A stretch of 32,000 nt of DNA from an uncultured archaeon (GTDB lineage Archaea; Asgardarchaeota; Thorarchaeia; Thorarchaeales; CAZPUN01), in NCBI GenBank assembly GCA_964589775.1, contig CAZPUN010000021.1, positions 60,001-92,000 of the forward strand, read 5' to 3'. Each line of letters starts with the position of its first letter. Position 1 is the stretch's first letter. This document shows, one piece after another, positions 1-32,000 of the stretch. The translations under genes were made by a program, and so were the position numbers. The notes beneath the pieces are model-generated. The model searched no databases, had not been told where the DNA came from, and worked only from the letters and a program-made list of their open reading frames with translations.

Positions 1-384
1 TTCGTATCGTTTATCATATATGTTCAAAGATATTTCACTTGAATTGCATACAGGCAAATATTTCTTCATCATTCTATGAAAACTATTTGTCGTTGTAATA
101 TTTACTATACCGAATGAACCATCTATGAATAAGAGTCCAGACTTTATTGTTTTACTATATTTAGGTACAAACTCGTACGCATTTGCCTTATTTTTCTTAA
201 TTGAACCTCCCCATTCTCTAAAATATTCTTTTATTATCTCCTCAGAACTATTCATATTTGTGATGGGACCACTATCTTCAATTAATTTCTTTCGGACAAA
301 TCCAAAACCTACCAATAAACCTGCAATTATTAAATTCACATCAAAACATAGTACAATCATTTCCCGCACCATACCATTACCCAT
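1..384 (-). CDS. Hypothetical protein with N-terminal hydrophobic anchor, truncated by the window edge
   Basis: Manual translation from ATG at 384 (MGNGMVREMIVLCFDVNLIIAGLLVGFGFVRKK...) stays open to base 1; not in the ORF track because it has no stop in the window. Confidence 0.55.
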   Translation of the reverse strand, partial: MGNGMVREMIVLCFDVNLIIAGLLVGFGFVRKKLIEDSGPITNMNSSEEIIKEYFREWGGSIKKNKANAYEFVPKYSKTIKSGLLFIDGSFGIVNITTTNSFHRMMKKYLPVCNSSEISLNIYDKRYE

Positions 385-546
385 ATATTCGTAAATTTCC
401 TTATAAGGAATCTTATTTTTGAGTCGTTTTCCGTTATCCTAATTCAAATTGTTACTTTTGCCCTCAATATCATAGATAAAACATTATATTAATATTAAAA
501 AGTCCACAAATTTTGTAATAACGAATGAGTAGATTGGTGAAGTTAG

Positions 547-1902
547 TTGCCAAAATTTGAAAAGGTATCAGTAATCGGGTCTGGAGCTGGTGGTCTATTA
601 ACCGCATTAGGTCTAGCGAATCGAAATATCAAAACTGATATTTATGAAATGGCTTCACATATTGGTGGTAGATTTTACAGTTATTATGTTGATGGATATT
701 GGGTTGATGAAGGGTTACATGTTATTACTCGAATAAATTCTGGTCCTTTCATTCGTTTTCTGCGTAATAATTTGAAGAGCATTCCAAAATTTGTGCCTCA
801 TGAAGGTTGGTATTTTAGAGTTTATGATCGTGAAGACACTGTGCCGAGTAGTGTTTTCAAGGCATTAAAATGGAAGCTAGTTGATTTTTCCGGGCGTATC
901 CAATTACTGAAAATTGGTGCAAAGATCAAAACAATGACTCATGAGAAAATGTTGCATGAAAAAGATAAGACATTCGCTCAATATTTGGATGAGCATAATA
1001 TTACTCATAAAGTACTTCGCGATATTCTTGAAAGTGGATTATATCTCGCTACGGGAGTTCCGATAACTGAAGCCTCAGCTTATGAATCTTTAATGACTTT
1101 GAAAGATACTGATAAAAATGAGCCAAAATTAAAGGCAATCAAGAAAATACTCTTCGGAACCAACGATTATGATGAAGGTTATGTAATTGGTGGTATGGGT
1201 GGCTTATTAGAACGAATTGTTGATGGAATTCATGGGGAAATAAAAACACAGTCAAAAGTAACCCAAATCGATGTTGAAGACAATCAGGTTGTAGGTATTC
1301 ATGTCAATGGTGAATATATTCCTACAAATTATGTTGTCAGTAATGTACCATTATGGAGCCTATATAAGCTTCTTCATGGTGTTGATTCCGAGACCATGAA
1401 CTGGTTCAAATCCTATAGTCATATGCGACCTACTTATGGGCTTACTATATGGTTTGGATTGAAGAAGAAAGTATTGAATGATCGAAAATCCCGTGTTATT
1501 GTGTATCCTCGTCCAAGTGCATGGATTGTCTCAACGAGTGCATACGATCCCAGTAGAGCTCCTGAGGGAAAGGAATTGGTCGCCGTTGCGACTATATTAC
1601 AGAAAGGCGAAAATCCCAAAAAGAAAGCCGAACTGTTGAAAGAAGAAGTATTAGAAAAATATCATCCGGAAATTTTGAAATATGCGGAGATGGAACATAT
1701 ACAACATTCCTATGCTACGCGAGCCGCTCTGATTCTTGGACAGACTTCTCTAGACCGCCCTGGACCTAGAACGCCAATCAAAGGCCTATATATCGTCGGT
1801 ACAGATACCGCAGGAAAAGGTGTGGGATTACAGCATGCAGCAAATTCTGCTCTGGGCGCAATTGACGCAATTACAAAAGATATGGAGATGCAAAATCAAT
1901 GA
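547..1902 (+). CDS. FAD-dependent oxidoreductase, phytoene desaturase / amine oxidase superfamily
   Basis: N-terminal GxGxxG (VIGSGAGGL), E..HIGGR, VDEGLH, C-terminal RTPIKGLYIVG; TTG start with GGTGA SD. Confidence 0.85.
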   Translation: MPKFEKVSVIGSGAGGLLTALGLANRNIKTDIYEMASHIGGRFYSYYVDGYWVDEGLHVITRINSGPFIRFLRNNLKSIPKFVPHEGWYFRVYDREDTVPSSVFKALKWKLVDFSGRIQLLKIGAKIKTMTHEKMLHEKDKTFAQYLDEHNITHKVLRDILESGLYLATGVPITEASAYESLMTLKDTDKNEPKLKAIKKILFGTNDYDEGYVIGGMGGLLERIVDGIHGEIKTQSKVTQIDVEDNQVVGIHVNGEYIPTNYVVSNVPLWSLYKLLHGVDSETMNWFKSYSHMRPTYGLTIWFGLKKKVLNDRKSRVIVYPRPSAWIVSTSAYDPSRAPEGKELVAVATILQKGENPKKKAELLKEEVLEKYHPEILKYAEMEHIQHSYATRAALILGQTSLDRPGPRTPIKGLYIVGTDTAGKGVGLQHAANSALGAIDAITKDMEMQNQ

Positions 1903-2495
1903 AGCCTATGGAATTTTGGATTGTAAGTGGAACTGGAATAAGCAAAACTCATATGTTAAATGCATTTGATAATGCGCTAAAAGAGTGCGGCTTGATAAAC
2001 CAAAATTTGGTCTATGTTTCATCAATTCCCCCTCCCAAAATGATCGACGTTCTCATTATTAATGGTGCTACTTGGGTGCCCATGGAGTATACAAAGGATC
2101 GTATTGAACCTGTATCAATCAAGTTTGAGAATGATAAATCTTACTTACGAATCCCAGAGCAGGAAATTATGTATGTTATTAAATCTGTATCCGAAGGAAC
2201 TTCTGGCGAATTTATTAGTAGTGGAATTGGAGTTGCTTGGTATTGGATCGATGTAGAACACAATGTTCTTGGAGCAGTTGCTATGGAAGAATATGGACAT
2301 CTTCCAGAATCAGAAATGCGCGAGTTAATTGCAGATCGTCTTATTGAAATGCTTAAGGCACGTGGCGTTGAACCCGTCCTAGAGAACAATGAGCCAAAGA
2401 TGAAAATCGTAACCCGCTCCATGACCGTTCCTGAAGATCATTTCGGTGTATGTGCGGTTTTTGTTGTTTTCAATCCCTACACTATGCGCTATTGA
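1899..2495 (+). CDS. pdaD: Pyruvoyl-dependent arginine decarboxylase
   Basis: AFDNALKECGLINQNLVYVSSIPP containing the Ser-Ser autocleavage site; EML..RG motif; ATGA overlap with upstream gene. Confidence 0.8.
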   Translation: MKPMEFWIVSGTGISKTHMLNAFDNALKECGLINQNLVYVSSIPPPKMIDVLIINGATWVPMEYTKDRIEPVSIKFENDKSYLRIPEQEIMYVIKSVSEGTSGEFISSGIGVAWYWIDVEHNVLGAVAMEEYGHLPESEMRELIADRLIEMLKARGVEPVLENNEPKMKIVTRSMTVPEDHFGVCAVFVVFNPYTMRY

Positions 2496-2649
2496 TACTT
2501 AATAACAACTATTTCCTCTAAATCATTCAATCAGAGTACTCCTATCTTAATACCTTCTTTTTCTCTATTGTATTGAAACGAAAGAAAAGAATATAAGTGA
2601 AAAAGGACCACTATTTTATGATTATATAATAGTTAAGGAGATTGAAATA

Positions 2650-3714
2650 ATGGCAAGAATTAAAATTGCTCTTGCTGGAATTGGAAATTCCGCTTCAGCC
2701 CTTGTACAAGGCCTTGAATATTATAAGGGTAAATCTGTTGAAGATTCCTTTGGACTAATTCACTATGAATTTGCAGGATATAATGTTGAAGATATTGAAG
2801 TTGTAGCCGCATTTGACGTGGCGGAAGGTAAAGTTGGAAAAGATTTATCTGAAGCAATTTTTGCGGCGCCAAATAATGTTATGAAATTTGCTGATGTACC
2901 CAAGACTGGTGTTACTGTAAAAATGGCACCTGTGCTTGATGGTATTGATGAGCACCTTAAAGTTCTTGTTAAGATTTCTTCAGAAAAGCCTGTTGATGTT
3001 GCGGAGGAACTGAAAAAATCCGGTGCTGAGATTTTGATCAACTTAGTTCCAGGCGGTGCTGAGAAAGCTTCGCTATTCTATGCTGAGGAGGCACTTAAAG
3101 CAGGTGTAGGATTTATCAATGCCGCTCCTGTTGAAATAGCAACGAACAAAGAAATCGCAGAGAAATATAAAGCTGCACGACTTCCATTGATAGGTGATGA
3201 TTTACAAGATCAACTAGGCTCTACAGTTTTAAATCGCGATATTCTTCAACTTCTCGTGAAGCGTGGAGTCAAAATTGATGCAAGTTATCAGTTAGACGTC
3301 GGTGGTGGTTTAGAATCTCTTGATACTCATGTACGATGGAGATTGAAAAAGAGGGAGATTAAAAGCAAAGCAATTGCACAAGATGTTCCTTATGACGCTG
3401 CACTTGTAGCCGGGTCATCTGACTATGTAGACTTTCTTGGGAATGCCCGTGAATCGTACTTCTATCTTAGAGGTTTCCAGTTTGGTGGAGCTCCTATCGA
3501 CATAGACATTAGATTTCATGTAACCGATGGCCCGAATGCTGCAGCAGTACTACTAGATACAATTAGAGCTGCAAAGTTAGCAATCAAGCGAAAGATCGGC
3601 GGACCATTAGTGTCTGTATGCGCATATGGTTTTAAGAATCCTCCACAAACAGCAACATTATCAGAAGCAGAACGCATGATTGAAGACTTTATATTGGGTA
3701 AAAGAACCTCATAA
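2650..3714 (+). CDS. ino1: myo-inositol-1-phosphate synthase
   Basis: IAxAGIGNSASALVQG, VAAFDV..KVGKDLSEAI, IGDD..QLGST, D.PNAAAV motifs; AAGGAG SD. Confidence 0.93.
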   Translation: MARIKIALAGIGNSASALVQGLEYYKGKSVEDSFGLIHYEFAGYNVEDIEVVAAFDVAEGKVGKDLSEAIFAAPNNVMKFADVPKTGVTVKMAPVLDGIDEHLKVLVKISSEKPVDVAEELKKSGAEILINLVPGGAEKASLFYAEEALKAGVGFINAAPVEIATNKEIAEKYKAARLPLIGDDLQDQLGSTVLNRDILQLLVKRGVKIDASYQLDVGGGLESLDTHVRWRLKKREIKSKAIAQDVPYDAALVAGSSDYVDFLGNARESYFYLRGFQFGGAPIDIDIRFHVTDGPNAAAVLLDTIRAAKLAIKRKIGGPLVSVCAYGFKNPPQTATLSEAERMIEDFILGKRTS

Positions 3715-3804
3715 TTGCTGTTTTTCTTTTCCTATTTTTTAGATATTGAGACCATATCAACAGAAATATTAATTATTTCTATATCTTAGTTCTTGGTGTA
3801 AAAT

Positions 3805-4830
3805 TTGGAGCGTGTCCGACTCTCTTTAGGCACTGCAATAATGCTAGAACTAGAATCCGGAATTTTTCCTCATGTACTTTCTACTGGGTTCATTATGACT
3901 TATACAAAAAATAAATGCATGGCAAATTGTGCGTTTTGTCCTCAGGCACGTGAGAGTCATGGACGCGCAGATATGCTTTCACGGATTACGTGGCCTGATT
4001 ATCCTTTCTCAATAGTACTTCAGAGAATCGTAGAAAAACATAAGAAGTTCAGCCGATTTTGTATTCAGACTATTAACTATCCGACAGTTATTGAGGATAG
4101 TATTGAAATTATATCAAATCTTCGCGCAAAGACAAAAAAACCAATTTCCATCGCTATTCATGCGATCACTATTGATGATATGAAACGGCTAAAAGAAGCT
4201 GGAGCCACGAATATTTCAATTCCTCTAGATGGTGCGACAGAGGAAGTTTTCGAACGAATAAAAGGTTCTAAGACCGGAAGTCCATATCGTTGGGCTAGTC
4301 ATAATAAAGCAATTGATGATGCATTAAAAGTATTTGGCATAAATAATGTTTCGACACACATTATTGTTGGACTTGGCGAGACTGAACAAGATGTTGTTAA
4401 ACTAATTGATCAAATGTACAATAAAGGAGTTCGTGTAGCTCTTTTTGCATTTACTCCAATAAGAGGGACTGCTCTTGAAAAAATGTCTCAGCCCGACCTT
4501 GGAAGCTATCGGCGGATCCAACTAATTCGCTACCTGCTTGAACGAAAATATATTTCATATTCTAACATTTCCTTCACAAATGGAAAGATTGCGAATATCG
4601 ATATTAACCTTGAAAAATTGTATCACGCGTTAAAAGTTGGCCAACCGTTTCGAGTATCTGGCTGCCCCGGCTGTAATCGCCCATATTATAACGAGCGTCC
4701 GCTTGGTCCTATGTATAATTATCATCGTCGTCTTTCTAAAGACGAAATTAATAAGGCGATTAATGATTTAGAAATCAAAATAAATGGTGATAAGATTGGA
4801 CAGATTTCGTTTAATACCATTCTCAGTTAA
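3805..4830 (+). CDS. lipS2: Radical SAM protein, LipS2-type lipoyl synthase subunit
   Basis: CMANCAFC radical SAM motif; C-terminal SGCPGCNRP matches the LipS2 signature TxGCPxC(N/D)RP; adjacent to lipoate ligase genes. Confidence 0.78.
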   Translation: MERVRLSLGTAIMLELESGIFPHVLSTGFIMTYTKNKCMANCAFCPQARESHGRADMLSRITWPDYPFSIVLQRIVEKHKKFSRFCIQTINYPTVIEDSIEIISNLRAKTKKPISIAIHAITIDDMKRLKEAGATNISIPLDGATEEVFERIKGSKTGSPYRWASHNKAIDDALKVFGINNVSTHIIVGLGETEQDVVKLIDQMYNKGVRVALFAFTPIRGTALEKMSQPDLGSYRRIQLIRYLLERKYISYSNISFTNGKIANIDINLEKLYHALKVGQPFRVSGCPGCNRPYYNERPLGPMYNYHRRLSKDEINKAINDLEIKINGDKIGQISFNTILS

Positions 4831-5563
4831 TAATGCCTTCAAAAATATGGCTATTGATGAAGCAATTATGATTGCTGTATCTGAAGGAACAGTACTTCCA
4901 ACTCTGCGATTTTATCGTTGGGAACCATCTGCAATTTCAATTGGAACATTTCAAAGTATGACTGATGAAGTCGATGTTGAAAAATGTAAAGAGCTTGGTG
5001 TTGATGTTGTACGTCGTATAACTGGTGGCGGTGCTGTATATCATGACAAAAAGGGCGAAGTAACATATAGCATTGCTGTACCTTTAGGTCACAGACTAGC
5101 ACCTTCTGATATTCTTGAATCATATAAAATAATATGTAGTGGAATAATTGAAGGCTTGAAATCACTTGGAATACATGCAGAATTCAGTCCGATAAATGAT
5201 GTTATTGTGAATGGTAAGAAAATCTCCGGGAATGCTCAGACAAGGCGAAAGGGTGTTTTGCTCCAGCATGGTACTGTGCTAGTTGATTTTGATCCGGAAA
5301 CGATGTTTTCTCTACTTAAGGTTCCAGATGAGAAGATACGAGATAAAAAGATAAAATTAGTTAGAAAACGAGTTACTTCGATTAGACATGAACTCGGTAA
5401 AATGTTACCTCTTGAGCATGTTGCAAAACAATTGCGTAAATCATTCCAAGAAGCGTTATCTATAGATCTTGTTGAGGATGGATTGACCTCTTATGAACTA
5501 AAGTTGGCTGAAAAAATTGCTGCGGAACGATATCAGAATCATGATTGGAATTTTAGGAGATGA
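4784..5563 (+). CDS. lplA: Lipoate-protein ligase catalytic subunit (LplA-N / LipM-like)
   Basis: NMAIDEA, PTLRFYRW, RRITGGGAVYHD, KKISGNAQ, LQHGT motifs. Confidence 0.92.
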   Translation: MVIRLDRFRLIPFSVNNAFKNMAIDEAIMIAVSEGTVLPTLRFYRWEPSAISIGTFQSMTDEVDVEKCKELGVDVVRRITGGGAVYHDKKGEVTYSIAVPLGHRLAPSDILESYKIICSGIIEGLKSLGIHAEFSPINDVIVNGKKISGNAQTRRKGVLLQHGTVLVDFDPETMFSLLKVPDEKIRDKKIKLVRKRVTSIRHELGKMLPLEHVAKQLRKSFQEALSIDLVEDGLTSYELKLAEKIAAERYQNHDWNFRR

Positions 5564-5838
5564 AACTAATGCAGATGATCGATTATAAAGTTCCTGGTGG
5601 GAAACTCCTTCGTATAAAAGCTGAAATTCAAGATGGCAAAATTGATAAAGTTATGATCTTAGGCGATTTTTTTGTACACCCTGAAGACGCAATTGAAGAA
5701 ATCGAGAAATCACTTTATGGCTGTCCTTTAAATAAAAACGATATTTTAGAGAGAATAAATCGCATAATTTCCAGAGGCGTTTCTATAATCGGGTTCTCAG
5801 CTGAAGATGTCGCTGAAGTTTTGCTTCAAATGAAATAG
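5560..5838 (+). CDS. lplB: Lipoate-protein ligase accessory subunit (LplB)
   Basis: KVPGGKL...I.GDFFVHPED.IEEIE..L.G signature; ATGA overlap with lplA. Confidence 0.88.
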   Translation: MKLMQMIDYKVPGGKLLRIKAEIQDGKIDKVMILGDFFVHPEDAIEEIEKSLYGCPLNKNDILERINRIISRGVSIIGFSAEDVAEVLLQMK

Positions 5839-5952
5839 AATGATGTATTCATGTATTTTCTCTCTAACCAATAAACCCTTATATATTATTTTTTTCACTT
5901 TATAACTGCATTATAATTTATTATGTTAAATAAATAATAGGGGCACAAAATC

Positions 5953-6531
5953 GTGAGCATACACTCTCCTCTCCGTCGTACAAGGACTGGCGAACGTACC
6001 GTAACCTTGGTGGGTCCTTATGATCTAATTGAGTTATTTGATGTATTTGGAAATATATCGGAATCTGATGAGCAGTGGCATTCGCTAAGAATAAAGTATG
6101 CTTCTAAATTGAATGATAAAAAGGCAAAACAATGCCTTGCTGAAGCGCGACGAATAGCTCATAAGAAAAAGAATGGAAGCGATGAACTAAAAGCAAAGCA
6201 GGCGTTATTATTACTATCACTGTATTTGATTATTGAGACCTATTATGAGCATAACGAAAATTATTATATGTTAGGAAAATCAATCGCTGAAGAATTAGAT
6301 GCCTTAAAAAAACTGGGACAGATTGATGTCTTTCACAGTCGTCTTCAACATTATATCGAGCGATTCTTAGCAGAAACTATTCATAGTGGTACTGAAAAAA
6401 TCACGCCGGCAATAATTTCTTTTGTTGAGAGTTGTAGAAAATACAACATTCCCATTGAATCTCCTGAACTACTCGCATTATATGAAACATTCACAGATCC
6501 CAGCAAAACAATTAAGAAAAATGTTATCTAA
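5953..6531 (+). CDS. Hypothetical, mostly helical protein
   Basis: 192-aa ORF, GTG start with AGGGG upstream, fills the gap between genes; no recognised motif. Confidence 0.65.
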   Translation: MSIHSPLRRTRTGERTVTLVGPYDLIELFDVFGNISESDEQWHSLRIKYASKLNDKKAKQCLAEARRIAHKKKNGSDELKAKQALLLLSLYLIIETYYEHNENYYMLGKSIAEELDALKKLGQIDVFHSRLQHYIERFLAETIHSGTEKITPAIISFVESCRKYNIPIESPELLALYETFTDPSKTIKKNVI

Positions 6532-6541
6532 TTAGGCATCA

Positions 6542-7234
6542 CTATTTTTCTTTTCTTTTTTGTATATCCGAAATTAAATACATTTCATCCATCATCTTTC
6601 CTATTTTTGGATCGTGCGTTACAACAACAAGTGAGCCGCCTTCATATTTTGTTTCCTTGATTAAAAGATCCATAATGACTTTTGCAGTCGAAGGGTCCAA
6701 ATCTGCCGTGGGTTCATCTGCAAGAATAATTTTCGGCTTGTTAGCTAAAGCTCTCGCAATTGCTACGCGTTGTTGTTCGCCTCCAGATAATTCGTTGGGA
6801 TAGTGATCCATTCGTTCTTGTAAATTCACCCGCTCCAAAAGCTCTTGTGCGCGTTGTAATCGTTTTTCTTTATCAATTCCTGCAATTTGCATGGGAAGCA
6901 TTACATTTTCTAAAGCCGTCATTACTGGAACTAAATTATAGAATTGAAAAACAAAGCCAATATCCCATAGTCTTATACTTGCAAGTGCATTTTCTGACAT
7001 GGTGGTTATATTCTTATTATCAATAAAAACTTCACCTGAAGTGGGTCTGTCAAGAGTTCCAATTATATTTAGAAGTGTTGTTTTACCTGAGCCAGATGGA
7101 CCCATGATCGATATTGAACGGCCTTTTTCTAGCTGTAAATTTACGTTGTTTAAAATATGAAATACTTTGCCGTCTTTATAATAATCCTTCGATACATTTT
7201 TGACATAAAGTAAGAGATTATCACTGCTTGACAT
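6542..7234 (-). CDS. ABC transporter ATP-binding protein (LolD/MacB-like)
   Basis: Walker A GPSGSGKT, GFVFQFYNL, LSGGEQQRVAIARAL, ADEPT, VVTHD; start revised to ATG 7234. Confidence 0.93.
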   Translation of the reverse strand: MSSSDNLLLYVKNVSKDYYKDGKVFHILNNVNLQLEKGRSISIMGPSGSGKTTLLNIIGTLDRPTSGEVFIDNKNITTMSENALASIRLWDIGFVFQFYNLVPVMTALENVMLPMQIAGIDKEKRLQRAQELLERVNLQERMDHYPNELSGGEQQRVAIARALANKPKIILADEPTADLDPSTAKVIMDLLIKETKYEGGSLVVVTHDPKIGKMMDEMYLISDIQKRKEK

Positions 7235-7411
7235 AATAGTTAATACTTTTAAAAAACATCTTTTATGATTTGTTATTATATTATTTCTGAAAATCTGTAA
7301 TCGTTTATATATGTAAAAGAAATATTTGATGTACACTTTTTTATCTCAAAATTTTTGTAAAAATTTATATTTGTATATGACATATTTATTTCTAATAATG
7401 AGGTAATTATC

Positions 7412-7690
7412 ATGACGTACGGATTTCTTGTCTTCTATAAATTTAAGCAACTAAATGAGGAGGAAGAAAAGAAGGCAAGAAACTTTTGGAAGGAGTTTAG
7501 AAATAATTTACCGGGAAATATAAAATTGGTCGGAGAATATAAACACGCTTGGGGTACCCAGTGGAATGGATATCTCGTTCTTGAAGCCGAAACTATGAAT
7601 GATTTCATTAAATTTTGGCCCATTTTTAGAGATAAAACCCGCTGGTATGTGCAAGCGACGGAGACTATAATCTCAACGAAAACTGAATGA
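7412..7690 (+). CDS. Small ferredoxin-like fold protein (GYD/DUF3303-like)
   Basis: 92 aa with beta-alpha-beta-beta-alpha-beta pattern (IKLVGEY..WGTQWNGYLVLEAE); GAGGT SD. Confidence 0.65.
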   Translation: MTYGFLVFYKFKQLNEEEEKKARNFWKEFRNNLPGNIKLVGEYKHAWGTQWNGYLVLEAETMNDFIKFWPIFRDKTRWYVQATETIISTKTE

Positions 7691-7713
7691 AAGGAGGATA
7701 GATCAGCCCCACT

Positions 7714-7750
7714 AGATGATGCGCATACGTTGTGCATCATCTTCTCTTTT
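7714..7750 (+). terminator. 12-bp hairpin followed by a pyrimidine/T run
   Basis: AGATGATGCGCA-TACGT-TGTGCATCATCT (one G-U on + strand), then TCTCTTTT. Confidence 0.5.
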
Positions 7751-7886
7751 GTTTATTGATTTTTTCGCGATATGATCAATGCTATTTTTAAAACCCATAT
7801 CATAAAAAAGGATATTTATAAATTTTTGATAATCTCGAAATTGATTTTTAATGTGTATTTAAGTAAGAGAATCTTATGTAAATACA

Positions 7887-8351
7887 CTATATTCTATTTT
7901 TTTCTTTTATGTATTTTAAAATTTCAAGATGTATTGTTGTTGGGTCTTTTTGATATACTTTCGGCGTAAATCTCTTTGCACGCACGATTGCTTTATCTAA
8001 TTGTGAAAGGTCTTTACACCAAATTAGATATCCATTTGTATCCATATATTCTGCCAATTGGTCTTGATGTGCATCAAGCAGATCTTTATTTGTAACTACT
8101 ATTAGTTTTCGGCCCTTTTGTATATTCTCAAATATCGTTCCTGAGCCCGCAGAAGCAATTATGATATTTGCTTTTTCATAATATGGTTCTAAACTTGGAA
8201 CTAATCTCACATATCCAAAATTCTTAGGAATATACTCTCCAATGCCAATTTGGGCAAATACCTCATCCTTGATTTTTCCTTTTTCAACTAGTTCATCAAC
8301 GGCTTTGACTAATTTATCAAATTTATATGTTCCAACTGTAACAAAGATCAT
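7887..8351 (-). CDS. Alg13/PssE-like GT28 C-terminal glycosyltransferase subunit
   Basis: MIFVTVGT..FD.L, AQIG, AGSGTI, DAHQ.QLA motifs. Confidence 0.88.
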   Translation of the reverse strand: MIFVTVGTYKFDKLVKAVDELVEKGKIKDEVFAQIGIGEYIPKNFGYVRLVPSLEPYYEKANIIIASAGSGTIFENIQKGRKLIVVTNKDLLDAHQDQLAEYMDTNGYLIWCKDLSQLDKAIVRAKRFTPKVYQKDPTTIHLEILKYIKEKNRI

Positions 8352-8836
8352 ATTAACTTACCCCGATAAATTGCCTTTGGATATTTCTTAGCAAGTTCTT
8401 TCCATTGTACAAAAAAGAGATCCGTTCGGCCATACATTATTTTTCCTGTCATCGACAGTTCTTTAATTCTACTAAGGCTTTCTATATAAAAGGTATATAG
8501 CCCAAGAACCTTTGCAGCAAAAAATACCGGTACAGTTAGTCCACTTCCCGGACTCGCAACAGCAGCAATTTTGTGCTTTCTAAGTAAATTTAGCATAACA
8601 AAAAATGTCTTTATAGTTCTATATGCCGATTTAATCTTGCTTGCATGAGGATCATCACGAGGTGAATCTACATGAATGATCGTACCGGGGAGTTTTTTAT
8701 TCCGAATCTTCTTCTCTCCAAGTTCATTTGTCTTGGACATTATATATACTAACTCTACGTAATCTTTCAAAGATTCTGCAAGCTTAATTCCCTGCCGTGT
8801 ATGCCCACCTTTTCCAAGTACTATAGCTATTTTCAT
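8348..8836 (-). CDS. Alg14/PssD-like glycosyltransferase N-terminal subunit
   Basis: VLGKGGHT, SPGSGL.VP, YIESLSRI..LS.TGK, FFVQW motifs; 4-nt overlap with the Alg13-like gene. Confidence 0.88.
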   Translation of the reverse strand: MKIAIVLGKGGHTRQGIKLAESLKDYVELVYIMSKTNELGEKKIRNKKLPGTIIHVDSPRDDPHASKIKSAYRTIKTFFVMLNLLRKHKIAAVASPGSGLTVPVFFAAKVLGLYTFYIESLSRIKELSMTGKIMYGRTDLFFVQWKELAKKYPKAIYRGKLI

Positions 8837-9032
8837 TTTTCTAATCGCCAGTTCTATAATCTTTATGTTTCTTTTTTAATTTATTGTGACAGGCTTAATC
8901 AGACGTCTCAGTATATTATTTCCTTATTATATATGCAATACGTGAAGAATACTTACTTTTATTTATTTTTATGAGAATATTTCCAATAGAAATAAAGGTT
9001 AATTAGTTAAAAAATAAATTAAGTGATGCGTT

Positions 9033-9803
9033 ATGAGCATTAAAAAAGACCGACCGACCACGTCCAAGCGTCCTCAAACCCAAGGTAAGAAATTAGCCAA
9101 GAAAGATCTATTAAGGCTCAGGGGATTGAGTCTTTCATTTAGGATGTATTATTTTGAGAAAGATCTTACCGTTTCACAAGTGATGAGTAAAATTAAATCT
9201 GCATTAGGTGATGAGGGATTCATATCTGCATCTCAACAGCCTGACCGTGTATCTGCCGAATTTATTATTAGTTTTCCAGTTCATGTATCTGGGCTCGATT
9301 CATATGGGAACATAATGCCCATGACCTACATGGCACAGGAGAAAGGTACTGTTATTATCAAGCCAGAGACTCGTACTATTGAGGTACGTGGTTCAAAGAG
9401 GGTAGCAAAGCGTGCGATTTATACATTAGAGAAGATCTTCAATATGAAGATAAACTCTCTAGGTTTCAATAATGGTGGAATGGCAGAACTGTATAAGAAA
9501 GCAAACACTATTGGATCTGTTTTGATTACGGATATGGAAAATCCATATTTGCGAGCTATTGAAATTAGCGGAGAATCTGTTCGTAACGCACCTGAAATTG
9601 GTGTATTTACACGACGCCAGAAGGGAAAGATTTCCCGATTTCGTGGTGCATTTGAGTTTCCCTCGGGTCAAATATTGACGACTACAATTGACGCTGATGG
9701 AAGTGTAATTATATACAAGAAAGGCGAAGGACTATACGCATTGGACGTGGATTGGTTCGTACAAACATTAGAGGAGACTGCCCTTGCACATCTTGAAGGA
9801 TAG
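9033..9803 (+). CDS. Hypothetical alpha/beta protein with basic N-terminal tail
   Basis: 256-aa ORF, Lys/Arg-rich N-terminus; family not recognised with confidence. Confidence 0.7.
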   Translation: MSIKKDRPTTSKRPQTQGKKLAKKDLLRLRGLSLSFRMYYFEKDLTVSQVMSKIKSALGDEGFISASQQPDRVSAEFIISFPVHVSGLDSYGNIMPMTYMAQEKGTVIIKPETRTIEVRGSKRVAKRAIYTLEKIFNMKINSLGFNNGGMAELYKKANTIGSVLITDMENPYLRAIEISGESVRNAPEIGVFTRRQKGKISRFRGAFEFPSGQILTTTIDADGSVIIYKKGEGLYALDVDWFVQTLEETALAHLEG

Positions 9804-9846
9804 GATGCGCGTGGGCTTTTCTCCTCATCTTTCAAACTTTTTTTGA

Positions 9847-10905
9847 TTATATATCAAAAGTAAACTCTGCAGGATCTGTTTCTTCTAAGACGTATGCAAG
9901 TAATTTTCCGGTGTTTTCAATATCTGCGAGTTTTCCAAGCTCTACGGGGCTATGCATATATCTTATTGGTATTGACAATAGGGCCGTTATTACTCCTTTT
10001 CCTGCTACTTGTATTGCCCAAGCGTCAGTTCCAGATGAACCGAATACTGGTTCGAGTTGATGATCTATTTTCTTTTCTTTGGCGATTTTTATTATTTTAT
10101 CCACGAATGGTTTGAAGAAGTTTTGTCCGATGCCAATTACGGGGCCTGCACCCAGTTTTATTTCTCCAATATCTTTTGCAGTAGTCTGATTTGATATGCC
10201 AAAGGTAACATCTAAGGCGATTCCTAAGTCGGGTTCAAGACGTTTTGCTGCTACAGTTGCGCCTCTTAGTCCAACTTCTTCTTGGGTAGTTGCAACAAAG
10301 TATACATCGGCTTTTAGTTTCTTCTTGTCAATGTTTTGTAGTGCATATAGCATTGCAGTAACACATGCTTTGTCATCTAAAGCTGGACCTGCTACGCTGC
10401 CTTTCACGCCTAACTCATCAATATGTGCGTCTATAGAAATAGGGTCTCCAATTGTAATTCCTAAATCTTCAATATCTTTTTTATCTACTGCACCAATATC
10501 TACAACAAGATCTTTAACTTTTGGTAGTTTTTCATCTTTATCAAGGTGGGGAGGTTTACCACCAATAACACCCTTTATTGGACCTTTTGAAGTATGGATA
10601 ATTACTTTTTGTGATAGTAATGCTTTTGCTGAAAAGCCTCTTGTGGTTATCATAATATCTCCAGAAGATGTAAATCCTTTTACCATCATACCAACTTGAT
10701 CAATATGTGCTGCAATCATGATTTTTTTATCCGAGCCTGTCTTTACAACGGCATACGTATTTCCCATAACATCTGAAAAAATCTCATCTGCATAATCTTT
10801 TGCTTCTGAAATAAACACTTTCCTTGCGGGTATTTCATAACCAGATACACTTGGAGCATCAATTAATCTGGTCAAAATTTCTCCTACATTGCTCATGAGA
10901 CTCAT
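9847..10905 (-). CDS. M42 family metallo-aminopeptidase (TET/FrvX-like)
   Basis: PSVSGYE, AAHIDQVG, ALDDK, TQEEVGLRGA, ALDVT, SGTDA, RYMHSPVE. Confidence 0.93.
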   Translation of the reverse strand: MSLMSNVGEILTRLIDAPSVSGYEIPARKVFISEAKDYADEIFSDVMGNTYAVVKTGSDKKIMIAAHIDQVGMMVKGFTSSGDIMITTRGFSAKALLSQKVIIHTSKGPIKGVIGGKPPHLDKDEKLPKVKDLVVDIGAVDKKDIEDLGITIGDPISIDAHIDELGVKGSVAGPALDDKACVTAMLYALQNIDKKKLKADVYFVATTQEEVGLRGATVAAKRLEPDLGIALDVTFGISNQTTAKDIGEIKLGAGPVIGIGQNFFKPFVDKIIKIAKEKKIDHQLEPVFGSSGTDAWAIQVAGKGVITALLSIPIRYMHSPVELGKLADIENTGKLLAYVLEETDPAEFTFDI

Positions 10906-10977
10906 CTCCTAGGTCAATGATATTCATAACCTACTTAATATTATTTTGATTTATACTAAAAAAAAGAAGATAAAATA

Positions 10978-12180
10978 CTATTGCATATACGTTTTAATGA
11001 TTATTGATATTATTGGAATAAGCGACGATGTAACTATTTTTAAGAGCGTGCTCGTAGTGATTGGGAATGTTTTATATGCCTTTACTTCTGAAATCATTGA
11101 ATTCAAAATTTCCATATCCTTATTCAATATCGCTTTGGTTTCCTCAACTTTTTGGCTTCGTCCCATTGCCATTAGGAGCATGTATTTTTGTTCTAACTCG
11201 TCATATACAAGTTCAAATATATCAAGGAAAGAGCGTTTCACATTTCGCATAGATTTCCATATTGTTTTTGTTGAAATTATTAAGGAAATTAAGGCAAAAA
11301 GTGTAAGTATGGATAATGCAAAATAATCTGTACCTTGCAATTTTGTATTGTTTAATATGGCATATATAACAATAACGCCGGAGAATGTGATTGTAATCCC
11401 TAGAATTGCATATGTTAATATTAGTGGTATTTTCGTGATTTCTTCTATATTTTCTCTAAACCTATGGAAGGGTTCCATGTGTTCAATTGTTTCGTGTAAT
11501 TTCTCTATGTTGGGTTTGTCGCTAGTAGCATATAGTATTTCGTTTTTCAATAACGTATTTAAATGCCATATTTTGAGATTTTCTTTCTTTATTGCTTTAT
11601 TGATCATAGTCATAATATAAATTGCTGAATAAACTGCTGCAGAACCATGAAGTATTATAAGCCCAAAGTATGTTTGGTCGAGGATAAATACAATTATGTT
11701 AAATGGAAAGTGGATCAGATATTTACCATAGAACATATAAGAATTAAGACCCAAAATTAATTGGTAATTATATATTCCATATATTGCAATTCCCATCAAA
11801 AGTCCATATTTTAAATCCTTGTAGTTAAATAAATGGGTTTTAATATCATTTCTTATAATATCAATATCTTTTTCATCTTTAATAATGCTTTTCATTATTT
11901 TGTAGTATTTACTATCTGGATCTCCATATCCAAACAAGTCAAGTGCTTTTGGAAATAATGTCTTAATTGCCAAAAGTGCGATATATACCAGAACAGTAGT
12001 TGTGATGTTTATTATGTTGAATGGGTAATCAAAGATACTATATCCTTCAATTTGCATTATTGCTCCGATAATAGTGTTTAGTATTAATATGTACAGCGTT
12101 AGAATCTTGTAGTCTAAAAATGGTGATCTTAATATAAATAATGTAGCCCCATTATCAAGGTATTTTTTAAAAGAATTCAT
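10978..12180 (-). CDS. Polytopic membrane protein of unknown function (paralog of 12391-13659)
   Basis: Several hydrophobic helices; C-terminal TFPI...LLKIVTSSLIPIIS resembles the neighbouring paralog. Confidence 0.75.
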   Translation of the reverse strand: MNSFKKYLDNGATLFILRSPFLDYKILTLYILILNTIIGAIMQIEGYSIFDYPFNIINITTTVLVYIALLAIKTLFPKALDLFGYGDPDSKYYKIMKSIIKDEKDIDIIRNDIKTHLFNYKDLKYGLLMGIAIYGIYNYQLILGLNSYMFYGKYLIHFPFNIIVFILDQTYFGLIILHGSAAVYSAIYIMTMINKAIKKENLKIWHLNTLLKNEILYATSDKPNIEKLHETIEHMEPFHRFRENIEEITKIPLILTYAILGITITFSGVIVIYAILNNTKLQGTDYFALSILTLFALISLIISTKTIWKSMRNVKRSFLDIFELVYDELEQKYMLLMAMGRSQKVEETKAILNKDMEILNSMISEVKAYKTFPITTSTLLKIVTSSLIPIISIIIKTYMQ

Positions 12181-12377
12181 TTATTTCTCCAGTCCTCCTG
12201 TTTTTCATCTGGCTCAATTAATATAGCAAGAAGTGCTCCTCCAAAGGCTGATGTGATTGCTAAGAATAACCAATCTACTTTATCCTTAAATATTAGGGGT
12301 GAAACAATATATGCAACGATAAATGCTATGAATGCCATAACGACCATGCGTAGCTGCATTATCTTGTAGCTTTTCAA
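12177..12377 (-). CDS. Small two-TM membrane protein
   Basis: TTG start with strong GGGAGGTGA SD; two hydrophobic helices; ATGA overlap with downstream gene. Confidence 0.75.
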   Translation of the reverse strand: MKSYKIMQLRMVVMAFIAFIVAYIVSPLIFKDKVDWLFLAITSAFGGALLAILIEPDEKQEDWRNK

Positions 12378-12390
12378 ATTTTCACCTCCC

Positions 12391-13659
12391 TTATCCTATT
12401 TCAATACCAAAAATCGCTTTTAATAATGTATTTGCAATTACGGATATTATGGGTAACACAGTGGCAGCTAAGACACTCATGAATTGATTCATAGAAATTG
12501 GTGAACTTGAAACTGCTGCAATTTCGTTTCCAATATTCTTGACTGTTATATAATCGTTTGTATAATCTGGGGTATCAAAATTTGTTTCAAAAACATGTGT
12601 GATAATTGTATCAAATTGATAAAATTGGATCATATCTAATATTGTATTTATTGCATCTAATGTTTCATTTTTAGCTATATTAATGATTTTCCATACACTT
12701 CCGACTGGTAATAAGAGAACTGAAAAAGCCATTATTGCAATTACGAATAGGTACATAAAATTAATTGGATTGAATATGCCTGTTAAATATCCACTATATA
12801 TCAAGAATGCTGCAACCAGAATTGAAACTGATGAGATCTTAATGGCAATGCTATATGTATATTTTGATAATGCACTAAAGCTAGCCTTAAGTTTTCTAAG
12901 GGATACACTCTCATTTTTTATTAATTCGAGTTCTTCGCTATTTACTCCTCCTTTTGCAATATCTATTGCGCGTTCTTTAAGAAGTTTGACGTAATTTGGA
13001 AATCTATACAGGGATTCATCACCTAATTTCCAGATTGAATACATGAATCTGAATAATATTGACAAAGCTGTCCAGACTAATAGATGGAACAACAGGAAAA
13101 GAACACGGTCTGTGATAATTGAAATCAGGGCAGCTGTTGGATTGTATATCGTTACTATTGTTGGATCCAGATTATACGGAACATGAAGTACAAAAAAGTT
13201 GTATGTCCAATATGAATTGATTATAATCGACATAATTGCGCCGAATATGACATTTTTACGTGTATATATTCTATTTACGGTTTCATAACGATATTTTTGA
13301 AATGTCTCATTATCTTTAAAGATGTTTTTGAGTAATATGTAACTTTTTGGATCGATTTTTCCATTTAGTCCAAACATTTTCTCAAAATTATCAATACTCG
13401 TACTTATTATCCATGCGCCAAATGGATCTGCAATGATTTGTATCATCTGTGCATAGTTTGATTTAATTGCATCATAACCCGCTGCAATATATGCCGTTGA
13501 AAATTGAACAAAAACAAATATTACGATTGCGAGAAAAGTATATTTTACACTGTACCCAAGTTTTATTTTTTTAAATATGAAATCATATTTTGTATATATT
13601 ATTTCTTTAGATAGTCCCGTATCTTTCTCTAAATTCATCAATCCATCCTCCCAATCCAT
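12391..13659 (-). CDS. Polytopic membrane protein of unknown function
   Basis: Several hydrophobic helices; C-terminal SSPI...FMSVLAATVLPIIS. Confidence 0.75.
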   Translation of the reverse strand: MDWEDGLMNLEKDTGLSKEIIYTKYDFIFKKIKLGYSVKYTFLAIVIFVFVQFSTAYIAAGYDAIKSNYAQMIQIIADPFGAWIISTSIDNFEKMFGLNGKIDPKSYILLKNIFKDNETFQKYRYETVNRIYTRKNVIFGAIMSIIINSYWTYNFFVLHVPYNLDPTIVTIYNPTAALISIITDRVLFLLFHLLVWTALSILFRFMYSIWKLGDESLYRFPNYVKLLKERAIDIAKGGVNSEELELIKNESVSLRKLKASFSALSKYTYSIAIKISSVSILVAAFLIYSGYLTGIFNPINFMYLFVIAIMAFSVLLLPVGSVWKIINIAKNETLDAINTILDMIQFYQFDTIITHVFETNFDTPDYTNDYITVKNIGNEIAAVSSSPISMNQFMSVLAATVLPIISVIANTLLKAIFGIEIG

Positions 13660-13776
13660 AAAGTATGTAAAAACCGATATTTATCATTTTTCATAAAAAA
13701 TATTAATAAATAGAAAAATTAATTTTCATGAAAAAGCTATGGGATTTGATAAGATTTGATAAAAAAGCATCAAATT

Positions 13777-14103
13777 ATGAACATAGTAATAACTCCCAAT
13801 GCTATGGAATATATTAAAAAGCATTCAAAATCGAACGAGATTATATTATGGAAGCGTTCAATTTCAGGTTGTTTTCTTGCATATGATGAATTAGTAGTTT
13901 CAATTAAAAGAGAACTTATGAATTTCAACTTTGATGAATTAATTCAAATTACCGTTTCGGGAGTTAATGTCTTCATACATCCTGATGCTTTTGAATTCAT
14001 TAAGGATATGAATGAAATAATTATTGATTTCAAGGACGACAAATTTTTCCCGAGTTTGTATGTTCTCGGTGTAGAACCAATTACGCATGAAACAACATGT
14101 TAA
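13777..14103 (+). CDS. HesB-like / CC-Se motif family small protein
   Basis: MNIVIT.NA.EYI, SGC, V.GV.VFIHP and IIID pattern of the HesB-like fold; start revised to ATG 13777. Confidence 0.55.
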   Translation: MNIVITPNAMEYIKKHSKSNEIILWKRSISGCFLAYDELVVSIKRELMNFNFDELIQITVSGVNVFIHPDAFEFIKDMNEIIIDFKDDKFFPSLYVLGVEPITHETTC

Positions 14104-14144
14104 TTTAGTATAAGTAGCAAAGTATTATTTGGTGTAAATAAAAG

Positions 14145-14894
14145 ATGAATTGTAGATTGGTTGATACACACTGTCATTTGGAAGATGATGCATTTATTAA
14201 TGATGTTGATAAAGTGATTTCAGAAGCAATATCTAAAGGCATTTGCATGATCTCTTCAGGACTCGGTGTAGAAGGTGGGAAGAGAGCATTAGAAATTGCA
14301 AAACTCTACGATGGTGTATATGCAACTATTGGATTATCGCCTCCTGACTATAAAGAAACTGATGCAACTATTGACCTGATTCGTTCTCATCATAGTGAAA
14401 TTGTTGGGGTCGGCGAAGTCGGGCTTGATTTCTGGTATCAACGTGAAGAAAGTGATAAATCTGCTCAACGAGAATCATTTCGAAAATTCATTGCGCTCGC
14501 AAAAGAACTAGATCTACCACTATCTATTCATTCTCGTTCTGCGGGGCATTATGCTATTGAAGTATTGGCTGAAGAAAAAGCTGAACGTGTTCATATGCAT
14601 GCATTTGATGGTCGTGCCAAGCATGCATTAAAAGGTGTGGAACTTGGATATTACTTTAGTATTCCTCCTTCAATTGTACGTTCTCAGCAAAAAGTCAAAT
14701 TAGCTAAAGTTGTCCCGATTGAGCAAATGTTTCTTGAAACGGATTCTCCAGTTCTCGGTCCAGAGCCAAGGGTACGAAACACACCTTTAAATGTTGAAAT
14801 TTCTATGAGAAAAATCGCAGAAATTAAAAATCTAGATGTTGAAGCTGTTGCGGAGATCACTACACAAAATGCCAAGGAATTTTATGGGCTATGA
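14145..14894 (+). CDS. tatD: TatD family metal-dependent hydrolase/DNase
   Basis: DTHCH, GEVGLD, IHSR, MHAF, LETDSP. Confidence 0.93.
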   Translation: MNCRLVDTHCHLEDDAFINDVDKVISEAISKGICMISSGLGVEGGKRALEIAKLYDGVYATIGLSPPDYKETDATIDLIRSHHSEIVGVGEVGLDFWYQREESDKSAQRESFRKFIALAKELDLPLSIHSRSAGHYAIEVLAEEKAERVHMHAFDGRAKHALKGVELGYYFSIPPSIVRSQQKVKLAKVVPIEQMFLETDSPVLGPEPRVRNTPLNVEISMRKIAEIKNLDVEAVAEITTQNAKEFYGL

Positions 14895-14904
14895 GGTGAA
14901 TTTC

Positions 14905-15567
14905 ATGGATATTCAGAAGCTAAATCAAGAATTATCGGCTATTCTTAGAAAACGAACAAGTGTTGCATCATTAGAAGAATGGCGGAAAAAATCAGCCGAA
15001 TCAGATGTTCCCTTATTTGATTATCGCTTTGATCACGTATTACGGGTTGTACGAACTGCGCATAGACTAGCTAAACTGACTGGTGCAGATGAAGAAATCG
15101 TTGTTGCTGCGGCATGGTTGCACGATATTGCAAAACCCAGTGCCGTTTATCCCGTAGAAAAGCATGCTGACAAAAGTGCAAAAATTGCTGAAGAGATACT
15201 GCGAGATATAAAATTTCCGGAAGAAAAAATTCCTGCGGTAATTGATGCGATTGAAAAACATGCAGGTCTTATTAATTATAATAAGGTAGAGCCTCTGGAA
15301 GCAGCTATTGTTTGGGATGCAGATAAGCTTGTAAAGATTGGCGCTATTGGTATCGTGCACAGTGTTATGTTACAGCCAATTCTATTTCCGGGCCAGAGCA
15401 TATTGGGTGTTATGGAGAACTTGATTAAATTTATTCCATTGGCTGAAAAAATTGTACGTTCGTTTAACACTAGTTATGCACGCAAGGCAGGAGAAGAACG
15501 TATAAAGTCATTAAAAGAATTTGCAGCATCCTTAAAGAAAGAATTGGAACTCTTTGACTTGGAATGA
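14905..15567 (+). CDS. HD domain phosphohydrolase
   Basis: DHVLRV, AAWLHDIAK, HA.KSA, DADKL; start revised to ATG 14905 with GAGGTGA SD. Confidence 0.88.
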   Translation: MDIQKLNQELSAILRKRTSVASLEEWRKKSAESDVPLFDYRFDHVLRVVRTAHRLAKLTGADEEIVVAAAWLHDIAKPSAVYPVEKHADKSAKIAEEILRDIKFPEEKIPAVIDAIEKHAGLINYNKVEPLEAAIVWDADKLVKIGAIGIVHSVMLQPILFPGQSILGVMENLIKFIPLAEKIVRSFNTSYARKAGEERIKSLKEFAASLKKELELFDLE

Positions 15568-16376
15568 TGGTAAAAATGAAGGCGGCATTGCTAACAATTG
15601 GAAATGAAATTCTTGAAGGCATAATTGTAAATACCAATTCGGCATGGCTAGCGAGGCGTTTAACTGCTCTCGGTGTCATAGTCGATATTGAATTAACTAT
15701 TCGCGATGATCTATCTGAGCAAAAATATTGGTTTAATTGGTTAAAAGATAAGCAATTTGATTTAGTCATTTCTACAGGTGGCTTAGGTCCAACTCATGAT
15801 GATATGACATTACAAGGATTTGCCGAGGCATTTAATTTAGAATTAGAGATTGATCCTAAAGCATATGAAATTGTAAAAAGGCAATATCGAAAATTCTATG
15901 AACAAGGGCTTCTCGATAGTCCTGACATGACGGAATCGCGAACAAAGATGGCTCGGATCCCTGCAGGTTCTATTCCACTTGACAATAAAGTTGGTGGAGC
16001 TCCAGGAGTTCAAATAACAATTGGTAAAACAACGTTTTTCATTCTTCCCGGAGTGCCCGGTGAGATGAAAAGTATTTTTGAAGAGTCTGTTGTACCCTGG
16101 GTAAAAGAAAATTCAGAGGGCGTCTATTATCAAAAAATAGTAGAATTTCCTACAATTGATGAGACAGGTTTTTCAAAATTCGAAAAGGTTGCAATGAAAA
16201 AAGAGCCTCGCGCATATATTAAGTCAATGCCTAAAGTTTATGGTACCGTACAAACATTACGTGTTTGGGTCTCTTCAAGACAGTCTACACTTGAAGAAGC
16301 AAAAGATGCAGTTGAAAATGCTATCAGAGCATTAGAAGAAGCATCAGGCATGAAATCCAATGAAGTTAAGGATTGA
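15564..16376 (+). CDS. cinA: CinA-like molybdopterin-binding-domain protein (COG1058 pyrophosphatase)
   Basis: IGNEILEG..VNTN, STGGLGPTHDDMT, N.VGGAPG, LPGVP.EM; no PncC domain. Confidence 0.88.
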   Translation: MMVKMKAALLTIGNEILEGIIVNTNSAWLARRLTALGVIVDIELTIRDDLSEQKYWFNWLKDKQFDLVISTGGLGPTHDDMTLQGFAEAFNLELEIDPKAYEIVKRQYRKFYEQGLLDSPDMTESRTKMARIPAGSIPLDNKVGGAPGVQITIGKTTFFILPGVPGEMKSIFEESVVPWVKENSEGVYYQKIVEFPTIDETGFSKFEKVAMKKEPRAYIKSMPKVYGTVQTLRVWVSSRQSTLEEAKDAVENAIRALEEASGMKSNEVKD

Positions 16377-16464
16377 ATTATTGCATAAGTATATGTAGAA
16401 AGTATGCTTTTTATAGCGGTAATAAATCGCCTAAACGTTCATAAAAGCATATAAAATAGAATAT

Positions 16465-16636
16465 GTACTTTGAGGACTTAGAATAGGTTACGAGTTTGAT
16501 ATTTCGCATCCAAAAGGTCCTCAAATTGGAGTGATTATCAAGATCCCTCACTGTAATATCGCGAATATATTCGTGAATGATTATCATAAGGTAGTCTATA
16601 CGCAAAATTCTCGTATCTCAATGTGGAAAGTATCAG
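16465..16636 (+). repeat. Copy A of diverged ~165-nt structured repeat (candidate ncRNA)
   Basis: Aligns by eye with 17964-18131; TTTGAGGAC/GTCCTCAAA inverted repeat; GATTATC/GGTAGTC stem. Confidence 0.75.
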
Positions 16637-17089
16637 GATCTCCATTTGTTCTTATAATAAGTATTTTTTATTGCATAAGCATAGCGTGATCGAAACCTTT
16701 TGAAGAGAATGATGTTTTTGCCGAAATGTTCATAAATGGCTGTGTACAGTTTATGAATGCAATGGGCGAAGTATATTATAAATAACAGTATCAACTTTAA
16801 GATGTCTCTGAGTTTGTTCATAGATATTAAGCAAACCTTAGGCAATGGCAGATTCTCGTATGACGAAGTGTTAGAGCCGATTCTTCAATAACAGATTCAA
16901 AAATGAAAATTTGTATGTCCCAATAGACACACAAAAGATCCATGTTAATAGAGATCTCCTGCTGCTGGTATAGTGCGTATATATGTACGAAATGGCTATA
17001 TTTCCATACATATATACTCAGAATATCCAAAGCTTATCGCAATAAGTATGCCATTAGTATCCGAATTTAATATAAAATGGTGAAATACA

Positions 17090-17836
17090 ATGATATTAGA
17101 ATTTCCAGATATGAATGACTTTATTGTCTTCATGATTGCAGTTGGATATGCTGGACTTGTAATAATTATTGGTGATTTGCTTAAGCGAAAAGCCAATTTA
17201 GATACAGGATTCACTAGAAAAATAATTCATATCTTCGCCGGTATGGCTACTTTTTCAATTCCATATTATACACATCCATGGATGGCTATTTTTGTCGCAT
17301 TGATCTTCGTAATAATTCTTGGATTAGCCAATTCAAATCGTTTTTCGTCTGCGTTTTCAGCTATGGCTCGACCTGAAGAAATTGAGCAAGGCTTACTAAA
17401 AGGTCCTTTCATTTATTCGATTTCGATTACGCTGTTAGTTTCAATCTTTACATTGCTCGATAAAACTCAATATTATTTTCTTGCTGCAATTCCGCTTCAA
17501 ATTATGTATTTTGGTGACGGTCTTGCTGCTCCAATTGGAATAAAATATGGCAAACATGAATGGATCATTAATGGTTCAAAGCGAACGCTTGAAGGCACAA
17601 TGGGTTTAATTTTATTTGGATTTATTGGTGCAATATTTGCTGGCTGGTTCTTCGGAATTTATAATTATGGAATCCTCACGTGGCAATTATTATTCTTCTA
17701 TTCGATAATTGCGATCATAGTTGCTGCAATTCTTGAGTTTATTTCTCCAAAGGGTCTAGATAATTTTGTTCTCCCAATTGGAACATGTGTTGTCCTAGTT
17801 TTTATTGCAATCTTAAATGGATTGTTAATAATTTAG
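17090..17836 (+). CDS. SEC59/DGK1/VTE5 family CTP-dependent polyprenol (phytol/dolichol) kinase
   Basis: TRKIIHI, GPFIY, GDGLAAPIG.KYG, KRTLEG, LE..SPKGLDN; multi-TM; GGTGA SD. Confidence 0.88.
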   Translation: MILEFPDMNDFIVFMIAVGYAGLVIIIGDLLKRKANLDTGFTRKIIHIFAGMATFSIPYYTHPWMAIFVALIFVIILGLANSNRFSSAFSAMARPEEIEQGLLKGPFIYSISITLLVSIFTLLDKTQYYFLAAIPLQIMYFGDGLAAPIGIKYGKHEWIINGSKRTLEGTMGLILFGFIGAIFAGWFFGIYNYGILTWQLLFFYSIIAIIVAAILEFISPKGLDNFVLPIGTCVVLVFIAILNGLLII

Positions 17837-17923
17837 TGAATCTCCTTATTTTTCTTTATTTTTACTTTTTTGAAATAAGATGGCTACAAGGAACTTGTTG
17901 TTTTGTAGGTTGCAATAAATTAT

Positions 17924-17940
17924 CAAAAAGTTAATAAAAG
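17924..17940 (+). promoter_or_regulatory. Candidate BRE-TATA promoter for repeat copy B
   Basis: CAAAAAG-TTAATAAA about 25 nt upstream of the start of the structured element. Confidence 0.4.
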
Positions 17941-17963
17941 TCTGAACTTATCAAATAAATTAA

Positions 17964-18187
17964 GTAATTTGAGGATTTAGAATGGGTTGCGAATCTATTC
18001 GCATCCAAAAAGGTCCTCAAATTGAAGCGATTCACAAGCTCCCTCATTGGGGTGCCGCGAGTATATGTGCGAAATGGCTATCTCAAGGTAGCCTATACGC
18101 ACACTCGTATCTCGATGTGGGGGTTTGTCAGAGAACATAGAATTCCTATGTGAGGTGTATGTTGGTAGGCTTACGCGTTGCATTTTT
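17964..18187 (+). ncRNA. Copy B, candidate multi-hairpin ncRNA of unknown family
   Basis: Hairpin 17966-18023, ~95-nt hairpin 18034-18128, ACATAG/CTATGT hairpin, T-run at 18183-18187; G-U pairs favour the + strand. Confidence 0.55.
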
Positions 18188-18223
18188 ATAGTAGTTCTTT
18201 CAATATTTTTAATATAAACGAAA

Positions 18224-18526
18224 ATGGTGAGTAACATGATTATTCTTGAATACGAAGGATCTCAATTCCATGAAGTGAATCAAGCAAATTCAAATAAAAT
18301 TACTCTTACAATTGATGAAGCTGCAAAGAAAATGATTCTCTATGTCCCACATGGGGCATCAATGATTCAGCGTCGTGCAGCCGAGCGACAAGCACGTGGT
18401 TTTGTCAAAACCGGTTATCATCCATCCAGTGGTGGACGCGTAGGAATTGGGTTCGAATTCGTAGTGGAGGGCGAAGGTGGTAATCTGCCCGACATTCTTA
18501 CAAAGAGTCCAAGAGAAGTTTACTAA
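18224..18526 (+). CDS. Small Asgard protein, probably a single gelsolin/cofilin-like domain (ProGel-like)
   Basis: Pattern L.IDE..KKMILYVP.GASMIQRRAA.RQA.....V..EG resembles the gelsolin core (strands, long helix, EG); GGTGA SD suggests start at ATG 18237; recognised from memory only. Confidence 0.5.
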   Translation: MVSNMIILEYEGSQFHEVNQANSNKITLTIDEAAKKMILYVPHGASMIQRRAAERQARGFVKTGYHPSSGGRVGIGFEFVVEGEGGNLPDILTKSPREVY

Positions 18527-18529
18527 TTT

Positions 18530-18545
18530 GGGGGACTAACCCCCC
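18530..18545 (+). terminator. Short GC hairpin after the small gene
   Basis: GGGGG-ACTAA-CCCCC followed by a T-rich tract. Confidence 0.45.
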
Positions 18546-18616
18546 GTTTAATTGTTTTATTGCTTATTTTTTATCATGACGAAAGTAATATATTGTGTTT
18601 TTGTTTGCTAATACAT

Positions 18617-18895
18617 ATGATAAAGAAATTATTACAATTAATACAAAAAAATGGTATATCTAGTCGTTCTATTTTGGCAAAAGAAATGAATATCTCTGTT
18701 GAATTATTAGATTTGATGCTCACAGATCTGCAACGCAAGGGATATATTGAGGTTAACAAAATACCTGATGGGACGTCATGTGAAATATGTCCATTTCATA
18801 AAATTTGCAAAATTTCAAAGGAAGAATGCGAATCTAATAATCAACAAACACTCAGATTAACTAAAAAGGGTCTTGATTTTGTAAATTCACAATAA
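18617..18895 (+). CDS. FeoC-like winged-helix protein with Cys cluster
   Basis: wHTH (LAKEMNIS.ELL..ML..L.RKGYI) plus CEICPFHKIC; start revised to ATG 18617. Confidence 0.78.
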   Translation: MIKKLLQLIQKNGISSRSILAKEMNISVELLDLMLTDLQRKGYIEVNKIPDGTSCEICPFHKICKISKEECESNNQQTLRLTKKGLDFVNSQ

Positions 18896-19417
18896 TGATT
18901 TCTGTCGGACTTTTTCTAAAATACGTTCTACAAGTTTTTGGAATGCTTCTTCAACACCAATTGCATTTTTTGCGGATGCTCTTACATATTCAAGGTCATA
19001 TTTTTCTACCACTTTCTTTACATTTTCCGGGTTAGTGTTTGATGGTAAATCAATTTTGTTCTCTATTAGTATGACCGGTATTTTTGAATTGACCTCATAT
19101 AATACATTTAACCAATCATCGATCGTATCTAATGTTTCTGGTTTAGTTGTATCAAAAACAAAAAATGCACCCGCTGCATTCTGATAATATGCTCTTCTTA
19201 AATTTCTAAAACCTTGTTGTCCTGCAATATCCCAAATAACTAATTTTACGGTTAAATTTTTTACTTGTACGTGTTTAACGTGAATGTTGGTTCCCAAAGT
19301 TTTCAAATAGTCTTGACTGAAACTATCATAAACGAATCTACTGACTAGACTAGTTTTTCCAACTTTGCCTTCTCCTAGAAAGCAAACCTTGAATAAATAT
19401 GTATTACGAGTTTCCAC
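18887..19417 (-). CDS. Rab-like small GTPase (Ras superfamily)
   Basis: G1 GEGKVGKT, G2 T, G3 WDIAGQ, G4 NKID, G5 SAK; GTG start with GGAGG SD; no C-terminal Cys prenylation motif. Confidence 0.93.
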   Translation of the reverse strand: METRNTYLFKVCFLGEGKVGKTSLVSRFVYDSFSQDYLKTLGTNIHVKHVQVKNLTVKLVIWDIAGQQGFRNLRRAYYQNAAGAFFVFDTTKPETLDTIDDWLNVLYEVNSKIPVILIENKIDLPSNTNPENVKKVVEKYDLEYVRASAKNAIGVEEAFQKLVERILEKVRQKSLL

Positions 19418-19545
19418 ATATTGGCCTCCAAATTTATTTACGATAGTTTCTGTTTCTCTCTGAAATCCCTCTTTATACTTATTTTATACTTTAATATTTA
19501 TTAAATCTACCGTATATAAGAGTTAACTTTTTTCATATTTTCTTT

Positions 19546-20187
19546 TTACTTCTTAGTATTTATTTCTATTGTAAATTTGAACGGGCCTCTATATAACTTT
19601 GATGCTGGGCACCCATAGCATGAACCATGAATATATTCTTCGCAATGCTCACAATCCATATTGCACATTTTTTCTTTTCCTACCAATTTGTCTATTGGAC
19701 GAATATGTACAAAATGTGGTTCTACATGTTGTCCAATAGTCAATACACTTCTTTGCTTAATCCCTTGTGATTCCTTCATTATGCAATTTCCAATAGTGAT
19801 TTCTAATTGTTTTTTATCTTCTGAATATACCAAAGCTACTATATCATATTCACCCATAACTGTACTGATCTTTAATATCCTCGGGCAGTTTTTGTATTTC
19901 TCAACTATTTTTCGTGTTGTTGTGATTCCATCTGTTTTTAGCAAAATGTATGCGAGTTCTAATCCCAATATTTCCGGATTTATAGCTGAAACCGTTTTTA
20001 TTGCTCCTGACTTTATTAATTTCAAGAATCGTTCTCTTATTGAAACGTGTGATAAACCTATTTTTTCCCCAATTTCTGTAAAACTAATTCTCGCGTTTTC
20101 TGCCATTGCTGCAATTATGGCTTTATCAATGTCATCAAGAGCTTTTTTATCTTTCAAGATTGACACCTTGTTACAATTTGTAATCAT
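19546..20187 (-). CDS. Lrp/AsnC family transcriptional regulator with Cys-rich C-terminal extension
   Basis: LDDID..I...M.ENARISFTEIG HTH, G.YD RAM domain, C-terminal CNMDCEHC...CYGCP; alternative TTG start at 20157. Confidence 0.88.
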   Translation of the reverse strand: MITNCNKVSILKDKKALDDIDKAIIAAMAENARISFTEIGEKIGLSHVSIRERFLKLIKSGAIKTVSAINPEILGLELAYILLKTDGITTTRKIVEKYKNCPRILKISTVMGEYDIVALVYSEDKKQLEITIGNCIMKESQGIKQRSVLTIGQHVEPHFVHIRPIDKLVGKEKMCNMDCEHCEEYIHGSCYGCPASKLYRGPFKFTIEINTKK

Positions 20188-20280
20188 TCTATATAAATTT
20201 GCCTAATCTAAATTATTTCATAGCAAAAATGGCAGAAAAATAAAAAAATTGAAATATAAAAAAGCAAAAAGATTCAATTT

Positions 20281-21372
20281 TTAGTCCATATTTTGTAACG
20301 TTTTTCTAATAGCTTTGTAGCTGAATTCATAATTTACTCCGACTGGTTTGATGAATCCGGCTTCTTCTAATCGTCTTAGATGTTCGAGTATCTCTAATTT
20401 TTCTTTTGGATTGTCTGGTGCGATATCTTTGTACGAGAAGGTATCACCCACTTTTGCTGCGCGAATCAACAGATCTTTATCTTCTTGGGCGAGTCTATTG
20501 AATCGTCTTAAGATTAACTCTCTTACTTCATCGGGTACATCTATATTTTCATATCCTTCTTTGAGTGATAGTGTTCCATTTGATTCTGTGATATATCCAT
20601 TTTTATCTAATGTGCTCATAAGTGCTAGTACAAAATATGGGTTTCCTCGCGTGTGACTATATATAAAATCAATGAACACATCAGAAACTTTACTTTTCGT
20701 CATCTCTTCTATTGTTTGCTTTGTTTCTTCTTTTGTTAGGGGAGATAGATCAATTATTTTTGCGATTTGTTGAATGTTCTTTAATGCAGCTTCCGCCTTT
20801 GAACCCTTAGCTGTGATAAGTTCCTCAGGAATCTGTGAACCTATAAACAAGATTCGTCTCTGTTTTGATTCTCTTAGTATGTATAATAGTGTGTCTAATG
20901 TATCTGCACCTGCTGCTTGGATATCTTCAAAAATGAGAACGAGTGGTTTTATCTCTGCAATTCTTGTAAGTACTCTATTTATTAAGGCAATTAAATCCTC
21001 ATGATCAATTTCTAATTCGCCACTAAATACTGCTTTTACCTTTTCTAATGGATTATCTGGTTTATTTTGATATGAGTTTTCTAATGCTTTCATAATCTCT
21101 TCATTTTCTTGAAGAATGTCAAACATATCAATAATCCCTGAATATCTTACTTTGTGTGCTTTTAATTGTGCTTTTACTCTGATTATGAAAGCCTTATCCT
21201 TTAAATCTTCAATCAACTTGTTAAGAACAACTGTCTTACCGATTCCCGCTTCTCCTCTAACCAATACAACTCGCAGCTGTCCCTGGAGGGTTTCTTCGAA
21301 TATTTTCTTTAATTCTTCAGTTACTTTTTCTCTTCCTACTATGGAAGACGTTTTAGGGTCAGCCTGAAACAT
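20281..21372 (-). CDS. AAA_16 / STAND-like ATPase with C-terminal winged helix
   Basis: VGRE, Walker A GEAGIGKT, Walker B LIFED, T.GNPYF; start revised to ATG 21372 with AGGAG SD. Confidence 0.85.
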   Translation of the reverse strand: MFQADPKTSSIVGREKVTEELKKIFEETLQGQLRVVLVRGEAGIGKTVVLNKLIEDLKDKAFIIRVKAQLKAHKVRYSGIIDMFDILQENEEIMKALENSYQNKPDNPLEKVKAVFSGELEIDHEDLIALINRVLTRIAEIKPLVLIFEDIQAAGADTLDTLLYILRESKQRRILFIGSQIPEELITAKGSKAEAALKNIQQIAKIIDLSPLTKEETKQTIEEMTKSKVSDVFIDFIYSHTRGNPYFVLALMSTLDKNGYITESNGTLSLKEGYENIDVPDEVRELILRRFNRLAQEDKDLLIRAAKVGDTFSYKDIAPDNPKEKLEILEHLRRLEEAGFIKPVGVNYEFSYKAIRKTLQNMD

Positions 21373-21553
21373 AATATCAGCTCCTAAATACACAAATAAC
21401 TTCTTGTGATTTGTTGATATCATCAAATAAAACCCTTGTGGTCTATTGTTTTATGGTTAAAGAACTGTATATATTTTTTGGTGCTTCTTATAAATAAGTT
21501 CACCTTTTCATAGTTTTTCCTATTTTTGATTTTAAAAAATAAAAAAAGAAGGG

Positions 21554-23290
21554 CTATCTGTGCGTCCATATAAACTCAATTGTATCCTCTATCTTTTCAA
21601 CTTTACAAAACGCAAATCTTTCGAATTGAATTATGTCTCCAACTTTTACATTCCTAATATCTGGCTCGGCGATTCCATCTTCATATGTTCCATCAACCAT
21701 TAGAATTTTTACTGGCTCTGCAGATTTCCTTGGTACCCATTGAATTATGCGTGCATTATGTTTTCTGGCATCATCTATGGTTCGACTATGATATTTTGCC
21801 TCTCCTTTTCCATTGCTAAATGATTTTAGTTCTATATTCATAAGGTCCTTCAGGCGTACAATTTTTCCTTGAAGTTTCTCTGCATCTCTCCTCTGTATGT
21901 TAATGAACAAATCCGCATTCTCTCTGAATAATGGTATTGTTCTTGTTCCTCGTTCTGGAAAGTCTGGATGTATTGGTGGATGCGATTCTACTATGTCCTC
22001 AGGAGCTCCGATGATCTTTAATTCTACGGGATCATGTACCATAAAGTATCTATTGGCTACTGGATCTATTAGAGCTCTGTTTATTGAGTATATTTGCTCT
22101 GGTGAAAACGTAACATCTACAGCACTTAATCCAATATCAAGTAATGCTTGTCTTATTGCTTCTGGTTTAATTCCTCTTCTCTTCAATGATTGTAGGCTCC
22201 ATGTTCGTGGATCAGACCAGCCTTGATATTCTCCTGTTCGTACTTTTTCTGCCGATTTGCTTTTACTTAGTGAGAGATCTTTAATTCGCATTCGACCATA
22301 GAGTATGATCTGTGGCTTTTTCCAGCCATAGATATCCCAAATCATATTCTCGATAATTCCTTCCTTTCGTAGATCTTTTCCTCGAATAATGTGGCTAATT
22401 CCAAATTCATGGTCATCGATGCCCCACGAAAATTCCAATAGTGGCCAGACTCTATATTTTGTGCCAACACGTGGATGTTCTTTTTCAGAAATTCGTAACA
22501 TGACCGGGTCTCTTAATGCAGGATCTGGATGTGCCATGTCTGTTTTTAATCGGACCACAGCTCCACGTTCTGGGTATGTACCATCCAGCATCTTCTCCCA
22601 ACGTTCGAGATTTTCTTCAATTGAAAGATCACGACATGGGCAGGCTTTCTTTTGCATTTTATACTTTTCGCGCCATTCTTTTCCATCGCATGTACATACG
22701 TATGTCTCGCCCTTTTCTAATGTATCCCGAGCATATTTATAGAATATGTCAAGTCTATCAGATTTATAGTATGTTTTATGCCATTTTACACCAAGATATT
22801 CAAGTCCTTCAGGAATCATGTCATATGCTTCTGGGTCTATTAATTTTGTTTCTGAACCGATTGTATCATCAAAGACCAGATATAGTTCGCCTTTGTATCG
22901 TTTGGCATAATAATCATTCAAAACAACCATACGTGAGTTTCCAATATGTAATGGTCCAGAAGGATATGGTGCGAGTCTTAATACGATTTTATCATATTTG
23001 TCTGCCTCTGGCAATGGAGGTAATTCTTTCTTTTCATCTTTCTTCTTCTGTTGTTCTTCCAAAGCATTAGGATCTATTTCCAATAATCGCTTCTTTTGCT
23101 CCTCCAAGCTCATAGAATTTACTTTCTCAACAATTTCTTGGATCATTTGTTGTAATTCTTTAATTTTCTTTTTAAATTCCGGATTGGCTTTTATTGCTGA
23201 ACCAATTATTGATTTTGGATTAGCTTTTCCGCCATATTTTATTGCATTCAATAGTGCCAATTTTTCAATAAGAATTCTATCATCCAACAT
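21554..23290 (-). CDS. gltX: Glutamate--tRNA ligase, archaeal type
   Basis: AL.NA.KYGGKA N-domain, RLAPYPSGPLHIGN, RGKDL, LSKS, WSDPR, QFERF; start revised to ATG 23290. Confidence 0.96.
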   Translation of the reverse strand: MLDDRILIEKLALLNAIKYGGKANPKSIIGSAIKANPEFKKKIKELQQMIQEIVEKVNSMSLEEQKKRLLEIDPNALEEQQKKKDEKKELPPLPEADKYDKIVLRLAPYPSGPLHIGNSRMVVLNDYYAKRYKGELYLVFDDTIGSETKLIDPEAYDMIPEGLEYLGVKWHKTYYKSDRLDIFYKYARDTLEKGETYVCTCDGKEWREKYKMQKKACPCRDLSIEENLERWEKMLDGTYPERGAVVRLKTDMAHPDPALRDPVMLRISEKEHPRVGTKYRVWPLLEFSWGIDDHEFGISHIIRGKDLRKEGIIENMIWDIYGWKKPQIILYGRMRIKDLSLSKSKSAEKVRTGEYQGWSDPRTWSLQSLKRRGIKPEAIRQALLDIGLSAVDVTFSPEQIYSINRALIDPVANRYFMVHDPVELKIIGAPEDIVESHPPIHPDFPERGTRTIPLFRENADLFINIQRRDAEKLQGKIVRLKDLMNIELKSFSNGKGEAKYHSRTIDDARKHNARIIQWVPRKSAEPVKILMVDGTYEDGIAEPDIRNVKVGDIIQFERFAFCKVEKIEDTIEFIWTHR

Positions 23291-23356
23291 GATTCCCTCG
23301 TTAATATAGTCTAACATATAGCTTTGAGAATTGAGTTAAAAATGTGACGAAAGAGT

Positions 23357-24970
23357 TCATATTAGCCAGTCATATGAATCAATCGCCATAAATACCATTC
23401 TGAATGCATGTATTCGAAACGTGTATGTCAATGGAATTGATGCTTCTCCTGTTTGAGCTTCTATGGCTTTACTTATTTGAGTTAAAATATCTGTAACTCC
23501 TTGTTCTCCAAAACTCGCATAAATCGTATTGAGCGAATATATTTCTATGTCTTGTATTCCAATTCCACTTAGAATTAGTATATCTCTAACAATTTCTGAA
23601 ATGTTTGAATATGAGGCATGAATTATATTTAGTTTGTCTTCTGAAATATTGCCTGCGATTCCGATTGTGGCGATACTTTCATTACCGAAATTTCTGTATA
23701 GGCTTAATCCATAACTATATGGATAATATGAATACACCTCTCCATCCATCGCATATGAAATTGTAGAGCGTTCAAGTGTAATTCCTTTCTTATTCCAGCC
23801 TGCTATTCCCATAGGATGTCCCATTAATAATTGTATGAAATTATCTCCATCTACAAGATCATCTAAAACCATTGGCATACCTAAACTTCTAGCTGTGTAT
23901 CCTTGGTTTTTTATATACGTACCGAGTTGTTCGTAAATTTGGAATGTGTTTGCGCTTGATATGTTTCCAAGCGTTCTAAGATATCTACAAAGCCCTGGAA
24001 TATCTACTCTTCTCATATATTGCATCATTTCAAGATTTTCTTCTCTTGCTTGTGAAAAGTCTATTTCAATTCCTTTTATATAGGATTCAAAATTGTTATC
24101 TTTTATCCACTTTGTTAAGTTTTGAGTGATTTTATAATATGTATTTATGTTTTGCATTGATACATGCCAATCTGAAGTTGAAGTTTCACGTGGCCTAGCG
24201 ACAATATTAATCCCATGAGTTCCTAAGAACATAGTCATATTGTAAAACCATGAGTTTGTATTGAATTGATCTGCAGGAGCATCTAAAATAATATAGCCGT
24301 ATTTTGAGATGTTATTGAGAGTAATATTAGATAATGATGTCCAATTTACATTTGCGCCCAAATCTGGACTATAGTCTATTATGAATCCTATCTGAGGCAT
24401 TTCTTGTGCTACTGGGATTGATACAATTGGATTATGCCCCATATATGAAACAGAATATGGAAAACCAATACCTATGATATTCAAGAATACAAACCAGAAA
24501 ATGCTCTTTCTTGATATCTTGGGTCTTTTTAAACTAACATGCTTTACTCGTTTAAAATGAAATCCACCAAATATTAATAGCACACCAAAAAGATTGATTA
24601 CATTGATAATGGTCATTTTTGATAATAAAGGCGATATTGCCATAAGAAACAAAGATGCGATGAGCATCACTAATAATGAACCAATCGTGTTTTTATTTTT
24701 ATACAAGCCAATTGTAATTAATGGAATTATAAAAAATAGTGGCAGTACCCATAATATTATTGGAATGAGCTCTAATAGCGTATTACCCGCAAAAATCATT
24801 CTAACTAAAACCGAAAGTAATGTGTAAAATAAAATGAATATATTCATAATATATATTGCAAATATCGCGTAATAATTATACTTGTATGAAACGCCACTTC
24901 GATATATTGTCCAGATTTTTTGTATCGTTTGCCGGAATTTATCAGGCGGTCTTGAATTTTCGTCAGCCAT
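23357..24970 (-). CDS. Membrane protein with ~5 N-terminal TMs and a large extracytoplasmic domain
   Basis: Hydrophobic N-terminal third; soluble C-terminal alpha/beta region with several N-x-S/T sequons; start revised to ATG 24970. Confidence 0.7.
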   Translation of the reverse strand: MADENSRPPDKFRQTIQKIWTIYRSGVSYKYNYYAIFAIYIMNIFILFYTLLSVLVRMIFAGNTLLELIPIILWVLPLFFIIPLITIGLYKNKNTIGSLLVMLIASLFLMAISPLLSKMTIINVINLFGVLLIFGGFHFKRVKHVSLKRPKISRKSIFWFVFLNIIGIGFPYSVSYMGHNPIVSIPVAQEMPQIGFIIDYSPDLGANVNWTSLSNITLNNISKYGYIILDAPADQFNTNSWFYNMTMFLGTHGINIVARPRETSTSDWHVSMQNINTYYKITQNLTKWIKDNNFESYIKGIEIDFSQAREENLEMMQYMRRVDIPGLCRYLRTLGNISSANTFQIYEQLGTYIKNQGYTARSLGMPMVLDDLVDGDNFIQLLMGHPMGIAGWNKKGITLERSTISYAMDGEVYSYYPYSYGLSLYRNFGNESIATIGIAGNISEDKLNIIHASYSNISEIVRDILILSGIGIQDIEIYSLNTIYASFGEQGVTDILTQISKAIEAQTGEASIPLTYTFRIHAFRMVFMAIDSYDWLI

Positions 24971-25140
24971 TTTGATCAGCACAATTATCAATTATATTTT
25001 AATAAGGGATATATTATAATTTCTAATATATAATTAAGTAATAAAAAACATTTGAGGTGCGCAATTTGGTTAGTGGATATTTTGTTATTGTTTTATTGAC
25101 GAATCTTACGTTTCTATGGTTATTTATTTCTGGTGCGCTT

Positions 25141-26013
25141 ATGGAAGTGCTCTCGCAGCGTGTATTCAGAAGTGCATACGTGGTTGACAGCTTAGTATTC
25201 AGAATTTTAATGGGTCCTGGAATTATCATGCATGAATCTTCACATGCGCTTGCATGTATTTTAACACGTACTAAAATTGTAGAATTCAAACCGTATAAGA
25301 TTGAGAAAACTGCAGATGGATATATTTTGGGCTACGTAAAGCATGTCGAGCCATCTTCAAGCTTAAAATCTGCAATTATCGGTATTGCACCGATGTTTAT
25401 GTCATTTGTAATTTTAGGTCTTATTTCTTTAGTTCTTCCATCCAATCCCCCATTGGGCGGGCAAATTTGGTCCGGATTACAAACATTAATTGCAGCAAAA
25501 TTCTCAACTGATGTTGGAATAGTGCTTGCGGTATATAGTTCCATCATAGTTGGCGTATTGATTGGTATCGGGAATCTTACGATACTGAATCCGATCTTTT
25601 GGTTATTCCTCTATTTGGCATTAACAATTTCATTCATGGCAAATCCATCATCCCAGGACTTAACAAATGCGAACAAAGGTCTAAAAATAATTATTGTATT
25701 TAACGCAATTTGGCTCCTTATTTCATTTCTATTGCCTGCTTCGGGATATGCTTTATTTGGTCTCTATGAATTATTATCTGTAATATTCTCACTTGCGACG
25801 GCGTTTACAATACTTGCATGGGGAACTTTTGTAATCGGTTATTTTCTTTCTCGACTCAGAATACCATTTAATATTATTGCGATCATAATCATGTTTGTTG
25901 TGCATTTTCCGTTATCTTCAATTATAGCTCCAGCTGCACTGTTGACCTTGGTTGATTTTGGTGTTCTGCTAGGCGTCTCAATTATTATGAATCTGGTACC
26001 TGCCTTCAGATGA
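25141..26013 (+). CDS. Membrane zinc metalloprotease (M50B/DUF3267-like)
   Basis: PGIIMHESSHAL (HExxH), GYV.H, IGIAP, PS.QD; multi-TM; start revised to ATG 25141. Confidence 0.8.
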   Translation: MEVLSQRVFRSAYVVDSLVFRILMGPGIIMHESSHALACILTRTKIVEFKPYKIEKTADGYILGYVKHVEPSSSLKSAIIGIAPMFMSFVILGLISLVLPSNPPLGGQIWSGLQTLIAAKFSTDVGIVLAVYSSIIVGVLIGIGNLTILNPIFWLFLYLALTISFMANPSSQDLTNANKGLKIIIVFNAIWLLISFLLPASGYALFGLYELLSVIFSLATAFTILAWGTFVIGYFLSRLRIPFNIIAIIIMFVVHFPLSSIIAPAALLTLVDFGVLLGVSIIMNLVPAFR

Positions 26014-26146
26014 TAATTCTTTTATTTTCTATTTTTTCAAAAATATTTATGAGTAATTTATTTATACTCTATAATCATAAAGATATTTGAGAGTCAATTC
26101 AATTTGAATTTAATGAGAAAAATCAAACCTCTTTGAAGTGATTTTA

Positions 26147-27751
26147 ATGAGTGCAGGAGAGAAAAAAACAACAGCACCAGAGAGCAGAAAGGAAGCGATT
26201 GAAGCAGTTCTACGTGAATCTGGCTTAAGTGATGAAGAAATCTCTATTTATTTAGGGACAGACCGTGATACTAGTTTTTCAGGTCCGGTTGAAGAATCTT
26301 TAACCCTGCCTGAAGGAGTATCTGTTGCGGATGAAGATGCTATTGAGAAAGTTATTGAAGAGGAATTTGAAGAAGCATTAAAGTGGGTAGATTCCCTAGA
26401 ATCTAAAGAACGCACGCCTGAATTGATCGAGGCTGCACCCGAAGAAGGTTTCGATGTCATATTAGATAAGCTTGAGGAATTACGAACTGAAGTAAATAGG
26501 CTTCAAAGAGGAATTATCACCGTTTTTGCCAGTCAACTGTTGCAACTACGTAAAAAGATCAGTAGTTTATCTGGTGATATATCTGATGAAATGGTTCGAC
26601 GATTACGTATGAAATTCTTCAAACCCTTTATTGAAACGACATATCGTTCTATTGTAGATGATGAATTTGAAAGGCTAGAACGTGAAATAATAGATAATAT
26701 TGTTAAATCGACCGGAGATAAATTCAAAGAATTTGCAATTAGTGTCCGTGAGTCTGAAGAAAAACTACGTAGCGTAGTTATGGATCAAAAAGAAGTTGTT
26801 GAAGAATATCTAAAGAGCTTAGAACGTGAACTCGATGCTGAGCGCGATAAGAACATTAAGAACACTCGAATTATTGAAGATTTGAAAAGAGAAAATCTCG
26901 AGCTAAGAAAGCAATTAGGTCTTCTGCGTGAGAAGGGTGCGATTGCCGGAGAAACTGATAGACGTATTGATGAACTTACTGATGAACTTGATTCTCTGCG
27001 TGCTCAGATTGCTAAGAAAGATGTTACTATCGCGGGTCTCCGAGAAAGTTTGGAAAAAGCTAAACAAAGAATTGATGAGTTAACGAAACGTAATGGCGAC
27101 CTTGAAGCGCAATTAGAAATATTCAAGACTGAGGCATCATCTGGTTCTGCGGATGTTGAGAAGTATCGTATTGAAATTGAGAGTTTGAAATCCAAGATTA
27201 GTATTTTAGAAAAAGCTCTCGAAGAAAAACGAATGCAAGCTGAACTTGCGCAATCTAAGATTCGCAAATTAGAAGATGAACTTGAATTGGCCCGCTCTAC
27301 GACATCTGAATCTACTGTAACTGTTTCTGAGGATGTTATGAAAGAGCTAACTGAGCTACGCGAGCGTATCAAACATGTTGTTGAGCTTGAAGAAAAAGTT
27401 TCAAAGTTAGAAGATGAACGGAAGCAATATATTGCTAAAATTGATGAACTCAAAGCTCAAGTTGACGAAGCGCAGCAAAATGCGATGGCATTTCAGCAAA
27501 TTGTAGAAGATCTTCAAAAGGCTAAGGATGAAGCGGAATATCTCATGGGTCGTTATAAGACAATCTTAGATTCAGACAATCAATATAAGATGATTATTTT
27601 ACTTGATAGTGTTAAAGCAATGAATTTGGATGCATTAGCAAAGACACTTGGAGCTCCGAAGGGTCTTGTCAAATCTTGGGCTATGAAATTACAAAAGCTT
27701 GGGCTTGTAGAAATTGAAGGCGATGTGGTACGGGTTGTCGAACGACTCTAA
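26147..27751 (+). CDS. Long coiled-coil protein with C-terminal winged-helix domain
   Basis: E/K/R/L-rich heptads over ~400 aa; C-terminal L..LAKTLG.....VKSW..KLQKLGLVEI; no Walker motif. Confidence 0.8.
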   Translation: MSAGEKKTTAPESRKEAIEAVLRESGLSDEEISIYLGTDRDTSFSGPVEESLTLPEGVSVADEDAIEKVIEEEFEEALKWVDSLESKERTPELIEAAPEEGFDVILDKLEELRTEVNRLQRGIITVFASQLLQLRKKISSLSGDISDEMVRRLRMKFFKPFIETTYRSIVDDEFERLEREIIDNIVKSTGDKFKEFAISVRESEEKLRSVVMDQKEVVEEYLKSLERELDAERDKNIKNTRIIEDLKRENLELRKQLGLLREKGAIAGETDRRIDELTDELDSLRAQIAKKDVTIAGLRESLEKAKQRIDELTKRNGDLEAQLEIFKTEASSGSADVEKYRIEIESLKSKISILEKALEEKRMQAELAQSKIRKLEDELELARSTTSESTVTVSEDVMKELTELRERIKHVVELEEKVSKLEDERKQYIAKIDELKAQVDEAQQNAMAFQQIVEDLQKAKDEAEYLMGRYKTILDSDNQYKMIILLDSVKAMNLDALAKTLGAPKGLVKSWAMKLQKLGLVEIEGDVVRVVERL

Positions 27752-28098
27752 AATGTTATAGTTCTATCGCCTTCATTCATTGCTTCTATTATTTTTTTCC
27801 AATATTCTGCCATGGAAATTAAAGATCTGGAAAAATCTTGAGAAAGCCAGAATTTGCCTTGTTTCTTTTCAATCATTCCGATATCTCTTAATTTTCTCAT
27901 TACTTTTACGTATAATCCTCTACTTGTATATAGGAAATCCTCCCATTTCTCTACGGGATAAACTCCACCATTCTCGATTAATTTGTTTAAGATCTTAGAA
28001 GCTTGTATCACTTGCAATTCAGTAAAAAATATATATCTCAGTAGATGGTTTGGCGATATTAATGTAGGTCTTTTTACTATAGTTATTTTTGAGGGCAT
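27748..28098 (-). CDS. Small winged-helix-like protein
   Basis: Y.KVMRKLRDIGMIEK..G...LS..F pattern; stop overlaps the convergent gene. Confidence 0.7.
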   Translation of the reverse strand: MPSKITIVKRPTLISPNHLLRYIFFTELQVIQASKILNKLIENGGVYPVEKWEDFLYTSRGLYVKVMRKLRDIGMIEKKQGKFWLSQDFSRSLISMAEYWKKIIEAMNEGDRTITF

Positions 28099-28236
28099 TT
28101 TAAATCTCTCTAGCTTTTGTATTCATTACATATTATTCTACATTTTTTGTTTTTTAATCAATTTTTTGTATTTAAGTTAAAAAATATAAGTATCATCCAC
28201 CATATAATTTTATAATAGGAGGTCTATAACTCTAAA

Positions 28237-28962
28237 ATGAAACATGAAAATAAAAAGCTGATCAACATTAGTGAACTCATTGGCTTCGATATTGGGCTGT
28301 CTCTAAAACCATCTCTAATTCGGAATGATTTTGATTGGACTCTTGAATGGCTTATTTCAATACAGTCAGACATAGATTATCTATTGATTGAAGCCGAACG
28401 TGAAGAAGATTATTTATCTTTGGATGAACTTCAGAGAATCTCTAGAAATGCGCCATCTGTACAAATTATACCTACTGTACAAATTAGGCGTCGTTTGGCT
28501 GAAGAACGAATACTGAAATATAAAAAAATTGGTGCTGTAAATCTTGTTGCCGGTGATATCAAATATCTTCGAAAAGGAGAAGAAAATTTTGATTCCCGAA
28601 CTCGTATGTACAGTGCAGTGAAACTTGCTATTAAAAATAATTTTCACCTTATTTGGGTCGGTATTGATCATTTGCGAGGTCCTGCACTTTATTTATCAAA
28701 TAAATATCCCCGACGGTTAGGTTTTGTACATAGAAATTGGCTTTATACCTATTATCCGCCTATTGCTGAAGCTGATGAATATTATATGGTTGATCTTGAA
28801 TCACTCAAGGATGATGATGTGGGTATTACATTCAGGGTTCTTCTAGAATTAAGTGCTCGTGGCTTTATTGCGAAAGTTACAAATTTAGATTTTAATTTAC
28901 ACAAATGTATTGTATCGATGAAAGAAAAAATAAACAACCAAATAATTCGCCTGAATTTGTAA
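28237..28962 (+). CDS. Hypothetical protein, possibly a degenerate MTHFR-like TIM barrel
   Basis: IIPTVQIR and VNLVAGD segments echo MTHFR strands; AGGAGG upstream. Confidence 0.55.
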   Translation: MKHENKKLINISELIGFDIGLSLKPSLIRNDFDWTLEWLISIQSDIDYLLIEAEREEDYLSLDELQRISRNAPSVQIIPTVQIRRRLAEERILKYKKIGAVNLVAGDIKYLRKGEENFDSRTRMYSAVKLAIKNNFHLIWVGIDHLRGPALYLSNKYPRRLGFVHRNWLYTYYPPIAEADEYYMVDLESLKDDDVGITFRVLLELSARGFIAKVTNLDFNLHKCIVSMKEKINNQIIRLNL

Positions 28963-28975
28963 AAATAGTTAATAT

Positions 28976-29129
28976 GGGATGGCGGGTGGTGCCATCCTTA
29001 GAAATAGGTCCATGGATTTTACCATGGAAAGTCGGGTGGGTCATTGGGTGGAGAGTACATTTTTGATTTCACCTTTTATTGTGGGTCATACATTAATGCC
29101 AAACTTTCCTATTTATTCTCCACACCCAA
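28976..29129 (+). ncRNA. Candidate structured RNA element
   Basis: Relatively GC-rich intergenic segment with four stems and a potential pseudoknot. Confidence 0.45.
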
Positions 29130-29259
29130 GAAATCTGCAAAAATTTTTATGAGTCTATATAAATGTTAAGTGTTTAATACATGAAATAAAAATTAATCGT
29201 GATGTTCTTATATGAAATATTTGATTATATAATTCATAATTCTTTCATTGGTGTATAAA

Positions 29260-30612
29260 ATGTCGGAAATTTACATTAAAAATGCAAAGATTGTTACGAT
29301 GGATCCAAATAATAGAATTATTGAAAACGGTTTTGTCCATATAAAAGACGATTATATTGTAGATATTGGTAAGGGTAGCAAATCCATAGACGGCGGGTGC
29401 GTAATTGATGCAGAAGGTGACATTCTATTACCCGGTTTAGTTAATACACATACACATTTATTTCAAACATTAGGAAAAGGACTTGGTTCCGATTCTGATT
29501 TACTCGGGTGGTTCAAAGGTGCGTGGGAGCCTATTGCAAAAGCATTAAACAAAGAACTATATGAGACTGCTATACTCGCTAGTGCAATTGAATCGATTCA
29601 TTCTGGAACAACGTCATTATTGGCATATGAACATATTCTAAGTGCAAAATCGGAATTGCTTGATGTTGTTGTTTCTACAATAAAGAAAATGGGCATTAGG
29701 ACCATTTTAGGAATTGGATATCAAGACCAGGGATTTGAGATTGGTGCGCCTCGTATTGCTGTACAACCCACTGACGAAATAATTTCATTTCTCGAAGATA
29801 GCCTAAATCGATATCATACAGGAAATGACATGTTTCGTATTTGGTTAGCTCCTGGAACTATGAACTGGATTTCTGATGATCTCATTCGTGCTACCAAAGA
29901 TCTTGCTAATCAATTTAATACAGGCATTACGATTCATATGGATGAAACACAAAGCGAATGTAATTATAGTTTGAAAACTCGTGGTGTAAATGAAATTATG
30001 TATGCATACAAGACTGGACTTCTTGATGATAATGTCTTAGTTGTTCATGGTGTTTGGGCTGATGATCAATCTATACAAGCGATTGCAAAATCAAATGCAA
30101 AATATTCTCACAATCCCGTGAGTAATTGTTATCTTGCATCTGGGATTGCGCCTCTCAAAAAGTATCTAGATGCAGGTATCATGTCCGGTCTTGCGACTGA
30201 TGGTGCCGCAAGCAATAATACTTTGGATATGTTTGAAGTTATCAGATTAACTGGTTTAATTCACAAAGGTTACAATCGAAATCCGAAAGAAATAACTTCT
30301 GAGCAGATATTACGTATGGCTACTATCAATGGTGCTAGAGCTATATTAATGGATAATATTGGCTCAATTGAAATAGGTAAGAAGGCGGACCTTATAATCA
30401 TCGACGGTAAAAGTCCAAATATTCTCCCCATTCATAATTTAATATCTAACATTGTATATGCTTTTGGAAGAACACAAGTAAAAACATCAATAATTAATGG
30501 ACGAATTGTTATGGAGAATGGTAAAATTTTGCATTTGAACGAATCTGAGATAATTGAAAAATTATATAAAATCACAAAGAAATTAAGTGATGATTTGAGT
30601 ATGAATACCTAA
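29260..30612 (+). CDS. Amidohydrolase (MtaD/SsnA/guanine deaminase-like)
   Basis: PGLVNTHTH, IHMDET, VHGVW, HNPVSN, LATDGAASNN, GSIEIGKKADL; start revised to ATG 29260. Confidence 0.92.
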   Translation: MSEIYIKNAKIVTMDPNNRIIENGFVHIKDDYIVDIGKGSKSIDGGCVIDAEGDILLPGLVNTHTHLFQTLGKGLGSDSDLLGWFKGAWEPIAKALNKELYETAILASAIESIHSGTTSLLAYEHILSAKSELLDVVVSTIKKMGIRTILGIGYQDQGFEIGAPRIAVQPTDEIISFLEDSLNRYHTGNDMFRIWLAPGTMNWISDDLIRATKDLANQFNTGITIHMDETQSECNYSLKTRGVNEIMYAYKTGLLDDNVLVVHGVWADDQSIQAIAKSNAKYSHNPVSNCYLASGIAPLKKYLDAGIMSGLATDGAASNNTLDMFEVIRLTGLIHKGYNRNPKEITSEQILRMATINGARAILMDNIGSIEIGKKADLIIIDGKSPNILPIHNLISNIVYAFGRTQVKTSIINGRIVMENGKILHLNESEIIEKLYKITKKLSDDLSMNT

Positions 30613-30666
30613 ATTTTTTTTTACTCCTTTTGTATTTTCTAATTGAATATGGTATGATTTATCGAA

Positions 30667-31347
30667 TTAATGAATGTTCTTTATAATATTTGAAATCTGT
30701 TGAAGAATGTCGCTATCCTCTGAAATTTTGAATGCGTTATACGTTTCGGATTCTGCATCGTATAAGTACGTGAAATTTACAATATGTTCTTTCATGATTT
30801 TTAATGTATGTGGATCAAGCACTTCATTTACGTCTTTATTGTTCTCATCGGTAATTATGAAAATGAAATCTGAACCCTCGATGATCGATTTATCCTGAAA
30901 CGCGTCTTTCATAATTATCCAGAATGTAATTGAAATATTATCATGATTTGGAATAGATGTTAATTCTGCTAATTGAACACTTTTCATTGCTTTATCCGCA
31001 AATGACTTCGGGAATCCTATTTTTTCCAAGAAGAATTTTAATGCTTCATATGATGTTGAAATTAAAATTACCTTTAATCGTATGTCCTCCATATTATATT
31101 CATCTGCAGTGACCTGTTTTTCTTTGATTTCTGGTGGTTCTTGCATATTTAGATACATTCGAATTATTGATTCTATTTTTGCAGTGGATTCTTGAACATC
31201 ATGTTCAGAGAGTATATCAATTATGGAGGATATTATGTTCTTTACCGTTTCTTTGGTTAATTCCTTAGAAAATAGTATGTTCTCTCCTTTAGATAGACTT
31301 ACAAATCCGTTTGAATAATTTAATTCATATCCTTCTTTAAGCTTCAA
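30667..31347 (-). CDS. Hypothetical protein with a possible degenerate small-GTPase-like C-terminal domain
   Basis: TTG 31347 with GGAGG SD; LKVILIS / ISITFWII / IEGSDFIFIITD follow the Ras-fold strand order. Confidence 0.6.
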   Translation of the reverse strand: MKLKEGYELNYSNGFVSLSKGENILFSKELTKETVKNIISSIIDILSEHDVQESTAKIESIIRMYLNMQEPPEIKEKQVTADEYNMEDIRLKVILISTSYEALKFFLEKIGFPKSFADKAMKSVQLAELTSIPNHDNISITFWIIMKDAFQDKSIIEGSDFIFIITDENNKDVNEVLDPHTLKIMKEHIVNFTYLYDAESETYNAFKISEDSDILQQISNIIKNIH

Positions 31348-31416
31348 GATATATCCTCCAAACAATATAATAAATAAAAATAACAAATTCATATTTATAA
31401 CTTATTCTGGTCTTGA

Positions 31417-31821
31417 CTAGCTGATTCTTTTGATATATTGTAGCATTAAGACAATAATTATTATCGCAAGAATTAATGTTGAATAGATTAATGACTCATA
31501 GCTAATCGAAAATAGATCAATGAGTACAAACATTCCCGCTTGAGCAAAAACACTAATTAAAAATCCCAAAAACATAGTGAGATATAATTGATATTGTGGG
31601 ACATATCCTTTTGGATATATGCTATCCTCTGGGCGATTCATTGAATTTCGAATTAGTCTCTGTTTATTGTATCTCAAGAATAGAAATGATATTATTAATG
31701 TTGAAAATGCATAAGATATAAATGCGGCAGCATGGTTTATTATATAGAATATTCCGCCTGCTACTACTATTAAAAGAGCCATGAATAAACTGATAGTATT
31801 TAATAGACCCTCATTATTCAT
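31417..31821 (-). CDS. Four-TM membrane protein
   Basis: Four hydrophobic helices; GGTGA SD. Confidence 0.7.
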   Translation of the reverse strand: MNNEGLLNTISLFMALLIVVAGGIFYIINHAAAFISYAFSTLIISFLFLRYNKQRLIRNSMNRPEDSIYPKGYVPQYQLYLTMFLGFLISVFAQAGMFVLIDLFSISYESLIYSTLILAIIIIVLMLQYIKRIS

Positions 31822-31904
31822 TAATAATCACCATTGTTCCTTGCATGTCCTATTTCTAAACTCTTTTATAAAGGCTTTGTTTATTATAATTGTGGAGGTA
31901 TATT

Positions 31905-32000
31905 ATGAGCGAGAGTGACTTTTCAAAGGTATATTTTGCTGACCGAAATGCAAAAGCAAAGTATTCAATGCTCGATAAAATTGACCGCTTATGGAAAAAA
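31905..32000 (+). CDS. 5' fragment, probably a DUF362-type Fe-S protein
   Basis: GGAGGT SD; MSESDFSKVYFADRNAKAKYSMLDKIDRLWKK resembles the SKVYF...LLDKI.RL N-terminus; runs off the window. Confidence 0.5.
   Translation, partial: MSESDFSKVYFADRNAKAKYSMLDKIDRLWKK

What the first reader, a model, noticed from the sequence alone, without database searches (positions are those of the whole stretch)
16465..18187. Duplicated multi-hairpin non-coding element: candidate new Asgard ncRNA family
Seen: 16465-16636 (A) and 17964-18131 (B) are colinear diverged direct copies ~1.5 kb apart, flanking the polyprenol kinase gene. Shared blocks include TTTGAGGA, TTCGCATCCAAAA, GGTCCTCAAATTG, AAGGTAGyCTATACGCA and CTCGTATCTCrATGTGG. 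Both copies form hairpin 1 (TTTGAGGAy/GTCCTCAAA with an inner stem) and the apical stem of hairpin 2. That stem shows a compensatory change: GGCTATC/GGTAGCC in B versus GATTATC/GGTAGTC in A (G-C to A-U). Indels are not multiples of three, so conservation is not protein-coding. Wobbles read G-U only on the + strand. Each copy has a TATA-like motif upstream and a T-run downstream (16664-16669, 18183-18187). Inference: independently transcribed ~200-225-nt structured RNAs. They match no tRNA, SRP, RNase P or C/D pattern I recognise. A is AT-shifted and pairs less well, so it may be decaying.
Basis: partly seen in the sequence, partly recalled or inferred. Interest (0 to 1): 0.85.

Follow-up and report, generated by a model that had tools for sequence, protein, structure and literature searches.

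The report
Gene-less IS200/IS605 mini-transposons with guide-RNA module
The two look-alike hairpin-rich stretches are old copies of a roughly 260-base, gene-less miniature transposon found about 44 times in this archaeal genome; it carries a promoter and a folded RNA of the kind that guides TnpB nucleases, which is a known kind of selfish DNA and not a new RNA gene family.

Summary
The repeat is real, but it is not a two-copy duplication. A and B belong to a family of about 44 intergenic copies in this 2.16-Mb archaeal genome, and a third, degenerate copy lies between them.

Each full element has this layout: TTAC | 18 nt ending in AAAG, a left-end hairpin, a BRE/TATA promoter, an RNA module of five hairpins, GAAC, a right-end hairpin, and AGTATGTCAG |. 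Cleavage sites, guide tetranucleotides and spacings match those of IS608. There are no terminal inverted repeats, no target duplication and no ORF.

A genome of the same order carries an IS605-type element with tnpA and tnpB. It has the same TTAC, AAAG and GAAC and an identical last 10 nt. One subfamily of the mini-elements still keeps the first 7 nt of tnpA, joined to the region just after the last catalytic motif of tnpB.

The elements are therefore PATEs (palindrome-associated transposable elements) that carry an omega-RNA-type scaffold. This kind is already described, and this scan reached the same verdict on another piece of this genome and in other archaea.

The copies decay neutrally. 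Stems and loops have diverged equally, and G-U does not outnumber A-C. No TnpA or TnpB was found in this assembly.

The parts
16381..16384 (+). Left cleavage/target tetranucleotide of copy A. It reads TTGC, one change from the family's TTAC.
   Evidence: 21 of 28 left junctions read TTAC and the other 7 differ by one base. The sequence was read.
16385..16636 (+). Copy A, a whole mini-transposon (252 nt). Its parts are: 18 nt ending in the guide AAAG (16399-16402); left-end hairpin 16403-16422; BRE/TATA about 16431-16447; RNA module 16465-16636; right-end hairpin 16609-16628; tail AGTATCAG, which ends in TCAG.
   Evidence: CM R2 scores it 152.6 bits. 83% of the consensus pairs form.
16675..17054 (+). 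Copy A', a degenerate third element (380 nt). Its left end and promoter (16675-16745) resemble those of A, including the junction TTATTGC|ATAAG. The P3-P5 part of the RNA module lies at 16952-17054 and ends in AGTATGCCAT.
   Evidence: Repeat families D13, D14 and D6. nhmmer hit at C21:76952-77053. Alignment A4.
17866..18131 (+). Copy B. The left boundary is uncertain (17866-17877) because the left end is degenerate; a TTAC lies at 17862-17865. BRE/TATA 17926-17939; RNA module 17964-18131; right-end hairpin 18103-18122; tail GTTTGTCAG, which ends in TCAG at 18128-18131.
   Evidence: CM R2 scores it 167.1 bits. 89% of the consensus pairs form. Fold -92.3 kcal/mol.
17090..17836 (+). Host ORF (248 aa) between A' and B. 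It is not part of the element. B starts about 30-40 nt after its stop codon.
   Evidence: No Pfam hit.

Best explanation
A, A' and B are copies of a non-autonomous, protein-free derivative of an IS200/IS605 (IS608/IS605-type) transposon, that is, a PATE.

The parent element carried tnpA (a Y1 HUH transposase) and tnpB (an RNA-guided nuclease). An internal deletion removed both genes. It left the left end (the guide AAAG plus a hairpin), the tnpA promoter, the 3'-terminal region that encodes the TnpB guide (omega) RNA scaffold, and the right end (the guide GAAC, a hairpin and the cleavage site TCAG).

Inferred mechanism: such elements are excised as single-stranded circles and pasted 3' of TTAC by a TnpA supplied in trans. 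The promoter would drive an RNA that runs through the scaffold into the right flank. That flank sequence would serve as the guide for a TnpB supplied in trans.

In this genome neither protein was found and the copies are old and decaying neutrally. They are therefore most likely relics. They are not maintained in each copy.

Shown here: the anatomy, the copy number, the IS608-rule ends, shared ends with a tnpA+tnpB element, and the absence of selection on the fold.

Inferred: transcription, the omega-RNA function, and past mobilisation by TnpA.
For: Copy number and subfamilies:
- 44 nhmmer hits, all intergenic, with unrelated neighbouring genes.
- About 28 hits span the whole RNA module including hairpin P1 (sf1, about 265 nt). 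About 10 lack P1 (sf2, about 195-220 nt).

Boundaries and ends:
- Conservation begins right after TTAC and ends at ...AGTATGTCAG.
- Geometry against IS608 (PMC3201880; PMC5934647):
  - left cleavage site: TTAC in both;
  - left guide: AAAG in both;
  - distance from the left cleavage site to the hairpin foot: 18 nt here, 19 nt in IS608;
  - right guide and cleavage site: GAAC/TCAG here, GAAT/TCAA in IS608, which is a paired change at the fourth position;
  - right cleavage site ends 10 nt 3' of the hairpin foot, against 10 nt in IS608.
- No terminal inverted repeat and no target-site duplication.

Autonomous relative:
- L098, from genome G031 of the same order, carries tnpA (PF01797, 136 bits) and tnpB (NF040570, 185.6 bits; zinc ribbon and DHADVNAAFNIA motif).
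- It has TTAC|...GAAAG plus a hairpin plus ATGAATAGC at the left end, and GAAC plus a hairpin plus the identical AGTATGTCAG| at the right end.
- Three independent left junctions in G031 read ...TTAC| with variable bases before it.

Origin by deletion:
- sf2 copies keep ATGGAAC, the start of the tnpA ORF.
- That start is joined to sequence that aligns with the tnpB codons just after FNIA.

Fold:
- The sf2 RNA and the last 146 nt of the G031 element fold alike. A closing helix ACAUA(C)/(G)UAUGU encloses several hairpins, the last being the right-end hairpin.
- 76.3% of pair cells form pairs, against 39-47% when the partners are slid. There are 87 double-change cells against 56.5 +/- 7.4 in shuffles.

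Literature: PATEs that 'often encode omega-RNAs' acted on in trans are described in PMC10055086.
Against: - No Y1 TnpA and no TnpB were found in this assembly, which is 96.75% complete. The best weak zinc-ribbon hit is TiaS.
- No empty site or insertion polymorphism was seen. The only metagenome contig with the left end is the same filled locus.
- The interior of the RNA module does not align to the tnpB 3' region of the G031 element beyond the last 40 nt or so (R1 scores only 7.5 bits). The omega-RNA identity therefore rests on position, architecture and the deletion junction, not on sequence homology to a proven omega-RNA.
- sf1, the subfamily of A and B, lacks the 5' strand of the closing helix. 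It has an extra hairpin P1 of unknown origin.
Confidence: 0.85

Rival explanations
1. A family of independent, functional small RNA genes of the host. Each copy is transcribed from its own promoter and the fold is maintained by selection.
For: - The BRE/TATA box is conserved at a fixed distance upstream of the module.
- B folds strongly (z -7.6).
- Double changes exceed those in shuffles.
- No Rfam family matches.
Against: - Stems (24.3%) and loops (23.8%) have diverged equally from the consensus. G-U (168) does not exceed A-C (159).
- Copies form 57-92% of the consensus pairs, in a continuum.
- The copies are bounded by IS608-rule transposon ends that are shared with a tnpA+tnpB element.
- The promoter is homologous to a tnpA promoter and is followed in sf2 by the tnpA start codon.
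- The element is absent from 86 other genomes of the class.
Confidence: 0.04
2. Some copies are exapted relics. Copy B is the candidate, because its left end is destroyed, so it can no longer move, yet 89% of its RNA pairs survive. Such a copy might now serve the host, for instance as a regulatory RNA, as a promoter or terminator for neighbouring genes, or as a guide for a nuclease or repressor not recognised here.
For: - B has a degenerate left end but one of the best-preserved folds.
- Many copies sit directly downstream of co-oriented genes.
- The genome keeps about 44 promoter-bearing cassettes although no TnpB was found.
Against: - B lies within the continuum of decay.
- There is no family-wide selection signal.
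- No partner protein was found.
- No orthologous copies in other genomes are available to test conservation.
Confidence: 0.07
3. A classical MITE, mobilised by a DDE transposase through terminal inverted repeats and with a target-site duplication.
For: Short, AT-rich-context, multi-copy, intergenic and ORF-less.
Against: - The two termini are not inverted repeats of each other.
- There is no direct duplication at the flanks. The left flank is constant (TTAC) while the right flank is variable.
- The hairpins are subterminal, with IS608 spacing.
Confidence: 0.02

Closest known systems
PATEs (palindrome-associated transposable elements) of IS200/IS605. They were named in Haloquadratum walsbyi (PMC3119063). 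PATE-like, protein-free, omega-RNA-encoding elements were reported in Geobacillus stearothermophilus (Meers et al., PMC10055086).
   Same: - Protein-free and a few hundred bases long.
- Bounded by IS200/IS605 left and right ends with subterminal hairpins.
- Multi-copy.
- Carry the omega-RNA region next to the right end.
- Depend on TnpA and TnpB supplied in trans.
   Different: - This is a new sequence family in an uncultured archaeon.
- No TnpA or TnpB was detected in the same assembly.
- The copies are old: median pairwise identity is about 61% over model columns.
- The larger subfamily carries an extra 5' hairpin (P1) in place of the 5' strand of the closing helix.
IS608 (ISHp608) of Helicobacter pylori, the model for end recognition in IS200/IS605 (PMC3201880, PMC5934647)
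   Same: - Left cleavage site TTAC and left guide AAAG are identical.
- The right cleavage site lies 10 nt 3' of the right hairpin.
- The left cleavage site lies 18 nt 5' of the left hairpin, against 19 nt in IS608.
- No inverted repeats and no duplication.
   Different: - The right guide and cleavage site are GAAC/TCAG instead of GAAT/TCAA.
- The hairpin sequences are unrelated.
- There are no genes.
- The host is an archaeon.
IS605-type element of the related genome G031 (L098, about 1541 nt, tnpA + tnpB)
   Same: - TTAC target.
- ...GAAAG plus a hairpin plus ATGAAT.GC at the left end.
- A TATA-like box before the ATGGAAC start.
- GAAC plus a hairpin plus the identical AGTATGTCAG at the right end.
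- The same overall fold of the last 140 nt or so.
   Different: - Hairpin stems and the first 18 nt differ.
- The interior of the RNA region is not alignable.
- It is a cousin of the parent, not the parent.
TnpB omega-RNA (reRNA) of ISDra2-type elements and the archaeal sotRNAs.
   Same: A structured RNA encoded at the 3' end of tnpB, ending at the transposon's right boundary, with the guide taken from the flank.
   Different: No cognate TnpB is present here. There is no sequence or Rfam model to compare with, and no expression data.

Membership tests
IS200/IS605 transposon ends (IS608 rule) | A constant target/cleavage tetranucleotide immediately 5' of the left end that is not part of the element | tested here: met
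   21 of 28 left junctions read TTAC and 7 differ by one base. The bases before it vary. The same TTAC precedes three independent left ends of a different element sequence in G031.
IS200/IS605 transposon ends (IS608 rule) | Subterminal imperfect palindromes at both ends, with no terminal inverted repeats and no target-site duplication | tested here: met
   Left hairpin CATCGCTTT/AAAGCGGTG. Right hairpin CCTCGCAT/ATGCGGGG (helix 8, 79.8% of cells paired, 6 of 8 pairs with double changes). The flanks show no duplication.
IS200/IS605 transposon ends (IS608 rule) | A four-base guide 5' of each hairpin foot that matches its cleavage site, with IS608-like spacing | tested here: met
   In the consensus the left guide AAAG goes with TTAC, as in IS608. 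The right guide GAAC goes with TCAG, against GAAT/TCAA in IS608, a paired change. Spacings are 18 nt and 10 nt, against 19 and 10 in IS608. Individual decayed copies are too noisy for a per-copy test.
IS200/IS605 transposon ends (IS608 rule) | A Y1 (HUH) TnpA that acts on these ends | tested here: inconclusive
   None was found in the own genome. A tnpA+tnpB element with homologous ends exists in G031. TnpA was found in only 3 of 40 same-order genomes.
IS200/IS605 transposon ends (IS608 rule) | Observed mobility (empty sites or insertion polymorphism) | not testable with these tools
No close relative is held. The one metagenome contig is the same filled site.
PATE (protein-free IS200/IS605 derivative) | Both transposon ends are present but there is no transposase or other ORF, and the element is multi-copy | tested here: met
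   The elements are 195-275 nt long with no conserved ORF, and there are 44 hits. The deletion junction keeps the tnpA start ATGGAAC.
TnpB omega-RNA | A structured scaffold encoded at the tnpB 3' end that stops at the right-end boundary, with the guide taken from the flank | tested here: inconclusive
   The position and the multi-hairpin fold with a closing helix match the 3' region of the G031 tnpB element. The interior is not alignable. sf1 lacks the 5' strand of the closing helix.
TnpB omega-RNA | A cognate TnpB in the genome | tested here: not met
   NF040570, PF07282 and PF01385 all fall below their cut-offs in G000. TnpB is present in 33 of 40 same-order genomes.
TnpB omega-RNA | A transcript with a defined 5' end and a guide-length 3' extension | not testable with these tools
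Any Rfam 15 family | A score at or above the gathering threshold | tested here: not met
   There were 0 matches in the window. Around the element only chance-level miRNA-like hits appeared.
Functional structured ncRNA family (generic) | Purifying selection on the fold: stems more conserved than loops, G-U tolerated over A-C, and few broken pairs | tested here: not met
   Stems have diverged 24.3% and loops 23.8%. G-U 168 against A-C 159, p = 0.66. 24% of pair cells are unpaired.

The most novel reading that the evidence does not exclude
The genome keeps a library of about 44 promoter-bearing guide-RNA cassettes although it has lost, or never assembled, both TnpA and TnpB. One or more immobilised copies may have been taken over by the host. 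The candidate is B, whose left end is destroyed but whose fold is 89% intact. Such a copy could act as a regulatory RNA, or it could work with an RNA-guided protein that current profiles do not recognise. The subfamily-specific 5' hairpin P1 would then be a new functional RNA domain.
Probability: 0.06. Interest if true: 0.6.

Novelty: new member of a known kind. Interest (0 to 1): 0.2.

Why it matters
The main value is for annotation. About 44 hairpin-rich intergenic blocks in this genome, several of them flagged separately as candidate ncRNAs, have a single ordinary explanation. The covariance model built here can mask them.

The case also adds an archaeal example of PATEs that carry a promoter plus an omega-RNA-type scaffold. 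The deletion junction is unusually readable: the tnpA start codon is fused to the codons just after the last catalytic motif of tnpB. The host lacks detectable TnpA and TnpB while most genomes of the sister family have TnpB. That contrast is a small data point on how these elements die out.

Tried and rejected
- **Rfam and tRNA scans.** Rfam at gathering and E-value thresholds and ARAGORN found nothing relevant.
- **RNAalifold on a plain MAFFT alignment.** It returned no consensus structure. The cause was register errors. A structure transferred from one copy (C37) was off by one column in three helices. I corrected it by hand, then built CM R2 and realigned.
- **TnpB and TnpA in the own genome.** None was found. 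The 437-aa ORF with a weak zinc-ribbon hit is TiaS.
- **CM search of other genomes.** It covered 40 same-order genomes, then all 86 other genomes of the class. No copy was found.
- **CM search of 12 TnpB loci of relatives.** No similarity. The TnpB in L087 has an unrelated 3' end.
- **Public-collection scans.**
  - The left-end pattern in metagenome contigs gave only the same locus as copy C27.
  - The RNA-core pattern in genome contigs gave 0 hits.
  - A protein-based scan meant to name the organism gave nothing.
- **Classical MITE with inverted repeats and a duplication.** Rejected from the flanks.
- **Per-copy covariation between guide and cleavage site.** Not attempted beyond the consensus, because the copies are too decayed.

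Full report
**Observation**

Window 16465-16636 (A) and 17964-18131 (B) are colinear diverged repeats. Mean column identity is 80%, and the repeat families lie at a spacing of about 1497 nt. B folds into a very stable structure on the + strand (-92.3 kcal/mol, z -7.6). The - strand is weaker (z -4.0). Rfam 15 and ARAGORN find nothing.

**It is a dispersed family, not a pair**

A DNA search of the window's own genome (2.16 Mb, 64 contigs, 96.75% complete) followed by iterated nhmmer gives 44 hits to a core of about 190 nt. All are intergenic and their neighbouring genes are unrelated.

- About 28 hits span the whole RNA module, including the hairpin I call P1. This is subfamily sf1, which includes A and B.
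- About 10 hits lack P1. This is subfamily sf2.
- A few hits are fragments.
- One fragment lies between A and B. Together with a left end and promoter at 16675-16745, it forms a degenerate third copy, A' (16675-17054).

**True extent and anatomy**

It stops sharply at the 3' side. The consensus element reads as follows:

- TTAC | AAACACTCTGCGAGAAAG
- left-end hairpin CATCGCTTT-AGA-AAGCGGTG
- ATGAATCGC
- BRE/TATA (AAAAGTTAATAAA)
- about 23 nt
- RNA module: helices P1/P1b (sf1 only), P2, P3, P4a/P4b
- GAAC
- right-end hairpin P5: CCTCGCAT-CTCA-ATGCGGGG
- AGTATGTCAG |

The left flank reads TTAC in 21 of 28 junctions, and the rest are one change away. The right flank is unconserved. The termini are not inverted repeats and there is no target duplication.

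**Match to the IS608 rule**

For IS608 the literature gives these values (PMC3201880; PMC5934647):

- Left cleavage site TTAC, which is outside the element and 19 nt 5' of the hairpin foot.
- Left guide AAAG.
- Right guide GAAT.
- Right cleavage site TCAA, which is inside the element and 10 nt 3' of the hairpin foot.

The element here compares as follows:

- TTAC and AAAG are identical.
- The spacings are 18 nt and 10 nt.
- The right guide and cleavage site are GAAC and TCAG. This is a paired change at the fourth position relative to IS608.

This is the signature of single-strand 'peel-and-paste' IS200/IS605 elements.

**An autonomous relative**

The own genome has no Y1 TnpA and no TnpB. The best weak hit is TiaS. 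In the sister family of the same order, TnpB occurs in 33 of 40 genomes and TnpA in 3 of 40.

One of those genomes, G031 (locus L098), carries a complete IS605-type element:

- TTAC|GATAAAAGTGGTAGAAAG
- hairpin, then ATGAATAGC
- TATA-like box
- tnpA (PF01797, 136 bits)
- tnpB (NF040570, 185.6 bits; zinc ribbon and DHADVNAAFNIA motif)
- GAAC, then a hairpin, then AGTATGTCAG|

. The target, both guides, the ATGAAT.GC motif and the whole terminal decamer are the same as in the elements here. Three independent left junctions in G031 all read TTAC|, with variable bases before it. TTAC is therefore target, not element.

The sf2 copies retain ATGGAAC, which is the start of tnpA. It is fused to sequence that aligns with the tnpB codons just after FNIA. 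The mini-elements therefore arose by internal deletion of a tnpA-tnpB parent. Their promoter is the tnpA promoter. Their RNA module is the stretch from the tnpB 3' end to the right end, which in this transposon family encodes the TnpB guide (omega) RNA.

The sf2 RNA and the last 146 nt of the G031 element fold alike. A closing helix, ACAUA(C) with (G)UAUGU just before the boundary, encloses several hairpins, the last being the right-end hairpin. The interior is not alignable (R1 7.5 bits). G031 is therefore a cousin of the parent, not the parent itself.

**Is the fold maintained?**

I built a covariance model and found register errors in it. I corrected the structure and realigned. The results on the corrected alignment are:

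- 76.3% of 1708 pair cells are standard pairs.
- Column-preserving shuffles give 73.6%, and slid partners give 39-47%.
- 34 of 49 pairs show double changes.
- There are 87 double-change cells, against 56.5 +/- 7.4 in shuffles (0 of 500 shuffles reach the observed value).

The source elements therefore had a real, covarying structure. Part of it, P5 and the left hairpin, is needed as DNA hairpins for TnpA.

Within copies there is no sign of selection:

- Divergence from consensus is 24.3% in stems and 23.8% in loops.
- At consensus Watson-Crick pairs there are 168 G-U against 159 A-C (p = 0.66).
- Copies form 57-92% of the consensus pairs, in a continuum. B forms 89% and A 83%.
- Median pairwise identity is about 61% over model columns.

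The copies behave as old, neutrally decaying relics.

**Distribution**

The model finds no copy in 86 other genomes of the class. A metagenome scan with the left-end pattern returns one contig, which is the same filled locus as copy C27. A genome-collection scan with the RNA core returns none.

**Comparison with what is known**

Protein-free IS200/IS605 derivatives (PATEs) were named in Haloquadratum (PMC3119063). Meers et al. note PATE-like elements that 'often encode omega-RNAs' to be acted on in trans by TnpB encoded elsewhere (PMC10055086).

An earlier follow-up in this scan, on another piece of this same genome (e1-5597071), reached the PATE verdict. Similar elements were reported in other archaeal genomes. 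I re-derived the verdict independently here. I add three things: the G031 autonomous relative, the deletion junction, and the neutral-decay tests.

**Verdict**

The promoter-plus-structured-RNA part survives as the omega-RNA cassette of a mini-transposon. The element is a new sequence family of a known kind, and interest is low.

It is an archaeon, and a Ras-family GTPase lies at 18887-19417.

Noticed in passing
window 16675-17054: A third, degenerate copy (A', 380 nt) lies directly after A. A and A' share the variant left junction TTATTGC|ATAAG, where the family has TTAC|AAAC. They look like sister copies or a local tandem duplication. Another first-stage note (e1-5578411) flagged this stretch as a hairpin-packed segment closed by terminal inverted repeats.
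   Followed up: partly
window 18887-19417 (- strand): A Ras/Roc/Arf-family small GTPase (Ras 144 bits) lies next to a small winged-helix ORF at 18560-18895. This fits an Asgard-like archaeon but does not prove it.
   Followed up: no
   Followed up: no
L087:497-547 (- strand; genome G031): A 48-nt mini-element: TTAC|, then the left guide and hairpin, fused directly to the right-end tail AGTATGTCAG. This may be the smallest possible derivative of the related IS605-type element.
   Followed up: no
L098:1866-2993 (genome G031): The tnpB reading frame of the autonomous relative stays open through the right end and into the flanking DNA, up to the end of the fetched locus. No stop codon lies inside the element.
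   Followed up: no
G000:C64:26147-26224 and G000:C21:44449-44487: Partial extra right ends (the P4-P5 part only) lie in tandem, immediately 3' of full copies.
   Followed up: no
G000, whole genome compared with same-order genomes: TnpB is found in 33 of 40 same-order genomes, with up to 34 matches in one genome. It is not found at all in this genome, which nevertheless holds about 44 of the mini-elements. Several copies lie within about 1 kb of contig ends (C3, C25, C46, C48, C50, C53, C10).
   Followed up: partly
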